Of a stretch of 64,000 bases of DNA, positions 1 to 64,000 are shown piece by piece (position 1 is the stretch's first letter; every line of letters starts with the position of its first letter). A program made the translations under genes and the position numbers. The notes below the pieces were generated by a model. It saw only the letters and a list, made by a program, of their open reading frames with translations. It was not told the DNA's origin and ran no database searches. Source of the stretch: a bacterium (GTDB lineage Bacteria > UBP6 > UBA1177); assembly GCA_017405875.1 (NCBI GenBank), contig JAFQZM010000038.1, forward strand, positions 89,261 through 153,260, given 5' to 3'.

Positions 1-2
1 TG

Positions 3-206
3 AAGCCGGAAGATTCTTGTTCTTGTGAACAAAAAGCGGATGTTGAATACAGTAAATTGCCAAATGAGAGTTGGCGTATTAATTGGTTTTGGTCATCTTC
101 CACTTTGTATGACAGTAAAAACTCGGCTTGGAGGGTCGATTTCAGCAATGCAGAAGTGGGGGAGAGTTATAAAGTTGGTGAAAACTATGTTCGCTGTGTT
201 CGTTGA
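3..206 (+). CDS. 3' end of a DUF1566 (Lcl C-terminal/CLec-like) domain protein, partial; not in the ORF track
   Basis: The frame starting at base 3 reads KPEDSCSCEQK...WFWSSSTLYDSKNSAWRVDFSNAEVGESYKVGENYVRCVR* (TGA 204-206). This is the typical WSSST...AW.V.F...VRCVR ending. Confidence 0.8.
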   Translation, partial: KPEDSCSCEQKADVEYSKLPNESWRINWFWSSSTLYDSKNSAWRVDFSNAEVGESYKVGENYVRCVR

Positions 207-370
207 GTTTTTACTTGTTCCAGTTATTTAAGTTACCCCGTCAACTTTTCATAAAATCACAGAATTTACCGCTTTAAGTGGTGGATAACGCTGCTTCCTG
301 AATCTGATTTCTTGCTTTCCGTTTTCTTTTTTCCTATTTTTTCGTGTGTTTTTGTGCTGACGGGGTGACT

Positions 371-1945
371 ATGACTCAAAAAACTCCTTCCATATTCAAA
401 AAAAGTTCTGATTTGGCGGTCCTCACAGTAATTTCGCGCATTTTAGGCTTGGTCCGCGAATCCGTAACGGCGGCTTTGCTCGGCACCGGCGTTCTTGCTG
501 ACGCTTTCAGTGTCGCTTTTATCGTGCCGGATATGGTGAGGAGACTTTTTGCCGACGGGGTGATGTCAGCCGCATTCATTCCTCAGTTCAAAGGGCTTAT
601 TACCGAAAACAAAAGGGAGCGTGCCGCTGAGTTCTTGAATGCAGTTTTTAGCATCGTTACGGTTTTTGCGTTCGTGGCGGTCGTCATACTGATGGTTTTT
701 TCGGGAAATCTGGTTTCCGTGCTTTCGCCTTCGTTTGATGCGGAAAGTGCCGAAGAAGCGGCATTCCTAGCAAAAATAATGTTTCCGTACATCTTTTTCA
801 TAACTCTTGCCGCGCTGATCCAAAGCGTTCTCAACAGTTCAGGCATATTCAGGCCGAGCGGCTTTTCGCCGATAGTTTTCAACATCACTTTCATCACCCT
901 TGCGTTTCTGCTTGCTCCGCTTTCCTCCGATCCGGCGCGCGCTCTGTCGGTCGGCGTTCTTGCCGGAGGTTTCATGCAGATGGCGGTACAGTTCCCGTTC
1001 ATGCGGAAAACGCTTTTCAGATTCCGCTTCATCAGTCTGAAAAAAGCATTTAATGAACCGTTTATCAAGAAGTCGTCGAAGATGATTCTGGCGACGCTTT
1101 TCGGAACGGGTGCTTACCAGATAAATATTCTTCTCACCACCAGTTTTGCAAGCAAAGCGGGCGTCGGAGTAGTGAGCAGCCTCCGTTTTTCGGCGCGGAT
1201 AGAAGAGCTTATCCTCGGCATTTTCGTTGTTTCGCTGAGCACGGTGATCCTTCCCGAACTTGTTGAAAATGCGAAAAGCGGAAACAGCGGGGCTTTGGAA
1301 AAAAATCTCTCGTCAGCTTTGAATTTCGTTGCATTCATATCGATCCCGGCAGTCATTTTCACTGTTTTCAATTCCGATGAAATGGTGAAACTTCTTTTCG
1401 GTTTCGGAAAATTCGACGGAACATCGGTAACGCTAACTTCCGATGCGCTGAGGTTCCGCATTGCAGGGCTCTTTTTCATTGCAATTTCAAGAATCATGAT
1501 TTCGCTTTTTTACGCATTGGAAAAGACGAATGTTCCGATTGTTGCAGGTCTTACCTCAATCGTCGTTAATTTTGCGGCGGCATACTTTTTAGTCGGTTCC
1601 CTTGCAGGAGGCGGCATCGCGCTGGCTTCTTCGATAGCTGCTTTTTCATGCGCTGCAATACTTTTCGGCAGTTACTTTTTCTCTTTAAAAGGAAGCCTGA
1701 AACTCGGAAAAGTTTTTGTTTGTTTTTTTAAAATTTCAATAATTTCAGTTGTTTCGCTTTTGCCTTTGTTCTTTTTAAAAAATCATGTCTACGCTTTTTT
1801 TGACACAGTTTTCAAAACCGGCAAAATAAGCGAAATGTGTTCTTTTTCAGTAACGGCAGTTGTTTTTATGATGATTTTTGTAGGAATATCGGCAGTTTTG
1901 AAAGATGAAACGATTGAAACTATCAAGGGAATATTCAGAAAATAG
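371..1945 (+). CDS. murJ: Lipid II flippase MurJ (MviN)
   Basis: SRILGLVRE, ADAFSVAFIVPDMVRRLFADG and LPEL motifs; about 13-14 hydrophobic segments. ATG at 371 preferred over the track start at 344. Confidence 0.95.
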   Translation: MTQKTPSIFKKSSDLAVLTVISRILGLVRESVTAALLGTGVLADAFSVAFIVPDMVRRLFADGVMSAAFIPQFKGLITENKRERAAEFLNAVFSIVTVFAFVAVVILMVFSGNLVSVLSPSFDAESAEEAAFLAKIMFPYIFFITLAALIQSVLNSSGIFRPSGFSPIVFNITFITLAFLLAPLSSDPARALSVGVLAGGFMQMAVQFPFMRKTLFRFRFISLKKAFNEPFIKKSSKMILATLFGTGAYQINILLTTSFASKAGVGVVSSLRFSARIEELILGIFVVSLSTVILPELVENAKSGNSGALEKNLSSALNFVAFISIPAVIFTVFNSDEMVKLLFGFGKFDGTSVTLTSDALRFRIAGLFFIAISRIMISLFYALEKTNVPIVAGLTSIVVNFAAAYFLVGSLAGGGIALASSIAAFSCAAILFGSYFFSLKGSLKLGKVFVCFFKISIISVVSLLPLFFLKNHVYAFFDTVFKTGKISEMCSFSVTAVVFMMIFVGISAVLKDETIETIKGIFRK

Positions 1946-1955
1946 AGGTGAAATC

Positions 1956-3077
1956 ATGAAAAAAAGTTTGTTTTTGTTTTTTTTGAGTGCGGTATTTTTG
2001 ACAGCGGCTCTTTTTGCAGAGGGCGAAACGACTGAAACTGCGTCTCAGCAGGAGAATAAGCAGGAAGAAGCTAAAGCTGAAGAAACCGCAGAACCTCAGG
2101 CTCAGCCGGCAGCCGAAACTGAAGCTGCGCCTCAGGAAGAGGCAAAACCTGAAGAAAACGCAGGGTCTCAGAGTGAATCTGCACCTGCAAAAGATAATGA
2201 ACTTGAAGCCGAGGAAGCAGCCGCAATACAGAGCGAATCCGTGTCAGAGGTTGTCGAAATTGAAGTCGTCGAGAATGAGGGAAAATTTATTTTTTCGGCC
2301 CGTTCTTTAGATAAAATGACCTGGAACGAAGCTCAGGATTACTGCAAAAAACTCGATTCATGGGGTGAAACCTGGCGTCTTCCGAATATTGACGAACTTC
2401 GGGAACTTGTGCGCAACTGCCCTGCAACTGAGCCCGGCGGAAGCTGCCGCGTGAGTGAGGAAGGCAACTGTATTGCCGGAAACTGTTCAAGTCCCAAAAA
2501 TTCGTGCACTTGCGAAAGACAACCGAAAAACAGAGGTTTTTACAGCATGTTCGGCGATGCGGATTATATCGGGCTCTGGTCTTCATCCACGCTTTCAAAC
2601 GATGATAAAAAGGCATGGGGCGCCGTTTTTTACAGCGGAATGATCGGAAGCCTCAGCAAAGATGCAAAACTTTACGCAAGATGCGTTGCAAGATCGGATC
2701 AGAATTTTTTGACAGAAGAGAAGAAAAAAGAAAAAACGGACAAAAAAGATGAAAAAGCAGACAAAAAACTTGAAACAGGTCTCAGTGACAAAGATATAAA
2801 TGAACAGTTCGACAAAAAGATGAAAGATTTTTCTCTCTGCATTTACAAAGGAACCCGGGAAGACAAGGATATGACACACGGAAGAGTCACTATCGACTAC
2901 ATAATTTCTCCGACGGGCGAAGTCATATATTCCGGTGTGCAGATGAGCACTTTCGGCAATCTGACTGTTGAAAACTGCGTCGCAAACATGGTGAGAGAAA
3001 TGAAATTCCCCGCTCCGAAGCACGGTGCAACGATCAGTGCAGCTCATTCAATTCTTTTCTTCGTAAAAAGAAAATAG
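1956..3077 (+). CDS. Secreted protein: acidic linker + DUF1566 domain + AgmX/PglI-type TonB C-terminal domain
   Basis: Signal peptide; E/A/P-rich linker; MTWNEAQDYC..WRLPNIDELR..LWSSST..AW..F..ARCV; C-terminal CIY..GRVTIDYIISPTG..VENCVANMVREMKFPAP. Confidence 0.75.
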   Translation: MKKSLFLFFLSAVFLTAALFAEGETTETASQQENKQEEAKAEETAEPQAQPAAETEAAPQEEAKPEENAGSQSESAPAKDNELEAEEAAAIQSESVSEVVEIEVVENEGKFIFSARSLDKMTWNEAQDYCKKLDSWGETWRLPNIDELRELVRNCPATEPGGSCRVSEEGNCIAGNCSSPKNSCTCERQPKNRGFYSMFGDADYIGLWSSSTLSNDDKKAWGAVFYSGMIGSLSKDAKLYARCVARSDQNFLTEEKKKEKTDKKDEKADKKLETGLSDKDINEQFDKKMKDFSLCIYKGTREDKDMTHGRVTIDYIISPTGEVIYSGVQMSTFGNLTVENCVANMVREMKFPAPKHGATISAAHSILFFVKRK

Positions 3078-3174
3078 TAACGATTTCTGTTTAGACGATT
3101 TTTCTGGAAATTTCCGGCGATATTCCTAAAATAGCGCGTTTTTTTGATTAAGGTCTTTTATTGAAGAGGTAAAA

Positions 3175-3921
3175 ATGAAAAAAGTTCTCGTTATTGTTAC
3201 AGTAATCGTAATAATCGCGCTCTTCGCATCCTACAAATGCAGTAGAAGCAGAGGCGCTGAAGATGCGGAAACGACACCGGCAACTGTTGCAGAACCTGAA
3301 CCGGCACCGGCTCCAGCTCCAGCTGCTGAAGAAGCTCCCGCTCAGAATGAAGAACCCGCCGAAGAAGTAAAGGAAGAACCGGCACCGGCGCAGAAAGAAG
3401 AACCTGCTGCAGCTCCCGCTCCCGCAAAAGAACCTAAAAAAGAAGTCAGAAAGGCAAAACCGGCTGCGGAAAAGGCTGAGAAAGCAGAAAAAGCAGAAAA
3501 ACCTGCAGCTGAAAAGCAAACACCGAAGGCTCAGCCCGTTGAAAAGAAACCGGTCGAGAGAGAGGAAAAACCTGTTCCGGGAACTCCGTCACCTGTTTTG
3601 AACAATAATCGTGAACCGGCTGATGCAAACATTGATTCAGCAGGTGTTACGAAAGTTATAAGCGTCAGTCGCGCCGCAATCAAAAGATGTTACGACAAGG
3701 CGTTGATGACAAATCCGCAGCTCAAGGGCAAGTTGTCGGTCAAGATCGTTATCAACCAGCAGGGAAGGGTTGACCGTGTCGAAATAGTTGATGATTCGCT
3801 TCACGATGCCGAAGTTTCAAAGTGCGTCAAAGGCGTTATCGGCAGACTTCGTTTCCCGAAACCGGCAGAAGGCTCGGCTACAGTTACTTTCCCGTTCTCT
3901 TTTGATCCGAAAAATCAATAA
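3175..3921 (+). CDS. TonB-like protein with AgmX/PglI (GltG/GltJ-type) C-terminal domain
   Basis: N-terminal TM anchor; Pro/Ala/Glu/Lys-rich spacer; IKRCYDKALMTNPQLKGKLSVKIVINQQG..VSKCV..IGRLRFPKP..VTFPFSF. Confidence 0.85.
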   Translation: MKKVLVIVTVIVIIALFASYKCSRSRGAEDAETTPATVAEPEPAPAPAPAAEEAPAQNEEPAEEVKEEPAPAQKEEPAAAPAPAKEPKKEVRKAKPAAEKAEKAEKAEKPAAEKQTPKAQPVEKKPVEREEKPVPGTPSPVLNNNREPADANIDSAGVTKVISVSRAAIKRCYDKALMTNPQLKGKLSVKIVINQQGRVDRVEIVDDSLHDAEVSKCVKGVIGRLRFPKPAEGSATVTFPFSFDPKNQ

Positions 3922-4021
3922 ATTCACGTAACTATTCCAAATCACAAAAAAATCGGTTGATAATATCCCGAAAATATTTAAAATAGAAAGGTTGTTTTGG
4001 TATTTTTTACGGAGAATGAAA

Positions 4022-5068
4022 ATGCGAAAATTCCTCTTTCTATTTTTGGTCTTAATCTTGGTTTCATGCAGCGGCGTTGCTGTGCAGCGACTGGTTCCGG
4101 TCTCTGATGAAACTCCGGATGACGGTGTCGCGGAAAACGACAGCCATGAGGTTCAGGATTCCGATACGGCAGAACCGACGGAAAATATTCCCGACGATGC
4201 TGAAAATCCGACAGTTGACGATAATGAGCCTACTGAACAGGCAGACGAAGATCATGCGGTTCTGCCTGACGCAGAGCCTGCTGACGACGATCCGGCTGAT
4301 GACGATATCGAAAATCCGATTCCTGACGAAGAACCTGATGAAGAACCGCCTGTTTGCGGCGAAATTTTCAACGGATCAAACTGCTTCAGGGCATCGTGCG
4401 AGACCGATGCCGACTGTTGCGAAGCCGATCTTTGTGTCACAGCTGATGCCTGCGGCGGCGCTAAAGTTTGCAGAAACGCATTCTTTAAAGAAAATTTTGA
4501 TTCATACATTGCCGGAAGTTTCCCAACAGAAGGTCCGTGGACTTTGAAGTATTACGGTGCCGGAAACAACTATCAGATAGTTACCTCCGAAAAATCCGTA
4601 TCACCTGAAAACAGTATGCATCTTCTTGGCAATAAGATGAAGAACTTTTCTGCGATTATGGCAGCTGATTTGCCGCAGGTTCCAGATGTGATCAATGTTG
4701 AGTTGAAAATGAACGCGGAAGGCGATGATGTCGCTTTTGCCCTTTGTTCGTTTGCACATGCAGATAATAAGACAAACTGGGGTGATATGTACTTGAAAGT
4801 CGAGTTTGCTGACGGAAAAATCCGCTATCAGATCCCGGAATGGACAGTTTACGATGTCGCGCCTTCTTATGAACCTAACCAGTGGTACAAACTCCGCGTG
4901 AAAATGAACCAGTCGGCGAAAACTGTTTCTGTCTGGGTCGATGACGAGCTGAAAGTCAGCAATCAGGCATTTAATCTTGATTCGTGGTCACTTGATAATA
5001 TCTGTCTTGCGTCGAACAAGAATTACAAGAAAGTCTGGTTCGACGATATCTTTATCTGGGCTGAATAG
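4022..5068 (+). CDS. Lipoprotein: acidic stalk, Cys-rich module, concanavalin A/LamG-like head
   Basis: Lipobox LVSC; D/E/P-rich linker; Cys cluster; FKENFDSY...NQWYKLRV..TVSVWVDD..VWFDDIFI beta-sandwich pattern. Confidence 0.65.
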   Translation: MRKFLFLFLVLILVSCSGVAVQRLVPVSDETPDDGVAENDSHEVQDSDTAEPTENIPDDAENPTVDDNEPTEQADEDHAVLPDAEPADDDPADDDIENPIPDEEPDEEPPVCGEIFNGSNCFRASCETDADCCEADLCVTADACGGAKVCRNAFFKENFDSYIAGSFPTEGPWTLKYYGAGNNYQIVTSEKSVSPENSMHLLGNKMKNFSAIMAADLPQVPDVINVELKMNAEGDDVAFALCSFAHADNKTNWGDMYLKVEFADGKIRYQIPEWTVYDVAPSYEPNQWYKLRVKMNQSAKTVSVWVDDELKVSNQAFNLDSWSLDNICLASNKNYKKVWFDDIFIWAE

Positions 5069-5077
5069 TATATTTCT

Positions 5078-5965
5078 TTAATATTTTCCCGATATTATCT
5101 TTTCTGCCAGCAAATTGATGTGAAAAGGCGTCGTTCCGCAGCAGCCGCCGACGATATTAGGGTCATATTTTCTGATTATTTCAGTCATTTTTCCGGCAAA
5201 TTCGTTAGGATTTATTTTGTAGAGAGATTTCCCTTCGGTTTTTCCAGGAAGTTCGGGATTCGGCATGACGATAAGAGGAAAACTTGATATTTTCTTAATT
5301 ATTTCAATGTCTTCTGTTATCGTGGCCAAGTCTTCGCAGTTGAGTCCGAAGGCGAGAAGGTTGTGCTTCGACATTTCGCAGACAATTTCTTCAAACGGCG
5401 TTCCTGTGTGGGTGATTCCGTTTTCTCCTGAAACTGAAACTATTACAGGAATATCTTCTGCGATTTTTCCAACTGCCTCAAGTGCTGAATTTAATTGAAT
5501 AATATCCAGCATCGTCTCGAAAATGAGCAAGTCCGCTCCGCCTTCCAAAAGAGCTGATATTTGAACGGAAAATGCTTCGGAAAGAAGTCTCTTATTCAGC
5601 AATAACTTGTTTTTATTGAAGATCGGTCCTATTGATCCTGCGACGAAGCGCGGTCTTTCGGGAGTTGAAAAATTATCAGCCGCTTTTTTTGCGATTTTAG
5701 CCGCTTTTTTTGCACATTTAAAAGCGTCTTCTTCTATTCTGAAATTTTTGAAAGAGATCGGATTAGAGTTGAAAGAGTTCGTTTCGATCACATCGCATCC
5801 CGCTTTAAGATAGGCTTCATGCAGCGATTCAACAAGTTTTGGACGCTCTAGTGAAAGAGTATCCGGCAGGAACGCGGAACTATCCTCTAAAAGCAAAACT
5901 GAGCCCATTGCTCCGTCAAAAAGAATTATATTTCTGCTACTGAAAAACTCTTTAAACGATCTCAT
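5078..5965 (-). CDS. Homocysteine S-methyltransferase family protein (stand-alone MetH homocysteine-binding domain)
   Basis: LFDGAMGS, IETNSF, VAGSIGP, GADLLIFETM; Zn ligands GLNC and GGCCG. Confidence 0.9.
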   Translation of the reverse strand: MRSFKEFFSSRNIILFDGAMGSVLLLEDSSAFLPDTLSLERPKLVESLHEAYLKAGCDVIETNSFNSNPISFKNFRIEEDAFKCAKKAAKIAKKAADNFSTPERPRFVAGSIGPIFNKNKLLLNKRLLSEAFSVQISALLEGGADLLIFETMLDIIQLNSALEAVGKIAEDIPVIVSVSGENGITHTGTPFEEIVCEMSKHNLLAFGLNCEDLATITEDIEIIKKISSFPLIVMPNPELPGKTEGKSLYKINPNEFAGKMTEIIRKYDPNIVGGCCGTTPFHINLLAEKIISGKY

Positions 5966-7416
5966 TTTTCGGGAAAAATTTTTGAAAACTGGTCGCGGTA
6001 GCTGCTTTTTCCGCAGAGAAGCAATGACGTGAGCGGGTGTTTCTGCCTGACGAAATCAGCTGCGGCGCGCGCGCTCATCCTGATATCCCACTGCGCATGT
6101 TCGTCGTCACGCAGCGAAATGAAGTGGTAAAGCTCTCTCGCATTGAGCTTGAGCAGAACTCTTCTTCTGTGTGCGTTTGAAAGGATATAGTTTTTCGAAT
6201 TCGGAAAAATTTTTGCGAAATCGTAGTAAAAATCATTGATTTTACTGATGATTTCATTGAAAAATGCCTCTTCGCCGATCTCTTTTATAGATTCCGGAAC
6301 TGTGCAGCCGAGCTGCGGATCGTAATCCTGAACGAGCTGCGTCGTCATTCTGTGGCGCTTGAGCTGTGCGTAATTGGTTGCACTTACTGCAAGTTCAAAG
6401 GTGTAGTCTATGTTTTCAAAGGCTCTGTCCACCTTTTCAAAGCTCTCTTTCGAAGCTAGCGCCTGCTTTATGAGGTTTTCTTTTTCGGCAAAACTCAACT
6501 TTTCCGCGTAGGCAAGGCAGCTTTCAAAATCCTGATTGGAATATGCGTAGACAAGCGATGCAACAAGGATCTTGTCGGCATCTTCAGTGCAGGAAACCGC
6601 TTTAAAAGTCGAATTAGCGGCATTTTCGCTTTTAAAAAATGTTGCCGCAGTCTCCAGTGCACTTCTTTTTGCCGCTTCGTGCTTTGTCGGTTCGACATAC
6701 TTGATTAGCGACGGGGCAAGCGTTTTGACTTTTTCAAAAAGAGAAGCCGAAAGTTCTTTAACTTCGGCAAGATGCGAGGAGTTGAACTGCCTCAGCATGT
6801 TTTCAAGAGAGCGGGCGTTGACAGTCATTCCGAACTGCGTTTTTGTGGCAAGGGCAACGATGTATCTCGCATCCTCTTTCGCCTTTGTTTCAAGGTCTAT
6901 CTGGTCTCTTTTTGTCTTTATTTTGTCTGTATTTTTCGCAAAAAGATCATCTTTCAATGCTTCAAAAAGGGTAAAGTATGCGTCGTTCTGAAGTTTTATG
7001 ATATTGGCAAACTTTTCTGCAAAAGGGGTATTCTTTATCTCTTCCGGCATTACGAAATCGCCGTCTAAAGTGATGTAGCGCTGGCTTTTTTCGGTGAAGG
7101 AGACGAGTCTGAATTTCTGAACTTCTTCGGTAGCGAGTCTAGAAATTCCGGTGATATCGAAATTGAAAACGGCGTGCTCTGCAACACTCGAATGACCCAA
7201 GCCGAAAATTATCGTTTCATTCGATTTTCTCGATTTAGCGACTTCGGTGCGCGAAATTTTTCTGAGCTCTCCGATATCGGCAGGGTCTCTCGAAATGCGG
7301 GCGTAAGCTGCACTCAGAGTTTCCGGCGTGACGTTGTCTTCCGTCCAGCCTGCGCGGTTTTTGAGTTCTTCGATTATCGAACTGTCGATGTTGTATCCGG
7401 CCAAAGTTACGTTCAT
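5962..7416 (-). CDS. thyX: FAD-dependent thymidylate synthase, tandem two-domain form
   Basis: GHSSVAEH and SFTEKSQRY in domain 1; QLKRHRM and LNARELYHFISLR..HAQWDIR in domain 2. ATG 7416 has a GGAG RBS. Confidence 0.9.
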   Translation of the reverse strand: MNVTLAGYNIDSSIIEELKNRAGWTEDNVTPETLSAAYARISRDPADIGELRKISRTEVAKSRKSNETIIFGLGHSSVAEHAVFNFDITGISRLATEEVQKFRLVSFTEKSQRYITLDGDFVMPEEIKNTPFAEKFANIIKLQNDAYFTLFEALKDDLFAKNTDKIKTKRDQIDLETKAKEDARYIVALATKTQFGMTVNARSLENMLRQFNSSHLAEVKELSASLFEKVKTLAPSLIKYVEPTKHEAAKRSALETAATFFKSENAANSTFKAVSCTEDADKILVASLVYAYSNQDFESCLAYAEKLSFAEKENLIKQALASKESFEKVDRAFENIDYTFELAVSATNYAQLKRHRMTTQLVQDYDPQLGCTVPESIKEIGEEAFFNEIISKINDFYYDFAKIFPNSKNYILSNAHRRRVLLKLNARELYHFISLRDDEHAQWDIRMSARAAADFVRQKHPLTSLLLCGKSSYRDQFSKIFPEK

Positions 7417-7520
7417 TTTTCTCTCCACCAAAAAAACAGTCGTCTTTACCATAATTTTTGGAACATGAGAATTTTTTGTTATAATGATGATCGGGTTTTC
7501 GTTTATATCGTTCTTTTCGG

Positions 7521-7586
7521 TGCGCCGTATTTTTTTCGATATCTCGTTATTTAGTATTTAGTAATATCGTTATTCCGAGCGGCGCA
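7521..7586. repeat. Palindromic intergenic repeat (REP-like), copy 1
   Basis: TGCGCCG...CGGCGCA arms. Shares TCGATATCTCGT (12/12) and GTAATATCG (9/9) with the reverse complement of 8744-8799. Confidence 0.6.
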
Positions 7587-7619
7587 GGAGAAGAATAAAA
7601 AACAGGAGGCTTTGAAAAT

Positions 7620-8741
7620 ATGAAGATTTTTTCTGCGATTTTTTCGATATTTTTTCTCTTTTCCATTTTTGCCGATGAAGTGAACGAGTCCTTTTCAGCA
7701 GCTGTTCAGGCTGGAAACGTCAAGGCGGCGGCAGACATTTTTGCAAAAGGTGCAGACATCAATTTTGTCGATGAAGATTGGCCGCTTTTCGTAACTGCGG
7801 TGACCTCGAATGATGTCAAAATGGCTGAATTTTTCATAAAAAACGGCGTTAATCTAGAACTCAAGGGGCCTGACGGCAAAACGGCGCTGCTACATGCGAT
7901 TTCGTTGAAAAACAAGCAGCTTGTTTCGATGCTCATAACGGCGGGAGCTGACCTTAAAGCGGAAGATCTGAACGGCAAAAACGCACTGATGTATGCCGCG
8001 GAAGCAAACAACGCCGAACTTATGAACAAACTTCTGAAATCTGGTTTCAGCGAAAAGACAAAATCAAAAGCTGGAAAAACCGCTCTCGACTATGCGATAG
8101 ACGCAAGAGCGCAGGAAACCTACAGGATTTTGAGCAAAAAAAACACTCTTCCGATGGATTTCATAAATGCGGTGGAAAAGGGCGATCCAAAAGCGGTGAA
8201 AACCCTGATTTCTGAAGGTGCCGACGTCAACACAAAAGACAAAAACGGAAAAGCTGCAGCTGTCATTGCGACAGAGAAGGGATATGCCGAAATTCTGAAA
8301 CTTATCCTTGAAAACGGAGCCGATCCGAACGGAAAATACTTCAAAAATCCCAAGGCTAATCTTTTCGTTATGGCGATGCACAATAATCATTTAGATGCCG
8401 TGCTAGTTCTTTTGAAATCAGGTGCAAACGCAGATTTCAACCACAAATTCCAGGGTGGAAAAACGGCGCTTATGACTGCGATCGAATCTGAAAATCAAGA
8501 ACTTACAACTTATCTTCTCTTGAAAAAATTCGATGTCGATGCAACCGACGATTTCGGTAACACGGCCTTGATCTATGCGGTCAAGCACGACCTCTTTTCA
8601 GTCGCGAAAAAACTGCTCGAACTCGGTGCCGATCCCACTTTGAGGCAGGTCGACGGCAAGACTGCGCTCGACATTGCAAAATCTGAAAATAAATCCTCTA
8701 TGGTGAGAATCCTCACTGAAGCAGAGAAAAAGTGGAAATAA
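7620..8741 (+). CDS. Secreted ankyrin-repeat protein
   Basis: Signal peptide; repeated G.TAL..A motifs (GKTALLHAI, GKNALMYAA, GKTALMTAI, GNTALIYAV, GKTALDIA). Confidence 0.92.
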   Translation: MKIFSAIFSIFFLFSIFADEVNESFSAAVQAGNVKAAADIFAKGADINFVDEDWPLFVTAVTSNDVKMAEFFIKNGVNLELKGPDGKTALLHAISLKNKQLVSMLITAGADLKAEDLNGKNALMYAAEANNAELMNKLLKSGFSEKTKSKAGKTALDYAIDARAQETYRILSKKNTLPMDFINAVEKGDPKAVKTLISEGADVNTKDKNGKAAAVIATEKGYAEILKLILENGADPNGKYFKNPKANLFVMAMHNNHLDAVLVLLKSGANADFNHKFQGGKTALMTAIESENQELTTYLLLKKFDVDATDDFGNTALIYAVKHDLFSVAKKLLELGADPTLRQVDGKTALDIAKSENKSSMVRILTEAEKKWK

Positions 8742-8743
8742 GT

Positions 8744-8799
8744 GCCGCCGCATATCTTGTCGATATTACGAGATATCGATATATCGAGATAACGGCGGC
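8744..8799. repeat. Palindromic intergenic repeat (REP-like), copy 2; may act as a bidirectional terminator
   Basis: GCCGCCG / CGGCGGC outer arms; inner TATCT/AGATA and CGATAT/ATATCG stems; lies between the convergent ankyrin and ftsK genes. Confidence 0.65.
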
Positions 8800-8823
8800 G
8801 GCGAAAAAAGTTGGCGGCGGCTA

Positions 8824-11304
8824 CTACTGTTCCTTTTTGTAGATTACTTTTCTCGGTTTTGAGCCGTCTGCGGGAGTGACGATTCCTTCATCTTCAAATC
8901 TGTCAACGATTCTGGCTGCGCGGTTGTAGCCGAGTTTGAATTTGCGCTGAAGCATGCTTGCGCTGCATTCGCCGGTATTCATGATGTAGGCGAGGATTTC
9001 GTCGTAAAGCGGTTCATCGTCATTCGAGCCGCCGGAAGCATCACCTGTCGAGCCACCGCTTTTTCCGCCTTCGCTCTGGAAGTTTTCGAGAATGTCTTCG
9101 GGATGGTAGTCGCCGCCCGCTTCCTGTTTGATGAAGTCGATGACTGCTTCCATTTCAGGCGTGCTGACGAAAGCTCCGTGGATTCGCATCGGGATCGATG
9201 TGCCGGGCGCGATGTAGAGCATGTCGCCGTTTCCGAGCAGGGCGTCTGCGCCGTTCGTGTCGAGAATGACTCTCGAATCCATTGCTGATGCGACTTTGAA
9301 GGCGATTCTGACCGGAAGGTTACTTTTGATAAGTCCGGTAACGACATCCCTCGTCGGTTTCTGCGTTGCGATAATCAAGTGAATACCGACTGCTCTTGCT
9401 TTCTGCGCGATTCTGGCAACTGCGATTTCAACTTCTTTGCCTGCAACCATCATAAGGTCAGCGAACTCGTCAATAACGACGACGATAAACGGCATTTTTT
9501 TTAGGTGACTTTCTTCAGCAGCCAGATTTTTATTGATTTCGTTGATTTTCTGATTGTATTCGCCGATATCCTTGACTTTGTTTTCAGCAAGTGTCCTGAA
9601 TCGGTTGTCCATTTCCATGACCGCCCACTGGAGCGCCTTTGCCGCTTTTTTGCTGTCGACAACGACCGGAAGAAGCATGTGCGGGATACCTTCGTACATG
9701 TTGAACTCGTTTCCTTTCGGGTCGATCATGATGAATTTGACTTCATCAGGCGTGAGAGTGTAGAGAAGGGAGATAATGAAACTGTTTATGCCGACCGATT
9801 TTCCGCTTCCCGTCGTTCCTGCGACAAGTACGTGCGGCATTTTGTTGAGGTTTGCGGCACACGGTTTGCCCGCGACATCAAGTCCCAAAGCTATCGGCAG
9901 ACCTTTGGTAGACGCGGTTTTGAAAACCGGACTTTCGATAATCGACTTGAGTCTGATGGTGAGCCTTTCCTCATTGGGAATTTCGATTCCGATGTAAGGT
10001 TTGCCGGGAATGAAACCGACGACGCGCACTTCTTTTCCGCTGACTGCGACGGTGAGATCTTTCGCCATTCCTTCGACCTGACTGACTTTGACGCCTTCGC
10101 CGAGCTCGATTTCGTACATCGTGACGACGGGGCCTATCGTTGCGCCGTGGACTTTGACTTTTATTTTGTGCTCAAGGAGCTTTCTTTCGATGATAAGTCC
10201 GGTGTTGCTGACTTCCTGCTCCCTTTTTTCGGAAGTTTCGAGGTCTTCGCCAGGAACGAGAAGCGATACGTCGGGCAGATGGTAGTCTTTGAGTTTTCTC
10301 AAAACAGAAGTTGTCGCAATTGTCTGGTTAAGTTCGCTCGTAACGACTTCTATCTGTTCGTGATGTTCTTCCCCTGCTTCTTCTTTTTGAGGAATTTCTT
10401 CAATGTTTTCAAGTTCTTTTGCTTCGTTAGTCTCTTCCGGAATTTTTACCGGAATTTCTTCGGGCTTTTCTTCCTGTTCTTCTTCGGGAATATTGTTGAA
10501 ATCGCTCATGCTGCTGATTTTGATTCTCGGCGGTTCAGGTTCTTCATCGGCAAGAGAAACGACTGACGGACCGTAGTTGTCGCTCTCGATTTCGTCTTCG
10601 ATCTCTTCCATCGATTTGCCTGAATTTATGCTGACATAGTTGTGATCGTCATTTTTTTCTTTCTTTTCTTCCGGCTCATTTTGACTCTCTTCAATCGTGT
10701 CATCCGGTCTGTTGTCGGTAAAAAACTCTTTCAGAATAAGAGCAATTTTTGCACAGAATTTGAAGAAACTTACGTGGAATGTAAGGATCATAAAAAGTAT
10801 CGCCCAGCAGACGAAAATAAGTATGAAACCGGTTCTTCCGATATAGATTTCAAAAAATTTCTGATATAGAAAATGCCCTGCGTAATTTGCCTTGCTTGAA
10901 GAAAAAGTGTCTGTTATCATTGATAAAAATGGAAGCAGAATGACAAAGTTCACGAGGTTGAGCAGAATATGCTTCCAAAGTTTCTTCTTTAGGAAAAAAA
11001 TCGTGACAAAGGCGATGATCCCGAGTGGAATATAGAAAGAAACGATGCCGAAAAGGTTGTCAAGAAGGTGTGCGCAGTCATAACCGAGCGAGCCCGTGAA
11101 AAAATTCTCCTGAATCATTTTATGCCCGGAAGCTCTGGCGGAATAGTATGAAACGAGTGAAATCAGCGTGAAGATCGTCGGAACCGCCAGAATGCAGGTC
11201 ACTATCTCACCGGTGTATGAATTTTTGTCGACGGTTTTGACTTCTTTCGTATCTTTTGTTTTTTTCGGTTTCTGCGTTTCTGTAGTTTTATTTTTCTGCG
11301 ACAC
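8824..11304 (-). CDS. ftsK: DNA translocase FtsK
   Basis: N-terminal TM helices, acidic linker, MPHVLVAGTTGSGKS, IDEFADLMM, QKARAVGIHLIIATQKP, gamma domain SASMLQRKFKLGYNRAARI. GTG 11304 has a GGAG RBS. Confidence 0.96.
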   Translation of the reverse strand: MSQKNKTTETQKPKKTKDTKEVKTVDKNSYTGEIVTCILAVPTIFTLISLVSYYSARASGHKMIQENFFTGSLGYDCAHLLDNLFGIVSFYIPLGIIAFVTIFFLKKKLWKHILLNLVNFVILLPFLSMITDTFSSSKANYAGHFLYQKFFEIYIGRTGFILIFVCWAILFMILTFHVSFFKFCAKIALILKEFFTDNRPDDTIEESQNEPEEKKEKNDDHNYVSINSGKSMEEIEDEIESDNYGPSVVSLADEEPEPPRIKISSMSDFNNIPEEEQEEKPEEIPVKIPEETNEAKELENIEEIPQKEEAGEEHHEQIEVVTSELNQTIATTSVLRKLKDYHLPDVSLLVPGEDLETSEKREQEVSNTGLIIERKLLEHKIKVKVHGATIGPVVTMYEIELGEGVKVSQVEGMAKDLTVAVSGKEVRVVGFIPGKPYIGIEIPNEERLTIRLKSIIESPVFKTASTKGLPIALGLDVAGKPCAANLNKMPHVLVAGTTGSGKSVGINSFIISLLYTLTPDEVKFIMIDPKGNEFNMYEGIPHMLLPVVVDSKKAAKALQWAVMEMDNRFRTLAENKVKDIGEYNQKINEINKNLAAEESHLKKMPFIVVVIDEFADLMMVAGKEVEIAVARIAQKARAVGIHLIIATQKPTRDVVTGLIKSNLPVRIAFKVASAMDSRVILDTNGADALLGNGDMLYIAPGTSIPMRIHGAFVSTPEMEAVIDFIKQEAGGDYHPEDILENFQSEGGKSGGSTGDASGGSNDDEPLYDEILAYIMNTGECSASMLQRKFKLGYNRAARIVDRFEDEGIVTPADGSKPRKVIYKKEQ

Positions 11305-12859
11305 GGTAAACTCCGATTGAAAGTGTTTTATCAAAATTTTTATATTCTTTGTCGTAAAGCGACATCAATCTGCTTTCGTTGGAAAGGGCGGTTTTGACCG
11401 AAACCGATCCCCAGCTGTCGCCCTCACCGATTTTTTCAAGCATTTTGTGGATAGTCTCAAAACCTTTTCCGGCAAGAGATTTTTCGATTTTTTCAAGCGT
11501 TTCTTCTGCATTTACGCTGCGGAGAACGAAAGTGACGATCGAGGTATCGTTTATTTCAGGATCGCCGAAAAGCGCTTTAAAGCCTGAAACTTCCGAAATA
11601 TCTGCGACAGAAGTCGATTCTTTTATTGTTCCACCCGAAAAAAGGTAGAGATTTTCAGGCATTTTACCCGAAATCATGACGTTTCCTGAACTGAAAAACG
11701 AATCCCTGACTGCTTCAAAATCGACAAACTGCTTTTTGTTTTCGAGGTTTTTGCCGCCTAAAAAAGTTTTGTCTGCAAACACAAGTTTTTTTGCGATTTT
11801 GAGTGAGAGAAGGTTTGCGTACATAGTGTCGGGATAGGTTTCAAGCTGCCTTTCAGAAGAAATCACCCACAAAAAAAGCGATTCGGGATCGTTAATTTCA
11901 GTCGAAAATCCGAGTTCTCCTGAAAAAAGATAAAGCTGCGGGATCACTGAAGATGCTGCAAAATTCGGTGAGTAGAATGAGCCGCTTTCAAAAGGAAGTT
12001 TGTGGCTCTGAGCAAGAGAGTAGAGGTATTTCAGCGCGACTTCTTCAGAAACTGCAAGATTTGCCGCACCTGAGTTGAAAATTATCGCGTTTCTGCCGTT
12101 TTCGAGAACTGTTTTTCCTGCTTCGGTTTTCTTCCAGCCGCTTTTTTTCACGCCGACTTCCGCTTTTTCGTTTCCGCACAAAGTAAAAACAGCAAAATCG
12201 CCTGGAAGCGGTTTGACTGTGTTTTCAAAGTCGATTGAGGAGTAGAGGAAAAGGGCTATTTTCCATCTTCCCTGAATGTCGGCCGGAATGTTGAGGATGA
12301 TTCCGTTACCGTTATCGGTGCCGAAAGAGTGCTTTACTCCGATATTTTCGAGATAGTGCGAAAGGTAAAGCATTTTTGCGTTCCAGCCTTTGAAGGAAAG
12401 CCCTTCTTCGTAAGTTTCAGCTGCCTTAAGTTTATCTGTAAAGCGTGTTTCGTCGTGGATCTTTTTTATTGTTTTGCCTGAATTTTTTATTCCGTAAAGT
12501 GAGGCGCTTTCTTTTTTGAAAAACGCTTTCAAAAGATAGTCTGCAATTTCATTCTGCGTGTTTCCGGTGGAGTCGGCTGAAAAATCAGGCTCTTTATCCA
12601 GAAACCAGCAGCTTTTTGAAAGCGTTGATTTGCTGCTTAAAACACTGATCCCGTTTTTTGAAAGCATTTGCGAATAACTTTCCGCCGCCTTTTCGATATC
12701 GCTCAAAACGGCATTTGACGGCAGTTTTGAAAAGTAGAAGCAGAGTTCGTAAAAATCGGTCGAATCCTCTTTTTCGACTTTGTCGTTTTTGCTGCAGCAG
12801 ACGAAAAAAAGTGTCGCCAAAAAGAGAAAAAGCAAAATTCTTTTGATTAGTAGTTCCAT
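11288..12859 (-). CDS. Hypothetical lipoprotein
   Basis: 523-aa ORF with lipobox-like LFFVCC; overlaps the ptsI stop and the ftsK start. Confidence 0.6.
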   Translation of the reverse strand: MELLIKRILLFLFLATLFFVCCSKNDKVEKEDSTDFYELCFYFSKLPSNAVLSDIEKAAESYSQMLSKNGISVLSSKSTLSKSCWFLDKEPDFSADSTGNTQNEIADYLLKAFFKKESASLYGIKNSGKTIKKIHDETRFTDKLKAAETYEEGLSFKGWNAKMLYLSHYLENIGVKHSFGTDNGNGIILNIPADIQGRWKIALFLYSSIDFENTVKPLPGDFAVFTLCGNEKAEVGVKKSGWKKTEAGKTVLENGRNAIIFNSGAANLAVSEEVALKYLYSLAQSHKLPFESGSFYSPNFAASSVIPQLYLFSGELGFSTEINDPESLFLWVISSERQLETYPDTMYANLLSLKIAKKLVFADKTFLGGKNLENKKQFVDFEAVRDSFFSSGNVMISGKMPENLYLFSGGTIKESTSVADISEVSGFKALFGDPEINDTSIVTFVLRSVNAEETLEKIEKSLAGKGFETIHKMLEKIGEGDSWGSVSVKTALSNESRLMSLYDKEYKNFDKTLSIGVYRVAEK

Positions 12860-14595
12860 TCTTTCTTGAATATATTCGGGTATTTATCAACCATGCAGCG
12901 TTTGAGGAGTTCTATTACTTCCTCTCTGTCTTTTGCCGCCATCATGAGCGAAAGGATCTCTTCTCCTTCACGCAGGTATCCGCATTTTATAATCTTTTTT
13001 ATTATCGGGATCGATGCCGGATTCATACTGAGCGCGTCTATTCCCATAGCAAGGAAAAGAAGCGGCAGGTAAGGGTCGCTCGCCATTTCGCCGCAGATAT
13101 TCACCGGTTTGTTTTTTGCCTTTGCGACAGTAACTATCTGGTTTATTACTCTGAGAACAGCCGGATGGTAGTATGAAAAATAGTCGGATGAAAACTGATC
13201 CTTTCTTTCGACCGCCATTAAATACTGGATGAGGTCGTTTGTTCCGATGCTGAAAAAATCGACTTCATCGGCAATTTTTTCGATTATGAAAACCGATGCC
13301 GGAACCTCTATCATCGCGCCGATCCTGATGCTTTTGAGGTTTTCCGAAAGTCCCATATCTCCGGCTGTTTTGTAGAGGAGATTTCTGAAATCGTCGACTT
13401 CGTGAGTCGTGCTGACAAAGGGAAGAAGAATGTCCAGGTTTCCGAGTTTTGCTGCTCTGACAAGTGCTCTTATCTGCGGAATGAAAACGTCGGGACGCCC
13501 TTTACAGAGCCTGATCCCGCGCATTCCCATAAAGCCTTTTGTGACTATCGCACCGCTTTTGTCTTCGCCGAAATCGAAAATTCTTATCGCGGCTCTAAGC
13601 GGCAGAGCCTGATGCAGCACCTGATAGTAAACATCGTAGTGAGCGTCTTCGGAAGGGATCTCGCCGTCTTTTGAAAACATGAGTTCCGTTCTGAAAAGAC
13701 CGATAAATTCGCCGCCGTATTTTTTGACGAAATCGACTTCGCCTGTCTGGTCTATGTTGCCTCCGACTCTAAGTCTGCGGTTGTCACGCGATATTGAAGG
13801 AGTCGAAATATCTTCCAGAAAGCGTGCAAAGTAGCTTTTGAATTCGTCAGCCTTGCGAAGAGCGTTGTTTATTTCATCGGCTGCCGGCCTGAGAACGACG
13901 CGCCCTTTGAAGCCGTTGACGATGAGCATGTCGCCGTAGTCAAGCAGATGAATGAGGTCGGGAACGCCCATGACTGCAGGGATTTCAAGCGAACGGAGCA
14001 CCATCGTCAAGTGGCTGACTCCGCCCGGAGATTCAAGAACTATTCCCTTGACATTCGGATTTTTGGAAAGGACGTGAAGTTCATCTACGGTCAGATTTTT
14101 TGCACAGACTATGAAATCTTCGTCGGGAAGCCTGTTCAGAACAGAGTGAGTGCCGCCCGTAAGTTCCGAAACCAGTTTGTCGCGGATAACTTCCCAGTCT
14201 GCGATTTTTGCTTTGACGTAGTAGTCGGTCGTATTCTGGTCAAGCACCGAAATGAGTTTGTCGAAAACTCCGAGCACTGCCCATTCGGCGTTGATCCTGC
14301 TTGATTTTATCATGTTTCCGACCATGTCCGAAAGGGTGGGGTCGGTGAGCATCATTTTGTGCGCTTCAAGGATGGACGCGGTTTCCGAGCCGATATTCTT
14401 CTGCGATAAAATGTTTTCCAGTTCGCGTTCCGAAGCTGTTACGGCTGATTGAAAGCGTTCGATTTCATATGGGATTTCTTCAATTTTCAGGTCAATGTGC
14501 GGGATTTTGGAATATTTGCGGTCAATAAAGAAAAGTTTTCCCGCGCCTATTCCGCCGCAGACTTTTTCACCCTGAAGTTCAAGCCTTTCCCGCAA
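12847..14595 (-). CDS. ptsI: PTS enzyme I (PEP-protein phosphotransferase)
   Basis: Phospho-His motif GGVSHLTMVLRSLEIPAVMG; GLFRTE, MIEVP, FSIGTNDLIQY, ICGEMA. Confidence 0.95.
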   Translation of the reverse strand: MRERLELQGEKVCGGIGAGKLFFIDRKYSKIPHIDLKIEEIPYEIERFQSAVTASERELENILSQKNIGSETASILEAHKMMLTDPTLSDMVGNMIKSSRINAEWAVLGVFDKLISVLDQNTTDYYVKAKIADWEVIRDKLVSELTGGTHSVLNRLPDEDFIVCAKNLTVDELHVLSKNPNVKGIVLESPGGVSHLTMVLRSLEIPAVMGVPDLIHLLDYGDMLIVNGFKGRVVLRPAADEINNALRKADEFKSYFARFLEDISTPSISRDNRRLRVGGNIDQTGEVDFVKKYGGEFIGLFRTELMFSKDGEIPSEDAHYDVYYQVLHQALPLRAAIRIFDFGEDKSGAIVTKGFMGMRGIRLCKGRPDVFIPQIRALVRAAKLGNLDILLPFVSTTHEVDDFRNLLYKTAGDMGLSENLKSIRIGAMIEVPASVFIIEKIADEVDFFSIGTNDLIQYLMAVERKDQFSSDYFSYYHPAVLRVINQIVTVAKAKNKPVNICGEMASDPYLPLLFLAMGIDALSMNPASIPIIKKIIKCGYLREGEEILSLMMAAKDREEVIELLKRCMVDKYPNIFKKEWNY

Positions 14596-14862
14596 TTATT
14601 CTTCCCCGAATTTTGTTTCGACAAGTTGTGTGAGAGCCTTCAGACACTCTTCTTCCGATTCGCCGTTCGTGCTTATTTTAACGGTGGAGCCGAGCGGAGC
14701 TGCCAGCATGAGGATTCCCATGATGCTTTTTGCATTAACGCGGATTCCGTCTTTTTCCATCTCTACTCCGCATTTGAATTTTTCGGCAGTTTTAACAAAA
14801 AGGCTGGCTGCACGCGCATGAAGACCGAGTTTGTTTTGTATCGTAAGTTCAACTTCTCTCAT
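14596..14862 (-). CDS. ptsH: Phosphocarrier protein HPr
   Basis: GLHARAA (His15) and NAKSIMGILML (Ser46). Confidence 0.97.
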   Translation of the reverse strand: MREVELTIQNKLGLHARAASLFVKTAEKFKCGVEMEKDGIRVNAKSIMGILMLAAPLGSTVKISTNGESEEECLKALTQLVETKFGEE

Positions 14863-15287
14863 TTTGACTCTCTTTTTTCAAGAAGTTGTTTCGCGCCGGT
14901 GATATTCTGTCTTGCGCTGCGGATGATGCCGTCGACCATCGTTCTGATGTCGGAATCGTCATCCATGTGTTCAAGGCTGTACATAACCATCGAAAGGTTT
15001 ACGCCCGAAATGACGTCTACTTCCTCTTTTTTTGCAAGAGAAAGTGCGATGTTTGAAGGACTTCCGCCGAAAATATCAACTAAAATCAATACTTTATGAC
15101 CTTGTTTGATGAAGCTGTCTATCGTGTTTTCAAGATTCGTCTTCATCGAGTCGAGTTCCGTCACCATCGAAAATTCGATCGAAAAAAAGGCGGTCCTTTC
15201 TTTTACGTCAATGTCCATTATGCGTGAAGCAATGTTTAAAAGAGTGCTTCCGAGCTCTCCGTGAGTGATAAAAACAAAAGAGTACAT
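14859..15287 (-). CDS. PTS EIIA component, mannose family (stand-alone)
   Basis: ITHG phospho-His, DIFGGSPSN, ISGVNL. Confidence 0.9.
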   Translation of the reverse strand: MYSFVFITHGELGSTLLNIASRIMDIDVKERTAFFSIEFSMVTELDSMKTNLENTIDSFIKQGHKVLILVDIFGGSPSNIALSLAKKEEVDVISGVNLSMVMYSLEHMDDDSDIRTMVDGIIRSARQNITGAKQLLEKRESK

Positions 15288-16244
15288 TTAATTCCCCTTC
15301 AATCCTTTAAGTTTATTGTCCAATCTTTTTTCCATTTCTTTTGCCGCGAAAAATCCCATTTTTTTGAGAAGGTAGTCGCGGGCTATAGCTTCCATGAGCG
15401 AGCTTAAATTCGAGCCGTTGCGTACTGGAATTATGTAGTAGGCCTTTTTAACGCCCAGGATTTCGTAGTAGTTTATTTTGTCGCCGACGCGCTCATAGTC
15501 GAATTTGTGAATTTCTTCCCACGAAACTAAGCGGACGACGCAGTCGATCTCCTTTTCTGAATCGACCGAGGTTATTCCGAACATCTGCTGAAGATCGACC
15601 AGACCGATGCCTCTGATTTCGATGAAGTTGCGCCCGATCTCGTTGCAGCTTCCGATAAGTCTGTTAGGCGAGAGGCGCCTGATTTCGACAAAGTCATCGG
15701 CAATGAGTTTGTGACCGCGCATGACGAGATCCAAACTGGTTTCGCTTTTTCCGACTCCGCTTTCACCCATGATGAGCATCCCGACACTTAAAACATCGAT
15801 AAGCTGCGCGTGAAGCGAAACTGTAGGTGCTAATGCTGTATTCAGAATGTCTCTCACATAGTCGGTGAAAACGCTTGAAATCATCGTGGTCGACATCAGC
15901 GGAACATTGTATTTGCGGGCTATTTCCTTGAACTGATCCGTCGGTTTCTCAGGGTGTGTGAAAATTACGAGGATCGGTTTTTCCTTGAGAAAAGTTTCGG
16001 ACATCTCAAGCTGCTCATCCATCGGCAGAGTGCGGAGATAGTCCATTTCGCTCTTTCCGAAAAGCTGGATCCTGTTTTTGTAGAGATGGGCTACAAAACC
16101 TGCGATAGAAAGACCGACGACCTGAACTTTGCTTTCGGTAAGTTCGATTTTTTTCATTTCATCTTCGCTCATGTTTTCGAGCGAAAGTTCAAGCTGAGTA
16201 TTTTTCAGCAGATCGTAAAGAGTGTAAAAAGCGGGTCCCGGCAT
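15288..16244 (-). CDS. hprK: HPr(Ser) kinase/phosphorylase
   Basis: LIMGESGVGKSETSLDLVMRGHKLIADD, FIEIRGIGLVD, IPVRNGSNL. Confidence 0.95.
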   Translation of the reverse strand: MPGPAFYTLYDLLKNTQLELSLENMSEDEMKKIELTESKVQVVGLSIAGFVAHLYKNRIQLFGKSEMDYLRTLPMDEQLEMSETFLKEKPILVIFTHPEKPTDQFKEIARKYNVPLMSTTMISSVFTDYVRDILNTALAPTVSLHAQLIDVLSVGMLIMGESGVGKSETSLDLVMRGHKLIADDFVEIRRLSPNRLIGSCNEIGRNFIEIRGIGLVDLQQMFGITSVDSEKEIDCVVRLVSWEEIHKFDYERVGDKINYYEILGVKKAYYIIPVRNGSNLSSLMEAIARDYLLKKMGFFAAKEMEKRLDNKLKGLKGN

Positions 16245-16261
16245 GGCTAAAAAAATCTAAG

Positions 16262-17281
16262 TTAGAATTGTTTGAGGAAACGCAGATCGCCTGCATGGAA
16301 ATGGCGGATATCGTCAATTCCGTATTTCATCATCGTAAGTCTTTCGATACCGCCGCCGAATGCAAATCCCGAATAAATTTCAGGGTCGATTCCGCAGTTT
16401 TTCAAAACCTGCGGGTGGATCATTCCGCAGCCCAAATATTCGATCCAGCCAGTCTGCTTGCATACGCTGCAGCCTTTGCCTTTGCAGATCCTGCATTTGA
16501 AATCAAGTTCAAAACCGGGTTCGACGAAGGGGAAGAAGGAAGGTCTGAGTCTGATTTCGACATCTTCGCCGAAAATGCTCGAAACGATCTGCTTCAGCGT
16601 GAAAATAAGGTGCGAAACGGTGATTCCCTTGTCAACGACCAAGCCTTCGCACTGATGGAACGAGTGTTCGTGGCTCGCGTCAACTGCTTCGTTTCTGTAT
16701 GTTTTGCCCGGGCAGACGAATTTGATGGGCGGCTTCTTTGCAAGCATTCCGCGGATCTGTACCGGCGAAGTCTGGCTGCGGAGAAGTTTTCCGTTCTTGA
16801 GCCAGAAAGTGTCCTGCGAATCTCTCGCCGGATGGTCTTCCGGAATGTTGAGCGCGTTGAAGTTGTAGTATTCTTCTTCCATTTCGGGACCGTCCAAAAT
16901 ATCGAAACCCATCGAAATGAAAAGGTCTTCAAGTTCCTTTCTGACGATCGAAAGCGGGTGGATCGAACCCTGAACAGGCGTTTCCGGCCAAGAGATGTCG
17001 CTCCATTCGTTCTCGACTTTCGCATTGATTTCGGCAACTTCCAGCTCTTTAGCCTTTTTCGCGATCGCAGCTTCAAAATCGTTTTTAACATTGTTGATAA
17101 GCTGACCGATCTCTTTTCTCGCCTCGGCCTGAAGGTCTTTCATGTCCTTCATCATAGCGGTGAACTCACCTTTTTTGCCGAGAACGGCGACTCTGAGCTG
17201 CTCAAGAGCGTCCTTTTTGTTGACCTCGCTTATTTTCGCGTTGAAACTCTCTTTCAGAGCCTCTATCTTTTCTTTCATCAT
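16262..17281 (-). CDS. pheS: Phenylalanine--tRNA ligase alpha subunit
   Basis: HPARDSQDTF, LRSQTSPVQ, PSFFPFVEPG, GFAFGGGIERL. Confidence 0.97.
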   Translation of the reverse strand: MMKEKIEALKESFNAKISEVNKKDALEQLRVAVLGKKGEFTAMMKDMKDLQAEARKEIGQLINNVKNDFEAAIAKKAKELEVAEINAKVENEWSDISWPETPVQGSIHPLSIVRKELEDLFISMGFDILDGPEMEEEYYNFNALNIPEDHPARDSQDTFWLKNGKLLRSQTSPVQIRGMLAKKPPIKFVCPGKTYRNEAVDASHEHSFHQCEGLVVDKGITVSHLIFTLKQIVSSIFGEDVEIRLRPSFFPFVEPGFELDFKCRICKGKGCSVCKQTGWIEYLGCGMIHPQVLKNCGIDPEIYSGFAFGGGIERLTMMKYGIDDIRHFHAGDLRFLKQF

Positions 17282-17463
17282 GACTCCCACCTATAAAATT
17301 TAAAAAAACAATTAAAGTTGTGCCTCGCACGGGCGGGAACTTTACTGATAAATGAAAAATTTTCAAGGATAACTAAATTTTTTTATAATTTTGTGCTATA
17401 AGCGCCTGTTTTTTGTTGGTTGAAGTGTTTTTGGAAAAATTTTTATAGATTTTGGAGGTCTTT

Positions 17464-20400
17464 ATGTCTGGCGTTATCAAAACTTCGGAGGCTTTGAAAG
17501 TCAATCTGGCCGAAACTTTCGTTGCGGGTTACGAATTTTCCGAGCAGGAAAAATTCATTCTGAGCGCGGTTGAAAAGCATCCGCTCCTTGAAAAAAGAAT
17601 GAGGACTTTCTTTCTTGAGCTCAACCATCCGTTTCCGAATTTTACCGAAGTAATCGAGGCTTACCGCTGGATAACTCTTGAAAACATGTGGGTCTTTGCC
17701 GATCTTGAAGAGAGCGACAAGCTGCTGAAGCTTCTTGGCGACTATTTCATGCAGATTTTTTCACAGAAGCTCGATATTCCGCAGAGAAACAGGCTCCGTC
17801 AGACGATTTTCAACGTTCTTGAACTGCTTTACAAAATCATGCAGAGCAGCAAAATTTCGGACGATGTTTTCAATTCTTATCTGGATATAACTGAAACGGT
17901 TCTTGCCGACGGCAATCCTGGGCTTATGGAAGCGTCGAGTTCGCTCAAAAAATATGTCGCCGAAATCTGCAAGGACGAGCGTTTCAGCGCCAGAATCTTC
18001 AAAATGCTCAAGCGCGTCATGACCATAAATCTGGACTATTGGAAAAACGTTCAGTCTTTTTCAGACTGGCTTGAAAACAGGAAGATCGAGCACGGCGACG
18101 AGGCTCTGGAGATCGAAAACGCGATCCTTTCGCAGTTCCCGCCGGAGCTTTTCACCGAGTGCGAAGATGGGATAAGTAAGGCTGAAAAGTGTGAAGACTT
18201 CTTCAAACTGCCGGACTACACTTTCTTTACCGACAGATTCCGCAACACGATCGACTTTATCCCGACTCCGATCTGCAAGATCTACTACATTTTCTATCTT
18301 CTCGATTTTTCGTCGATGGAAAGTCTGCGCGAATACCTCCTTTTTGACCTCAACAGAACTCTGAAGATAGTTTCTATCGACGATGCGGGCGAGGCAAAGC
18401 GCTTTATTTCGAGAATGTTCGACTTCTTCAAACCTGTCAGAGAGCTTTTCCAGAGCGCGATTTTAGACTGCGTAAAAACACTCGGAAAAGAGATAGTAAA
18501 ACGCGGCAGTGCTGCAATCTGCGACCACTTTTTTGATGCAGTCATCCGCTTCGGATTCGTTTATCCGGAACTTAAGGGAGTTAACTCTGACTGGCAGATG
18601 ATAGTCGACAAAAACCACGTCAAAAACATCAGGACATGGCTTGAAATAATCGAAGTGAACCCGTCGAAAAGCACAAAACTTCTCTCGGCTCTTCTTGTAA
18701 ATTTGAGGATCGGCGGCGTTTTCATTTCCGATACAGACCTTTTCCAGAGCGATGTTACGAAATTTTTGAACAGCCAGATCGCGCCTGCTTACCACATCGC
18801 GCGTCAGATCGCAGTTCTCTTCCCAGTTTACTTCAACGAGATCGGCGCGGAAGGCGAGCTCAGAAAGATTTCGACCGCGATAGATGAAATCTGCCACAGA
18901 AAGGATCTTCTGACACACTTCCTGAGAAAGCAGATCCATGCCGAGAGCAACAACACCCACATTCAGCTTGCAAAAGACGTTTTCATTTTCTGGCTCACCG
19001 GCAAAAAGGAACACCTGCAGAACAAAATCCCGAACGAAATTTACGAAACTCTCGAACCTGCCGGCGAAATGTACGAAGGTCTGCACGAAGTTGCCCGTTT
19101 CGTGACGAGCAGGGTAAGAGGCGACTACGAAGCTCTTTTCACGATGAAACCGGCGGAAGCGGAGAAAATCATCGCCGATTTCGGCGCGGGTCACGAAGTC
19201 GAGCAGAAAAAAGTCGGTTATCTTTTCAACATCTATCTGCTTCTCAAGGAAAAATATTATCTCAACCCGGGCGATATTGCTAAAAAACTTAAGAAAATCA
19301 CATATATACATCAGGCTACGATCGATGAGTTCGAAGCAGCCATGACTGCCGAGGACTGGAAAAGTGCGGTCAGGATCGCGTTCAAAATCATGTCTGCACT
19401 CAAAAAGACGGTTCTTTCGGAAGAGCAGACCGAAGGAGTCGAAAACATCTACTACAAACGCCACATCGCGATCGGTATTCCTTCGATGTACGGCGAATAC
19501 CGCGAACCGAAATTCGAAGCTCTCGGCATGATTTACAGGATGGAGCAGCTTGTTTCGACGATGGTCGAAAAGCTGGTTTCGACAACAAAACTTCCTTATG
19601 TTTCAGCCGACAATCTGCGTGAAACCTGCGAAATCCTCGAGCTTTTCAGAGAAGGTCTGGAGCTTGGCGGTATCACGAGCGAAAGTTTCAATTCTGACCT
19701 CAAGATGCTTGAATACAGCTTGGTTTCCTCAAGTTTCTCGCTGCATCAGTACACCAACATTTTCGAATTCTTTGCTGAGGATTTGAGCAAAATCGTCTAT
19801 GACTACTTCCTCGGAATCCACGATTCGAACCTCAAAATCGTCCTTGAACAGTATATAGAAAAGCACAATCTCACAGTTTCGTCGGAAAAGGACAAAGAGA
19901 AGATTATCCACAAGAAAAGCGAGGAATTCTACCGCGACATCATCTCGTCGTCATTCCTCATGCAGCAGATCGACAGCCTGATAAACTACCTCCTTTCGAT
20001 CCTGCACGGCATTCCGAAGAGTCTGACGCAGGAAGACATCCACATGATCATGACTTACAAGCGCAAATCGATAATTTCCGAAATCGACAAGAAGGACGAC
20101 GAGCTCGACAATCAGGTCTTCTTCGGCGCAAAAGGGTATTTCCTTAAGAAAATCAAGGCTTACGGAATGCCTGTTCCGCACGGATTCATTCTCACGACCG
20201 AGCTTTTCAGACGCCGCGAAGCGCTCATGAAACACCCCGAAATCGAGAAGGAAATTTATACGACGATATCTGATGAACTCGGTATTCTCGAAGAAAAAAC
20301 CGGGCTTCAGTACGGCAACCCGAACAATCCGCTCATGCTTTCAGTAAGAAGCGGTTCGGCAATGTCGATGCCCGGCGCGATGAACACTTTCCTCAATGTC

Positions 20401-21546
20401 GGAATGAACGACGAATTCGTCGAACAGCTCGCAAAAAGGGAAAATTATGGCTGGACTTCGTGGGACTGCTACAGACGTCTTATCCAGACCTGGGGCATGA
20501 ACTTCGGTATCGACCGCGACTTGTTCGATGCAGTAATTGCCGATTTCAAAAAGGTTTACAAAGTCGAGAAAAAGATCGGCTTCAAGCCTGAAGTCATGAA
20601 ACTTGTCGCCAAGGAATACATGAAGATTCTTGACAGCCAGAAGGTCAAATTCGAGCAGAATCTCCACAAGCAGCTTTTCACTTCGATCCACGCCGTTTTC
20701 GATTCGTGGAATTCGCGCCGCGCCCTTGTTTACCGCGACAAACTCCACATCGCAAGCGAGTGGGGAACGGCGGTCATCGTTCAGAAAATGGTGCTCGGAA
20801 ACATCAACTACGACTCCGGAACGGGCGTTGTTTTCACGCGGGAACCCAACGGCAGAGGCAGAAAAGTCTGTCTGTACGGTGATTTCGTAATGTGTTCTCA
20901 GGGTGAAGACATCGTCGGAGGTCTTGTTCACCCGTACCCGGTTTCGGAAAAGCAGAGACTTGAGATGAAAAACGCGCCCGATATCAGTATGGAAAAAGAT
21001 TTTCCTGAAATATATTCGGCACTTAACGATATCTCGGTCGAACTCATCAACAAGCGCGGTTTCGGTCATCAGGAGATAGAGTTCACCTTTGAAACTTCGA
21101 AAAAACAGGATCTCCACATACTCCAGATCCGCTCGTACCACCAGAACGACCTTATGCAGGAAGAGCTTGTTCCCGACAATCTGCCGCTGATAGGCGAGGG
21201 AACCGGTATCGGAAACAACGTCCTCACAGGAAGAGTCGTCTTCTCGATGGAAGACATCGAAAAGTGCAAAAAACTCTATCCGGGCGAAAAAATCATCGTT
21301 ATGCGTCCCGACACCGTCAGTGACGATATCGACATGATTTTCGAAGCCGACGGACTTGTTACATCCCGCGGCGGCGCTACATCTCATGCGGCTGTCACGG
21401 CAGTACGACTCGGCAAAATCGGTGTCGTCAACTGCAAATCCCTCACCCTGGACGAAGTCAACAAAACCTTCACCTTCGGCGGTGAAACTAAAAACGTTCT
21501 CTGCATACTCACTATCGACGGAAGACGCGGATTCATTTACGGGTAA
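17464..21546 (+). CDS. Large PPDK-like protein: ~885-aa helical N-terminus + ATP-grasp domain + His swivel domain; no pyruvate-binding barrel
   Basis: FFGAKG..PVPHGFILTT, LSVRSGSAMSMPGAMNT, VQKMVLGN..SGTGVVFTR, SQGEDIVGG, GLVTSRGGATSHAAV; ends at IDGRRGFIYG*. Confidence 0.85.
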   Translation: MSGVIKTSEALKVNLAETFVAGYEFSEQEKFILSAVEKHPLLEKRMRTFFLELNHPFPNFTEVIEAYRWITLENMWVFADLEESDKLLKLLGDYFMQIFSQKLDIPQRNRLRQTIFNVLELLYKIMQSSKISDDVFNSYLDITETVLADGNPGLMEASSSLKKYVAEICKDERFSARIFKMLKRVMTINLDYWKNVQSFSDWLENRKIEHGDEALEIENAILSQFPPELFTECEDGISKAEKCEDFFKLPDYTFFTDRFRNTIDFIPTPICKIYYIFYLLDFSSMESLREYLLFDLNRTLKIVSIDDAGEAKRFISRMFDFFKPVRELFQSAILDCVKTLGKEIVKRGSAAICDHFFDAVIRFGFVYPELKGVNSDWQMIVDKNHVKNIRTWLEIIEVNPSKSTKLLSALLVNLRIGGVFISDTDLFQSDVTKFLNSQIAPAYHIARQIAVLFPVYFNEIGAEGELRKISTAIDEICHRKDLLTHFLRKQIHAESNNTHIQLAKDVFIFWLTGKKEHLQNKIPNEIYETLEPAGEMYEGLHEVARFVTSRVRGDYEALFTMKPAEAEKIIADFGAGHEVEQKKVGYLFNIYLLLKEKYYLNPGDIAKKLKKITYIHQATIDEFEAAMTAEDWKSAVRIAFKIMSALKKTVLSEEQTEGVENIYYKRHIAIGIPSMYGEYREPKFEALGMIYRMEQLVSTMVEKLVSTTKLPYVSADNLRETCEILELFREGLELGGITSESFNSDLKMLEYSLVSSSFSLHQYTNIFEFFAEDLSKIVYDYFLGIHDSNLKIVLEQYIEKHNLTVSSEKDKEKIIHKKSEEFYRDIISSSFLMQQIDSLINYLLSILHGIPKSLTQEDIHMIMTYKRKSIISEIDKKDDELDNQVFFGAKGYFLKKIKAYGMPVPHGFILTTELFRRREALMKHPEIEKEIYTTISDELGILEEKTGLQYGNPNNPLMLSVRSGSAMSMPGAMNTFLNVGMNDEFVEQLAKRENYGWTSWDCYRRLIQTWGMNFGIDRDLFDAVIADFKKVYKVEKKIGFKPEVMKLVAKEYMKILDSQKVKFEQNLHKQLFTSIHAVFDSWNSRRALVYRDKLHIASEWGTAVIVQKMVLGNINYDSGTGVVFTREPNGRGRKVCLYGDFVMCSQGEDIVGGLVHPYPVSEKQRLEMKNAPDISMEKDFPEIYSALNDISVELINKRGFGHQEIEFTFETSKKQDLHILQIRSYHQNDLMQEELVPDNLPLIGEGTGIGNNVLTGRVVFSMEDIEKCKKLYPGEKIIVMRPDTVSDDIDMIFEADGLVTSRGGATSHAAVTAVRLGKIGVVNCKSLTLDEVNKTFTFGGETKNVLCILTIDGRRGFIYG

Positions 21547-21609
21547 TCTTTATTTATAGGAAAATTGACTATAATAATGCGTTTTTTTTGTATTTGCAGG
21601 AGATTTTTT

Positions 21610-22644
21610 ATGAAAAAGTTTTTGAATGTTGCTTTTGTTACTATTGCTGCAATGATACTTGTTTCGTGCAGCGGTAAAAATCTTGACGATTTGATTGATG
21701 TCCCGGACACGGGCGATTCCGCTGATTCTTCCGCGACATCTGAACAAAATGACACCGATAATGGCGGTGATACAAATGCAGACACTGCCGATTCCAATGC
21801 CGATACCGGTGATTCGAATACAGACACTGCCGATTCAACTGCTGACACAGGCGATTCGACGACTGATACCGGCGATTCAACTGCTGATACCGGTGATTCC
21901 GGTAACGAAAACGATGCAGACAGTGATTCCGATGATGTTGAAGTTTCGGATGTCGATATGTCGGATAACGATCAGGAAGAGTCCGGTGACGATGCAGATT
22001 CCTCAGATTCTGACAGTGATAACGACAAAGATCCCGCTGATTCTGGAGATGACAATGATCCTTCTGATTCAGGTGATGACAGCGACACCACTGATTCGGG
22101 TGACGACAGCGATACCACTGATTCGGGTGATGACAACGACACCGATTCAGGCGAAAATCAGCAGAAATGCACTGAAATCACTCTTGATCATCCAGACAAA
22201 CTCAGCTACAAGAAAGAGTCTTCACGTAGTTACATATTCAAAACGACATACACTCAGAACACCGGTTCTGCCACATCAGACACTTTTTATCTGAGGTTTT
22301 ATGGCGACACCTATACTTATTCAGGTAATCACCCGTTGGTCGGAACGAACTGGTATGATGACTACGGATATAGCAGCAGCGGAGTTTTCGTATATGTTTA
22401 CGAGGACGAATACTGCGATTCTTACAGCGGCATCTGCTCCCACAACAAAATGTACTTCCAGAGAAAGGGCAATGTAAATGTATCGCTGATTCAAGTTGAT
22501 TCTGGAACAGAGATACTTTACGCAGATCTTGACGGCGTAGAACTTGAGGAAGTCACAATCAACGGTGCAAACCAATCAATACCCAAAGAAGGTGGAGAAT
22601 GTCTTAAAATCAAGGATACAGAGGTTCATTATCAGTGGTATTAA
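21610..22644 (+). CDS. Lipoprotein with D/T/G/S repeat stalk and unnamed beta head domain
   Basis: Lipobox LVSC; DTGDS heptad and GDDSDTTDS nonamer repeats; head bounded by two Cys, homologous to 56504-57259. Confidence 0.75.
   Translation: MKKFLNVAFVTIAAMILVSCSGKNLDDLIDVPDTGDSADSSATSEQNDTDNGGDTNADTADSNADTGDSNTDTADSTADTGDSTTDTGDSTADTGDSGNENDADSDSDDVEVSDVDMSDNDQEESGDDADSSDSDSDNDKDPADSGDDNDPSDSGDDSDTTDSGDDSDTTDSGDDNDTDSGENQQKCTEITLDHPDKLSYKKESSRSYIFKTTYTQNTGSATSDTFYLRFYGDTYTYSGNHPLVGTNWYDDYGYSSSGVFVYVYEDEYCDSYSGICSHNKMYFQRKGNVNVSLIQVDSGTEILYADLDGVELEEVTINGANQSIPKEGGECLKIKDTEVHYQWY
21781..21906 (+). repeat. Intragenic tandem repeat, 6 x 21 nt (DT[A/G]DSxx)
   Basis: Units start at 21781, 21802, 21823, 21844, 21865 and 21886. 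Confidence 0.85.
22039..22152 (+). repeat. Intragenic tandem repeat, about 4 x 27 nt (DSGDDxDxx)
   Basis: Units start at 22039, 22066, 22093 and 22120 (last unit 24 nt). Confidence 0.85.
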
Positions 22645-22824
22645 AATCCGTTAAAATAAAAACCGCTCTCTAATCACAAAACCTTTCTTTTACAAAACTC
22701 ACATTTACTTCTGAAAATTCACGCTGCAAAAAATGTTCGGTAACAGAATAAAATTCAAGCTTTAACTTAAAACTTGAATTGGAAAAAATGAAAGGAAATA
22801 AAAAAGGAAGCCTCTCGAAATTTC

Positions 22825-22899
22825 TGGCGACCCCTAGCGGATTCGAACCGCTGTTAGCGGCGTGAGAGGCCGCCGTCCTAACCGCTAGACGAAGGGGTC
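22825..22899 (-). tRNA. tRNA-Glu (CTC)
   Basis: Reverse complement folds as a cloverleaf: GACCCCT acceptor, GCGGC-CT-CTC-AC-GCCGC anticodon arm, GGTTCGAATCC, encoded CCA. Confidence 0.96.
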
Positions 22900-22913
22900 A
22901 TTGCATGAATAAG

Positions 22914-22987
22914 TGGATCCCGAACAAGGATTCGAACCTTGATTGACGGAGCCAGAATCCGTAGTCCTGCCATTGGACGATCCGGGA
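22914..22987 (-). tRNA. tRNA-Gln (CTG)
   Basis: TCCCGGA acceptor, ACGGA-TT-CTG-GC-TCCGT anticodon arm, GGTTCGAATCC, encoded CCA. Confidence 0.96.
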
Positions 22988-22997
22988 ACCTCATGCT

Positions 22998-23354
22998 TTA
23001 TTTGAAGATTCTTGCGAAGACCTTGTCATCCCAGCCGATGACGTAGATTTTGTGCCAGGGTGCAGACTGTTTCAGGTTGTAGAAAACATGAACCCGGTAA
23101 TTCTCTTCGTTGGTGAGAAGCTCGTCTTTGACTGAACTGTCTCCTACGAAAAGCGCCTGAACCTGTTTTACCGAAGTATCGAAGTCTTTCATGAGCTGAT
23201 ACTTGTTGTCTCCGGTCTTAGTTGCCTGAGCCGGAAGGTAGGCTAAAAACAAGTCTTTTGCAAAAATCCCAAAACTCAAAAGTGAAAGGACGATCAAAAC
23301 GGCGGCTTTATAGCCAAAATTTTTTTTAAAGTCAAGAAAAAAATTCATTTTCAC
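22998..23354 (-). CDS. Small secreted hypothetical protein
   Basis: GTG start with GGAG RBS; signal-peptide-like N-terminus; 118 aa. Confidence 0.6.
   Translation of the reverse strand: MKMNFFLDFKKNFGYKAAVLIVLSLLSFGIFAKDLFLAYLPAQATKTGDNKYQLMKDFDTSVKQVQALFVGDSSVKDELLTNEENYRVHVFYNLKQSAPWHKIYVIGWDDKVFARIFK
23307..23335 (-). promoter_or_regulatory. Sigma70-type promoter with GC-rich discriminator, probably for the tRNA pair
   Basis: TTGACT-17 nt-TATAAA followed by GCCGCCG on the minus strand, inside the 5' end of the upstream CDS. Confidence 0.55.
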
Positions 23355-23377
23355 GAAAAAATCTCCGTTTTCTTTAA

Positions 23378-24376
23378 CTATTCACCCTGATTCTGGAGTT
23401 CTTTGATCTTTTCTTTGAGAGCTTTTTCTCTTTCCCAGATCTCTTTGAGCTGTTTTCTTGCCTCTTCGTCAGCCTTTTTGGTGTCTTCGATGAGCTTTTT
23501 AAGTCTGTCTCTTTCCTTGTTTTCAGCTACGAGTTCGTCCGGAGTGATGTGAACGCCGTCGATAATGTAGAAGTTGAAGGAAAGCGGCTGATCGGGATCC
23601 CACTCTTCGGGAATGTCCTTTACGACCGATTTGAAAACCTTTACGGAGTTTGGAAGAAGGGAAGTTCTGAGGCCTTCGTATCTCATATCGGTTACAGGAA
23701 GGAAGTTCTCTGCATAGATTACATCGCCGTTTTTATCTTTGAAACGGACTCTGATGCCGACTCTGATCATGTCAAGGTCGTTGCTGCCGTTGAGAATTGT
23801 TCCGGTAAGTTCTGCAAAACCTGGACGTCCGGGAATCTTTTTACCGGTGATGTCATCGATTTTGATGAGTCCTTTGTAGTTTTTAAGAAGGTTTGCAAGT
23901 CTTGCCTGTTCGTTGTTGCGCTCGGTTATTTCTGCCATGAGGGTCTGAAGTTCAACTTTGAAAGCCTCGCCTTCCTTAACGACTCTGACCGTGAAGATAA
24001 GCGTTGCGTCTTCGTTCATAACGCCTGCCATACGGCCCATGTTAGCCGTCTGACCGGTTGCTTCGATGAAAGCCTTGGTTTCTGCGTCGATAACGATATT
24101 TGCACGCGAAGTTCTGATTTCGGTACCGATTTTGCCTTTGTATGTCGTTGTCGCAAAGTCTTTGAAATCTTCGAATGTTACGACTTTTTTCATCTCGCTT
24201 GAAAGCCAGTTGTCGTAAATGTCCTGTAAAGTTCCCTGCTTACCGTCGGAAGCGTCGCGGACAGCGTAAAGATAGCTCTGAATGAATGAATCGACCTGAT
24301 CCTGAAGAGATTTCGATTTTTCGCCGCAGCTAACGAACATCAGCGCTGCAAGCAAGAAAAGCATCAATTTTTTCAT
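23378..24376 (-). CDS. Hypothetical lipoprotein (FxLYD-like C-terminal domain, coiled-coil tail)
   Basis: Lipobox FVSC; LTGTILN..VGIRVRFKDKNGDVI..LLPNSVKVF pattern. Confidence 0.6.
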   Translation of the reverse strand: MKKLMLFLLAALMFVSCGEKSKSLQDQVDSFIQSYLYAVRDASDGKQGTLQDIYDNWLSSEMKKVVTFEDFKDFATTTYKGKIGTEIRTSRANIVIDAETKAFIEATGQTANMGRMAGVMNEDATLIFTVRVVKEGEAFKVELQTLMAEITERNNEQARLANLLKNYKGLIKIDDITGKKIPGRPGFAELTGTILNGSNDLDMIRVGIRVRFKDKNGDVIYAENFLPVTDMRYEGLRTSLLPNSVKVFKSVVKDIPEEWDPDQPLSFNFYIIDGVHITPDELVAENKERDRLKKLIEDTKKADEEARKQLKEIWEREKALKEKIKELQNQGE

Positions 24377-24422
24377 AATTCCTCCTGAAAAAGTAAAAAA
24401 ACAATGTTGCGCGAACATATTA

Positions 24423-26348
24423 TCACTTTAAATATAAGTCAAGAATATAATAACCTTTGATATTCATTGCCGAAATATTGGAACTTTCGCTCATGAACGG
24501 CGTGATTTTTATTGTGTAGGTTTCTCCGGTTTTCACTTCATGTGCGATAAAGCTGTATTTGTTGAAGTGAAGAGTGGATATCATGTCGTCGGAAGAGGCT
24601 ATAGTTTCGTCTCCGCGCATCAGAGTCATCACGGTGTCGATGTCAAAAGCGGTCGATTCGCGGTCTGGGCTTGTCGAAATATAGACGGTTCCGTCGCGTT
24701 CAGCAGTAAATTCGAAGGTGTTTTCGTAAAAATCGCTGTCCGTGTCGAAATGTCCGAAATAAGCTTTGTCAGTCGAAATCCTGACCGGCGTTTTGTCTGT
24801 TCCGTGACTCCATTTTTCAGGAATTGATTTACTTTCTTCGATCGAAAGAGTCAGTTTCTCACCTGAATTCTGCTCGCATTCGTTGATGAAAAGCCCGAAA
24901 ACGAGTGCTTCTGTCAACTCATATTTTCTTGAGAAAAAACGGACTGTTTCGGCAGGATCGGGCATTGCAAACGGCATTAAGTCTTTATCGAAGATGTAGA
25001 GTCCGGCAAGATTTTCAGGCACGGAAAGAGTGATTTCGGCGAGATTTTTTTCTTTGTCGGCAATCCATTTGAAAAATTTCCAGCCGCAGTCGGGAAGTTC
25101 AATCTCAAGCTTGCCGGCAGAGGAATCAAAAGTTTCGATTTCGTTCTCTCTGCTGATTTCAAGAGAGTAGGGAACGTCGCTTCCCAAAAGGTCAAGGTAA
25201 AGATCTCCGTTGAAAGGAGCGAGCATACTGATGTTGTGCGTTTCGATGCCGCTAAGCATGTTTGCACGCAGCGCGATAAGACCGCTTCCGGTTATGTTGT
25301 ACGAGGAACCCCAGATTTCGGCAATAAAAGGATTCGGATTTTCGGGAGTGATTTTTATGGAAAGAATATCGCCCTTTTCGACTTTGAATCTGAACCAGTC
25401 CTCGTCGTCGCTTTCTTCACCCAGAATATTTTTCTTTTCTGTGTCCAAGTATCCGGAAATATTGGCTGAATCTGTGATGTTTGCATAGTCGAAGGTGTCA
25501 TTCGGTTCAAGTTCCTTTGATTCAGGCTGCTGCGTGAAGGAGACATTGAAAACCTCTTCTTCCGTTTCGTCGAGATCGAGGAGCATTCTGCCCGTCACTA
25601 AAAGATGGCGCAGATTTCCTTCTAGCCTCGAGTATATGAGCGGATCGATTTTATTGCTGTAGTAGTCTTCATCGTCGTTTCCGGCGACGATTTCGCGGCT
25701 TCCGCAGTTCATGACAAAAGAAAATTTGTCGCTCAACATATTTTTCGTATCGACATTTACCTGATAGAGCGCACTTTTTTCAAAAACAGGTTCAAGGATG
25801 TCAATGTGCTTGCCGCTTTGCGAGAAAACTCTTTTAACTGTTGAATTTAATTCGATTTTTTTGTAACCGTCCGCATCGCATATATGTGATGAAATCACTC
25901 TGAAATAGTATTTGAATCCGCCCACTTTTTTTTCTTCGCCGGTATTTCTTTTGTCGCCGATTTCAAAATACTGCCAGCCGTCGGCGGTCGTCACGAATGT
26001 CGCCTTTCGTTTTCCAGGAACTTTGAAAACAGCAAAAGTGTAGTTGCCAAGATTGTCGGTGTGACCGATGTACGGCTCGAAATTTTCTTCTCTGCTTTCA
26101 AACTCAAAAGTGATAAGCGTTCCGGACGGAAGCCAGATTTTGAAAATGTCTGTATCAGCTGAATTTCTTTCGGGTTTTGCAATTTCTGCGGCGTAAATGT
26201 TTCCTTCAGTGATTTCGAAAGCCGGAAAGTCGTTGGGTTCGACTTCGTATATATACTCGGCAGAATCAACGTATTTTGTGTACTCACAGCCGGCAAGAAG
26301 CGGCAGAAACAGTAAAAAACTGAAATATTTCATAAATTTTAACATCAA
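24423..26348 (-). CDS. Lipoprotein with repeated pre-peptidase C-terminal (PPC)-like domains
   Basis: Lipobox LAGC; EVEPND..DTDIFKI, AGNDD, ELEPNDT..DDEDWFRF, ASSDD motifs; no catalytic motif seen. Confidence 0.65.
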   Translation of the reverse strand: MMLKFMKYFSFLLFLPLLAGCEYTKYVDSAEYIYEVEPNDFPAFEITEGNIYAAEIAKPERNSADTDIFKIWLPSGTLITFEFESREENFEPYIGHTDNLGNYTFAVFKVPGKRKATFVTTADGWQYFEIGDKRNTGEEKKVGGFKYYFRVISSHICDADGYKKIELNSTVKRVFSQSGKHIDILEPVFEKSALYQVNVDTKNMLSDKFSFVMNCGSREIVAGNDDEDYYSNKIDPLIYSRLEGNLRHLLVTGRMLLDLDETEEEVFNVSFTQQPESKELEPNDTFDYANITDSANISGYLDTEKKNILGEESDDEDWFRFKVEKGDILSIKITPENPNPFIAEIWGSSYNITGSGLIALRANMLSGIETHNISMLAPFNGDLYLDLLGSDVPYSLEISRENEIETFDSSAGKLEIELPDCGWKFFKWIADKEKNLAEITLSVPENLAGLYIFDKDLMPFAMPDPAETVRFFSRKYELTEALVFGLFINECEQNSGEKLTLSIEESKSIPEKWSHGTDKTPVRISTDKAYFGHFDTDSDFYENTFEFTAERDGTVYISTSPDRESTAFDIDTVMTLMRGDETIASSDDMISTLHFNKYSFIAHEVKTGETYTIKITPFMSESSNISAMNIKGYYILDLYLK

Positions 26349-26522
26349 AGCAGCGGACTCCGCAACAAATCAGGGTGATTATTCAGATAAATCGCCGAAA
26401 GTAAATATAACCGGCAGATTTTGAGGCTTAAAAAAGCTCTCATGATTTTTGTTTATCTTTTATGTTTACAAATAATATAGTTTCGCTAAAATAATGAGGC
26501 TTTTTTTTATGAGGAGAGAAAA

Positions 26523-27539
26523 ATGAAGTTTTCAGCTTTGATTTCAGTTTTGTTTCTTTGCTTCGTTTTTGTTGCCTGTGTGTCGGACGAAGATGAAGAA
26601 ATGCGTTGTATCACCTCTATGGACTGTCCTGATGGTTATACCTGTGCAAATTCTGTCTGCCAGCCGCCTATCGCGGAAGGTGATACGGCACAGGAAGGAG
26701 ATACCGGTTCTCAGGATGTTACGGATACATCCGATCCGGACACTTCCGAAATACTTGAAAACGGCGATTCTGACGATTTGAATGACGACAATTTGGATGA
26801 TTCTGATGATTTAAATGACTCTACTGAGAATGTTGAGGACAACGATTCCAATGAAGAATTGTCGGACGATGTTCCTGCTGCGGATAATGACACGGCTCAG
26901 GAAGTTCCTGACGAAGTCGTTGTATTGGAATGCCCGAACAACTGCAGTAATCACGGTGACTGCGACACAGCGACAGGAATATGTTCCTGCACTGACAACC
27001 ACGACGGCGAAGACTGTTCCGAATGCAAAACCGGATACATAAATAACAGCGGCACATGTGTTCAGAAACAGTGCGACGCAAACAAATGTTGGACATCCCA
27101 CAGTTGCACATACTCTGTCGGCATTTTTACAAATACAGAAACTATTTATGCCCACGGAAATTGTGATAACAATACCGGTGAATGCCAATGTGAAAGCGGG
27201 TGGCTTACCGCCAATAACGGAACGGGGGTAACTTTAACCTGCGGCACGGATTATGAAACTTTAGAACCGTTTGAAACTCTTAACAACATTCAGTGCACAG
27301 TCTGCGACAAAAACAATCCGCCGTCGCAATATGCCTCAACAGGTTGTCCGACAGACTGCCCGTCTTTGTTTTGCAGCAATGCTTTACTTATAGATACTGG
27401 ATCAGGTACCTGTTACTATGAACCTACCGGTTCCCACAGATTATATTGCAAATGTGCATCAGGTTATACGATAAGCGGTAGCGAATACTACGATGCAAAT
27501 CCTATGGGAATGTGCAATTCTGAATCGTCTGGCGAATAA
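26523..27539 (+). CDS. Cys-rich lipoprotein with EGF/tenascin-like repeats
   Basis: Lipobox FVAC; acidic stalk; CPNNCSNHGDCDTATGICSCTDNHDGEDC and HGNCDNNTGECQCESGW; about 30 Cys. Confidence 0.75.
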   Translation: MKFSALISVLFLCFVFVACVSDEDEEMRCITSMDCPDGYTCANSVCQPPIAEGDTAQEGDTGSQDVTDTSDPDTSEILENGDSDDLNDDNLDDSDDLNDSTENVEDNDSNEELSDDVPAADNDTAQEVPDEVVVLECPNNCSNHGDCDTATGICSCTDNHDGEDCSECKTGYINNSGTCVQKQCDANKCWTSHSCTYSVGIFTNTETIYAHGNCDNNTGECQCESGWLTANNGTGVTLTCGTDYETLEPFETLNNIQCTVCDKNNPPSQYASTGCPTDCPSLFCSNALLIDTGSGTCYYEPTGSHRLYCKCASGYTISGSEYYDANPMGMCNSESSGE

Positions 27540-27648
27540 CTTCCTGATTTAATTAAGAAATCCCAAACATATTTCTGCTTTTTTATCGGTTTTAACGATC
27601 GGAAAACTGTATTTCTACAAAAAATAATCAAGGTTTTGAAATTTTTTC

Positions 27649-27676
27649 TTGACCTTGAAAAATCAAGGTGTATGAT
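27649..27676 (+). promoter_or_regulatory. lexA promoter with overlapping palindromic operator candidate
   Basis: TTGACC (27649-54), 16 nt, TATGAT (27671-76); perfect inverted repeat ACCTTGA-AAAA-TCAAGGT at 27652-27669. Confidence 0.65.
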
Positions 27677-27709
27677 TGCCTGAATTTATGTTTTTTTGTG
27701 AGGTGAAAA

Positions 27710-28357
27710 ATGACAGTTTCAAGACAGAACGGACTTACCGAATCCCAGGCAAAAGTTTTGAAGACGGTTTCGGATTTTATTGCCGAAAACGGCTATTCAC
27801 CGACTGCAAAGGAGATTGCCGAGATTCTGAACATTACGCAGACTTCGGTTTTTGAGCAGTTGGAGCGGCTTGAAAAAAAGAGGTATATAACCCGCCAGAA
27901 AGGAGCTGCAAGAACTATCGGCATACTCAGTCAGCCTGAAAATGAAAAGCCGGTTAAAAAAAGCGACTCGGTGAAGCTTGTGAAAGTTCCTATCATCGGA
28001 ACGATTGCTGCCGGTGCTCCGATTTTTGCAGACGAAAATATGGAAGGCGAGATTCTTGTTGATGAAAGCAACATCGGAAAAGGGAGATTCTTTGCTCTCA
28101 GAGTCCGCGGCGACAGTATGATAAATGCCGGAATAAACAACGGCGATTTGGTTATAATAAAGCGCCAGCCTCTTGCCGAAAACGGTGATATAATTGCGGC
28201 TCTTATTGACAGCGAGGCTACTTTGAAACGCCTTTCATTGACAGACGATGAAGTTTTCCTGCTTCCCGAAAACGAAAAATACTCTCCGATAAACGTTACC
28301 TGCCGTGAAGATTTCAAAATTTTAGGTAAAATGGTGACGACCGTAACGGTTTTGTGA
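27710..28357 (+). CDS. lexA: SOS transcriptional repressor LexA
   Basis: wHTH LT..Q..VL..I...GYSPT..EIA; cleavage site IAAG.P; Ser in VRGDSMINAGI; Lys in ATLKR. Confidence 0.93.
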   Translation: MTVSRQNGLTESQAKVLKTVSDFIAENGYSPTAKEIAEILNITQTSVFEQLERLEKKRYITRQKGAARTIGILSQPENEKPVKKSDSVKLVKVPIIGTIAAGAPIFADENMEGEILVDESNIGKGRFFALRVRGDSMINAGINNGDLVIIKRQPLAENGDIIAALIDSEATLKRLSLTDDEVFLLPENEKYSPINVTCREDFKILGKMVTTVTVL

Positions 28358-28393
28358 GAAAAAACCGCAACTTCTTTTGACAACCTTATAAAT

Positions 28394-28417
28394 ACTGCTA
28401 ATATTAGCGGTTTTTTT
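28394..28417 (+). terminator. Probable intrinsic terminator after lexA
   Basis: ACTGCTA-ATAT-TAGCGGT stem (one G-U pair) followed by a T run. Confidence 0.5.
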
Positions 28418-28433
28418 GTGAGGTGTGAAAATT

Positions 28434-29903
28434 ATGAACAATTTTGTCAAGAGTTTATTCGTTTTAATTTTGTTTTCATCCACGCTGTGGCTCGTTGCCG
28501 AGGAAACAGAGTCAAAAGAGGCTTCGGCGCCTGCTGATGCGGTTTCTGAACAGTCGGCTGAACAGAATCCGCCTGCCGAAAGTAAGCCGGCAGAGAATGA
28601 TGGCCGCGGTTTTGTTTTCGGTTCTTACGGCAGGGTTCAGCCTGCGACTGATCTTCGCGGCGGCTCTCCGAAGTGGGTGAATATAGTCGGTCACGGCAGC
28701 AGACTTGAGCAGGAAAGCTATGTCGAACTTGATTTTGCTTATCTTTTCAAAAAAATCGGTGACAACGGTCCGCTTTTTGATTTTGTTTCGACTCTCGCTT
28801 TTTCCGAATCGCTTTTCCACGACAACGGCAAATGGATTGCGCTGAATACGGTTAGAAATCTCTTCGTCAGAGCAGAAAACGTTTTCTGGAAACCGCTCGG
28901 TTTCTGGGTAGGAAGCAGAATGTACCGCGGCGACGACATCTATCTTCTGGATTTCTGGCCTCTTGACGACGACAATATTTACGGCGGCGGCGTAACGCTT
29001 CACTTCGATGATTTTGCTCTTGAATATTACTTCGGTTTCAACCGGCTCGAAGTTGACTGGCAGTATCAGGAGCAGGAAGTCGTTTCAAGCACTTTCGGGT
29101 CAGAAAGCATAACCTGGATGGACAGGCAGCGCATCGTTACCGGTCTCAAATATATGCAGAGATACAATGTTACCGAAAAAATAGGCTTGAAATGGAAGCT
29201 CATCGGCGAATTTCAGAGGATAAGTGCCGGTGAGAAGAGCAACGATCCTCTTGATGAGGACAATTCGATCGTTTATCCCGAAGATTTCGGCTGGTCGCTT
29301 GGCGCTCAGCTCGGTCTTTTCGGCTATGCAAAGAACAGTTTTACCGATATTTTCTTCAAATACTCCGGCGGTCTTGCGGCTTACGGTCTGATGACTGTTC
29401 CGTGGGGATTCGATTTGGATTATAAAACAAAAGACGCTCGCGAAATACTTTTTGCAATCACATCCAATCTTGAAATCGGCTGGTTTGGTGCGATTTTCGG
29501 CGGTTATGTCCGCTCTTTCAGGGATTCCGACGGCAACAAATACGACAATGACGATTTTGTCGAATACACTTTTTCGCTTCGTCCTCACTTCTTTATTCAC
29601 GAGAATTTCTATCTTGCTTTTGAAGTATCGCATCAGCTCAAGGATATGAACGGCTTGGCAAATCTGAGTAACGGTAAAACCAAAAGCATTAGGCCGCAGG
29701 TTACGAAATTTTCGCTTATTCCGATTGTCACTTACGGCGGCGGGAACTACGGCAGACCTCAGCTGCGTCTGGTTTACACGCTTGCAGTTCAGAACGATGA
29801 TGCCCGTTATTCCTACAACAAAGATGATTTCCGCGCAAAACATTCCGTTCTTCATTATTTCGGTTTGAGCGCTGAGTGGTGGTTCAATGTCGATCACAGA
29901 TGA
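28434..29903 (+). CDS. Outer-membrane carbohydrate porin (LamB/maltoporin-like)
   Basis: Signal peptide; GSYGR..GSRLEQESYVEL; GSRMYRGDDIYLLDFW; RPQLRLVY; C-terminal AEWWF. Confidence 0.75.
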   Translation: MNNFVKSLFVLILFSSTLWLVAEETESKEASAPADAVSEQSAEQNPPAESKPAENDGRGFVFGSYGRVQPATDLRGGSPKWVNIVGHGSRLEQESYVELDFAYLFKKIGDNGPLFDFVSTLAFSESLFHDNGKWIALNTVRNLFVRAENVFWKPLGFWVGSRMYRGDDIYLLDFWPLDDDNIYGGGVTLHFDDFALEYYFGFNRLEVDWQYQEQEVVSSTFGSESITWMDRQRIVTGLKYMQRYNVTEKIGLKWKLIGEFQRISAGEKSNDPLDEDNSIVYPEDFGWSLGAQLGLFGYAKNSFTDIFFKYSGGLAAYGLMTVPWGFDLDYKTKDAREILFAITSNLEIGWFGAIFGGYVRSFRDSDGNKYDNDDFVEYTFSLRPHFFIHENFYLAFEVSHQLKDMNGLANLSNGKTKSIRPQVTKFSLIPIVTYGGGNYGRPQLRLVYTLAVQNDDARYSYNKDDFRAKHSVLHYFGLSAEWWFNVDHR

Positions 29904-29991
29904 TTTTCATTCTTCAAATGAAAAAAATTCAGAATATTTGGTTTGTGCGTATAATAAGACGTTTTTTTGTTTGTTAAATTGAGGTCAAATC

Positions 29992-30369
29992 ATGAAACTG
30001 GTTAAAAAGTTACTTTTTATTTTTCTCATAGCTTTGATTGCGGTGATGATCGCTTATTTTGCAAGAGTTAACGATACTAATGTCACTCTCAATCTGATTT
30101 TTGTCTCTGTAAAGGATATTCAGCTCTGGCTGCTTTCACTTTTCTGTTTTCTTGCAGGTGTTATTTTTTCTGTTTTGGCCGTATTCATTGACATTATGTT
30201 CATGTCCGGCAATGAAAGGAAGCTGCGCAAAGAGTTGAAAAAGCTTAAATCAGAACTTATTGCGGTCCGCAACGAAAAGCTGGCCGATATCGACGATTCG
30301 ACTTTTGCCGAAAACGGTGAAAAACTTCCTGCAACAGATACCGAAAAAGAAAATCAGGAACAAAATTAG
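29992..30369 (+). CDS. lapA: LapA-family (DUF1049) membrane protein
   Basis: TM - N...VTLNLIF...LWLL..F.AG - TM - coiled coil; directly upstream of a LapB-like gene. Confidence 0.7.
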   Translation: MKLVKKLLFIFLIALIAVMIAYFARVNDTNVTLNLIFVSVKDIQLWLLSLFCFLAGVIFSVLAVFIDIMFMSGNERKLRKELKKLKSELIAVRNEKLADIDDSTFAENGEKLPATDTEKENQEQN

Positions 30370-30378
30370 GAGCTTACC

Positions 30379-31422
30379 TTGTGGTTTTTCGATCGTTTAA
30401 GGAAAAAAAGCAAAAAATATACTTCGACTTATAAATTCCCGATAGAAATTCAGGATTTTTTCGATGCTCTGCGTGACTGCCATCTGAACAACCGTCCTGA
30501 GTACTTCGCCAAGCTTAAAAAACTTGCCGGAAATTATCCCGAAGAGCCGATATTCTGGCTTTTTGCCGGAGACGTTCTGCGTGACAAAAACCCGGAAAAG
30601 GCTCTGGAACTTCACCGCGACGTTCTTTTCAGACCTGTGACGGCGGGTGTTTTCCGTGCAATGGTTCTGGAGCACATCGCCCGTGACTACATAGTCATGA
30701 AACAGAACAAAAAGGCGGTTTCGGTGCTGAAAGACGCGGTAAAATGCGCCGATTATGCTCCGGCTGCGCTTCTGCTTTCCGAGGTTTACGAGGCTGAAGG
30801 CGACTATGAAGCGGGACTTGAAGAGATCAAAAGATACATTTCGCTTACCGATCCTAAAAATGAAGCGCTTATGGTTCGTTACTGCGCCAGAGCGGTAAAT
30901 CATTTTTTCAGGTTACGCGAAAGTGACAAAAACGGTGCTTTGAAATGGCTCTCGCTTTTTTCAAAAAAGTGCGGAGACGGCGGGCAGTCGCTTTTTGCAG
31001 ATTATCTTTCGGCTCTTATAAATTCCAACATTAAGAAAAGTTCGGAATATCTTAAAAAAATTGTCGACATGGGGGAAAATTACGAAATTTCCGCCCGCTC
31101 GCTCCTTCTTAATTTCGAAAACGGCAGCGAGATAAATTACGGTGTCGAAGGAACTTATAAAGAGTTGTTCCAGGTGATTTTCAACAAAAATCTCAAATAT
31201 GATGAGAAAAATTCTGCTATCGCTTCGGAGACGCTTGCGGCTCACAAATTAACCGTCAGAAATTCACTGACAGGCGATTTCAATATACTTGATGCTGCGA
31301 TTCCGGATCGTTCTCTGTTCGTTTGCAGCGAATGCGGTCGGCATTTGGTCGAAATTTCACCGGTGTGTCCGGCTTGTCAGAAAATAACTGGTAGAAAATT
31401 CAAAATAAATCAGGAGGTTTAG
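30379..31422 (+). CDS. lapB: LapB-like TPR protein with C-terminal rubredoxin-type CxxC..CPxC
   Basis: GDVLRD..EKALELHR motif; TPR-like helices; FVCSECG..SPVCPAC. Confidence 0.65.
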   Translation: MWFFDRLRKKSKKYTSTYKFPIEIQDFFDALRDCHLNNRPEYFAKLKKLAGNYPEEPIFWLFAGDVLRDKNPEKALELHRDVLFRPVTAGVFRAMVLEHIARDYIVMKQNKKAVSVLKDAVKCADYAPAALLLSEVYEAEGDYEAGLEEIKRYISLTDPKNEALMVRYCARAVNHFFRLRESDKNGALKWLSLFSKKCGDGGQSLFADYLSALINSNIKKSSEYLKKIVDMGENYEISARSLLLNFENGSEINYGVEGTYKELFQVIFNKNLKYDEKNSAIASETLAAHKLTVRNSLTGDFNILDAAIPDRSLFVCSECGRHLVEISPVCPACQKITGRKFKINQEV

Positions 31423-32562
31423 ATGAAAAAACTGCTTTTTCTCCTCGCTGTTGCATTGGTTTTTTCTTCGTGCGGCGGAGATTCAAAGTCAAATGAAGGC
31501 GGCGGGATGAGTACAAGCGACTTCTTTGAAAGGTATCTCGATACGCTCTGCAACGCTTCCACTAAGTGTAATTCAGGTTTCGTAAATGCGGAAAACCTTT
31601 CTTTCTGCCCTAAAACGATACTTAATTCAGCAAAGCCTTTCGAAGGTTTTCACAAAGGTGAATCGGTAATTTTCAAGCACAAATACGATATGCTGAAGAA
31701 TGCCGAAGAAATGGGCTGGCTTTCACTCAATGCGGAACAGGCTGAAAGTTGCTTTGCCGTTATCGCCCAGATGGAACCGTGCAATCCGCTCGATGTACAG
31801 CTCCTTGACATTCCGGAATGTGCCAATGTTTTCAAGGGAACGAAACAAGTCAGGGAAGCATGCAATCAGGATGAAGAGTGTAAAAACGGCTGGTGCAATA
31901 TGCGCGGCGGTATTTGTCCCGGATCATGCGTTGATTACAAGCAGCCTGATCAAAGCTGCAATTCATCGCTTGACAAGTGCGTTATAGGATATGAGTGCCG
32001 TTCTTCGGGCTGTTCCAAATCGAGCACAGGAGTTGTCAACGATCCGTGTGTAAACAACAGCGACTGCACGACTTTTCTTTTCTGCTACGTTAAAGAGGGC
32101 GATTCTTTCGGAGTCTGCCTTAAGAGAAAAGGCGAGGGTTTGGCATGTTCCAGTGCGGATGAGTGTGTTGTCGGTCTGAGCTGTGTCAACAATCTCTGCA
32201 CCCGTTCGAGAGTCAGTGACACGGCCGGTGCTCCCTGCGGTGTTCAGGAAGAAAAGGACGAAAACGGTAACGAAATAGTTCTTGAATGCAACAGGTTCTC
32301 GAAACTTGAATGCAGTCTGGCGAATGTCTGTCAGAAAATGCCGACCAGTTCCAATTTACAGTGTGCCGAATTCTGTGATACGGATCTCGGACTTGTCTGC
32401 GATTCATATTCGCATACGTGCCAGTGGCCTAAAAGTGACGTTAGCCCGTGCACAAGCAACGAACAGTGCGCATCGCTTTACTGCGCTGCGGTTCCCGGAG
32501 CAGAGGACCAGGAAATTATGATTTGTCAGGAGCCTCAGTGTCTGCCGGTAAATGAAGAGTAA
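31423..32562 (+). CDS. Cys-rich lipoprotein (Dickkopf/colipase-like Cys repeats)
   Basis: Lipobox FSSC; 37 Cys counted; repeated G..C....C..GL.C....C units. Confidence 0.7.
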   Translation: MKKLLFLLAVALVFSSCGGDSKSNEGGGMSTSDFFERYLDTLCNASTKCNSGFVNAENLSFCPKTILNSAKPFEGFHKGESVIFKHKYDMLKNAEEMGWLSLNAEQAESCFAVIAQMEPCNPLDVQLLDIPECANVFKGTKQVREACNQDEECKNGWCNMRGGICPGSCVDYKQPDQSCNSSLDKCVIGYECRSSGCSKSSTGVVNDPCVNNSDCTTFLFCYVKEGDSFGVCLKRKGEGLACSSADECVVGLSCVNNLCTRSRVSDTAGAPCGVQEEKDENGNEIVLECNRFSKLECSLANVCQKMPTSSNLQCAEFCDTDLGLVCDSYSHTCQWPKSDVSPCTSNEQCASLYCAAVPGAEDQEIMICQEPQCLPVNEE

Positions 32563-33100
32563 CTTTTTTCTCGTTTTTTTATCCTTTATTTTTCTAACTG
32601 TTTCCTGCGCAACAGCAGACAAAGTGCAAAATCAGAATAATAAACAGCCGGAAGAGCAGACTGAATCAGAGCCGCAGCCTGTTGAGCTGAAAAAGAAAAA
32701 ATCGATTGCAGACGATATAATCGTTCGCGACATCTACTCAAAAGAAGAGTATCCGCTCAGCAAAATCGCACAAAAAAGTGTTGTTTTTATTGAACTTTCA
32801 GCTTCATGGTGCAAGGCGTGTCCCGAAATGAAGGAGACGACGGCAAAGCTCGTTTCCTATTTCGGAAACAGAGTATTTTTCATCCGCCTTTACCTCGAAA
32901 ACGATATTCAGGAAGAAAAGGAATACGGCGATACTATTCCGGAAATGGTGATCGTTTCATCGCCTGAGGAACTTTCGCTCGAAAAAACCGACATTATGCC
33001 GCGGGTCGTCGTTTTGAGCAATTCGGCAAGTGAAGTCGCTGCCGATATTATCGGAGCTTATCCGAGCCTTTATTATTACGGATTGCTTTCGGAACTCTGA
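32552..33100 (+). CDS. Thioredoxin-fold (TlpA-like) lipoprotein
   Basis: Lipobox TVSC; LSASWCKACPEM; cis-Pro loop IMPRVVVL. Confidence 0.75.
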   Translation: MKSNFFLVFLSFIFLTVSCATADKVQNQNNKQPEEQTESEPQPVELKKKKSIADDIIVRDIYSKEEYPLSKIAQKSVVFIELSASWCKACPEMKETTAKLVSYFGNRVFFIRLYLENDIQEEKEYGDTIPEMVIVSSPEELSLEKTDIMPRVVVLSNSASEVAADIIGAYPSLYYYGLLSEL

Positions 33101-34033
33101 TTATCTGTCGAAATCCTTTTCAAAACCGACTTTCTGAAGAAGTCTTTCTTTGTCGAACCACTTTTCTTCAACTCTGACGAAAAGGTTTAAGCCCACCTGA
33201 CAGCCGTAAAGTTCTTCGATGTCGCGTCTTGCCGCAGAGCCGATTTTTCCCAGAGTCGCTCCTCTTTTTCCGAGAACGATCCCTTTCTGGCTGTCTCTTG
33301 CAACGTGGATCGTCGCGTCAACAAGCAGAATGTCCTTTGTTCTGTGGTCTCGCATTTTTTCGACAGTTACGACGACGGAGTAGGGAAGCTCCTGCGAAAG
33401 TTCGAGGAAAAGTTTTTCGCGTATGATTTCGGAAACGAGAAAGTTGTCTTCCTGATCGGTGTACATATCTTCGGGAAAAAGCTGCGGACCGGGCTTGCAG
33501 AACTGTTTCAGCGTGTTTATAAGCTCTTCAGTTCCTGTTCCGTTCTTTGCCGAGATCGCGCATGACGCGGCGAAGTTGAAATGTTTTTTGTAAACTGCGA
33601 TCGTGTCGTCAACGCGCATAGGTTTAACGGCGTCAATCTTGTTTGCAACGAGAATTACCGGAGTTTTCGGCGGAAGATTTTTTAAAATATGAGCCTCTTC
33701 TTCACCGATTCCCTTTTCGGGATGCTGAGTTGAAACATCAACAAAAAATATAGTAAAATCAGCATCTTGCGCGGCTGAAAAACTGTATTTGTTCATCCAG
33801 TTGTTGAGAAGCTTGCCGAAATCAGTCGAAGTTATTCCCGGAGTGTCGGTAAAAACTATCTGAGTATCTTCGCCGTTGTAAATCCCTCGGATTTTGTTGC
33901 GTGTTGTCTGCGCTTTCGGAGTGACTATCGATATTTTCGACTGAACTATCGTGTTGAGAAAAGTCGATTTTCCCGAATTCGGAACGCCGATAATTGCCGC
34001 AAATCCCGAATATTTAAGCTCATTACCCAACAT
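33101..34033 (-). CDS. era: GTPase Era
   Basis: GVPNSGKSTFLN, QTTRN, DTPG, NKID, KH domain EIIREK..ELPY. Confidence 0.96.
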   Translation of the reverse strand: MLGNELKYSGFAAIIGVPNSGKSTFLNTIVQSKISIVTPKAQTTRNKIRGIYNGEDTQIVFTDTPGITSTDFGKLLNNWMNKYSFSAAQDADFTIFFVDVSTQHPEKGIGEEEAHILKNLPPKTPVILVANKIDAVKPMRVDDTIAVYKKHFNFAASCAISAKNGTGTEELINTLKQFCKPGPQLFPEDMYTDQEDNFLVSEIIREKLFLELSQELPYSVVVTVEKMRDHRTKDILLVDATIHVARDSQKGIVLGKRGATLGKIGSAARRDIEELYGCQVGLNLFVRVEEKWFDKERLLQKVGFEKDFDR

Positions 34034-35042
34034 TTTCGTTTTCCTTTTCTCCGGCGCAGTTTTTCATCATGAACTTTTTGATTTCGTTTATGTCGGAGTA
34101 TCTGCCCAGAGCGACCATCATTTTGACAAGAGTCGCTTCCCTTGTCATGTCGACCGCGCTGATAAGCCCGTAGAATTCGGCTTTTGAAGCGACATCGTAA
34201 AGTCTGAGATTGACTTTTCCGATGGGTGACTGGCTGCAGACCGCGATAGGAACGCAGTTTTCGGCTGCATCTTTGAAAAGTTCTTCAAGACCGGGGTTGT
34301 CGCTCGGAATGTTGCCGCTGCCGTAAGCCTCGATAACGATTCCTTTAACTTTTTTGTTTTTAACCATGACCGAAAATGAGGAAAAGTCGATTCCGGGAAA
34401 GAAGGGAATTATTACGACCTGTTCCATGAGACGTGTGTCTATCTCGAATTTTTCAGTCGGTTTCGGCAGAAAACGGTGCTTTTTGCTTTCCATTCCGATT
34501 CCGAGCTTTATCAGAGCGTTGTAGTTCGGGCTGTAGAAAGCGTCAAAATCCCAAGCATCCTTCTTTTTCGCTCTGTTTCCTCTGAAAGCCGTGTGATTGA
34601 AAAGGAGAACGACTTCGTTAAGGTCGCTGTTTATTGCAACTTCCATTGCATCGACGAGGTTCATGAAAGCGTCACTTCTTCGGTCGATCAGCGGAAGCTG
34701 TGCGCCTGTCATTACGACAGGTTTTCCCAGATTTTTCAGCATGAAAGAGAGTGCCGATGCCGTGTAAGCCATTGTGTCGGTGCCGTGAATCACCACAAAA
34801 CCGTCATAAAGGTCGTAGTTTTTCGCGATATGCTCGGCGATTTTCACCCAGTGCAGCGGTCTGAAAAGCGATGAATCGAGGTTGAAAAGCTGATTCTGAA
34901 CGATTTCGGCGTCAAAAAGCGGTTTTATCCTCTCTGAAATGTAGTCCAGAGCGTAATTTCCCGGTGTCAGCAGCCCTTTTTCGTTCGATTCCATGACGAA
35001 AGTGCCGCCGGTGTGAATTATGAGTATTTTTTTCTGTGTCAT
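34023..35042 (-). CDS. ansA: L-asparaginase type I
   Basis: IHTGGT, HGTDTMAYTAS, PVVMTGAQ, YGSGN. Confidence 0.92.
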   Translation of the reverse strand: MTQKKILIIHTGGTFVMESNEKGLLTPGNYALDYISERIKPLFDAEIVQNQLFNLDSSLFRPLHWVKIAEHIAKNYDLYDGFVVIHGTDTMAYTASALSFMLKNLGKPVVMTGAQLPLIDRRSDAFMNLVDAMEVAINSDLNEVVLLFNHTAFRGNRAKKKDAWDFDAFYSPNYNALIKLGIGMESKKHRFLPKPTEKFEIDTRLMEQVVIIPFFPGIDFSSFSVMVKNKKVKGIVIEAYGSGNIPSDNPGLEELFKDAAENCVPIAVCSQSPIGKVNLRLYDVASKAEFYGLISAVDMTREATLVKMMVALGRYSDINEIKKFMMKNCAGEKENENVG

Positions 35043-35170
35043 AGCCCCCTCCTTTGCTGAAAGCTGAATTTATATAATATTTTTTTTATTGCAACATCTC
35101 CGCGCAAAAATCCTTTTTTTAAAGAGATTTTTCAATATAATCCCGCGTTATTTTGTTTTTAGAGGTTTTC

Positions 35171-35770
35171 ATGGAACAGAAAAAAACTTTAGCGCTTTTC
35201 GATTTCGACAAAACTATTACTGACAGAGACACGTTTCTGCCGTTTCTGCTCTTTTCATTCGGCTACTTCAGGACAATGTTGCTTCTTTCGCTTCTTTTTC
35301 CGCAGGCCTTGATCTGTCTTGCCGGTTTTATGTCGCGTAAAAGGTTCAAGGAAATGATTTTCAAGCTGACGATAAAAGGCTGGACTAAAGAGAAATTCCG
35401 AGCGGTCGCTCAGGATTTTTACAATCAGAAAGTGAAAAGTTATCTAAGAAAACCTGCTCTCGACGAAATAAAGATGCACCTTGAAAACAATGCCGACGTT
35501 TCGCTCGTTTCGGCTTCTCCTGAAGACTGGTTGTGGCCGTTTACGGAAGAATTCGGGATCAACCTGATCGGAACGCGGCTTGAAATAAAGGACGGCTGCT
35601 ACACCGGAAAAATTGTCGGCGCCAACTGCCGCAAAGCTGAGAAGGTGAACAGAGTCAAAGAAGTGTACAACCTTGAAAATTACTCTGACATTTATGCATA
35701 CGGCGATTCACGGGGCGATAAAGAGATGCTGGAGATGTCGAATCATCCCCGTTTCAGAACTTTCGATTAG
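35171..35770 (+). CDS. HAD-IB family hydrolase
   Basis: FDFDKT, VSAS, NC...EKV, AYGDSRGD. Confidence 0.88.
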   Translation: MEQKKTLALFDFDKTITDRDTFLPFLLFSFGYFRTMLLLSLLFPQALICLAGFMSRKRFKEMIFKLTIKGWTKEKFRAVAQDFYNQKVKSYLRKPALDEIKMHLENNADVSLVSASPEDWLWPFTEEFGINLIGTRLEIKDGCYTGKIVGANCRKAEKVNRVKEVYNLENYSDIYAYGDSRGDKEMLEMSNHPRFRTFD

Positions 35771-37428
35771 ATTTTTTTCCTGATTTCTTCTGCGATTTTT
35801 CTTGTCATTTCGACAGGGTGGTAATTCGCGAAAATGCCTGAAACTTTGAGTGCGTTTGCCGCGATAGTCGTGTTTTTGTCGACTGAATACTGCGAAAAGA
35901 AATAGAAAGGAATTTCCGAAATCTCTTTTTTGTGCTTGATTGCGGCTAATAGACGGAGCGGAGTGATGGCTGTGTCTGTCATGTCGATATCGCAGAGGAT
36001 GAAGCCAAGATGATCCTTTTCGTCTTTTATTATCTGTGCGGCTTTTTCTATGGTTTTCGCTTTTGTGACTTCGATATTTACGCGGCTGAATTTATCAGCA
36101 ATGTCATCGAGATCGAATTTTTTCTGTGAAATAACGATCGCGTTTATCTTTTTCAGTGAAGAATCGGTTGCCGAGATCTGCTGAGTCTGTTCGAGTGCTG
36201 TTATAAGCCTGTCGCTGAAGAACATCGTCTCTTTGAGCTGCTGAAGCGCCTCTTTCGGTGCAACACCCGAAATTCTCGTCATAAAATCGTAAGTGTTTGC
36301 AAGAAGCAGAATGAGAGAGCCGACCGGAATCTCGTTCAGTTTGAGATTTCGCGGAAATCCCTGCCCGTTGTAGGTTTCATACATATTTTCAAGGCAGTTG
36401 AGTGCAAGTTTTGAAAGCTGGACATCGGCGAAAAGTTTTGTCGCTATCTGCGAATAAGTTTTCATTTTGTCTGTATTCGCCTGATTTTTGATGTCGAGAG
36501 CTGTGAGATGAAGTTTTTTGCCGACATCGTGAAGATAAGCTGCAATCGTGAGGTCGTAGAGCTCGACTTCAGAAAGATGTATCGCTTCGCCGATTTCTTT
36601 GCAGAGGATTGCAACTCTCTGCGAGTGGGCGAAGTAACTGTCTCCGTGTGCTGCGACATCGAGAAGATTCGAGAATATGCGGAGAAGCTCGATTAGCTGG
36701 TTTCCCTGTTCGCGAACCCAGCTCGGCATACTGCTCATCATCGAAGTAGTTACCGCTGTTACATCGACTTTCGTATCGGAAAGTTCAGCCTTGTTGACGA
36801 TCATCGAGAATGTCTCGCGCTTGTCCTGACGCAGCTTGTCCTCGTCCATCGTTGCGATATCCTGAATCCTGTTGGCTACTTCAACATCGTTCGGATTGTC
36901 AAGTGAAATGATTGTTTCGTTGGCAAACATGTCGTGGTGCATCGAAACGGAATTTCTGACAAGTCTGTCAAAAGCGGTGATATCATTGTTGTACTGTTTC
37001 AGAATGAGAGCTTTTATAACGTTTGAAGTTGCAACGACCGGAACTACAGACTGAACGCCGTTGAGCAGTATTTTCAGCTCGTCAAAAAGGACGATATTCT
37101 GCGGTTCGTATGTGAGAAGAGTGAGACGGTAGTTGTTTATGCTGTACTTCAAAGGAAAAATGGTTTTGTCCATCGCCATTTTCAGAGGAATAATGTCTGA
37201 CGGTGACATAACTGCCATTTTTTCAAGTTTTTCACTCGTTATATACTGAACATTGAACTGCTTTGAAAGGTATTGCAAGAGCTCTGTTTCAGGTATCTTG
37301 CCGAGCTTGAGAAGAATCTCACCGAGATATGTCGGGTGATTTTTCTGAAAAGAGAGGGCTAAAGAAATATCTGATTCGGAAATAAGCCCCTTATCTAAAA
37401 AGTATTCTCCGACTTTCATTCCAGTCAT
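35767..37428 (-). CDS. MshEN (GspE N-terminal) + degenerate HD-GYP + receiver-like protein
   Basis: Two 24-aa MshEN motifs 5 aa apart; LHDVGK; YETYNGQGFP; C-terminal ILCDIDM. Confidence 0.8.
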   Translation of the reverse strand: MTGMKVGEYFLDKGLISESDISLALSFQKNHPTYLGEILLKLGKIPETELLQYLSKQFNVQYITSEKLEKMAVMSPSDIIPLKMAMDKTIFPLKYSINNYRLTLLTYEPQNIVLFDELKILLNGVQSVVPVVATSNVIKALILKQYNNDITAFDRLVRNSVSMHHDMFANETIISLDNPNDVEVANRIQDIATMDEDKLRQDKRETFSMIVNKAELSDTKVDVTAVTTSMMSSMPSWVREQGNQLIELLRIFSNLLDVAAHGDSYFAHSQRVAILCKEIGEAIHLSEVELYDLTIAAYLHDVGKKLHLTALDIKNQANTDKMKTYSQIATKLFADVQLSKLALNCLENMYETYNGQGFPRNLKLNEIPVGSLILLLANTYDFMTRISGVAPKEALQQLKETMFFSDRLITALEQTQQISATDSSLKKINAIVISQKKFDLDDIADKFSRVNIEVTKAKTIEKAAQIIKDEKDHLGFILCDIDMTDTAITPLRLLAAIKHKKEISEIPFYFFSQYSVDKNTTIAANALKVSGIFANYHPVEMTRKIAEEIRKKI

Positions 37429-37516
37429 TACAAAAACTCCTTAATCAAAAAAACTACTCTCAAAAAAAAGACGCAACATTATACTCAAACAAAAAATAAA
37501 ATCAAGTTGGTTCGTT

Positions 37517-38434
37517 TTATTTAGTTTCAAGAAATTTTACAGCCGCTTCGTGCATTTCCAGAATCGCCTCCTCTTTGCCGGAGCAGATGAGAAGTTTGTC
37601 GGTGCCGCTTCTGAAAAAAAGTTCCGTTTTTTCTTTTGCGGAGAATCTGTCGAGTGCGTGCATTTCGATATCGTCGGTCATTGAAATTCCGACAAAACCG
37701 AGATCTTTGCGGAGAATTTTATCCCATTCCGGTGCAAGAGATGCGGGAAGCTGACTGATTTCGGGCAGAAGAAGGTGCGCTTTCATCACGAAACCGGCAG
37801 CGTTCGCAAGTTTCCGATACGGAACCAGGTCTTCTCTGAAAAGATCGTCGAACGGTTTGTTTATAAGCGGAAGTTCCGAGTGCGAATCGATTACTGTCGT
37901 TCCGTGACCAGGAAAGTGTTTTATCACCGGAAAAACGCCTGCTTCCTGCATTTTTTTGATATATATTGAAGCAAATTCGACGACAGTTTCAGTATCTTCG
38001 CCGAAAGAGCGGTCTCCGACTATCGAATTATCTTCGCCGCTTCTCAGATCGACATTCGGCGCCATGTTCATGTTTATTCCGATTTCGTTTAGTTTTTGAG
38101 CGAGGATAGCGATTTTTTCTGCCGCTATTTCTTTGCCGTAAGTCACGAGTTCTTTCATCGAAGGAAGTGAATAGTCGTCTTTCGGCAGCCTGCGGACTCT
38201 TCCTCCTTCCTCGTCAATCGAATGAAACTCGATAGAATCAAAACATTTCGTAGATTTGATGAGGCTCTGCAGCGATTCGCAGCTTTCGACATTTCTTTTG
38301 AAGTAGATGATCCCGCAGGGCGTTACTTCGCGCAGCATCAATATTTCGCTTTTTGTAAGCGTTGTCCCAGAAAGAGAGACAATAAGCCGCTTTCCGGCTT
38401 CCTTTTTCAACCTTTCAAGTTTCGGTGACGTCAT
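37517..38434 (-). CDS. nagZ: Beta-N-acetylhexosaminidase (GH3)
   Basis: IDEEGGRVRR, APNVD, GDRSFG, KHFPGHG..DSH, TDDIEM. ATG 38434 has a GGAG RBS. Confidence 0.9.
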   Translation of the reverse strand: MTSPKLERLKKEAGKRLIVSLSGTTLTKSEILMLREVTPCGIIYFKRNVESCESLQSLIKSTKCFDSIEFHSIDEEGGRVRRLPKDDYSLPSMKELVTYGKEIAAEKIAILAQKLNEIGINMNMAPNVDLRSGEDNSIVGDRSFGEDTETVVEFASIYIKKMQEAGVFPVIKHFPGHGTTVIDSHSELPLINKPFDDLFREDLVPYRKLANAAGFVMKAHLLLPEISQLPASLAPEWDKILRKDLGFVGISMTDDIEMHALDRFSAKEKTELFFRSGTDKLLICSGKEEAILEMHEAAVKFLETK

Positions 38435-38561
38435 TTTCCACTCCATAAAAACAACTTTCGGCGGAATATAGCGAAAGGATTTTTTCATGCAAATTTTAAC
38501 TTGATTTGACAATATTTCTTTATTTTCTAAAGTTCTCCGTTTTGTGTTTTTGGAGGAAACG

Positions 38562-39326
38562 ATGATTTTTATAGTCGATATAGGCAACAGCAACACGGTT
38601 GTCGGAATCTACAAAGGCGAAGAACTTATCAAAAGATGGAGGATTTCGACCGACAGGACTCTCACGGTCGATGATATTGCGGCGAAACTTTCCGCACTTA
38701 TGATGTTTGACAGAATAAATACCAAAGATATTTCTCAGTGCATAATCAGCTCCGTCGTTCCGACTTGGAACCACGCCTGGGAGCGTTTTTCGATAGAGTT
38801 TTTGCATATAAAGCCGCTCTTTTTGAGATACAACACCAAGTGCGGAATTTCATTGAATATTTCCAATCCGTCAGAAATCGGTGCAGACAGGATCGCAAAC
38901 TCCGTTGCGGCAGCGGCAGTCTATCCTCAAGGTTCTTTCATCATTGATTCTGGAACCGCAATAACACTAGATATAGTCACTCCGAAAAAAGAGTATATAG
39001 GCGGCGCGATCATGCCCGGTATAATGATCTCGATGGAAGCAATGTCGCTCAGAACCGCGAAACTTCCCCGTTTCGAGCTTGACAGGCCGCTTCATGCTAT
39101 CGGAAAATCGACTCTGGAAGGGCTTACGAGCGGTGTTTTCTACGGTTTTGTCGGAATGGTCGACCGCGTTATAGAAGAGTCGCTGAAAGAAGTCGATTTC
39201 AAGCCCAAAATAATCGCGACTGGCGGACTTGCCGGAGCAATCGCATCAGCTTCAAATTACATCAGTGAATTTGACAGAGACCTTACTTTGAGAGGTCTCA
39301 GAATAATCGCGGAACTCAACAGATAG
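38562..39326 (+). CDS. coaX: Type III pantothenate kinase
   Basis: DIGNSNT, GADR, IDSGTAITLD, ATGG. Confidence 0.95.
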   Translation: MIFIVDIGNSNTVVGIYKGEELIKRWRISTDRTLTVDDIAAKLSALMMFDRINTKDISQCIISSVVPTWNHAWERFSIEFLHIKPLFLRYNTKCGISLNISNPSEIGADRIANSVAAAAVYPQGSFIIDSGTAITLDIVTPKKEYIGGAIMPGIMISMEAMSLRTAKLPRFELDRPLHAIGKSTLEGLTSGVFYGFVGMVDRVIEESLKEVDFKPKIIATGGLAGAIASASNYISEFDRDLTLRGLRIIAELNR

Positions 39327-39332
39327 CAATAC

Positions 39333-39364
39333 ATATCTTCGTAATACCGGCAAGATTCGGCGGC
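39333..39364 (-). repeat. REP-like intergenic repeat, copy 3 (half element)
   Basis: Reverse complement GCCGCCGAATCTTGCCGGTATTACGAAGATAT aligns to 8744-8776 GCCGCCGCATATCTTGTCGATATTACGAGATAT. Confidence 0.6.
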
Positions 39365-39994
39365 TCAAAGTTTTTCGATTAATGATTCAAAGTCGGCGTC
39401 ATTTCCGCCGCCGCGCATGATTTTTGCCACATATTTCCCCAGAATGTCGAATTCAAGGTTGACTTCGGCGCCTGTTTTGAGTGTTTTGGCGAAGGAGGTG
39501 CGTTTCAGAGTTTCGGGAATGAGCGAGATTTTGAAAGTGTTTCCGTCAAGTTCGGCGATCGTGAGGCTGACTCCGTTGACTGTGACTGAGCCGCGGGGAA
39601 CTGTGAGGTCTGTGAAATTTCTGTCGAAAGTGATTCTGACTTCAATTCCGTCACCGATTTTTTTAATGTCGGAGACTTTTCCGCACGAATCGACATGACC
39701 TTGCACGATGTGACCGTCGAATCTGCCGTCTGCAGCCATAGCACGTTCCAGATTTACGGTCGAGCCGGATACGTATTTTCCTGCGATCGTCTTTTCGAGA
39801 GTCGATTTCGAGACGAAAAACAAAATATTTTCTCCGGTAAAACTTTCAACGGTGAGACATACTCCGTCAACTGCTATCGAATCACCCTTTTTTATCTCGT
39901 GTCCGAAAGGATTTTTAAGACTGATGCGGCATTCAGAGCCTTTTTTTTCGATTTTTGTTACTGCCGAGACCGCTTCGATTATTCCGGTGAACAT
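39365..39994 (-). CDS. ribE: Riboflavin synthase
   Basis: MFTGII, GDSIAVDGVCLTV, VNLERA, GHIVQGHVD, VNLEFD. Confidence 0.96.
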   Translation of the reverse strand: MFTGIIEAVSAVTKIEKKGSECRISLKNPFGHEIKKGDSIAVDGVCLTVESFTGENILFFVSKSTLEKTIAGKYVSGSTVNLERAMAADGRFDGHIVQGHVDSCGKVSDIKKIGDGIEVRITFDRNFTDLTVPRGSVTVNGVSLTIAELDGNTFKISLIPETLKRTSFAKTLKTGAEVNLEFDILGKYVAKIMRGGGNDADFESLIEKL

Positions 39995-40111
39995 CTGTTT
40001 TTCCTCTCAATGGTCGAATAAAACCCTTTAATTTATGTGAAGCCGCTGTTTTGTCAAATATGCCTGCAAAAGAAGAAAAAAAGAAAAAAAATTTTTAAAA
40101 CATTTTTATTG

Positions 40112-40170
40112 TTGACTTTTAATTTTTGCCAATTAGTATCGCGTCACCTTGAGAAATAGTTCTCAGGGTG
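40112..40170 (+). promoter_or_regulatory. Promoter and 5'-leader hairpin of the RRM gene
   Basis: TTGACT-16-TAGTAT, then CACCTTGAGAA-ATAG-TTCTCAGGGTG (11-bp stem, one G-U pair) at 40145-40170. Confidence 0.55.
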
Positions 40171-40201
40171 TGTTTTACAATTGTTTTTTGAGAGAAGAGA
40201 C

Positions 40202-40474
40202 ATGAACATTTATGTTGGAAACCTTGCGTACAAAATGAGTGAAGAAGAACTTAGAGCTGCTTTCGAAGCTTACGGAACAGTTGATTCCGCAAGATTCGTA
40301 ATCGATCGCGAAACCGGTCGTTCCAAAGGATTCGGTTTTGTTGAAATGCCGGTAAAAGAAGAAGCTATGGCTGCGATCGAAGGTCTCAACGGAACAGAGC
40401 TTGCAGGCAGAACAGTTACTGTCAATGAAGCACGTCCGCGCGAAGAGAGACCGAGAGGCGGTTTCAGAAAGTAA
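40202..40474 (+). CDS. RNA-binding protein (single RRM)
   Basis: RNP2 IYVGNL; RNP1 KGFGFVEM; VNEARPR. Confidence 0.95.
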   Translation: MNIYVGNLAYKMSEEELRAAFEAYGTVDSARFVIDRETGRSKGFGFVEMPVKEEAMAAIEGLNGTELAGRTVTVNEARPREERPRGGFRK

Positions 40475-40509
40475 TTCTTTACATCCAAAATAGATCACGC
40501 ACATTCTTT

Positions 40510-40540
40510 TGCCTGAGTTTTTTAGCTCAGGCATTTTTTT
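40510..40540 (+). terminator. Intrinsic terminator
   Basis: TGCCTGAG...CTCAGGCA stem followed by T7. Confidence 0.8.
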
Positions 40541-40609
40541 ATCCTCATTTTTTGTAGTTTTTGTCACTTTTTTATGCTATAAGCGAACGCCTTTTTGATG
40601 GAGTTATAG

Positions 40610-41488
40610 ATGATTACCGAATGTCCTAACTGCAATAAGGCGATATCGGTCGCCAACAGCGGGATGGTCAGATGTCCGAAATGCGGAGCTCTTGTTTTTA
40701 TAGGCGATCCGCTGAAAGACGAGAAAAACAGCGTTGTCGATTCCGCGCCTAAAGAGCACAAAGAGAGTAATAAAGAATCTGAAATAAACGAAAATATTAA
40801 GAAAATCCAGTCGGTTCTTAAAAAAATAACGATCGTGACGGATTCTGGAACGCCGTGGGACCGCGTTTCACAGATCGGTTTTGCCGATGCCTTTTTTCTT
40901 ACGACTAAAGAGCTTCTGCTTACTCCCGAAGCGTTTTTCTACAAAATGAAAGTCTGTAAAAAGCCTTCGTTTCTTCCTCTTTACGGTATTATCGCGGCTT
41001 TTGCGGCATCACTTTTCCAGATTTTCTGGGCTTTGAAATTTTTCCAGACCGCTTTTCCCGATTTCGCCTCTTTCAAAGCGGCAGTCTCTTCGCTCGGAGT
41101 TCCGGCACTTTCTTTGGTGCAGGACGAAGCGGCTTTAAAAGCTGTTTTCGACATGATGAATCCCGACGCTTCGATGCTTGCCGTCCAGCTTCTGATTTCT
41201 CCTTTCATGGCGATAGTTTTTACCGCTTTCATTCTCCACACCGGAAGCACTCTTTTGGGTTCCAACACGCGGCTCGTACACTTCTACAGAATGTCGAGTT
41301 TTATAATGGTGACCGGACTCTTTAATATTGTTCCTGTGCTGGGAAATATCACCTCTTTCGTGTGGCGCGCCGTTCTCGTTTACAAAGGAGGCAGGATTCT
41401 GAACGGATTTAACGAAAGAAAAGCGAGAATTTTCCTCGTTTTCTATATTTTTATGCAGATTCTTTTTATCGGATTGGGGATGCTATGA
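40610..41488 (+). CDS. Zinc-ribbon + Yip1-family membrane protein
   Basis: CPNC..CPKC; TPWD..GF..AF..T..LL.P..FF; multiple TM segments. Confidence 0.7.
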   Translation: MITECPNCNKAISVANSGMVRCPKCGALVFIGDPLKDEKNSVVDSAPKEHKESNKESEINENIKKIQSVLKKITIVTDSGTPWDRVSQIGFADAFFLTTKELLLTPEAFFYKMKVCKKPSFLPLYGIIAAFAASLFQIFWALKFFQTAFPDFASFKAAVSSLGVPALSLVQDEAALKAVFDMMNPDASMLAVQLLISPFMAIVFTAFILHTGSTLLGSNTRLVHFYRMSSFIMVTGLFNIVPVLGNITSFVWRAVLVYKGGRILNGFNERKARIFLVFYIFMQILFIGLGML

Positions 41489-41967
41489 ATTTAAGGGTAG
41501 GGAGCGGATTCGATGTTCATAAATTTGAAGAGGGAAGAGAGCTCTTTTTAGGCGGGATCCTGATTGAAAACCACACCGGGCTTGCAGGTCACAGTGATGC
41601 CGACGTGCTGATCCACGCTGTAATCGACGCTCTTCTGGGGGCAACGGCGATCGGTGATATCGGCGAACTTTTTCCCGATACCGACAATGCTTTCAAAAAT
41701 ATAAGAAGCACGATCCTGCTTGAAAAAGTCGTCTCCGAGCTTCATTCGCGCGGCTGGCAGATCGTAAATGTCGATTCGACCGTCATCTGCGAAACGCCGA
41801 AAATCAGTAAATATAAACTTCAGATGAGAGAAAAACTGGCTGAAATAATGCAGATCCCGACTGACTGCGTAATGGTCAAGGGGAAAACCACCGAAAAACT
41901 CGGTTTTACCGGCAGGAAAGAGGGTATCGCGGCTATGTCCACAGCACTTTTGGAGAAAAAATCATGA
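41485..41967 (+). CDS. ispF: 2-C-methyl-D-erythritol 2,4-cyclodiphosphate synthase
   Basis: GFDVH, GHSDADVLIHAVIDALLGA, KTTEKLGFTGRKEGIAA. Confidence 0.97.
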   Translation: MNLRVGSGFDVHKFEEGRELFLGGILIENHTGLAGHSDADVLIHAVIDALLGATAIGDIGELFPDTDNAFKNIRSTILLEKVVSELHSRGWQIVNVDSTVICETPKISKYKLQMREKLAEIMQIPTDCVMVKGKTTEKLGFTGRKEGIAAMSTALLEKKS

Positions 41968-42578
41968 AAAAAATCAGTTTTTATGTAGGAAAAAAGAATT
42001 TTATAACGTTTGCTATCGCTTCGCTGATCCTGCTTTATGCGATCTACTCGTTTTCCGACAACGTGATCTACTTCTTTTCAAACGACACTCCGATAGATCT
42101 TGGCGATGCGCTTGAACTAAACACCGAAAATTTCGCGAAAGTGAAAGACGGCGATTACGTTCAGATCAAAGGAATAACTTCGATTCAGGGTGGAAACATC
42201 AAAAAAGGCGTTACCGGCGAGCGCCATGTCGTTTACTATCTCAACGGTTCGTCAAAGTTCATAATCGATTCGGCAGTTACCGATGAAGATTCTTTTTCCG
42301 GTCCGCACTACAGAACGGTGAAGGGCAGGGCTTTCGCTTTCAAAACCAATTCGAAAGCTGCCAAAATGCAGTCTTTTTTTGCTAATTCGCTCTTTCTCGA
42401 CATGAAAGATGACGGCTTTTTCATCGAGGACGGTGTTATTCCCCGCACAGACTATGCCGGACTTTTCATGTTTGCTTTTTTTACTGTTCTGATGATTTTG
42501 AACATAGTTTTTTTCATAAAGCCGATGAAGCGTGAAGCTACTCAGGAAGAGATAGACAGGGAAATCGACGCACTTTGA
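41964..42578 (+). CDS. Hypothetical membrane protein
   Basis: 204-aa ORF with N- and C-terminal TM segments; overlaps the ispF stop. Confidence 0.65.
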   Translation: MKKISFYVGKKNFITFAIASLILLYAIYSFSDNVIYFFSNDTPIDLGDALELNTENFAKVKDGDYVQIKGITSIQGGNIKKGVTGERHVVYYLNGSSKFIIDSAVTDEDSFSGPHYRTVKGRAFAFKTNSKAAKMQSFFANSLFLDMKDDGFFIEDGVIPRTDYAGLFMFAFFTVLMILNIVFFIKPMKREATQEEIDREIDAL

Positions 42579-42591
42579 CAGGGAGCAGGCA

Positions 42592-44598
42592 ATGGCGGAC
42601 AAAACCGATAAAAAACAGATTTTTTTTCTAATTCTGGCGGTTGTTTTCGTATATTTCAACTCGCTTCCGAACGATTTTATTTTTGACGATATTCCGCTTG
42701 TTCAGAATTCGCTCTGGATAACTTCGGCGAATTTTTTCGATATTCTGCGTTCCTACAGACCTCTGCGTTATGTTTCCTATGCGCTTGACTACCGCATTTT
42801 CGGCATGAATCCTGCCGGTTTCAGACTGATGAACATAATTTACCACGCGATTTCCGTGCTTGCTCTTTTCTGGGCTCTCAAAATGTTCGGATTTAAGAAG
42901 CGTGCGGCTTTCGCTGCGGCTCTGATTTTTGCGGTTCATCCGGTAAACACCGATGCTGTTGCCTATATTTCGGGCAGAAGAGACGTCCTCATGGGGCTTT
43001 TCTACATTCTGAGTATCGGCTGCTTTTTCAAGTTCTACAGAACGGTTTCTCCGGCTGAAAGGGCGGTGAGCGGCGCAGTAAAAAAACAGTGGGGAATGCT
43101 TGTTCTGGCTCTTGTTTTTATGTGTATTTCGATATCCTCGAAAGAGATGGGAGCCACGATCCCGCTTGTTTTCATAATGTACGCCGCATACAAGGACGGT
43201 GCGGCACTTCTTAAAAAGCCGTGGTTTTATTTCATCGCGATGGTTTTCCTAATCCTCTTTTCGTTTTTTGCATTTCTCGCCATCTCAGGCGGCGGCAGCG
43301 CGCTTGTTTCGCTTAACGGCATCAGCTTCCACGGCAATTCGCCCGAAGTTCACTATCTGACGGCGGCTACAATATTCCTGCATTACCTCAAACTTACTGT
43401 TTTTCCGTGGAAAATCATTCTTGACAACGCCGGATATCCGCTGGTTCTCGATTGGAATTTCGAAGTTTTCTTTTCGATCCTTTCTATATTTGTTCTTGTT
43501 TTTCTCGTGTGGTCTCTTCTTACGACTTCCCGGAAGAACAAAACAAATGCAACGGCGGAACGTCTTGAAATGAGGCATTCCATTGCGTTCTGGATATTCT
43601 TTTTCATCGTTTCGCTTGCCCCAGTTCTTCAGATAATCCCGCTTCACGAAATTGTCGCGGTTCACTATCTTTATGTTCCGATCACGGGATTCTGTGCGAT
43701 TGCCGGAATTCTTTTCGACTACTTCGCAGGGGAGGAAAATACCGGATTTTCCCAGATGTTCGACTTTTCGAAAAACAGAAAAAGGGCTGTTGCCGCGCTC
43801 TGCATAACCCTTCTTTTCTCGCTTTTCTCCATATGGACGATCTCGCGCAACTTCGAAATGAAAAACATCTGGACTGTGCTTCACGCAGACGCTGAAAAGC
43901 AGCCGCTCTCTTTCCGCGGTCTTTTTACGATCGGAGCTGAATACCTCAACATGAAATTTCCTGACAAGGCGTGGGAGTATTACAAACAGTCGATTGACAC
44001 GGGCTACTGGGATCCGAATCTTTTAAGCAACATCATCGGTTACCGCATTGTCAAAGGGCAGCACGATGAAGCGCTTGCATTTTATAATGAAATGGTGAAA
44101 AAAGGTGAATACATCACTTCAAGCGGTGTTCTGAATATTGCCGCAATCCATATGATCCGCGGAGACTGCGATACAGCTCTGAAAATGGCAAACTCAATTG
44201 TGCCTGATGCTTCCGAAGTTACACGCAGCGATCGCCTGAAAAAATGCAGGGAATACGGTTTTGAAAAGTTCAACGACGGCAATCTTTACGATGTTTACGA
44301 AAAGCAGAAACTTATGAAAGATCTTGAAATGAACGTCGAAAGAAAGCCTTACCTCAAAAAGCTTATCGAAAGCGGAGAATTCGGAGGTGAAAAGCTGATT
44401 GAACTCGTTTCCGATCTTGCCGCAGTTGACTTTATTTCGGATATTCCCGAAGCTATAAAATACTACAGATACGAAGTCGAACTTTACACAAAGGCAGGAA
44501 AACCGGCGCCCGAAGTGGCGGTTCGTTCGATCGCCGTTCTTGAAGATTATTCCCGCAAAGTTCTTGATGAAGGCAAATATCTGCCTCTTGAATTTTAG
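42592..44598 (+). CDS. TMTC-like GT-C membrane glycosyltransferase with C-terminal TPR-like region
   Basis: YFNSL.NDFIFDD, YRPLRYVSY, AVHPVNTDAVAYISGRRDVL, SKE, RYLY-like HYLYVP; many TM segments, then helical repeats. Confidence 0.7.
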   Translation: MADKTDKKQIFFLILAVVFVYFNSLPNDFIFDDIPLVQNSLWITSANFFDILRSYRPLRYVSYALDYRIFGMNPAGFRLMNIIYHAISVLALFWALKMFGFKKRAAFAAALIFAVHPVNTDAVAYISGRRDVLMGLFYILSIGCFFKFYRTVSPAERAVSGAVKKQWGMLVLALVFMCISISSKEMGATIPLVFIMYAAYKDGAALLKKPWFYFIAMVFLILFSFFAFLAISGGGSALVSLNGISFHGNSPEVHYLTAATIFLHYLKLTVFPWKIILDNAGYPLVLDWNFEVFFSILSIFVLVFLVWSLLTTSRKNKTNATAERLEMRHSIAFWIFFFIVSLAPVLQIIPLHEIVAVHYLYVPITGFCAIAGILFDYFAGEENTGFSQMFDFSKNRKRAVAALCITLLFSLFSIWTISRNFEMKNIWTVLHADAEKQPLSFRGLFTIGAEYLNMKFPDKAWEYYKQSIDTGYWDPNLLSNIIGYRIVKGQHDEALAFYNEMVKKGEYITSSGVLNIAAIHMIRGDCDTALKMANSIVPDASEVTRSDRLKKCREYGFEKFNDGNLYDVYEKQKLMKDLEMNVERKPYLKKLIESGEFGGEKLIELVSDLAAVDFISDIPEAIKYYRYEVELYTKAGKPAPEVAVRSIAVLEDYSRKVLDEGKYLPLEF

Positions 44599-44606
44599 GT
44601 GTTTTT

Positions 44607-46736
44607 ATGGTTTCGAATGTTGAAATTCTTGCTCCGGCCGGAAGTTTTGAAGCAGCTGTAGCCGCGTTTGAGGGAGGAGCCGACGCGGTTTATCTCGGTT
44701 TGAGCGATTTTTCGGCAAGAAAGGCTGCAAAAAATTTTTCGAGAGATGAGCTCCGTTCCCTCAAAACCCTTGCTGAAAAGCAGGGGAAAAAGATTTTTGC
44801 CGCTCTCAATACCGTGATAAAAAGTTCCGAAATAGAAAGCGCACTTGATGCTGCGAGGTTTTTAAGCGATATTTCAGTCGACGCCGTTATTCTTCAGGAT
44901 ATCGGTTTCGCAACACTGTTGAAAAAACTTTTTCCGACACTACCGCTTCACGCTTCAACGCAAATGGCGGTCCACACGGTTGAAGGTGTTAAATTGTTGA
45001 AAACACTTGGTTTTTCGAGAGTGGTCTTAAGCCGCGAAGTTCCTCTTGAGCTGATTGCAAAAATAAAAAAGGAAGTTCCAGATATGGAGCTTGAAGTTTT
45101 TGTCCACGGCGCTCTGTGCTATTCATTTTCCGGTTTATGCCTTGCTAGCGGCATGGTTTTGGGGAGATCGGGAAACCGCGGAATGTGCGCGCAGCTCTGC
45201 CGGAGCTACTACGAAACCGAAGACGGCAGTAAAGGCCACTTTTTTTCGTGCAACGATCTTGAATACAAAGACTATGTTCAGCAGTTGAGATTTGCAGGAG
45301 TCGATTCCTTCAAAATCGAAGGGCGGATGAAGTCTCCGGAATATGTTTTCCACACTTCGGCTCTATATCGCGCCATGCTTGAAAGAAGCGACTATTTTGA
45401 TGCTTTGAAAAACAGCAGAATCTGTTTTGCGAGAAAGGCTACACTCGGTTATCTCAAGAATTTTTCGGGCGAAAATCTCATAAGTTCCAAATATCCCGGT
45501 CACAGAGGAGTAAAAATCGGCATCTGCGAAAAAAGGCTGAAAGACCGCTTTTTCATCAAGACAAAATATTCGCTCGGCATAAGAGACGGTCTTCTTTTCT
45601 TTAAAAACAACGACGAGACGCAGCCGTTTAATTGCTCGGTAGAAGAGATTTCTTCGGCGTCGGGCAAAAATCTCAAAATTGTGGGTGACAGTTCGAGAGT
45701 TTTCATCAAAACGGCTGAACTTCCCGAAGTGGGAGACGAGATTTTTCTTGTAAGTTCGCGTACTCTCGAAAGAAAAAAGGTGAATTCAGGCAGTTTTCAG
45801 ATGATTAAAAAAAGCATTCCTGCTGAAGTTTCGATTCAGGGGAAAAATATAAAAATAAAAAGCGGAAACTTTGTTTACAGATCGGAAGAAGTGAACGCCG
45901 AAAGCTCGGAAAATCAGAATAATTTTAAGGATAAGTTTGCTGAAATACTTAAAAATTCAGGAGAATCTTTTTATTTTTCAGACAAGGTTTCTTTTGATGA
46001 AAGCTGTGAATTTATTTTTATCCAGCCCGCTGTTCTGAAAAAAATAAGGAACGATTTCTACATCAGATACAAAGATTTCGCTGATGCAGGGTATGAAAAA
46101 AGAAAATCGGAAGTTTTATCTTCTTTTGCACATCCTGAAAGTGCTGAAGTTCCCGAAATATTCTCTCAAAGGGCGCTGATGAATCCCGACGGCGAAATTC
46201 CGTTTTTCATGCCTGCCGATCCTGAAAATATTCTTAAAACAGTAGGCGGATTCCTGACTGTTCCGCTTCTTCCCATGATGAAGGAAAGTAAAAAATATCT
46301 CGGTAAAATCAATGATATAATTTCAAGAAACAGAGACAAAAAAATCCTTGTCGGACTCTCCAATTTCGGGCATCTTAATTTTGCTCTGGAACATTTGAAA
46401 GATGAGAATATTTTCTTTTTTATCGATTTTTCGCTTTATATCGCAAACGGGTTTTCCTACTCTTTTTTTAAAAATCTTCTGGGTGAAAAACTTCTTTTCG
46501 GCTACTCATGGATCGAAGAAAAAGAGGAAATCCCAGCACTTCCGCCGGAAGTTATTGTGGTTTCAGGATTTAATCCGCCTCTTTTTGTCAGCGCAGGCTG
46601 CTTCGAACGCTCGAACGGCTTCAAAAAATGCGCCGAGTGCAAAGGCTCGAAAAGTGAGCATCTTCTGAAAAACTGCGGCAGAAAGTTCAAAGTCATATCG
46701 AAAAACTGCATCACGTTTATGTTCGCAGAGCTTTAA
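44607..46736 (+). CDS. U32 family protein (RlhA-like RNA hydroxylation protein)
   Basis: EILAPAG, GADAVYLG, HASTQM, EVFVHGALCYSFSGLCL..RSGNRGMCAQLCR, KIEGRMK. Confidence 0.85.
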   Translation: MVSNVEILAPAGSFEAAVAAFEGGADAVYLGLSDFSARKAAKNFSRDELRSLKTLAEKQGKKIFAALNTVIKSSEIESALDAARFLSDISVDAVILQDIGFATLLKKLFPTLPLHASTQMAVHTVEGVKLLKTLGFSRVVLSREVPLELIAKIKKEVPDMELEVFVHGALCYSFSGLCLASGMVLGRSGNRGMCAQLCRSYYETEDGSKGHFFSCNDLEYKDYVQQLRFAGVDSFKIEGRMKSPEYVFHTSALYRAMLERSDYFDALKNSRICFARKATLGYLKNFSGENLISSKYPGHRGVKIGICEKRLKDRFFIKTKYSLGIRDGLLFFKNNDETQPFNCSVEEISSASGKNLKIVGDSSRVFIKTAELPEVGDEIFLVSSRTLERKKVNSGSFQMIKKSIPAEVSIQGKNIKIKSGNFVYRSEEVNAESSENQNNFKDKFAEILKNSGESFYFSDKVSFDESCEFIFIQPAVLKKIRNDFYIRYKDFADAGYEKRKSEVLSSFAHPESAEVPEIFSQRALMNPDGEIPFFMPADPENILKTVGGFLTVPLLPMMKESKKYLGKINDIISRNRDKKILVGLSNFGHLNFALEHLKDENIFFFIDFSLYIANGFSYSFFKNLLGEKLLFGYSWIEEKEEIPALPPEVIVVSGFNPPLFVSAGCFERSNGFKKCAECKGSKSEHLLKNCGRKFKVISKNCITFMFAEL

Positions 46737-46737
46737 T

Positions 46738-46765
46738 TTGACAAACATTTGTCCATCAATAGAAT
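46738..46765 (+). promoter_or_regulatory. Promoter with overlapping palindrome GACAAA-CA-TTTGTC
   Basis: TTGACA (46738-43), 16 nt, TAGAAT (46760-65); palindrome at 46740-46753. Confidence 0.55.
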
Positions 46766-46797
46766 TTTAAGGCTTTTTTATAGACTTAACGCGAGAG

Positions 46798-49260
46798 ATG
46801 AAAATGAGAAAATTATTTCAAATCCTGCTGCTTGCAGCGGTTGTTTTGCTTGTTTCCTGCGGTGGAAGCAAAAAATCACAAGATTCATGTCCTGACGGTT
46901 ATGACTGGTCGGGAACCGACTGCGTAAAAAGAAACGATCAGGGTGATACCGGTGATTCCACGGTCACTGATACCGATACTCCGTCGGACGACGGCGACAC
47001 GGCTGATGACAATGAACCGGATGAAGAGGCCGACACTGAAGAACCGGACAACGATCAGTCTGATTACAGCGGCAGTTGCAAAGAGATCCGCAGTGGAGAT
47101 GCGTATGAAATAAATGTCGAGACGAATAAACTTACCATCGGCGATGTTACGATTAACGGTAAATCCGACAACGCTGCTCTTTACGGTGAAATCTGGGCTG
47201 AAAACAGGGAAACTCTTTCGGAATTCAAAGTAGGAGACGTAAATTCCGAGTTTTCAGGCAAAACAATAAATATCCCGAAAGGAAGATACGGTTTCGCTTT
47301 CAGACCTGTTTCTTCGGCAAACAAAGTCGCGATCGAAGGTCTTGACAATGTCGATATGTCGGCAGGTGACAAAAAAATTGATTTCGATCTTCCGCTTTAT
47401 CATTTAACGGGAAAGGTCCTCAACAATTCCGATGCCGTTTTAACTGTTGAAGAGACTTATCAGGAGTCCACTCAGCTTGTGGTCAAAAACGGAGCTTTCG
47501 AGAAAGTGGTTCCTTACAGCGAATTCGCCGCTTACGATCTTCTTCTTCCGAAAGGAACTTATTCCGTTTATTTCAAAGGTCAGCTCGCGGCAGGAGAGGG
47601 GATTTTTGAAGGAACGGTCCTTGATAGTTCACAAGCTTTTGCGGTCGAAGAAGATACCGAGCGTGATATCAAAATTCAGACGATCACTTTTGCCGGTTCG
47701 ATTGCCAAAAAAGGATATTCCGATGATGGTTATGAGGTAAATAAAGGTCAGCTCATCCTTGTCGAAAATCCTCCTCTGGGTGCTAAAAACGGCGTTGTCG
47801 TTTCAGATCTTTCTTCCGCAAGCTCATACAGCATCACTGTTACTGCCGGCGCGAAGCTCAATCTTCTCTATCTCCCTGAAGCAGACTCTTATCCTGTTCG
47901 TTATATAAAGCTGGAAACGTGGAGTTCTGAAACCGAAACTCCTGCATCACACAATATCACGCTTGATTTCGGAAGAGTTTACGGAAAAATCACGTTCCTT
48001 GGCGGCAACAATTTCCCGAAGCTTACGAACTGCACTGAAGCTGACTGCACGATAGGCAAACTCAAAGCGATGCTGGAAACCTTGTCTATGGATGAAGCTC
48101 TCTCTTTTGTTGTTAAAGATCTAGGCACCGATTTGGAGGTCGATGGAGAAGGAAACGTTGTCGGCGCAACTTATGAAGCTCTCCTTGTCAGAAGAAATTT
48201 CTTTAAATATATCGATTCGGAAGGGGAGGAAAAGAGCGAGTATATAGGAAAAACCTACACGATGAATTTTGAAAGCCATCTCAATGACGTCAAAGGAGGT
48301 TTTACCGCTCTTCCTTTCACGGTTCCGGCAACTTATACGAACGGTGAAGGCAACAAAGTTTCGTCGTTCGCTTTCTATGTTACTGAAGCCGACGGAACGA
48401 AAACATGGCTCACAGAAAAAAATCTTGATATCGACGTCTCTCCGAGCAAGGTGACCGGAAAAATAACTTTCAACGGGTCGACTTTCGAAACTGACAAATC
48501 CGATTTTATCAAACTCAAAGATTCAAGCGGCATCGAATATCCGGTTTTGAATTTTTCGGAACTTTCAGGCGGAGAATTTTCTTTCTATGCGCCGAAAGGA
48601 ACTTACGACGTCCTCTACGACGGCGAATACATTCTTTCGAATAGCTTCAAAACATACATCGAGCGTGATTTCGAAATCGGCGGAAACGGAAATAATCACG
48701 ATTTTGAGATAAAAACTGCTCCTGTGACCTTGGATTTCAATGTAAACGGAACGCCTTTCGCAGAGTGGGTCGAGGCTCAGAAAAACCTCGACGATATGGG
48801 GCTTGCGGTAAATATCGACAAAACGGCAAGCGATTTCGTGCTTGATCTTGTCAAAAAGGAAGGAAAGTATGTCGCGGAAGTGCTTACCGGTTCGACTGTA
48901 AACGCATATCTCGAACTTGTTTTTGCCGATAAAGTCACTTCGGAAAAGAGCTATTCCAGAATCAGACTTGTTTCGTCGCAGAACATGATATCTGGAATGA
49001 CTGTCAAAGACGATCTTACTCTTGTAAAATCAGATATTTCCGTGAAACTTAACGGAAATGCAGTCAAAGCTTCAAGTTATGCCGCAAAACTCAGGATTCA
49101 GGGAACTAATTCGAGCGAGATATTCTGCCCGGCTGAAGCTGCTGTAACGGCATTCTTCAAGAAAGGCGAATATAAAAGCCCGACTCCTGAGCTTTTCCTT
49201 AACGAAGGTTTTGAGGCTGGTCACAAAATACCTCTCAAATGTCTCTATTTCGGTGAATAA
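46798..49260 (+). CDS. Large lipoprotein with repeated Ig-like/transthyretin-like beta domains
   Basis: Lipobox LVSC; CPDGY motif; acidic linker; repeats PKGRYGFAF, PKGTYSVYF, PKGTYDVLY. Confidence 0.65.
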   Translation: MKMRKLFQILLLAAVVLLVSCGGSKKSQDSCPDGYDWSGTDCVKRNDQGDTGDSTVTDTDTPSDDGDTADDNEPDEEADTEEPDNDQSDYSGSCKEIRSGDAYEINVETNKLTIGDVTINGKSDNAALYGEIWAENRETLSEFKVGDVNSEFSGKTINIPKGRYGFAFRPVSSANKVAIEGLDNVDMSAGDKKIDFDLPLYHLTGKVLNNSDAVLTVEETYQESTQLVVKNGAFEKVVPYSEFAAYDLLLPKGTYSVYFKGQLAAGEGIFEGTVLDSSQAFAVEEDTERDIKIQTITFAGSIAKKGYSDDGYEVNKGQLILVENPPLGAKNGVVVSDLSSASSYSITVTAGAKLNLLYLPEADSYPVRYIKLETWSSETETPASHNITLDFGRVYGKITFLGGNNFPKLTNCTEADCTIGKLKAMLETLSMDEALSFVVKDLGTDLEVDGEGNVVGATYEALLVRRNFFKYIDSEGEEKSEYIGKTYTMNFESHLNDVKGGFTALPFTVPATYTNGEGNKVSSFAFYVTEADGTKTWLTEKNLDIDVSPSKVTGKITFNGSTFETDKSDFIKLKDSSGIEYPVLNFSELSGGEFSFYAPKGTYDVLYDGEYILSNSFKTYIERDFEIGGNGNNHDFEIKTAPVTLDFNVNGTPFAEWVEAQKNLDDMGLAVNIDKTASDFVLDLVKKEGKYVAEVLTGSTVNAYLELVFADKVTSEKSYSRIRLVSSQNMISGMTVKDDLTLVKSDISVKLNGNAVKASSYAAKLRIQGTNSSEIFCPAEAAVTAFFKKGEYKSPTPELFLNEGFEAGHKIPLKCLYFGE

Positions 49261-49290
49261 TTCATACGTTTTTTCTAGTTAGGAGGAATT

Positions 49291-50157
49291 ATGAAACGTG
49301 TAGTTACCGTCCAGGATATTTCATGTCTTGGCAAATGTTCTCTTACAGTTGCGCTGCCGATAATTTCGGCGATGGGTGTTGAAGCCTGCGTCATTCCGAC
49401 TGCGGTTCTTTCGACTCATACGGTTTTCAAAGGTTTTACTTTCCACGATCTGACGGGCGAAATTGCTCCGGTTATGGAACACTGGAAAAAGGAAAATTTC
49501 CGTTTCGATGCGATATATACAGGCTACCTCGGTTCTTTCGAACAGCTTGAACTTATGAAAAAGCTCATTGACGATTTCGGCGGAAAGGAGACTCTGGCGA
49601 TAGTTGATCCGTGTATGGCGGATAACGGCAAGCTTTACCCCGGCTTTACTCAGGAATTCGCTTTTGCGATGGCGAAACTCTGTGCGAAAGCCGACATAGT
49701 CGTTCCGAACATGACCGAAGCAAGTTTCATGCTCGGCGTTCCGTATCGTGCAGGCGGCACTTACGATGAAGCGTATCTCAAGAAAATACTTAAAGATATC
49801 GCTGCGTTGGACGCAAAGAAAGTCGTTCTTAAGGGAGTCGAATTCCCCGAAGATCAGCCTTCTTTCAAAAATGTCGCGGGAAAGATCGGAATCGTTGCAT
49901 ACGATGCTGAAAAAGATACTTTCTCAAGCTATTTCCACGAAAAAGTCGACCAGACTTTCCACGGAACGGGCGATATTTTCGCAAGCGTTTTCACCGGCGC
50001 TTATCTGAGAGGTTTTACTCTTGAAGAATCGTATTCGCTTGCAGCCGATTTCGTCGTCGAAGCGATAAAAGAGACGATGAGTCACGAAAATCACAACTGG
50101 TACGGTGTCGATTTCGAAGCCGTTTTCCCGTATCTTATCAAACGTCTGGAACGCTGA
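49291..50157 (+). CDS. pdxK: Pyridoxal/pyridoxamine kinase
   Basis: QDISCLGKCSLTVALP, AIYTGYLGS, VDPCMADNG, PNMTEA, HGTGDIFAS. Confidence 0.9.
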   Translation: MKRVVTVQDISCLGKCSLTVALPIISAMGVEACVIPTAVLSTHTVFKGFTFHDLTGEIAPVMEHWKKENFRFDAIYTGYLGSFEQLELMKKLIDDFGGKETLAIVDPCMADNGKLYPGFTQEFAFAMAKLCAKADIVVPNMTEASFMLGVPYRAGGTYDEAYLKKILKDIAALDAKKVVLKGVEFPEDQPSFKNVAGKIGIVAYDAEKDTFSSYFHEKVDQTFHGTGDIFASVFTGAYLRGFTLEESYSLAADFVVEAIKETMSHENHNWYGVDFEAVFPYLIKRLER

Positions 50158-50162
50158 TCTTA

Positions 50163-50831
50163 CTATTTGATTTCTTTTTCGGCGATTCTGCCGTTTCCTT
50201 TGAAAATCGAATTTTCCGGAACGAATCCGCGGACGTTTGAAAGCGGATAAACTACTGAATTTCTTCCGATAATTGTTCCCGGGTTAAGGACTGAATTACA
50301 GCCGATCTCTGCATTGTCTCCAAGAATTGCAGAGAATTTGCGAAGCCCCGTTTCGAGTGTTTCGCCTTCGCAGTGTATCTTGACGTTTCCCGGAATCGAG
50401 CGGACGTTCGAAAGGATGACGCCTGCTCCGATGTGGGCGTGAAAGCCTAAAACCGAGTCGCCGACATAGTTAAAATGCGGAGTCTGCACTTTGTTGAAAA
50501 GGAAGCTGTTTTTGATTTCGGTCGAATTTCCGATTACCGAGTTGTTTCCGATTATTGTATTTCCGCGGATAAAGGCGCATTGTCTGATTTCGACATCGTG
50601 CCCGATTATCGCAGGTCCTTTGATGAATGCGGTTTCTGCGATTTCGGTATTTTTACCGACCCAGACATTTTCCTTTATCATCGTGTATTCGTTGCCGAGC
50701 GCCGGTCCTTTTTTCAAAATGTAGTCTTTGATGAGCGGCAGGATTTCGTGCGGATATTCGCAGCCGTCGAAAATGTCGGCAAAATCGGTCTGAGTAAGGT
50801 CTAAAAGTGCGCTGATTTTGATTTTTTCCAT
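50163..50831 (-). CDS. Left-handed beta-helix acyltransferase (GlmU C-terminal-like)
   Basis: Hexapeptide repeats; FIRGN, GNSTEIKN, HFNYVGDS.LG, GCNSVLNPG. Confidence 0.85.
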   Translation of the reverse strand: MEKIKISALLDLTQTDFADIFDGCEYPHEILPLIKDYILKKGPALGNEYTMIKENVWVGKNTEIAETAFIKGPAIIGHDVEIRQCAFIRGNTIIGNNSVIGNSTEIKNSFLFNKVQTPHFNYVGDSVLGFHAHIGAGVILSNVRSIPGNVKIHCEGETLETGLRKFSAILGDNAEIGCNSVLNPGTIIGRNSVVYPLSNVRGFVPENSIFKGNGRIAEKEIK

Positions 50832-50838
50832 AATTTAC

Positions 50839-51489
50839 CTACCCGAAAATTAAAGTTGGGATCCATATAAAAAGTTTGAGGATGAGGCGCGCAGGAATAA
50901 GAAGATAGCTGAACGCGCCCGTGACTACCAGAGCCATGATTATGATAAAACCGTATCTTTCAAGCGTTATGAATATCCTGTCGTATTCGCGCGGCAGAAA
51001 ACCGTGAAGTATTCTGCTTCCGTCAAGCGGCGGGATGGGAATAAGGTTGAAGAAGCAGAGCATGATGTTGAACATGAGTGAAATTTCAAAGAAAGTTATG
51101 ATGATTTCGTTCGGGAAAAACCGGTATGCCGCGACGTAAAAAAATGCGCTGATGAATGCAAGAATGAGATTGCTCAGAGGGCCTGCCGCAGCGACGATCA
51201 TCATGCCGCGCCTCATTTCGATGTGAGGATGAAAGCGGTACGGGTTGACGGGAACCGGTTTCGCTCCGCCGAAGAAAACTCCGGCAAGGAAGTAACTCAG
51301 AAGCGGAACGACGACAGACATCATAGGATCAAGGTGCGCGATAGGGTTCAGGGTAAGTCTTCCGGCATCTTTTGCCGTTGAATCGCCGAGTTTCAGTGCC
51401 GCCCATCCGTGAGCGACTTCATGAATCACCATCGAAAAGAGCAGGGGAATTACGCCGATTGCGATGTAGAAAATTTTGTTTCGTATCAT
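50839..51489 (-). CDS. Site-2 protease (M50)
   Basis: HEVAH, AAAGPLSN, FNLIPIPPLDG. Confidence 0.93.
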   Translation of the reverse strand: MIRNKIFYIAIGVIPLLFSMVIHEVAHGWAALKLGDSTAKDAGRLTLNPIAHLDPMMSVVVPLLSYFLAGVFFGGAKPVPVNPYRFHPHIEMRRGMMIVAAAGPLSNLILAFISAFFYVAAYRFFPNEIIITFFEISLMFNIMLCFFNLIPIPPLDGSRILHGFLPREYDRIFITLERYGFIIIMALVVTGAFSYLLIPARLILKLFIWIPTLIFG

Positions 51490-51496
51490 TTCGACC

Positions 51497-52072
51497 TCAA
51501 CTGTTGTGTTTGAATCCTAATTTTTCAAGATTTTCGATGACTTCACACACCGGAAGTCCGATCACGTTCGAGTGCGAGCCGTTTATCGCCCTGACCATAA
51601 AAGCCGCTTTGCCCTGAATTGCGTAGGCTCCCGCTTTGTCGTAAGGCTCGTCGGTATCGCAGTAAAAGGCGATTTCGGAAGCTGAAAGAGTTTTGAACTC
51701 GACATCTGTGCTGACTGAAAAAACCGAAGTTTCTCCTTTGTAGAATATCGCGACTCCGGTGCAGACCTGATGGGTTCTGCCGCTGAGTTCCGCGAGGATC
51801 CTTTCGGCGTCGGCTCTGTCTTTAGGTTTGCCGATGACCTCGTTTCCCAAAGCGACTACGGTGTCTGCCGAAATAACGGGAATATCATCGTATTTGCCTG
51901 AATTTATTACTGATTTTCCTTTCTGTTCAGCCAGAGACTCAACGATTTCAGCCGGTTTCAGTCCCGGCAGGATCTTCTCTTCGCAGCACGGTTTTATTAC
52001 AACAGGCTCAAACCCTGCGTCTTTCAGCAGCCCGAACCTTCTCGGAGAGCCGGAAGCAAGTATTATTTTCAT
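51497..52072 (-). CDS. maf: Maf family nucleoside triphosphate pyrophosphatase
   Basis: ILASGSPRR, ADTVV, GKP, DKAGAY, NVIGLP. Confidence 0.95.
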   Translation of the reverse strand: MKIILASGSPRRFGLLKDAGFEPVVIKPCCEEKILPGLKPAEIVESLAEQKGKSVINSGKYDDIPVISADTVVALGNEVIGKPKDRADAERILAELSGRTHQVCTGVAIFYKGETSVFSVSTDVEFKTLSASEIAFYCDTDEPYDKAGAYAIQGKAAFMVRAINGSHSNVIGLPVCEVIENLEKLGFKHNS

Positions 52073-52238
52073 TTTTCCTCCAAAACGAAAAAACGCAGGA
52101 TTATACTTAAAAACGGAACAAAAAACAGATTATTCTTGATTTTGCTATATTAAAAAAAATATTGACTTAAAAAGTAAATTCTAGTTATATGGTGCGCTTT
52201 TTTGGTGTTTCGTTGAAAATTACATATTGGAGGAAAAT

Positions 52239-55200
52239 TTGAAAAGTCTGAAAGTTTTGTTCTCATTGTTTGTTGTTTTTATGACTTTTTCCGTTTTTGC
52301 AGGAACTGCATCGGTATTCCCGATGGCTGCAATAGAAGGCGACCGTCTTGCAGCTGACGATATCGATACTTCGATTGAAGAAGTCATTGATGACGTAAAA
52401 GGGGCTGACGCAGCCATGTTTACCGATTCTCTCGGGACGAAAGCGAAAAAGGAACTTGCAAAATGCGGTGAAAATCTGGGATGCCAGAAGAAATTCATCT
52501 CAAAGGCAAAGAAAAAATCCGATTTTTATATTTTTTCCAAGATGAAATTCGTCAAAAAGAGCGGAAAAACGATAATCGAAACTTACCTTATTGACGGCGA
52601 AGGCAGCAATCTCGGAAAAGAGAAGGTAAATTTTGATAAAGGCGCTTCCACTGAAAAAATCGCTTCGAAACTTGTAAAAGTATGGAGCAAGATGCTTGCA
52701 TCAAATTCTGTAGCAAAGAGCGAACCCGAAGAAGAAGAGGAAGAAGAACCTGTAAAACCCGCTAAGAAATCTTACGGAAAAGGTGCTGATTCCGCTATCA
52801 AAGAGGCGCTTGAAGCTTATGCATCGGGCGATCTCAAAGCTGCCGACAAAGCTCTCGACGGTGCTGCCGAGATAGATGTCAAAGCAAAGGAACTCAAGAA
52901 GAACATTGCCGAAATCGCGAAGTATATTCAGAAGGCGAATGCTTCGATCAAAGCGAAAAACTACGACGAAGCGATTCCTATAATTGCAAAGGCCGAGAAT
53001 CTTGATGAAGCGATTCTCGAAATGGGATCAAGCTCGAAATACCGCGTTTACAAGAAAGATTCCGTTGAAAGAGTCGTATATTCCGATCCGAGTGAAAAGG
53101 ATGTCCGCATGGTTGACACTATCCATTCGAGATTCGAAAAACAGCGTGAAAAACTCAGAAAGGAAAAAGCTAAAACTGTTACTGAAACCGAAACATGGCT
53201 CAACACGAGGATTCTTGAAAGAGAAGCCAAACTCAAAAAATATGATGAAGATTCGAAGGCTGCAAAACAGCAGAAAGATACTGAATACAAAGAGCTTTCG
53301 GAAAGAATCAAGGCTATGAAGTATCAGTGGGAAAAGGACGACAGCGAAATCGAACAGAAAATCGTTGAACTCGAGAACAAGCTCACTCTTTTCGAGCAGA
53401 GAGAAAAAGGTGTCACGAAAGGGTCGAACGCTCTGTCAGCTCAATATGAAAAAGAGATGGCAAAGGAGATGGCAGACACCGATAAAAAATACGGCGACAT
53501 CCTCAAAAAGATGAGAGATGAAAAGGAAGCGCGCTACAAAAAGCAGGATGACGAGATCGAAGCCGGCAACAAAAAGACCGAAGCTGCGATCCTTGCACTT
53601 GAAGCAAAGAAAAAAGCAAACAGCGACAAGATCTCCGAACTTGACAAGAAAATGACTGCCGAGCAGGAAAAGTTCGATGAGAACGAAAAGCAGATCATGT
53701 CCAAGAACGAAGAAATCAAAATGAAAAACGAGGACGAGGACAGAAAATACAAAGTCGAAGTCGAAAAAGAGTATCAGGCTAAGTTCGACGACCTCAACAA
53801 AAAACTTCAGGATTACGATGCTCAGGAATCGGAAGAGCGCGAAAAACTTAAAAAATATGATGCTGCGACTGAAGAATATATGTTCAAAAACGCAGAAGTA
53901 ATGCAGAAGTATCAGGAAGAGATCGAAAAAGAGCGCGCTACAGTCGAAGCTGAGTGTGCTAAGAATAAAGAGTCGGCTTCCGCAGATGCTGAGAAAGCTT
54001 ACACTGAAGAACTCGAAAAGCTTAACAAGGAAAAGGCTGACATAGAGGCTAAGATCGCTGAAAAAGAGACTCCGGCTCTCAAAAAACAGCTTGCCGCAGC
54101 TGAAAAGAAAATTTCGAAACACGAAGGCGGAAAAGATGCTTTTGTCGCTAAGAAAATGGCGGCTGTCGAGCAGGAATGCGAGAACAAGAGCATGGCTGTA
54201 GACATGAAACTCGCACAGAAGAGCGACGAACTCAATAAGGACAACACTAAATATCAGAAGAACCAGCAGGCTGAAAAGAAGAAAGCAGAAGCTAACTTCA
54301 AGGCTTTCCAGCAGAGAAAGGATGCGTTCAAAAAGAACATCGACAGCCAGATTAGTGCAGCTCAGAAAGAGAGAGACCGCAAGATCGAAGCCCGCGAGAA
54401 AGAGAGAAGCAAACAGTCCGAAACCTGGAACAAAGAAGCTGCTGCAAGACAGAAAGACCTTGAAAACAAGCAGAGAGCGGACAAAAACGCAAAAGACCGT
54501 CTCGTAAAGGAAAACGAAGGTATTGATGCAAATATCGCTATAACAAACGCAAAATGGGCTGACAAGAGCGATGATATCAAGATCAAAAACCAGACTGAAA
54601 ACCAGAAATATGAGAAGACCTGGCAGGAAAAATACGACAAGACCGATGCCGAATACAAAGAAAAGAAAGAGGCTATAGAAAACAAATACGCTCAGAAACA
54701 GGTCGATGACAAGGACGCTCAGAAAAAACAGAAAGAGCAGTGGGAAGAAGAAGTTCAGAAGCTGAACGAAGAAAAACAGAGAAGAAAAGAGGAGAGACAG
54801 GCTATCCTTGCAGACGAGCAGGCTAAGTGGAAAGAGAAAAACGAAAAATGGGAAGAGGAAGAGGCTCAGAGAAAGGAAGAGAAGGCTCAGTTCTCGAAAG
54901 ATCTGAAGAAACTTGCTGCTGAAGACAAGAAAGATGCTCAGGCTAAGAAGAAAGAAGCCGATCAGAAATACGAAGAAGGAATGAAAGAGATCGACGAAAA
55001 AGAACTCGAACAGGTTCGTGCTAAATTCAAAGAGGAATACAAAGTTACCAAGTCGAGAGAAGTTGTTGACGTAAAAGGTTCTGAAGATATCTACAAACTT
55101 AAGGCTGATGCTTTTGCAAAGAGCGGTCTTTCAAAACTCAACGAAAAAGATCTTATCGGCGCAAGAAGGGCATTCGCAGAGGCTCTCAGAATCGACAGAA

Positions 55201-55391
55201 ACAACCAGATCGCGCTCAACGGTATGAACTCGATCAACGTAACGGCTAAATCAATGTACTGGGAAGCTTACGGAAAGAGAGAGACCGACAAAGCGAAAGC
55301 TAAAGAGATCTTCACGCTTCTCATCAAAACTCTGATGCCTTCGAATGAATTCTTCCTTAAGGCGAAAACCGCTCTCGAAGAGCTTGAATAA
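52239..55391 (+). CDS. Secreted TPR/coiled-coil protein with ~650-aa charged coil
   Basis: TTG start after GGAGG; signal peptide; CGENLGC; TPR-like helices on both sides of a K/E/D/Q-rich coil. Confidence 0.8.
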   Translation: MKSLKVLFSLFVVFMTFSVFAGTASVFPMAAIEGDRLAADDIDTSIEEVIDDVKGADAAMFTDSLGTKAKKELAKCGENLGCQKKFISKAKKKSDFYIFSKMKFVKKSGKTIIETYLIDGEGSNLGKEKVNFDKGASTEKIASKLVKVWSKMLASNSVAKSEPEEEEEEEPVKPAKKSYGKGADSAIKEALEAYASGDLKAADKALDGAAEIDVKAKELKKNIAEIAKYIQKANASIKAKNYDEAIPIIAKAENLDEAILEMGSSSKYRVYKKDSVERVVYSDPSEKDVRMVDTIHSRFEKQREKLRKEKAKTVTETETWLNTRILEREAKLKKYDEDSKAAKQQKDTEYKELSERIKAMKYQWEKDDSEIEQKIVELENKLTLFEQREKGVTKGSNALSAQYEKEMAKEMADTDKKYGDILKKMRDEKEARYKKQDDEIEAGNKKTEAAILALEAKKKANSDKISELDKKMTAEQEKFDENEKQIMSKNEEIKMKNEDEDRKYKVEVEKEYQAKFDDLNKKLQDYDAQESEEREKLKKYDAATEEYMFKNAEVMQKYQEEIEKERATVEAECAKNKESASADAEKAYTEELEKLNKEKADIEAKIAEKETPALKKQLAAAEKKISKHEGGKDAFVAKKMAAVEQECENKSMAVDMKLAQKSDELNKDNTKYQKNQQAEKKKAEANFKAFQQRKDAFKKNIDSQISAAQKERDRKIEAREKERSKQSETWNKEAAARQKDLENKQRADKNAKDRLVKENEGIDANIAITNAKWADKSDDIKIKNQTENQKYEKTWQEKYDKTDAEYKEKKEAIENKYAQKQVDDKDAQKKQKEQWEEEVQKLNEEKQRRKEERQAILADEQAKWKEKNEKWEEEEAQRKEEKAQFSKDLKKLAAEDKKDAQAKKKEADQKYEEGMKEIDEKELEQVRAKFKEEYKVTKSREVVDVKGSEDIYKLKADAFAKSGLSKLNEKDLIGARRAFAEALRIDRNNQIALNGMNSINVTAKSMYWEAYGKRETDKAKAKEIFTLLIKTLMPSNEFFLKAKTALEELE

Positions 55392-55401
55392 GAGGTGAAA
55401 A

Positions 55402-55812
55402 ATGCAGAATGTAATAATCAAAGGGCAGTATAAAGGCGGGCTTCGCAACGAGATGACCCACCTTAAATCGAACAACACCATTATGACAGACGCTCCGACC
55501 GACAACCACGGCAAGGGCGAAGCTTTTTCGCCGACCGATCTTGTCTGCGGTGCACTTGCTGCGTGCATGATGACGATCATGGGGATCACTGCTCAGACTC
55601 ACGAATTCGATATCGACGGTGCTACATACGAAGTTCAAAAGACGATGGCAACAGAACCGCGCCGTGTAGGACAGATCGATATAGTCTTCAATTTCCCGCG
55701 TCACGACTACACCGACAAACAGAAGGCAATGCTCAAAGCTGCGGCAGACACCTGTCCTGTCGCAAAGACGCTGAGCAGCGAAGTAGTCGTAAACATCACA
55801 ATGAATTTCTAA
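55402..55812 (+). CDS. OsmC/Ohr family protein
   Basis: FSPTDLVCGALAAC and CPV. Confidence 0.9.
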   Translation: MQNVIIKGQYKGGLRNEMTHLKSNNTIMTDAPTDNHGKGEAFSPTDLVCGALAACMMTIMGITAQTHEFDIDGATYEVQKTMATEPRRVGQIDIVFNFPRHDYTDKQKAMLKAAADTCPVAKTLSSEVVVNITMNF

Positions 55813-55861
55813 TCTTCAAAAATTTTCTTGAAAATCAGTGTATAACACTCGTCTTGATTCG

Positions 55862-55896
55862 TTCCCTCGCCATAATGGAGAGGGATAGGGTCAGGT
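55862..55896 (+). repeat. BoxC-like palindromic element
   Basis: TTCCCTCGCCATAATGGGAGAGGGATAGGGTCAGG: a TCCCTC/GAGGGA hairpin plus purine-rich tail, between the convergent OsmC-family gene and tdk. Confidence 0.45.
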
Positions 55897-55900
55897 CAAA

Positions 55901-56488
55901 TTATTCTTGTTTGTTGCCGAGATTTCCTTCAGCCCAGTGCTTTCTGCAGAGTGCGACGTAGCTTTCGTTGCCGCCGAGCATGACCTGCTCTCCCTCTTTT
56001 ACGACTTTGCCGTCAACGACTCTCGCGTTCATGATCGCTTTTTTAGAACACCAGCAGACGGTTTTGATCTCTTCGATCGTGTCTGCCATGGCAAGGAGAC
56101 GTTCGCTTCCGGGGAAAAGGTTGCCTGCAAAATCGGCGCGCAGACCGTATGCGATGACCGGAATATTGAGTTCATCGACTACGCGGCAGAGCTGCATTAC
56201 CTGTTTGGATGTGAGGAACTGCGCTTCGTCTATTATCACGCAGTTGATTTTTGTTGAGTCGTTCATTATGCTGACAGTTTCAAATGCATCGTCGTCAGGG
56301 CTTAGGATATAGGCCTTTTTTGCGAGACCGACTCTGCTTTTTACTATGTCGATGCCGTCGCGGGTATCGATTGAAGGCTTGAAAATGACGGCGTTCTGGT
56401 TTCTCTCGAAGTAGTTGTATTCGACCATGAGGGCGTTTGAAGTTTTGCTTGCCCCCATTGCACCGTATCTGAAGTAAAGTTTAGCCAT
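55901..56488 (-). CDS. tdk: Thymidine kinase
   Basis: YGAMGASKT, IIDEAQF, YGLRADF, Zn site CWC..YVALCRKH. Confidence 0.95.
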   Translation of the reverse strand: MAKLYFRYGAMGASKTSNALMVEYNYFERNQNAVIFKPSIDTRDGIDIVKSRVGLAKKAYILSPDDDAFETVSIMNDSTKINCVIIDEAQFLTSKQVMQLCRVVDELNIPVIAYGLRADFAGNLFPGSERLLAMADTIEEIKTVCWCSKKAIMNARVVDGKVVKEGEQVMLGGNESYVALCRKHWAEGNLGNKQE

Positions 56489-56503
56489 AAATCAGCCTTT
56501 TGA

Positions 56504-57259
56504 TCAGTCGATAGTGTTCCATTCCAAAGGTTCGAGTTTATAGCATTTTCCGTTTTCGACTTCGTTGTAGACGCCGTTCTCTTCATCAATTAAAAGTTCG
56601 TAAAAAAGGATTTCTGTCGTGTTGATTTTCAATTTCGTATAGTCATCTGGGTCAACATCTTCAATGTGGAACGAGCCTCTTTTTGCGATATAGTTCTTTT
56701 TAAACCACCACATGCTTGCATCAAAGTCGTTGTACAGGAAAACGAGGGTGCCGTCTTCTTTGTTAGGATCGAGATCTTGCAGAGAAATAGTTTCGCCTTT
56801 GAGTTCGGTAACGTTTTTGGTGAAATAAGCCTCGATGAAAAACAGTGGCGGTGTATCGTCTGCATAAGTTTCCGAATCGTAAAGCCAGATATCGATTTCA
56901 TTGACATCCATCTTTCGAACGTCTTTCGATTTGTAAACAACTGTTTCGCAGTTGCTGTCGTCGATGACTTCGGTGTTGTCGCCTGTATCGGTGTTGTCCG
57001 CATCATCTGTCGTATCTCCCGTATCGGTTACTTCCTCATCACTGGTCGAATCGCTGTCATCAGGCAAACCAGGTGTGTTGTTTTCTTCATCGTTTGAGGA
57101 ATCGGTGTCGGTTTTCTCTTCATCTGCTGCTAAATCGCCGGTGTCGCTGTCAGAATCGGTAACGGTGTCGCCGGTATCGGTTTCGTCTTCGCTGTCACCG
57201 CAGGAAACAAAAATCATCATTGATAAAACCAAAAGTGAAATTACGAAAAACTTTTTCAT
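56504..57259 (-). CDS. Lipoprotein with D/T/G stalk and unnamed beta head domain
   Basis: Lipobox FVSC; DTGD repeats; head homologous to 21610-22644. Confidence 0.75.
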   Translation of the reverse strand: MKKFFVISLLVLSMMIFVSCGDSEDETDTGDTVTDSDSDTGDLAADEEKTDTDSSNDEENNTPGLPDDSDSTSDEEVTDTGDTTDDADNTDTGDNTEVIDDSNCETVVYKSKDVRKMDVNEIDIWLYDSETYADDTPPLFFIEAYFTKNVTELKGETISLQDLDPNKEDGTLVFLYNDFDASMWWFKKNYIAKRGSFHIEDVDPDDYTKLKINTTEILFYELLIDEENGVYNEVENGKCYKLEPLEWNTID

Positions 57260-57452
57260 AAGAGCCTCCCAAAAAAATTGAACAAATAAAACCGCCCCAT
57301 TATACGGATATTGCGAAAAAAAACCAGATTGGGGGAGTTTCCGTTATTTTGCTTGTAAAAAACGATAAAAATGTAAGTTTTTCGGATTGACAAATGCAAT
57401 ATCGAAATTATATTAGCGGCGGCGAATTTATTGTTTTTTAGGAGTTTTTAAA

Positions 57453-58643
57453 ATGACACACAGAATATACTTCGACAACAGTGCAACGACACCTGTCAGA
57501 AAAGAAGTTGTCGATGAAATCATGCCGTTTTTGACTGAACTCGGCGGCAATCCTTCGAGCAGACACTACGAAGGCAGAGTCGTAAGAACGGCGGTAGAAG
57601 CTGCAAGGGCGAAAGTTGCAGCTGCCATCAATGCAGATCCGTCTGAAATCTACTTCAATTCATGTGCAAGCGAAGGCAACAACACCGTTCTGCGCGGCTA
57701 CATGATGGGGCTCGGCAAAAACGCTACGAAAAACCACATCATAACGACTGCTGTCGAGCATCCGAGCATTTTCAACACCGCTGCGGCACTTGAAAAAGAA
57801 GGCTTCGAGGTTACTTATCTTCCCGTTGACGAGAAGGGGAACCTCAACCTCGACGATCTCAGCAAGGCGATAAAGGAAAACACCGGCCTTATTTCGACTA
57901 TGTTCGTAAACAACGAGATCGGAAATATCTATCCGGTCGAAGAAATCGGCAAAATTGCCCATGAGCACAACATTCTTTTCCATGTTGACGCGGTTCAGGC
58001 AGTAGGCAAAATCCATGTCGATGTTAAAAAAATCGGCTGCGATTTTCTGACGGTTTCGGCACATAAATTCTACGGTTTGAAAGGTGTCGGTGCTCTTTTT
58101 GTTAAACGCGGAAGAGTGCTCAAAAACCTTCTTACCGGCGGTCATCAGGAAAAGGGAAAAAGACCGGGAACAGAAAATGTTGTCGGCATAATCGGCATGG
58201 GAAAGGCAATAGAACTTGCAGTTGCAGAGCTTGATGATGAAGCAAAAAGAGTTTCGGCTTTAAGAGACCGCCTCGAAAAGAGAGTTCTTGAAGAGATTCC
58301 TTACACGAGAGTTGTCGGAGATCCGTCACACAGAGTTCCGACACTTTCCAACATTTCGTTCAGATTCGTTGAAGGCGAGGGGATTCTGCTTAAACTCGAC
58401 ACCGAAGGAATCGCGGTTTCCACCGGTTCGGCATGTTCTTCAAGCGATCTTAAAGCGAGCCACGTCATCACCGCTATGCACGGAGATCCGGAAGAGGCTC
58501 ATTCGAGCATCCGTTTCTCGCTTGGAAAATATTCGACGGTCGAAGATGTAGACTACACCGTAGAAACTTTGAAAAATACAATTTCGCTGCTTCGCAGTTT
58601 TTCACCGATTTACGATGAATTTGTGAACAAAAACAAACACTAA
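57453..58643 (+). CDS. iscS: Cysteine desulfurase (IscS/NifS type)
   Basis: YFDNSATT, PLP Lys in SAHKFYGLKG, catalytic STGSACSS. Confidence 0.95.
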   Translation: MTHRIYFDNSATTPVRKEVVDEIMPFLTELGGNPSSRHYEGRVVRTAVEAARAKVAAAINADPSEIYFNSCASEGNNTVLRGYMMGLGKNATKNHIITTAVEHPSIFNTAAALEKEGFEVTYLPVDEKGNLNLDDLSKAIKENTGLISTMFVNNEIGNIYPVEEIGKIAHEHNILFHVDAVQAVGKIHVDVKKIGCDFLTVSAHKFYGLKGVGALFVKRGRVLKNLLTGGHQEKGKRPGTENVVGIIGMGKAIELAVAELDDEAKRVSALRDRLEKRVLEEIPYTRVVGDPSHRVPTLSNISFRFVEGEGILLKLDTEGIAVSTGSACSSSDLKASHVITAMHGDPEEAHSSIRFSLGKYSTVEDVDYTVETLKNTISLLRSFSPIYDEFVNKNKH

Positions 58644-58657
58644 GATAGGAGAAAATC

Positions 58658-59038
58658 ATGAATTACACAGAAAAAGTTATGGATCATTTCCTTCATCCGC
58701 GCAACATCGGCAAAATCGAAAATCCCAATGCGATTGCCGAGGTCGGAAACGCTCAGTGCGGCGATATCATCAAACTCTTTTTGCGCATCAATCCTGAAGG
58801 GATAATCGAAGACATCTCTTTCGAGACTTTCGGCTGCGGCGCTGCGATCGCAACTTCTTCAATGACGACAGAAATGGTCAAGGGAAAGCACATTGACGAA
58901 GCACTTCTCGTTACGAGAGATGTCGTTGCAGAAGAGCTCGGCGGTCTTCCTGCAAGCAAAATGCACTGTTCGAACCTTGCTTCCGAAGCTCTGCACAAAG
59001 CAATCAACGAATACAAGGCGAAGTACAATCTCAAATAG
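58658..59038 (+). CDS. iscU: Fe-S scaffold (IscU/NifU N-terminal type)
   Basis: HFLHPRN, CGD, FGCGAAIA, LPASKMHCS. Confidence 0.93.
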   Translation: MNYTEKVMDHFLHPRNIGKIENPNAIAEVGNAQCGDIIKLFLRINPEGIIEDISFETFGCGAAIATSSMTTEMVKGKHIDEALLVTRDVVAEELGGLPASKMHCSNLASEALHKAINEYKAKYNLK

Positions 59039-59053
59039 CAAAAGTTCTTTTTT

Positions 59054-60178
59054 ATGGATCTTTTGAAAAAGCTCTCTTTTTTATTCTTTTTTCTCACATT
59101 TGTTTTTCCTGTTTATGCTTTCGATGTCGACGAACTTCTTGACGGTGATGGTCTGTCGAGCGGTTTTACACATTTTTTGAGAATCGGGATAAAAACCGAC
59201 GTCGTGTCATTTTCGCTTGAAGGCGATGCAAAAGTTTTTGATAAGAAAGAACGCGCCGTAGGAGAAATCCAGGGGCGTGTGACTGTTTCGGCGGCGCAGG
59301 GCGGTATAAAGGTCGGCAGTAAAGTTTTCAACGGGGATATGGTGAAATTCACATCAGAACTCATTCCGCTCAAATTCGAAGGGAGAATGTTCCGAGGCGA
59401 GATCGAAGTTTACGTCAAAAACTCAAAACTCATCGTTGTCAACAAGCTCGATATCGAAGATTACGTCAAAGGGGTAATCAACAAAGAGGCGATTCCGTCA
59501 TGGCCGGTCGAAGCGAAGAAAACTCAGGCGGTTCTGGCGAGAACTTTTGCGGTTTACCAGAAAATGTTCAACCCGAGAAGCGAGTTTTTCGACCTTGCGC
59601 CGACGGTTTTGGATCAGGTTTACGACGGCCTCGGAAAAGAGGATGTCACTTCAGTCGAAGCGGTTAACGCAACGAGAGGCGAAGTTATAACGCTTGGCAA
59701 CGATCCTGCGAAAATTTACTTTCATTCGACCTGCGGAGGAACGATTTCGAGTTCTGCTGAAATCTGGAAAAAGGATGAGCCTCATTTGCAGGAGCTTAAG
59801 TGCCCTTACTGCACGAAGTCGTCGCTTTACCGCTGGAAAAGAAACCTTAAGGCTGCCGAAATCGCGAAAAAACTGGGCGTAAAGTCAATAAAGTCGATTT
59901 CGACTGTCAGAGGCAGAACGAGAGTCGAATCAGTTGTTGTTGACGGTAAAAAATTTCCGGTCAACAAATTCAGAGAGCTTGTCGGTTTTTCAGTGATCTG
60001 GTCAAACGATTTCACAGTTACGAAAAGCGGCGCGAATTTCGTTTTTTCAGGCAAAGGTGCGGGGCACGGCGTCGGCGTCTGTCAGTGGGGCATGGCCGGC
60101 ATGGCTGCACAGGGGAAAAACCACTACGAAATCCTGAAATTCTACCTCAAAGGAATCGAAATCAGAAAAATGTATTAG
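59054..60178 (+). CDS. SpoIID/LytB-family lytic transglycosylase
   Basis: YVKGVINKE..WPVEAKKTQAVLARTFA, DQVYDG, FHSTCGG, GHGVGVCQWG. Confidence 0.92.
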   Translation: MDLLKKLSFLFFFLTFVFPVYAFDVDELLDGDGLSSGFTHFLRIGIKTDVVSFSLEGDAKVFDKKERAVGEIQGRVTVSAAQGGIKVGSKVFNGDMVKFTSELIPLKFEGRMFRGEIEVYVKNSKLIVVNKLDIEDYVKGVINKEAIPSWPVEAKKTQAVLARTFAVYQKMFNPRSEFFDLAPTVLDQVYDGLGKEDVTSVEAVNATRGEVITLGNDPAKIYFHSTCGGTISSSAEIWKKDEPHLQELKCPYCTKSSLYRWKRNLKAAEIAKKLGVKSIKSISTVRGRTRVESVVVDGKKFPVNKFRELVGFSVIWSNDFTVTKSGANFVFSGKGAGHGVGVCQWGMAGMAAQGKNHYEILKFYLKGIEIRKMY

Positions 60179-60191
60179 CCGCCGTCTTGCC
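60178..60191 (+). repeat. REP-like repeat, truncated copy 4
   Basis: GCCGCCGTCTTGCC directly at the spoIID stop matches the 5' part of copies 2 and 3. Confidence 0.35.
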
Positions 60192-60253
60192 TTTTTTAAG
60201 CTTTCTCTTAAAATCGTCCGGTTTTTGATTTTTGTTAATCAGAGGAGTTTCAA

Positions 60254-61708
60254 ATGAAAAAAGTTTTAACGATTTCAGTTTTTGCTGCTTGTCTCGTTTC
60301 GTTCGCTTCGTGCGGAAGCAGCGGTGAGGGCGGCGGTGAAAGTTTTTACGGTCCACAGTGCGGCAACGGCAAAATCGAATCCGGCGAAGTGTGCGACGGT
60401 GATGTAACCTGCGGTGAAGCGGGACATTTCTGGCCGGAAGGCAAAGCAACCTGCAATTCTGACTGTTCTGCTTACGATACCAGCAAATGTGTGGCTCGGG
60501 ATCCTAGCGATAAATGCGGAAACGGGCAGATTGACAGCGGCGAATCCTGCGAACAGGGCGACACTAAACCGTGTTCCGAGCTTTCAGACAACTTTACTCA
60601 GGGCGATGCAAAGTGCAAAAGAGACTGCCGCGGATGGAATCCGGAAGATTGTTCTAACGGTGGAAAGGTCAAACCTTGTTCTCTGATTTTTGAATGCGTA
60701 AGAAAATGCGCCGATTCTTCCTGCGAAGCTGACTGCAAAGCGGCCGGAACAGATCAGGGTGCCGCTCTTTATGCTGACCTTGAAACATGTGCGGCTGCAT
60801 GCGGCGGCGTTACGGACGAAGATTGCCTCATAAACAACTGCTACAACGAATATTATACATGCAATCCTAGTAAAAAATGCGGAAATAAGGTGCTTGACGA
60901 AGGCGAATTGTGCGAAAAGAAAGATACCAAGCCCTGTCAGGAACTCAACACGGATAGTAAGCAGTATCAGCCGGTAAACGAAGCTGTCTGCAACTCTTCA
61001 TGCACAGGTTGGGATACATTTTCCTGCGTTGATATCAATGCTCTCACCTGCTATCAGGTTTTTGAATGTGTTCAGGAGTGCAGCGATTCAGAGTGTGAAG
61101 CGGCCTGCGTTTCAAAAACCTGGGCAGAAGCAAAGAGTATATACGACACAATGATGGCTTGTCTCGACAAGAACTGTCCGGTAATCACTGATGAGTGCAT
61201 GAACGAGTTCTGCAAATTCCAGACTGATTCATGCAAGACTCATCTGACCTGCGGAAACGGCATCGTTGATAAACAGTATGAAGTTTGTGATACCAAAGAT
61301 GAAAATGCAGGATTTATAGATTGCGGCGAAATAAAGGATGAAAAAGGCGAATCTATGTATGAAGCTGGAACCGGAACAGCTTTCTGCGGACCAAAGTGCA
61401 CCACATTTGAGACCGATTTGTGTTACAGATTCTGCAGCTGTGCTGAAGTTCAGAAGTGCATAGAGCAGGAATGCGGCGGTTATCCGAAAAGCAACGCCGA
61501 AAATACCGATGAAAAGATTGCCTGCATGGAAACATGCGAAAGCTGGGGAACTTATGTAGGAAAGGGCGATACGGCAGGTTACCGCAGATATATGGAAGCT
61601 TGTTCCGATGATAACGGAGCTACGGCTTGGGATTCAGATGCATGCCGTCAGCAGTTAAGTTCAGACTGCAGCGATACCGATACAAACGACCCCAGATGTC
61701 CTTACTAA
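60254..61708 (+). CDS. Modular Cys-rich lipoprotein (myxobacterial CGNG repeats alternating with helical CxxxC modules)
   Basis: Lipobox FASC; 56 Cys in 484 aa counted; CGNG..E.C units x4. Confidence 0.8.
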   Translation: MKKVLTISVFAACLVSFASCGSSGEGGGESFYGPQCGNGKIESGEVCDGDVTCGEAGHFWPEGKATCNSDCSAYDTSKCVARDPSDKCGNGQIDSGESCEQGDTKPCSELSDNFTQGDAKCKRDCRGWNPEDCSNGGKVKPCSLIFECVRKCADSSCEADCKAAGTDQGAALYADLETCAAACGGVTDEDCLINNCYNEYYTCNPSKKCGNKVLDEGELCEKKDTKPCQELNTDSKQYQPVNEAVCNSSCTGWDTFSCVDINALTCYQVFECVQECSDSECEAACVSKTWAEAKSIYDTMMACLDKNCPVITDECMNEFCKFQTDSCKTHLTCGNGIVDKQYEVCDTKDENAGFIDCGEIKDEKGESMYEAGTGTAFCGPKCTTFETDLCYRFCSCAEVQKCIEQECGGYPKSNAENTDEKIACMETCESWGTYVGKGDTAGYRRYMEACSDDNGATAWDSDACRQQLSSDCSDTDTNDPRCPY

Positions 61709-61784
61709 AATAAAATCCGATATTTCTCAGATAAATTCTTTTTAGATTTATTCCACACCGAGCTATAGTGGTAAAATAAAATTT

Positions 61785-63122
61785 TCAATCAAGAAGAAAA
61801 GCCATGTAGTAGGGCAGCGTGATTTTTCCGCCTGAAATTCCGATGTTGTTTTCAGAAAGTTTATAGCAGGTTTTGACTTCATACTGCGGGTTTTTGAGGA
61901 TCGTGTTTGCCGATTTTGTGTTGCCGTCTGTGGCTTTGACCTCGATCAAAGCGATTTCTCCGCCGATTTTTGTAACAAAATCCACTTCAAGTCCGGAGTC
62001 TTTGTGAAAGTAGTAAAGCGGTCTGGACTCTTTTGAAAAACAGTCTGCGATTATGTTTTCAAAAACCGCGCCTTTATAAATTCCGAGTTCGCCGCTGAGT
62101 ATTTTTGACGCGCTTCCTTTTTCGAGCATCGCAGTAAAAAGCCCTGAATCCTGCATGTAAAGTTTGAATACGGAATCGATCTTGTTGCCTTCAAGAGGTT
62201 CCGAAATATTTGAAAGGTTGTAACAGATATTGATTATTCCGCAGTCATAGAGCCACTGTATCGCAGCCTGATATTTTTCGGAACGACCGTGTTTGTCAAT
62301 GTCGGCATAGATAAATTTTTTGTTTTCTTTGGAAAGCTGGGCGGGAATCGAATCAAAAACGCGGTTTATTCTGGCTAACAGCGAAAAATCAGTTTTTTCA
62401 TTTTCGTTCTCATCCAGATGTTTGCCAAAATCATCTTTGTATTCCTCAATAATATCACGCTGTTCCCTGTAAACGACATTCATGTCGCCTGTTTTGATGA
62501 AACGGTCTACAATGTAGGGAAGTCCGCCCACGCACAGATATTCCTTGAAGTAGCGCAGCATTGCCTTATGAGTCGCTTCGCTGACCGGAGTTTTGTTTTT
62601 CAGGCACTCTTTCAGATAATCTATGACTTTTTCATCAACACCTTTTACCCATAAAAATTCCTCAAAATCCATCGGTTTCATATATATGATGCGTTCAAAA
62701 CCGGTCGGAATCCCGCGTCCGCTTTTTTTGTTGTAACCTTTTATGCCGAGAAGCGATCCTGTTGCGATAATGTCGTATCTTCCGTCCTCCATAAACGGTT
62801 TTATGCTTGCTCTCGCGTTGGAACACTCCTGAATTTCGTCAAAAATAATCACCGTTTTTCCCGGTTCGAAGCGCGACTTTGGGAAAAGTGCGGAAATATC
62901 GACAGTTATGCGGTCAATATTCAGATCACTGTCAAAGATTTTTCTCGCAGAATCGTTTTCCTTGAAATTGATGTAGATCACATTTTTGTACTCAGCTTTT
63001 GCAAATTCCAGCACACTGTAAGTTTTGCCTATCTGCCGCATACCTTTTACGACAAGTGCTTTCTTTTTGCCGCCTGAATTCTTCCAATCCTTGAAATCAT
63101 TCATAATTTTTCGTCTATACAT
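61785..63122 (-). CDS. AAA_14-type ATPase with DUF4143 / PD-(D/E)xK-like C-terminus
   Basis: Walker A GMRQIGKT, Walker B IIFDEIQ, IATGS, EEYKDDF, EVDFV..IEVKA. ATG 63122 has a GGAGG RBS. Confidence 0.88.
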   Translation of the reverse strand: MYRRKIMNDFKDWKNSGGKKKALVVKGMRQIGKTYSVLEFAKAEYKNVIYINFKENDSARKIFDSDLNIDRITVDISALFPKSRFEPGKTVIIFDEIQECSNARASIKPFMEDGRYDIIATGSLLGIKGYNKKSGRGIPTGFERIIYMKPMDFEEFLWVKGVDEKVIDYLKECLKNKTPVSEATHKAMLRYFKEYLCVGGLPYIVDRFIKTGDMNVVYREQRDIIEEYKDDFGKHLDENENEKTDFSLLARINRVFDSIPAQLSKENKKFIYADIDKHGRSEKYQAAIQWLYDCGIINICYNLSNISEPLEGNKIDSVFKLYMQDSGLFTAMLEKGSASKILSGELGIYKGAVFENIIADCFSKESRPLYYFHKDSGLEVDFVTKIGGEIALIEVKATDGNTKSANTILKNPQYEVKTCYKLSENNIGISGGKITLPYYMAFLLD

Positions 63123-63143
63123 ATCCGCCTCCAATGCTTGAAA

Positions 63144-63234
63144 TACACTTTTCCAAGCGACTTTTTCACATAATAATACACTTTTTCAAGGGAGTTTCCA
63201 AGTAAAAATTACACTTTTTCAAGTGAGTTTTTCA
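63144..63234. repeat. Three 25-bp direct repeats at 33-bp period over the ATPase promoter
   Basis: TACACTTTTCCAAGCGACTTTTTCA (63144), TACACTTTTTCAAGGGAGTTTCCAA (63177), TACACTTTTTCAAGTGAGTTTTTCA (63210); minus-strand TTGGAA-17-TATTAT at 63201-63173. Confidence 0.85.
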
Positions 63235-63322
63235 GATCCCAAAATAGGTTGGATTTCGGCGAACAACGATAAATTTCAGCTTTACAAATCGGCTTTTGAT
63301 AGTTTCGCCGGACGGTGAACGC

Positions 63323-64000
63323 TTATTCCACGCCGAGCATTTTGAGGAAGAATCCGATTTCCATGGCAGATTCTTTGATTCTTGCCTGAGTCGATTTGCC
63401 CTGGCCGTGACCCGCTTTGGTTTCGACCCAGAGGAATATCGGGTTCTCTGATTTGTTTTCATACTGGAGGGCTGCAGCCATTTTCTTTGCATGCATCGGG
63501 TGCACTCTCGAATCGTGCTCGCCTGCGGTGAGAAGGACTGCCGGGAATAAGCCGCCTTTTTTGATGTTCTGGTAAGGCGAATACTTCAGAATGTAGTCAA
63601 ACTGCTCTTTGTCGTCGCTTGAGCCGTATTCGCTCACCCAGTATCTTCCGATGAGGAATTTGTGGAAACGGAGCATGTCGAGCAGAGGAACTGCGACTAC
63701 AGCCGCTTTGAAAAGGTCGCCGAACTGCGTGACCATGGCTCCTGTGAGAAGTCCGCCGTTGCTGCCGCCCCAGATAGCGAGTTTTTCGGGGTTCGTGTAT
63801 TTTTCGTCGGCAAGGTATTTCATCGCGTATGCGAAATCATCGAAAGTATTCTGTTTTTTGTCTAACATTCCCGCTCTGTGCCACTTTTCGCCGTATTCAC
63901 CGCCGCCGCGGATGTTTGCTATCGCCATGATGCCGCCGGTTTCGATCCAGACTGCGTTCACTGCCGAGAAATACATCGGGTAGTTTACGTTGAAACCGCC
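63323..64000 (-). CDS. Prolyl oligopeptidase (S9A), C-terminal part; runs off the window
   Basis: ANIRGGGEYG, GGSNGG nucleophile, HDSRV, AGHG. Confidence 0.93.
   Translation of the reverse strand, partial: GGFNVNYPMYFSAVNAVWIETGGIMAIANIRGGGEYGEKWHRAGMLDKKQNTFDDFAYAMKYLADEKYTNPEKLAIWGGSNGGLLTGAMVTQFGDLFKAAVVAVPLLDMLRFHKFLIGRYWVSEYGSSDDKEQFDYILKYSPYQNIKKGGLFPAVLLTAGEHDSRVHPMHAKKMAAALQYENKSENPIFLWVETKAGHGQGKSTQARIKESAMEIGFFLKMLGVE

Follow-up and report, generated by a model that had tools for sequence, protein, structure and literature searches.

PPDK (pyruvate phosphate dikinase; EC 2.7.9.1), represented by the C. symbiosum structures 1KBL and 1DIK, combines ATP-grasp and phosphohistidine swivel domains and carries a T-S-H motif. 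These features are shared by the protein described here, called BigDK, and the chemistry that leads from ATP to His~PP and then His~P with Pi/PPi is presumably common to both. However, BigDK lacks the PEP/pyruvate TIM barrel of PPDK and has an 885-aa, all-helical N-terminal domain instead, and its domains run acceptor-ATP-His, where those of PPDK run ATP-His-acceptor. Also unlike PPDK, BigDK is linked to GAPDH genes.

Glucan water dikinase and phenylphosphate synthase are further kinases of the PPDK/PEP-synthase family that have non-pyruvate acceptors. The same modular logic as in BigDK is seen in rifampin phosphotransferase (5HV1), TalE (an N-P bond-forming kinase), the glutamine kinase Cj1418, and HpeI (9GOJ), where the ATP-grasp domain and the swivelling His serve a family-specific acceptor domain (PMC6482885), and such kinases give weak Foldseek and NCBIfam matches to BigDK. 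However, the acceptor domains of these non-pyruvate kinases are unrelated to that of BigDK, identity is only 15-17%, and the enzymes have roles in resistance, secondary metabolism, or catabolism with no link to GAPDH. Rifampin phosphotransferase also places its rifampin-binding domain between the ATP-grasp and swivel domains, an order that BigDK does not share.

Kinases are paired with acyl-phosphate reductases in PGK/GAPDH, ProB/ProA, ArgB/ArgC, and Ask/Asd. BigDK and its usual genomic partner, GapX, resemble these pairs by functional analogy, in that a phosphoryl-transfer enzyme is matched with a phosphorylating dehydrogenase and the two are often translationally coupled. In sequence and fold, BigDK is unrelated to PGK and to the amino-acid-kinase family, and it would use a phospho-His route that yields AMP (+PPi) instead of ADP. 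Finally, PTS Enzyme I has a homologous phospho-His mobile domain (PF00391), but BigDK differs from it in having no HPr-binding domain (PF05524), no PEP barrel, and ATP rather than PEP as the donor.

Gene and family

The gene lies on the plus strand of the window (the whole 64,000-nucleotide stretch of bacterial DNA that was analysed) in an open reading frame spanning 17452-21546. Based on the list of open reading frames, the translation, the upstream GGAGG, and the domain matches, the complete coding sequence, stop codon included, runs from a likely ATG start at 17464 to 21546 and encodes 1360 aa. The ribosome-binding site GGAGG, read off the sequence at 17454..17458 (+), ends 5 nt before this ATG. 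A consensus scan also found a sigma-70-like promoter candidate (TTTTCA-18-TATAAT, 17360..17389, +; 10/12 matches, by pattern only) inside the 173-nt gap that separates the gene from pheS. The downstream gene encodes an acidic lipoprotein.

Judged from its sequence, this gene is an intact member of a widespread, uncharacterised, PPDK-derived family in anaerobes. "BigDK" is an operational family definition made in this analysis, and "GAPDH-linked" refers to gene neighbourhood. The family is found in 597 or more species genomes and has a common architecture (helical N-terminal domain, PPDK_N, mobile His domain) over about 1335-1540 aa. GAPDH neighbours are missing from its most distant subfamily, whose members are 1450-1540 aa long, and one distant member bears an N-terminal hemerythrin sensor domain. 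We found no paper in the literature that describes this family.

PPDK-like ATP-grasp and phosphohistidine domains

Pfam matches PPDK_N (PF01326) to residues 929-1163 (E 1.8e-27) and the PEP-utilizers mobile domain (PF00391) to residues 1276-1356 (E 2.7e-12), and finds no match to the PEP-utilizers_C barrel (PF02896) anywhere in the protein. A phmmer search of the PDB (E 1e-64) aligns residues 886-1223 with C. symbiosum PPDK 18-337 and residues 1243-1359 with PPDK 392-506. The first segment (20119..21132, +), which also covers TIGR01828 positions 11-336 and holds the ATP-side catalytic residues, is thus a PPDK-type ATP-grasp nucleotide-binding domain, and the second (21190..21540, +) is a phosphohistidine swivel domain that also matches the isolated carrier domain 2FM4 in Foldseek (TM 0.77). 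As modelled by AF2, the C-terminal half superimposes on 1KBL, an ATP-side conformer of PPDK, with 2.7 A rmsd over 529 columns at ~30% identity.

The catalytic His1308 (codon 21385..21387, +) lies in the motif GGATSHAAV, maps to C. symbiosum His455, and is at least 97% conserved among 54 diverse BigDK representatives. By alignment, every PPDK catalytic residue that was checked is kept: K22 corresponds to K890, R92 to R962, G101 to G971, R135 to R1005, D321 to E1204, E323 to E1206, Q335 to Q1221, R337 to R1223, and T453-S454-H455 to T1306-S1307-H1308. An earlier note on this DNA had placed the PPDK ATP-grasp motifs from about 20118, described the GGATSHAA swivel motif as intact with its His codon at 21385-87, and proposed that the protein stops where the PEP/pyruvate barrel should begin. 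All of these points hold, as residue 886 falls at nucleotide 20119 and the C-terminus lies one residue past the swivel domain, at the equivalent of PPDK residue 506.

BigDK nevertheless scores below the cut-offs of the named enzyme families: 341.9 bits against 843.45 for PPDK (TIGR01828), 70.9 against 739.75 for PEP synthase (TIGR01418), and 28 against 999 for rifampin phosphotransferase (NF041857). Its resemblance to the rifampin phosphotransferase structure is likewise slight (Foldseek TM about 0.2, 16% identity). With neither an equivalog score nor a PEP-binding barrel it is not a PEP synthase, and with neither PF05524 nor that barrel it is not an Enzyme I.

An all-helical N-terminal domain

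Residues 1-885 (17464..20118, +) form the presumed acceptor or second active-site domain, as delineated by AF2, Foldseek, and profile searches. The AF2 model (pLDDT 85.9, pTM 0.77) contains only helices apart from one beta-hairpin, which agrees with the earlier description of a helical region of ~885 aa replacing the barrel. This region has no Pfam or NCBIfam match, no PDB profile match, and no structural match in the PDB (best E 5.8e-3, TM 0.2 or less). The structures that it weakly resembles are helical-repeat scaffolds such as karyopherins, and no HEAT/TPR-type internal repeats are detectable in it. The domain represents a new fold, for which the model finds no solved structural relative. 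A permuted pyruvate-binding barrel was considered for this region and is ruled out because residues 1-885 model confidently as all-helical and give no barrel-like match.

The N-terminal domain is under strong purifying selection (dN/dS 0.013-0.025). Across the 54 full-length representatives, which extend down to 25% identity, 25 of its residues are near-invariant (at least 97%), and these are dominated by R, K, H, D, and E. Many fall in two blocks. Block 1 (residues 385-499; 18616..18960, +) includes H385, D423, P454, G461, G464, R467, D474, D481, R488, K489, and H492, which are also invariant in alignments of 61 and 30 sequences; its loops 421-423 and 460-462 are modelled with low pLDDT when AF2 is run on residues 380-1360. 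Block 2 (residues 660-694; 19441..19545, +) is a flexible beta-hairpin loop with the motif ExIYxKRHxAxGIPSMYGxYxExKFEALG, in which K665, R666, H667, S674, Y679, and E681 are near-invariant and residues 664-676 fall below pLDDT 50 in both AF2 models. The window protein has all near-invariant residues of the family domain, including K597, Y598, R824, and D837, and these residues sit in loops that stay disordered in the ligand-free AF2 models.

A search of 1.84 billion proteins with this domain returned 411 representatives and never revealed it standing alone or in another architecture; 126 short matches are mostly partial singletons. PPDK_N was present in all seven long representatives checked by Pfam, the most distant included, and the mobile domain in six, the seventh (1140 aa) appearing to be cut short. 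This pattern supports the view that the N-terminal region behaves like a catalytic or ligand-binding domain. The earlier suggestion that this region holds a non-pyruvate acceptor for the dikinase therefore gains support as far as sequence goes, with a non-barrel domain found only in fusion, low dN/dS, and 25 near-invariant residues.

Linkage to GAPDH-family genes

We surveyed the neighbourhoods of 80 homologous BigDK loci from many phyla, and 68 have a GAPDH-family gene within 4 kb. The usual neighbour is a divergent protein of ~417 aa, GapX, encoded directly downstream, and the start and stop codons of the two genes overlap or abut in several loci. Among loci with usable flanks, only L001, L003, L010, L052, and L065 (Acetobacterium carbinolicum) have no such neighbour. 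Even a 25%-identical BigDK member is followed after 54 nt by a GapX-type gene whose product is 47% identical to the GapX of the window's genome.

Within the window's phylum, 23 of 39 genomes carry BigDK, 22 carry GapX, and 16 have neither, the single mismatch being a 59%-complete MAG. To explain this distribution, the two genes must have been gained or lost together at least twice independently, and the adjacent pair is kept in eight genomes of the phylum. In the window itself no GAPDH-family gene adjoins BigDK; the genome's GapX (404 aa) is encoded outside the window, on contig C11:12283-13497, and is 55-59% identical to the operon-linked GapX proteins of other phyla. The pair has thus been split in this lineage. 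The earlier note overlooked the recurrent GAPDH-family partner, whose gene in this genome sits beyond the window.

GapX keeps equivalents of C149, H176, T179, R195, T208-G209, and R231, so that the catalytic Cys/His and both phosphate sites are retained, and it lacks the NAD-specifying Asp. It carries five to six insertions and scores 304 bits against the type I GAPDH model TIGR01534 (cut-off, 367.2). In Bacteroidota, BigDK is paired with an ordinary type I GAPDH and GapX is absent. Gene linkage and co-occurrence show that the functional partner of BigDK is a GAPDH-family enzyme, usually the dedicated, insertion-bearing paralogue GapX.

Proposed reaction

Our main reading, which we give a probability of about 0.6, is that BigDK is a functional PPDK-derived dikinase with a GAPDH-family partner and that it passes phosphate to a non-pyruvate anionic acceptor. 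From the conserved residues and homology to PPDK, the ATP-grasp domain would bind ATP and would first pyrophosphorylate and then phosphorylate His1308 on the swivel domain. The BigDK domain is PPDK-like rather than PEP-synthase-like, which makes Pi the probable second acceptor and PPi the probable product. The swivel domain would then carry the phosphate to a second active site, possibly formed by the charged N-terminal loops that hold H385, D423, R467, D474, D481, R488, K489, H492, K597, K665-R666-H667, S674, E681, R824, and D837. There, the phosphate would be handed to a small anionic acceptor other than pyruvate.

BigDK most likely acts as a dikinase at the GAPDH step, with a phosphorylated C3 acid as its acceptor. 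We tentatively suggest the reaction 3-phosphoglycerate + ATP + Pi <-> 1,3-bisphosphoglycerate + AMP + PPi, with GapX reducing (or producing) the acyl phosphate, because this would follow the kinase-plus-acyl-phosphate-reductase logic of PGK/GAPDH and the analogous pairs. A still more ambitious version, which we regard as doubtful, gives BigDK a hitherto unrecognised place in the glycolytic trunk: as a 3-phosphoglycerate, phosphate dikinase with a new-fold second site, it would work alongside GapX and offer an AMP/PPi-coupled route in place of PGK. If so, BigDK and PGK expressed together, as might occur from the L094 operon (BigDK-gapX-gap-pgk-tpi), would form a cycle that, with adenylate kinase, nets ATP + Pi -> ADP + PPi. 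Such a cycle would be a biosynthesis-independent source of PPi, of the kind still missing for PPi-dependent glycolysis; for Clostridium thermocellum, this source has been stated to be unresolved (PMC8863071).

Several observations weigh against the main reading. PGK is present in 42 of 44 BigDK carrier genomes, so BigDK fills no missing step, and the pgk gene within the L094 operon would make a plain PGK-like role redundant. GAPDH neighbours are absent from the most distant subfamily, L052, and L065, and Bacteroidota do without GapX. Furthermore, the codon adaptation of BigDK is at the 77th percentile, versus the 92nd-96th for GapX, gap, and PPDK.

Alternative explanations

The lower codon adaptation and the near-universal PGK would suit a regulatory or low-flux "care-taker" role at the GAPDH step better than that of a trunk-pathway enzyme. 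The phospho-His of BigDK might then go to a side-product or cofactor of GAPDH, or else to a protein, either GAPDH/GapX or a bound partner, with the N-terminal domain mainly a docking scaffold. The karyopherin-like structural neighbours and the hemerythrin domain of the distant member are consistent with this role. However, the 25 near-invariant, mostly charged loop residues look more like a site for a small molecule or metal than like a protein interface, and the lack of internal repeats argues against a scaffold. The same N-terminal domain is also conserved whether the partner is GapX or an ordinary GAPDH without its insertions, and distant members have no GAPDH neighbour. We consider this explanation unlikely.

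Alternatively, BigDK could be a structural analogue of PPDK or PEP synthase whose N-terminal domain binds pyruvate or PEP in a new fold, in which case its chemistry would not be new. The C-terminal half is indeed closest to true PPDK, as seen in the TIGR01828 score (342 bits) and in its 30% identity to 1KBL, and several genomes have lower-glycolysis genes close by, with enolase in L003 and gap-pgk-tpi in both L093 and L094. This possibility is improbable given that the window's genome already encodes a canonical, highly codon-adapted PPDK and that nothing in BigDK resembles the PPDK barrel or its motifs. Moreover, the steady neighbour is GAPDH, two to three steps from pyruvate, and not enolase, pyruvate kinase, or a PEP-using enzyme.

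The earlier note had also proposed an ATP input into a divergently encoded EI/HPr/EIIA relay, such that BigDK would be the phospho-His donor of a neighbouring regulatory PTS (EI/HPr/EIIA-Man/HprK). The hprK, EIIA-Man, HPr, and EI genes do lie on the minus strand only 1 kb away (12847-16244), but pheS (16262-17290, -) intervenes, so the arrangement is not directly divergent. Other observations in favour are the homology of the swivel domain to that of Enzyme I (PF00391), an EIIA_2 gene 3 kb upstream of BigDK in L040, and a distant 1433-aa member (L094/L095) located directly downstream of rpoN-hpf-ptsN-rapZ-EIIA-Man-EIIB-EIIC. However, a survey that included a sensitive phmmer scan found no PTS gene within 10 kb in 78 of 80 loci, the exceptions being L040 and L001. 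Even among the closest species, an insertion of 7 kb with unrelated genes separates pheS from BigDK in L001, and L003 (an 87%-identical relative) has enolase and alr upstream in place of the PTS/pheS flank. Enzyme I is absent from 24 of the 44 carrier genomes, and BigDK proteins carry no HPr-binding domain; the window's own Enzyme I (12847-14595) has both PF05524 and the PEP-binding barrel. The relay is not supported because PTS co-localisation is lacking in homologs, and we consider it highly improbable. The PTS genes lie near BigDK through an accident of gene order that is recent and confined to this lineage.

The absence of anything beyond the swivel domain might suggest a PPDK pseudogene, decaying or truncated, or a faulty assembly in which the barrel was lost, but this notion is refuted by conservation, with more than 2,197 homologs of the same length and architecture, dN/dS of 0.02-0.03, and a stop-free frame of ~1360 aa in 13 of 14 other genomes of the same genus. 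In the fourteenth (G101), the frame is 938 aa long and is probably cut by the contig end.

BigDK retains the ATP-charging half of PPDK

BigDK, the window's dikinase derived from pyruvate phosphate dikinase (PPDK), carries an intact PPDK-type ATP site and a carrier histidine. Its gene is a single long open reading frame (17452-21546, forward strand) with a likely ATG start at 17464, preceded by GGAGG five bases before, which yields a protein of 1360 amino acids. Pfam matches in this protein are PPDK_N (residues 929-1163) and the PEP-utilizers mobile domain (1276-1356) and nothing else; the PEP-utilizers_C barrel was not found in this search. A phmmer comparison with the PDB aligned residues 886-1223 and 1243-1359 to residues 18-337 and 392-506 of Clostridium symbiosum PPDK, and BigDK therefore ends one residue past the swivel domain. 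The residues kept (PPDK numbering) are K22, R92, G101, M103, R135, E323, Q335, R337 and T453-S454-H455, which we take to have the roles described for PPDK, and D321 maps to Glu. The catalytic histidine is residue 1308, encoded by 21385-21387. An earlier note on this DNA had described an intact ATP-grasp and swivel half that stops before the barrel; the Pfam matches, alignment and residue mapping bear this out, and the histidine codon that it named is exactly this one.

An AlphaFold2 model of residues 380-1360 (pLDDT 84.9, pTM 0.71) superposes at 2.7-3.0 Å on the PPDK structures 1KBL and 1DIK, whose His domain is turned toward the nucleotide site. The fit to 2R82 and 1VBG, conformers of the PEP side, is poor (13-14 Å).

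Judged from these alignments, the first half-reaction would resemble that of PPDK. However, BigDK lacks the barrel and its top NCBIfam match, the PPDK equivalog, scores 342 bits where the cut-off is 843, which places it outside PPDK proper. In database entries, family members go by "PEP/pyruvate-binding domain-containing protein" or by "pyruvate phosphate dikinase"; naming these proteins pyruvate phosphate dikinase or PEP synthase is a mislabel. BigDK belongs instead to the broader class of PPDK/PEPS-derived enzymes that reuse the ATP-grasp domain and swivel histidine with new acceptor domains (PMC6482885), although the acceptor domains of members such as rifampin phosphotransferase, TalE, Cj1418 and HpeI are unrelated to its N-terminal region.

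The N-terminal domain has no structural precedent

Residues 1-885 (the N-domain) matched no Pfam or NCBIfam model. AlphaFold2, supplied with a 61-sequence alignment, returned a confident model (pLDDT 85.9, pTM 0.77) that is predicted to be wholly helical apart from one beta-hairpin. Foldseek comparison of this model with the PDB gave nothing with E < 1e-3, the nearest matches being karyopherin-like solenoids (TM ≤0.2), and a profile of 30 N-domains had no hmmsearch match in the PDB. Likewise, internal repeats were not detectable when six sub-regions were aligned against one another with hhalign. The earlier note had called for structure prediction and Foldseek on this region and held that a permuted pyruvate-binding barrel would speak against a novel acceptor. 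Because the domain models as helical and has no PDB match, it is not such a barrel, and these searches found no other known fold either.

Among 54 full-length representatives with identities down to 25%, the N-domain has 25 positions with conservation of at least 97%: H385, D423, P454, G461, G464, R467, D474, D481, R488, K489, H492, K597, Y598, K665, R666, H667, I672, P673, S674, G677, Y679, E681, G736, R824 and D837. These group in the motifs FISDTDLFQ, IGAEGxLR, HFLRKQxH and KRHxAxGIPSMYG, whose loops have low AlphaFold confidence in both models; residues 665-676 remain below pLDDT 50 even when the C-terminal half is included. Since the constellation is rich in Arg, Lys, His and Asp, we read it as a putative site for an anionic ligand and a metal.

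The N-domain is obligatorily fused to the dikinase half and strongly constrained. A search for short proteins with the N-domain yielded only 126 matches, mainly "partial" singletons, and phmmer, run exhaustively against 1.84 billion cluster representatives, yielded 411. Of the seven long matches put through Pfam, which included the most distant, all retain PPDK_N and six retain the mobile domain, the seventh (1140 aa) being apparently cut short. These searches therefore gave only fragments or the same architecture, and we rejected standalone or alternative N-domain architectures. For the whole protein, comparisons with orthologues in two sister species gave dN/dS values of 0.020 and 0.029; restricted to the N-domain, the values are 0.013 and 0.025.

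The full architecture of about 1360 aa occurs in more than 2,197 proteins, and BigDK is encoded in at least 597 species genomes. The carriers are mostly anaerobes (Geobacteraceae, Clostridia, Bacteroidales, Cloacimonadota, Atribacterota, Desulfobacterota and rumen lineages). Full-text literature searches found no description of the family. There is also a subfamily of 1420-1433 aa, and the most distant subfamily measures 1450-1540 aa. One 1540-aa distant member (L088:1166-5788) has an N-terminal hemerythrin (HHE cation-binding) domain, which suggests that this subfamily responds to O2, iron or redox conditions; the member is flanked by SH3 and GGDEF proteins, with no GAPDH. Another distant member, of 1457 aa (L087:235-6561), is flanked by flavodoxin/FMN reductase, DUF3047 and cytochrome P460 genes, again with no GAPDH.

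BigDK is coupled to a GAPDH-family partner

Clustering of all neighboring open reading frames at 80 loci of BigDK homologues revealed one neighbor that recurs across phyla, a GAPDH-family protein. Such a gene lies within 4 kb of BigDK at 68 of the 80 loci, and only L001, L003, L052, L065 and L010 lack one among loci with usable flanks. The partner takes two forms. GapX, a divergent paralogue of about 417 aa, is encoded immediately 3' of BigDK in the same orientation, in some cases with an overlap at the stop codon. This form occurs in Geobacteraceae, Clostridia, Cloacimonadota, Calditrichales, Ignavibacteria and Desulfobacterota. The other is an ordinary 335-aa type I GAPDH encoded directly upstream, which is divergently oriented in Bacteroidota and co-directional in five loci that have both forms. 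Even a member with just 25% identity to BigDK of the window has a GapX-type gene 54 nt downstream, and the 1420-1433-aa subfamily has the arrays gap-BigDK-gapX or BigDK-gapX-gap-pgk-tpi. No GAPDH neighbor was seen in the 1450-1540-aa subfamily. In GapX the catalytic Cys and His are retained, as are both sets of phosphate-site residues; the NAD-specifying Asp is missing, there are five to six insertions, and the score against the type I GAPDH model is 304 bits, under the cut-off of 367. This linkage shows that BigDK is evolutionarily coupled to a phosphorylating GAPDH-type dehydrogenase.

In the window's own genome, contig C11 encodes a GapX orthologue (12283-13497) that is 55-59% identical to the operon-linked GapX of other phyla. 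This genome also carries a canonical tpi-x-gap-pgk cluster (contig C1) and a canonical PPDK (contig C39). Among 39 genomes of the window's phylum, BigDK occurs in 23, GapX-type genes in 22 and neither in 16, and the sole mismatch is a metagenome-assembled genome that is 59% complete. The two genes are jointly absent within a BigDK-positive family and jointly present in an otherwise negative order. They are adjacent in eight genomes of the phylum, two of the same genus among them, and are split in the window's subclade, where both are still 95-99% conserved.

On C11, a co-directional gene for a 526-aa MFS_1 transporter comes after GapX (10651-13497 for both). The arrangement resembles the GAPDH-ArsJ arsenate-resistance pair, and this GapX scores 169 bits against the ArsJ-associated GAPDH model, far under its cut-off of 450.

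PTS genes are occasional neighbors

The earlier note had placed BigDK next to an orphan PTS and proposed, as one of two readings, that it feeds ATP-derived phosphate into an EI/HPr/EIIA relay. The genes are indeed nearby in the window (hprK, EIIA-Man, HPr and EI, 12847-16244, minus strand), but pheS (16262-17290, minus strand) lies in between. They form a compact "regulatory" cluster with pheS upstream and no EIIB or EIIC beside it. A 523-aa open reading frame between EI and ftsK (11288-12859) has no Pfam or NCBIfam match.

When the window's EI, HPr, EIIA and HprK were compared by tblastn with the 80 loci (10-kb flanks), only L001 matched. Six-frame phmmer, the more sensitive scan, with these proteins and those of another lineage added a single EIIA_2 gene, 3 kb upstream at L040. 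Furthermore, Enzyme I is present in 20 and absent from 24 of 44 BigDK-carrying genomes. PTS linkage was thus rejected as a family feature, and because homologue neighborhoods mostly lack PTS genes, the relay is refuted at family level by the standard that the earlier note itself had set.

L001 belongs to a sister species and has 7 kb of unrelated genes between pheS and BigDK; this insert (L001:2913-9467) encodes a DUF4143/AAA_14 ATPase and two large Lcl_C-domain proteins. At L003 (87% nucleotide identity), enolase and alanine racemase genes lie upstream of BigDK. The slot 3' of BigDK is filled by unrelated genes that differ from one sister species to the next, and it looks like a variable insertion spot. 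Because the BigDK-GapX pair is split and this slot varies among sister species, the window's gene order is derived and its PTS closeness is a by-product; the adjacency is a recent rearrangement. In the window, the slot (21565-22644, forward strand, 19 nt downstream of BigDK) encodes a lipoprotein-like product that has a signal peptide with an LVSC lipobox and a long acidic repeat stalk rich in Asp, Ser and Thr. In L001 the slot is occupied by a gene for a membrane-like protein (318 aa) and in L003 by one for a Golvesin/amidase protein (1045 aa).

PTS neighbors do recur at times, far too seldom to define BigDK function. In a distant member (L094/L095), BigDK lies directly downstream of rpoN-hpf-ptsN-rapZ-EIIA-EIIB-EIIC. 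On the 3.3-Mb contig of this second lineage with PTS-type neighbors (L094:1214-16628), it sits between rpoN-hpf-ptsN-rapZ-EIIA-Man-EIIB-EIIC-acetyltransferase and gapX-gap-pgk-tpi-secG, heading the core glycolysis operon.

A proposed reaction at the GAPDH step

Our preferred reading, to which we assign a probability of roughly 0.6, is that BigDK acts as a dikinase on a metabolite and is linked in function to the GAPDH step and not to the PTS. ATP would charge His1308, with Pi converted to PPi as in PPDK, and the swivel domain would carry the phosphate to an acceptor held in the N-domain. By prediction, GapX deals with an acyl phosphate bearing a further phosphate group. Labile acyl phosphates are repeatedly handled by a kinase paired with a reductase (PGK/GAPDH, ProB/ProA, ArgB/ArgC and Ask/Asd). 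For these reasons, we take 3-PG/1,3-BPG as the leading acceptor and tentatively propose, by analogy with such pairs, the possible reaction 3-PG + ATP + Pi <-> 1,3-BPG + AMP + PPi.

Several observations weigh against this reaction. Phosphoglycerate kinase (PGK) is present in 42 of 44 carrier genomes, so replacement of PGK by BigDK was rejected, and in some genomes PGK is even co-operonic with BigDK. In addition, codon adaptation, a weak proxy for expression, is at the 77th percentile for BigDK versus the 92nd-96th for GapX, gap and PPDK. Because PGK is near-universal and BigDK has this lower codon adaptation, a regulatory or care-taker role, though somewhat unlikely, stays a serious rival, and the hemerythrin sensor domain of one distant member speaks in its favor. 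That the acceptor is pyruvate or PEP bound in a new fold is improbable, as it fits the gene linkage poorly.

BigDK is tightly coupled in evolution to a GAPDH paralogue dedicated to it, and this points to a reaction or control point, not described before, at the step of sugar metabolism that is most conserved. Should 3-PG or 1,3-BPG prove to be the acceptor, anaerobic glycolysis and gluconeogenesis would need new energy and PPi balances, and models of metabolism in rumen, gut and sediment bacteria would have to be corrected. PGK, a 3-PG dikinase and adenylate kinase together would convert ATP + Pi to ADP + PPi. The non-biosynthetic PPi source for the PPi-dependent glycolysis of C. thermocellum is still unidentified (PMC8863071). 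Whatever the acceptor, the classic swivelling histidine would here serve a catalytic fold that is new, the N-domain.

A link to PPi economy within the window's phylum was uninformative, with H+-PPase in 36 and PFK-like genes in 38 of 39 genomes irrespective of BigDK. No pgk or tpi gene was found within 10 kb of BigDK in the first 80 loci, and pgk-tpi adjoin it in the 1420-1433-aa subfamily. The window's genome encodes a second, divergent PGK paralogue (C8:19373-20659; 428 aa, 273 bits to PF00162), with codon adaptation at the 93rd percentile versus the 49th for the canonical pgk next to gap. This divergent type is the sole PGK match in two Cloacimonadota genomes.

Follow-up and report, generated by a model that had tools for sequence, protein, structure and literature searches.

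A stand-alone ATPase-nuclease gene of the DUF4143 family

The gene described here lies on the minus strand of the window (the whole 64,000-nucleotide stretch of DNA that was analysed), at positions 61785..63122 with its stop codon at 61785-61787, and encodes a protein of 445 amino acids. A TTG codon would give a longer open reading frame (61785-63134); however, the ATG at 63122 is the likelier start, as a Shine-Dalgarno sequence GGAGG (63128..63132, minus strand, by sequence reading) is found 6 nt 5' of it and the same start was chosen by gene callers on 24 metagenome contigs. Profile searches identified the protein as a full-length member of the Pfam AAA_14 + DUF4143 (COG1373) family, which corresponds to the PADLOC phage-defence candidate PDC-S01. 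The AAA_14 match covers residues 24-161 (E 5e-24, 85.1 bits, cut-off 27), the DUF4143 match residues 254-401 (E 5e-30, 104.7 bits, cut-off 28.1), and the PDC-S01 model (PDLC04786) matches residues 2-444 with E 9e-142 and 470.8 bits. An NCBIfam profile search with the 445-aa protein assigned no family, and a PDB sequence search gave no match at E 0.01 or better.

DUF4143 has been placed in the PD-(D/E)XK superfamily (PMC3424549), and the AAA_14 + DUF4143 family is a very abundant ATPase-PD-(D/E)XK fusion which has not been validated (PMC12988326; PMC3424549). One survey counted about 29,500 bacterial and 10,000 archaeal DUF4143/PDC-S01 loci, PDC-S01 was the most frequent single "defence" locus in another survey, of rumen genomes, and it has been claimed to be the fourth commonest defence candidate in prokaryotes.

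Both predicted catalytic centres are intact and conserved. The P-loop ATPase motifs (Walker A GK[TS], Walker B DE) are represented by GMRQIGKT at G27-T34 (codons at 63021..63044, minus strand), where G27, G32 and K33 are invariant in 116/116 homologs, and by IIFDE, read from the sequence at residues 92-96, whose D95 and E96 (codons at 62835..62840, minus strand) are kept in 115 and in all 116 homologs, respectively. The homolog alignment also delimits a PD-(D/E)xK core, E379-V-D381-F ... I-E394-V-K396 (61935..61988, minus strand), in which position 381 is D or E in 115 of the 116 homologs, E394 is present in 115 and K396 in every one. Its two motifs, EVDF (379-382) and IEVK (393-396) by sequence reading, coincide with predicted strands at 379-386 and 389-395. 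ATPase and nuclease centres are thus both under purifying selection. The first-pass annotation had recognised the Walker A/B and EVDF...IEVK motifs and assigned the protein as an ATPase with a PD-(D/E)xK nuclease; this assignment agrees with the Pfam matches, with residue conservation and, at weak E-values, with the structural neighbours described below.

The predicted fold resembles DNA-docking ATPases

An AlphaFold model of the 445-aa protein was obtained with a pLDDT of 86.7. Its best whole-model neighbours in the PDB, as found by Foldseek, were the Pyrococcus abyssi Walker ATPase 2qen, Orc1/Cdc6 (1w5s), ORC, MuB, TnsC and DnaA, with E-values of 7e-8 to 4e-5 for 2qen, 1w5s and ORC but low TM-scores (0.27-0.55). 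When residues 240-445 were modelled separately, the top neighbours were PD-(D/E)xK nucleases, namely McrC, Can2/Card1/Cdn1, Bax1, XisH and DdmD, though these matches were weak (best E 8.5e-3) and none reached E 0.001. The putative winged-helix region between the two domains is of low confidence (pLDDT below 50 at residues 269-277); it appeared as a low-confidence linker in the separate model as well, and the fold search with that model gave no winged-helix match. The models thus suggest an Orc1/Cdc6-like AAA+ part followed by a PD-(D/E)xK domain, the two being joined by what is probably a winged-helix region, and such a predicted fold would fit a DNA-docking ATPase.

Three phased direct repeats overlap the putative promoter

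Upstream of the gene, a repeat search found three direct repeats on the minus strand, whose starts at 63141, 63174 and 63207 are exactly 33 and 33 bp apart. Relative to the putative transcription start, the proximal copy (Box 3, 63141..63171) would occupy about +1 to +24, the middle one (Box 2, 63174..63204) about -32 to -9 and the distal one (Box 1, 63207..63237) about -65 to -42. The copies are 68-84% identical to the reference copy over 31 nt and share, with at most one mismatch in each, a 14-nt core that reads CTTGAAAAAGTGTA on the gene strand; the full box is asymmetric and about 24 bp long, aAAAcTCnCTTGAAAAAGTGTAt. The best sigma-70-like site of the gene, by consensus scan only, overlaps the middle repeat, which lies between and over its hexamers: TTGGAA (63201-63196), a 17-nt spacer and TATTAT (63178-63173) on the minus strand (63173..63201; 9/12 matches to the consensus). 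Both the 33-bp phasing and the position of the -35/-10 within the middle repeat had been noticed in the first-pass annotation, and both are confirmed here. The conserved box core is mostly outside the two hexamers, and the promoter-box geometry is retained in four orthologs from other species. An Rfam search gave no match at E up to 1.

Phased arrays accompany the family, each clade with its own box

The 2.5-Mb genome holds 14 matches to the family, that is 13 full-length paralogs and one truncated copy, among 20 DUF4143 genes altogether. A genome-wide scan for triple 14-mers (up to 2 mismatches, spacing 26-41) revealed 12 sites with period-32/33 triple repeats, 10 of them directly upstream of paralogs, which excludes chance. 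Nearly all of the 13 full-length paralogs have 2-4 boxes of their own sequence (10 by the strict scan), and the long box cores do not occur anywhere else in the genome.

The same organisation was found far beyond this genome. In 76 homologous loci from many phyla, scanned with an allowed spacing of 26-42 bp, at least 3 boxes were present in 55 and 2 boxes in 20, almost always 32-33 bp apart. Among 117 homologous loci across phyla, 84 had 3-5 boxes spaced 31-34 bp, with spacings of 33 (127 times), 32 (62), 34 (2) and 31 (1). Control windows, in contrast, contained three copies in 5/794 cases, and as the sole 32/32 case was an 8-bp microsatellite, the background is effectively 0/794. When the copies of an array are compared with each other, identity amounts to 84.5% in the best 20-nt block, as opposed to 35.5% in the other 13 nt; conserved cores beside diverged spacers point to selection on the boxes and indicate that the arrays are old rather than recent tandem duplications. 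The check proposed in the first-pass annotation, namely whether homologs carry their own upstream phased repeats, thus has a clearly positive outcome, in nearly all full-length paralogs and in most of the homologous loci. Array-bearing members also occur in cultured bacteria, for instance in Bacteroides thetaiotaomicron and in Ruminococcus albus 7, where RUMAL_RS17400 has three boxes together with TTGACT/17/TATGAT.

The sequence of the box follows the protein clade across phyla. Orthologs in five congeneric species retain the same box core, and the mean identity to the window box is 72% where the protein is 44% or more identical to the window protein, versus 48% where protein identity is less than 40%. 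At a protein identity of only 53%, a homolog from Phocaeicola keeps 22/24 box positions. We conclude that a phased array is a hallmark of the DUF4143/PDC-S01-type family, each clade having a box of its own. It is not required for every family member, since four of the six genes from other DUF4143 subfamilies in this genome have no array.

The relation to the promoter is also recurrent. Where the sigma-70-like match is strong (53 loci), the -35 starts no more than about 50 nt from the last box in about 44 cases, and within -45 to +30 of it in 37; in the commonest geometry of the family, judged by consensus scans only, the TTG of the last box serves as the -35.

Array and gene form a cassette

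The only stretch that orthologs in other genomic contexts have in common, as delimited by blastn, is 61779..63232 (minus strand). The window locus and its counterpart in a congeneric species (L015; 97% amino acid and 91% nucleotide identity) align only between position -110, counted from the start codon, and position +9 past the last sense codon, i.e. about 6 nt after the stop, and the same limits were found for three further loci (L016-L018), with unrelated flanks. Array and gene therefore constitute a cassette of about 1.45 kb which is inherited as a unit. This is in line with the earlier proposal of an insertion between unrelated genes, as the flanks of the array and ORF depend on the species. 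In the window, the neighbours encode a peptidase S9, a Cys-rich lipoprotein, SpoIID and NifU/NifS, and no defence genes are adjacent.

Several observations bear on how such a cassette behaves. Two loci of one genome (L009 and L011) are an intragenomic duplicate with the same cassette limits, and one chromosomal slot is occupied by different family members in different species; in a congener, a YhcG-type nuclease gene is present at the same site. Another locus (L007) has partial arrays of its box 3' of the gene, split by an inserted gene. The identical 445-aa protein was found on 24 metagenome contigs, always in the same context, and the array was identical in the five loci that were aligned. 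An empty site was sought beside the peptidase gene in 9 congeners, but the stretch was non-syntenic and none was found; in four of them, HAD and nucleotidyltransferase genes, both absent from the window's genome, lie beside the peptidase gene. This congener comparison defined no insertion junction or target duplication, and a search of the cassette revealed no terminal inverted repeats, target-site duplication, 3'-end site, integrase or transposase. The family is rare both on plasmids (60/72,556 records) and in phages (13/50,697), and carriage by either as the vehicle of the cassette was therefore rejected.

The array as a probable self-operator

The reading that we favour, and consider probable on comparative sequence grounds, is that the repeats are self-operators bound by the product of their own gene, with autorepression as the outcome. 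The private pairing of box and protein and their co-inheritance make the gene's own product the likely binder, with a probable effect on transcription. In the proposed mechanism, the protein would recognise the asymmetric box of about 24 bp, and three head-to-tail boxes placed every 33 bp, or three helical turns, would bring bound protomers onto roughly the same face of the DNA. Because the boxes lie over the gene's own putative promoter, their cooperative occupancy, possibly controlled by ATP, should repress transcription, and the ATPase-nuclease, which may be toxic, would thereby limit itself to a low level of its own setting. Repeated specific sites overlap the gene's own promoter-like site in the window and in most of the strong family cases, as judged by consensus scans. 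A precedent is RptR, a repressor from a defence island that is embedded in a type I RM locus, whose site in the promoter consists of three direct repeats (PMC12255303), although RptR is a small dedicated regulator of a 6-bp palindrome, while the presumed binder here is a 445-aa ATPase-nuclease with asymmetric boxes. Boxes at or upstream of the -35 could alternatively serve activation. As ATPase and nuclease sites are strictly conserved, autoregulation cannot be the whole function of the protein.

We also asked which part of the protein might read the box. Mutual information was computed over 74 non-redundant loci, with 335 variable columns of the protein set against the 24 positions of the box; the top residue-base pairs were spread over all domains and dominated by shared ancestry. 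When distances were regressed domain by domain, the C-terminal half showed only a weak excess (partial r about 0.1). Neither of these covariation analyses singled out a DNA-reading domain.

Alternative explanations of the array

Of the alternatives, a role in immunity, as suggested by the first-pass annotation and by the PADLOC label PDC-S01, is the likeliest, even though we consider it distinctly less probable than self-regulation. The protein would be an anti-phage effector of the abortive-infection type, the array a resting platform or autorepressor, and infection would release or activate the ATPase-nuclease. The PDC-S01 model is matched strongly, and the PDC-S01 models owe their definition to members that had been found inside BREX, DISARM or type I RM loci; the combination of an ATPase with PD-(D/E)xK is like that of McrBC and other defence nucleases, and a hotspot-like distribution with swapping of cassettes is what defence genes typically show. 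The YhcG-type nuclease gene that a congener has at this site also speaks for it. On the other hand, PDCs are candidates, for which the authors counted one embedded instance as enough to investigate before filtering and curation, and in the one published phage challenge of a PDC-S01 representative, which was expressed in E. coli B, it did not belong to the systems giving protection against T4, T5 or T7. Moreover, defence genes are absent from the immediate neighbourhood of the window copy, and 14-20 paralogs in a small genome would be unusual for a defence gene. An unlikely but not far-fetched alternative is that the array serves chiefly in cis, as a site by which the cassette spreads or maintains itself, in the manner of an iteron, an origin or a homing site. 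In that case the Orc1/Cdc6-like protein would polymerise on the array and its nuclease nick or cut there or nearby, so that the cassette would be selfish and mobile and autoregulation secondary, which is compatible with the self-operator reading. It would suit the ends of the cassette at the distal array edge and the stop codon, flanks that differ within the genus, the duplicate with the same limits, the slot shared by different members, the many copies per genome, the close relatives scattered over phyla, the partial arrays of L007 interrupted by an inserted gene, and fold neighbours among initiators and transposition ATPases. What speaks against it is that the hallmarks of mobility sought in the cassette were not found, nor was an empty site among the congeners, that the cassette occupies one fixed site in all metagenome contigs of the species, and that the family is rare on plasmids and phages; the constant orientation and tight coupling to the promoter suit regulation instead.

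Binding of the repeats by some other host regulator, or their action as tandem promoters or UP-type elements, seems very improbable. It is true that each box contains a TTGAAA-like hexamer, which is used as the -35 in many loci, but each paralog of one genome has a different box, the conserved core in the window is largely outside the -35 and -10, and boxes are conserved across phyla along with the protein clade, which the cassette's own protein can explain and a host factor cannot. At least 11 private box sequences in one genome make a single host factor or RNA polymerase alone insufficient, and the idea of tandem promoters was rejected, the conserved cores being private to each paralog. We assign a negligible likelihood to a structured RNA leader, to chance similarity and to a functionless recent slippage duplication. 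Apart from AT-richness, nothing favours them, and they are already refuted by the statistics of the genome-wide scan and of the controls, by the diverged spacers beside conserved cores and by the negative Rfam search.

Comparison with known systems

Archaeal genes for Orc1/Cdc6 initiators adjoin repeated asymmetric boxes, and each paralog is paired with its own adjacent site. The likeness to our locus consists in a predicted AAA+ base and lid with a putative DNA-docking region after them, in a gene beside asymmetric boxes of about 20-30 bp, and in Foldseek E-values of 7e-6 to 4e-5, though with TM-scores of only 0.29-0.37. However, the window boxes are all direct and form a strict 32-33-bp lattice over the promoter, whereas those of Orc1/Cdc6 are inverted around an AT-rich unwinding element; the window protein also has a conserved nuclease. 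In addition, 14 copies in one chromosome make a role in replication implausible. We therefore do not class the protein with the Orc1/Cdc6-type initiators, given the low TM-scores and a winged helix that the fold search did not confirm.

Plasmid Rep-iteron modules (P1, F, pPS10, R6K) likewise have phased direct repeats beside the gene of the binder, private specificity and autorepression by promoter occupancy. Direct repeats of fixed helical phase beside the gene of a (here presumed) binder and a private pairing are thus shared features, but the window protein is AAA+ and not of the Rep (WH1-WH2) fold, the locus is chromosomal without plasmid context, the iteron period is about 22 bp rather than 33 bp, and no replication function is indicated here. 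Membership in Rep-iteron replicons was rejected on the grounds of the AAA+ fold, the chromosomal context and the rarity of the family on plasmids.

In McrBC, an AAA+ NTPase (McrB) is coupled to a PD-(D/E)xK nuclease (McrC), and McrC (6ut6_G) was among the best neighbours of the C-terminal domain (probability 0.98, weak E of about 1e-2). Unlike the window protein, McrBC consists of two subunits with a GTPase motor, recognises modified DNA and lacks a promoter array of sites private to it.

Implications for the DUF4143/PDC-S01 family

Few uncharacterised genes of prokaryotes are as numerous as those of the DUF4143/PDC-S01 family. While the ATPase-PD-(D/E)xK family itself was already known, the family-wide arrays are new to the literature that we searched: that on the PDC-S01/DUF4143 family made no mention of upstream repeat arrays, autoregulation or cassette behaviour, and in that on AAA_14 and COG1373 nothing relevant was found. 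The candidate gene-specific box of about 24 bp on a 33-bp lattice would be the first concrete, testable DNA substrate for the family, and the array at the promoter suggests a way in which a potentially toxic ATPase-nuclease may be kept in check.

A bolder idea, speculative and in our view rather improbable, is that array and gene make up an autonomous self-recognising module. The Orc1/Cdc6-like ATPase-nuclease would form a head-to-tail polymer along the 33-bp lattice of its own private boxes, and this lattice would act as operator, nuclease-silencing platform and cis site for copying, movement or defence of the cassette against displacement. If this were true, PDC-S01 would largely comprise selfish cassettes with sequence-specific, ATP-dependent nucleases rather than classical immunity genes. 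The cassette behaviour described here, together with the weak basis of the defence label, raises the question whether the tens of thousands of "defence system" calls made in genome surveys really are immunity genes.

The window gene and its phased promoter array

The ORF occupies 61785-63134 on the minus strand, with the ATG at 63122, preceded by GGAGG at 6 nt, as its likeliest start; the first-pass annotation had located this gene correctly, and only its start codon needs a slight change. Gene calls on 24 metagenome contigs give an identical 445-amino-acid product. Pfam places AAA_14 at residues 24-161 and DUF4143 at residues 254-401, both far over the cut-offs, and the PDC-S01 models of PADLOC cover the entire protein (E 9e-142), while NCBIfam gave no family and a sequence search of the PDB no relative. 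DUF4143/PDC-S01 has been described as a PD-(D/E)XK family of unknown function fused to an ATPase (PMC12988326, PMC3424549), and it ranks with the commonest "defence candidates" in bacteria, in archaea and in the rumen. We found no mention of upstream repeats in the papers located on this family.

A direct-repeat search recovered three direct copies upstream of the gene, starting at 63141, 63174 and 63207 (spacing 33 and 33 bp), whose common core on the gene strand is CTTGAAAAAGTGTA. The best match in a consensus scan, a sigma-70-like site TTGGAA/17 nt/TATTAT (63201..63173, minus strand), falls within the middle copy, and every detail of the earlier observation, a repeat array with promoter-like hexamers inside its middle copy, was upheld. 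If this site is the promoter, the boxes would cover about -65 to -42, -32 to -9 and +1 to +24.

Phased arrays are a trait of the gene's subfamily

The assembly to which the window belongs (2.5 Mb, 47 contigs) holds 20 DUF4143 genes in total and 14 matches that are 31-39% identical to the window protein, comprising 13 full-length copies and a truncated one. Nearly all the full-length paralogs have 2-4 direct repeats, 32-33 bp apart, in the 150 nt before the start codon, and the repeat sequence differs from paralog to paralog. A blind scan of this entire genome for triple 14-mers (at most 2 mismatches, spacing 26-41 bp) found a 32/33-bp period at 12 sites only, ten of which are the arrays upstream of paralogs; the other two resemble coding repeats. 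Repeats of other periods that look non-coding also turned up in the genome-wide scan, namely GTGAATCAGGAATC (28/35 bp) at C18:7-45, a contig end, and C45:77581-77638, and TAAGTAGCCTTTAA (31-35 bp) at C5:13094-13186.

Sampling one genome per species gave 80 homolog loci, which take in Treponema, Fibrobacter, Lachnospiraceae, Bacilli, Bacteroidales, Coriobacteriia, Kiritimatiellia, Endomicrobium and Mycoplasmatales. At least three boxes were present in 55 of the 76 usable upstream regions and two boxes in 20, with neighbouring boxes nearly always 32 or 33 bp apart in a search that allowed 26-42. As would be expected from the self-binding proposed in the first-pass annotation, homologs thus bear phased repeats of their own: 84 of the 117 pooled loci have 3-5 boxes (three in 61, four in 22, five in one) with all spacings within 31-34 bp, namely 33 bp 127 times, 32 bp 62 times, 34 bp twice and 31 bp once. 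Among control windows drawn from the same loci, three copies occurred in 5 of 794, and the sole control at 32/32 spacing is an 8-bp microsatellite. In a Bacteroidales MAG (L056:1674-1760), an 8-bp microsatellite, (AACTYAGY)n of about 11 units, lies directly upstream of a LysR/OxyR-like regulator gene and may be a slipped-strand phase-variation site.

Because four DUF4143 genes of other subfamilies in the window's genome (C18:152753, C9:177781, C23:1199 and C5:97944) have no upstream phased direct-repeat array, the array is subfamily-specific and not DUF4143-wide; one of these four shows TTAAGGGGG...CCCCCTTAA, an inverted repeat. Outside the window, at C24:53240-54680, a distant AAA_14 + DUF4143 gene (L141; Pfam confirmed) has two distinct triplets of direct repeats in front of it, both of 23-bp period: GATTCCnCACTTGGCGCGATTTT and another with core AAGACAGATT (plus-strand reading).

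By consensus matches, 53 loci have a strong sigma-70-like site, and in about 44 of them the -35 hexamer begins no more than about 50 nt from the last box. In the commonest layout the TTG of the last box forms the -35, and the -10 follows immediately past the box; the window's ortholog group has an additional box 3' of the -10. A cultured case is Ruminococcus albus 7 (RUMAL_RS17400), where three boxes are followed by a consensus match TTGACT/17/TATGAT.

The box sequence follows the adjacent protein

The best 20-nt block is 84.5% identical among copies of one array, whereas identity over the remaining 13 nt of the period is 35.5%, roughly the random level for that composition, which argues that the arrays are old and that the cores alone are maintained. 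All registered arrays yield an asymmetric family consensus of about 24 nt, aAAAaTCnnTTGAAAAAnTGnAat, in which the G-AAAA-n-TG-n-A part is almost universal and the flanking positions vary. Each long core in the window's genome is confined to its own array, and the window core is kept in orthologs of five congeneric species (74-97% protein identity). Mean box identity to the window box is 72% at a protein identity of at least 44% and 48% at less than 40%; a Phocaeicola dorei homolog, with a protein identity of only 53%, still keeps 22 of 24 box positions. Such conservation of a non-coding 24-mer across phyla, matching the clade of the adjacent protein, would be hard to explain by a host factor and is readily explained if the cassette's own protein reads the boxes. 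Residue-to-base covariation tests between protein and box gave no conclusive signal.

A predicted ATPase-nuclease with conserved catalytic sites

The AlphaFold model (pLDDT 86.7) has four parts: an AAA+ base (residues 1-162), a helical lid (163-245), a helix and beta-hairpin region of partly low confidence that is putatively winged-helix-like (246-335), and an alpha-beta-beta-beta-alpha-beta domain bearing D381 and E394-x-K396 (336-445). Among PDB structures, the model as a whole comes closest to the Pyrococcus abyssi Walker ATPase 2qen (E 7e-8), Orc1/Cdc6 (1w5s), ORC subunits, RFC, MuB, TnsC and DnaA. For the C-terminal half alone the top neighbours are the PD-(D/E)xK nucleases McrC, Can2/Card1/Cdn1, Bax1, XisH and DdmD, all weak matches (E 8.5e-3 or worse). 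K33, E96 and K396 are invariant in 116 homologs, and D95, E394 and an acidic residue (D or E) at position 381 are each kept in 115 of them; this conservation points to a predicted active ATPase-nuclease under purifying selection, and to more than a repressor.

Array and gene form a sharply bounded cassette

In blastn comparisons with orthologs, homology is confined to about 110 nt before the ATG through about 6 nt past the stop codon, giving cassette limits of 61779-63232 (distal array edge to just past the stop). These limits hold even for an ortholog 91% identical in nucleotides, and ortholog flanks match other genome regions or nothing; the boundaries are the same for the majority of ortholog pairs from the other paralog groups, and for one duplicate inside a genome. 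As to presence and absence in relatives, a check proposed in the first-pass annotation, the site beside the peptidase S9 gene has no cassette in nine congeners. Within the species the cassette is fixed, with one context on all 24 contigs and an identical array in five aligned loci. Some slots hold different family members between conserved flanks, and the slot of the window ortholog in the congener G004 is occupied in the window's genome by the distant gene L141 with its 23-bp-phased arrays. In one of the nine congeners without the cassette at that site, G005, the equivalent position downstream of peptidase S9 (contig C29; L132, positions 119-1500) holds a gene for a 366-aa DUF1016_N + YhcG_C PD-(D/E)xK nuclease, flanked by a 101-bp duplication of the peptidase gene 3' end, which marks the intergenic site as a hotspot for cargo of the nuclease type.

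The box of the paralog L007, AACTTGCTTTTTCGTG, recurs past the L007 stop codon (C34:81440-82560; L137, positions 1640-2760) as a leader and two boxes, then one further box about 1 kb on. An opposite-strand gene for a 309-aa Cys-rich lipoprotein splits these parts, and the last box lies in front of another Cys-rich lipoprotein gene, of 678 aa; the arrangement resembles either an array that was duplicated and afterwards broken up, or the footprint of a cassette. Convergent with the window cassette is a gene for a Cys-rich predicted lipoprotein of 484 aa (60254-61708, plus strand) that has no Pfam family, and genes similar to it flank the cassette of L007. These variable surface-protein genes and the cassettes seem to share variable regions.

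Self-docking and its alternatives

The array is almost certainly a functional, family-specific cis element, and the cognate protein is probably what binds it. In the best-supported reading, which we favour with moderate confidence as a complete chain, the boxes would be the protein's own docking sites: the window protein would dock on them, and their occupancy would repress its own promoter, repression being the presumed sign of the regulation. Compatible with this is a second reading, in which a selfish, mobile cassette would additionally use the array as its cis site. The sharp limits, relocation between species, slot sharing, the partial arrays near L007 and a fold like that of initiator and transposition ATPases all speak for it; however, the cassette has no recognisable mobility machinery (a search for terminal inverted repeats, target duplications and a recombinase found none), and plasmids and phages seldom carry the family. 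As for an anti-phage role, also raised in the first-pass annotation, the argument is the PDC-S01 match and the candidate status that it carries in PADLOC, where such candidates are nominated because members are embedded in BREX, DISARM or type I RM loci. PDC candidates are, however, explicitly untested, the systems that protected E. coli B from T4, T5 or T7 did not include the one PDC-S01 representative examined, and the window copy sits among housekeeping genes.

In function, the closest analogues of the locus are Orc1/Cdc6 and its neighbouring origin boxes, Rep-iteron modules, and the operator of three repeats bound by RptR (PMC12255303), although the locus is a member of none of them. We would rate it as an uncharacterised ATPase-nuclease cassette with a putative self-operator array.
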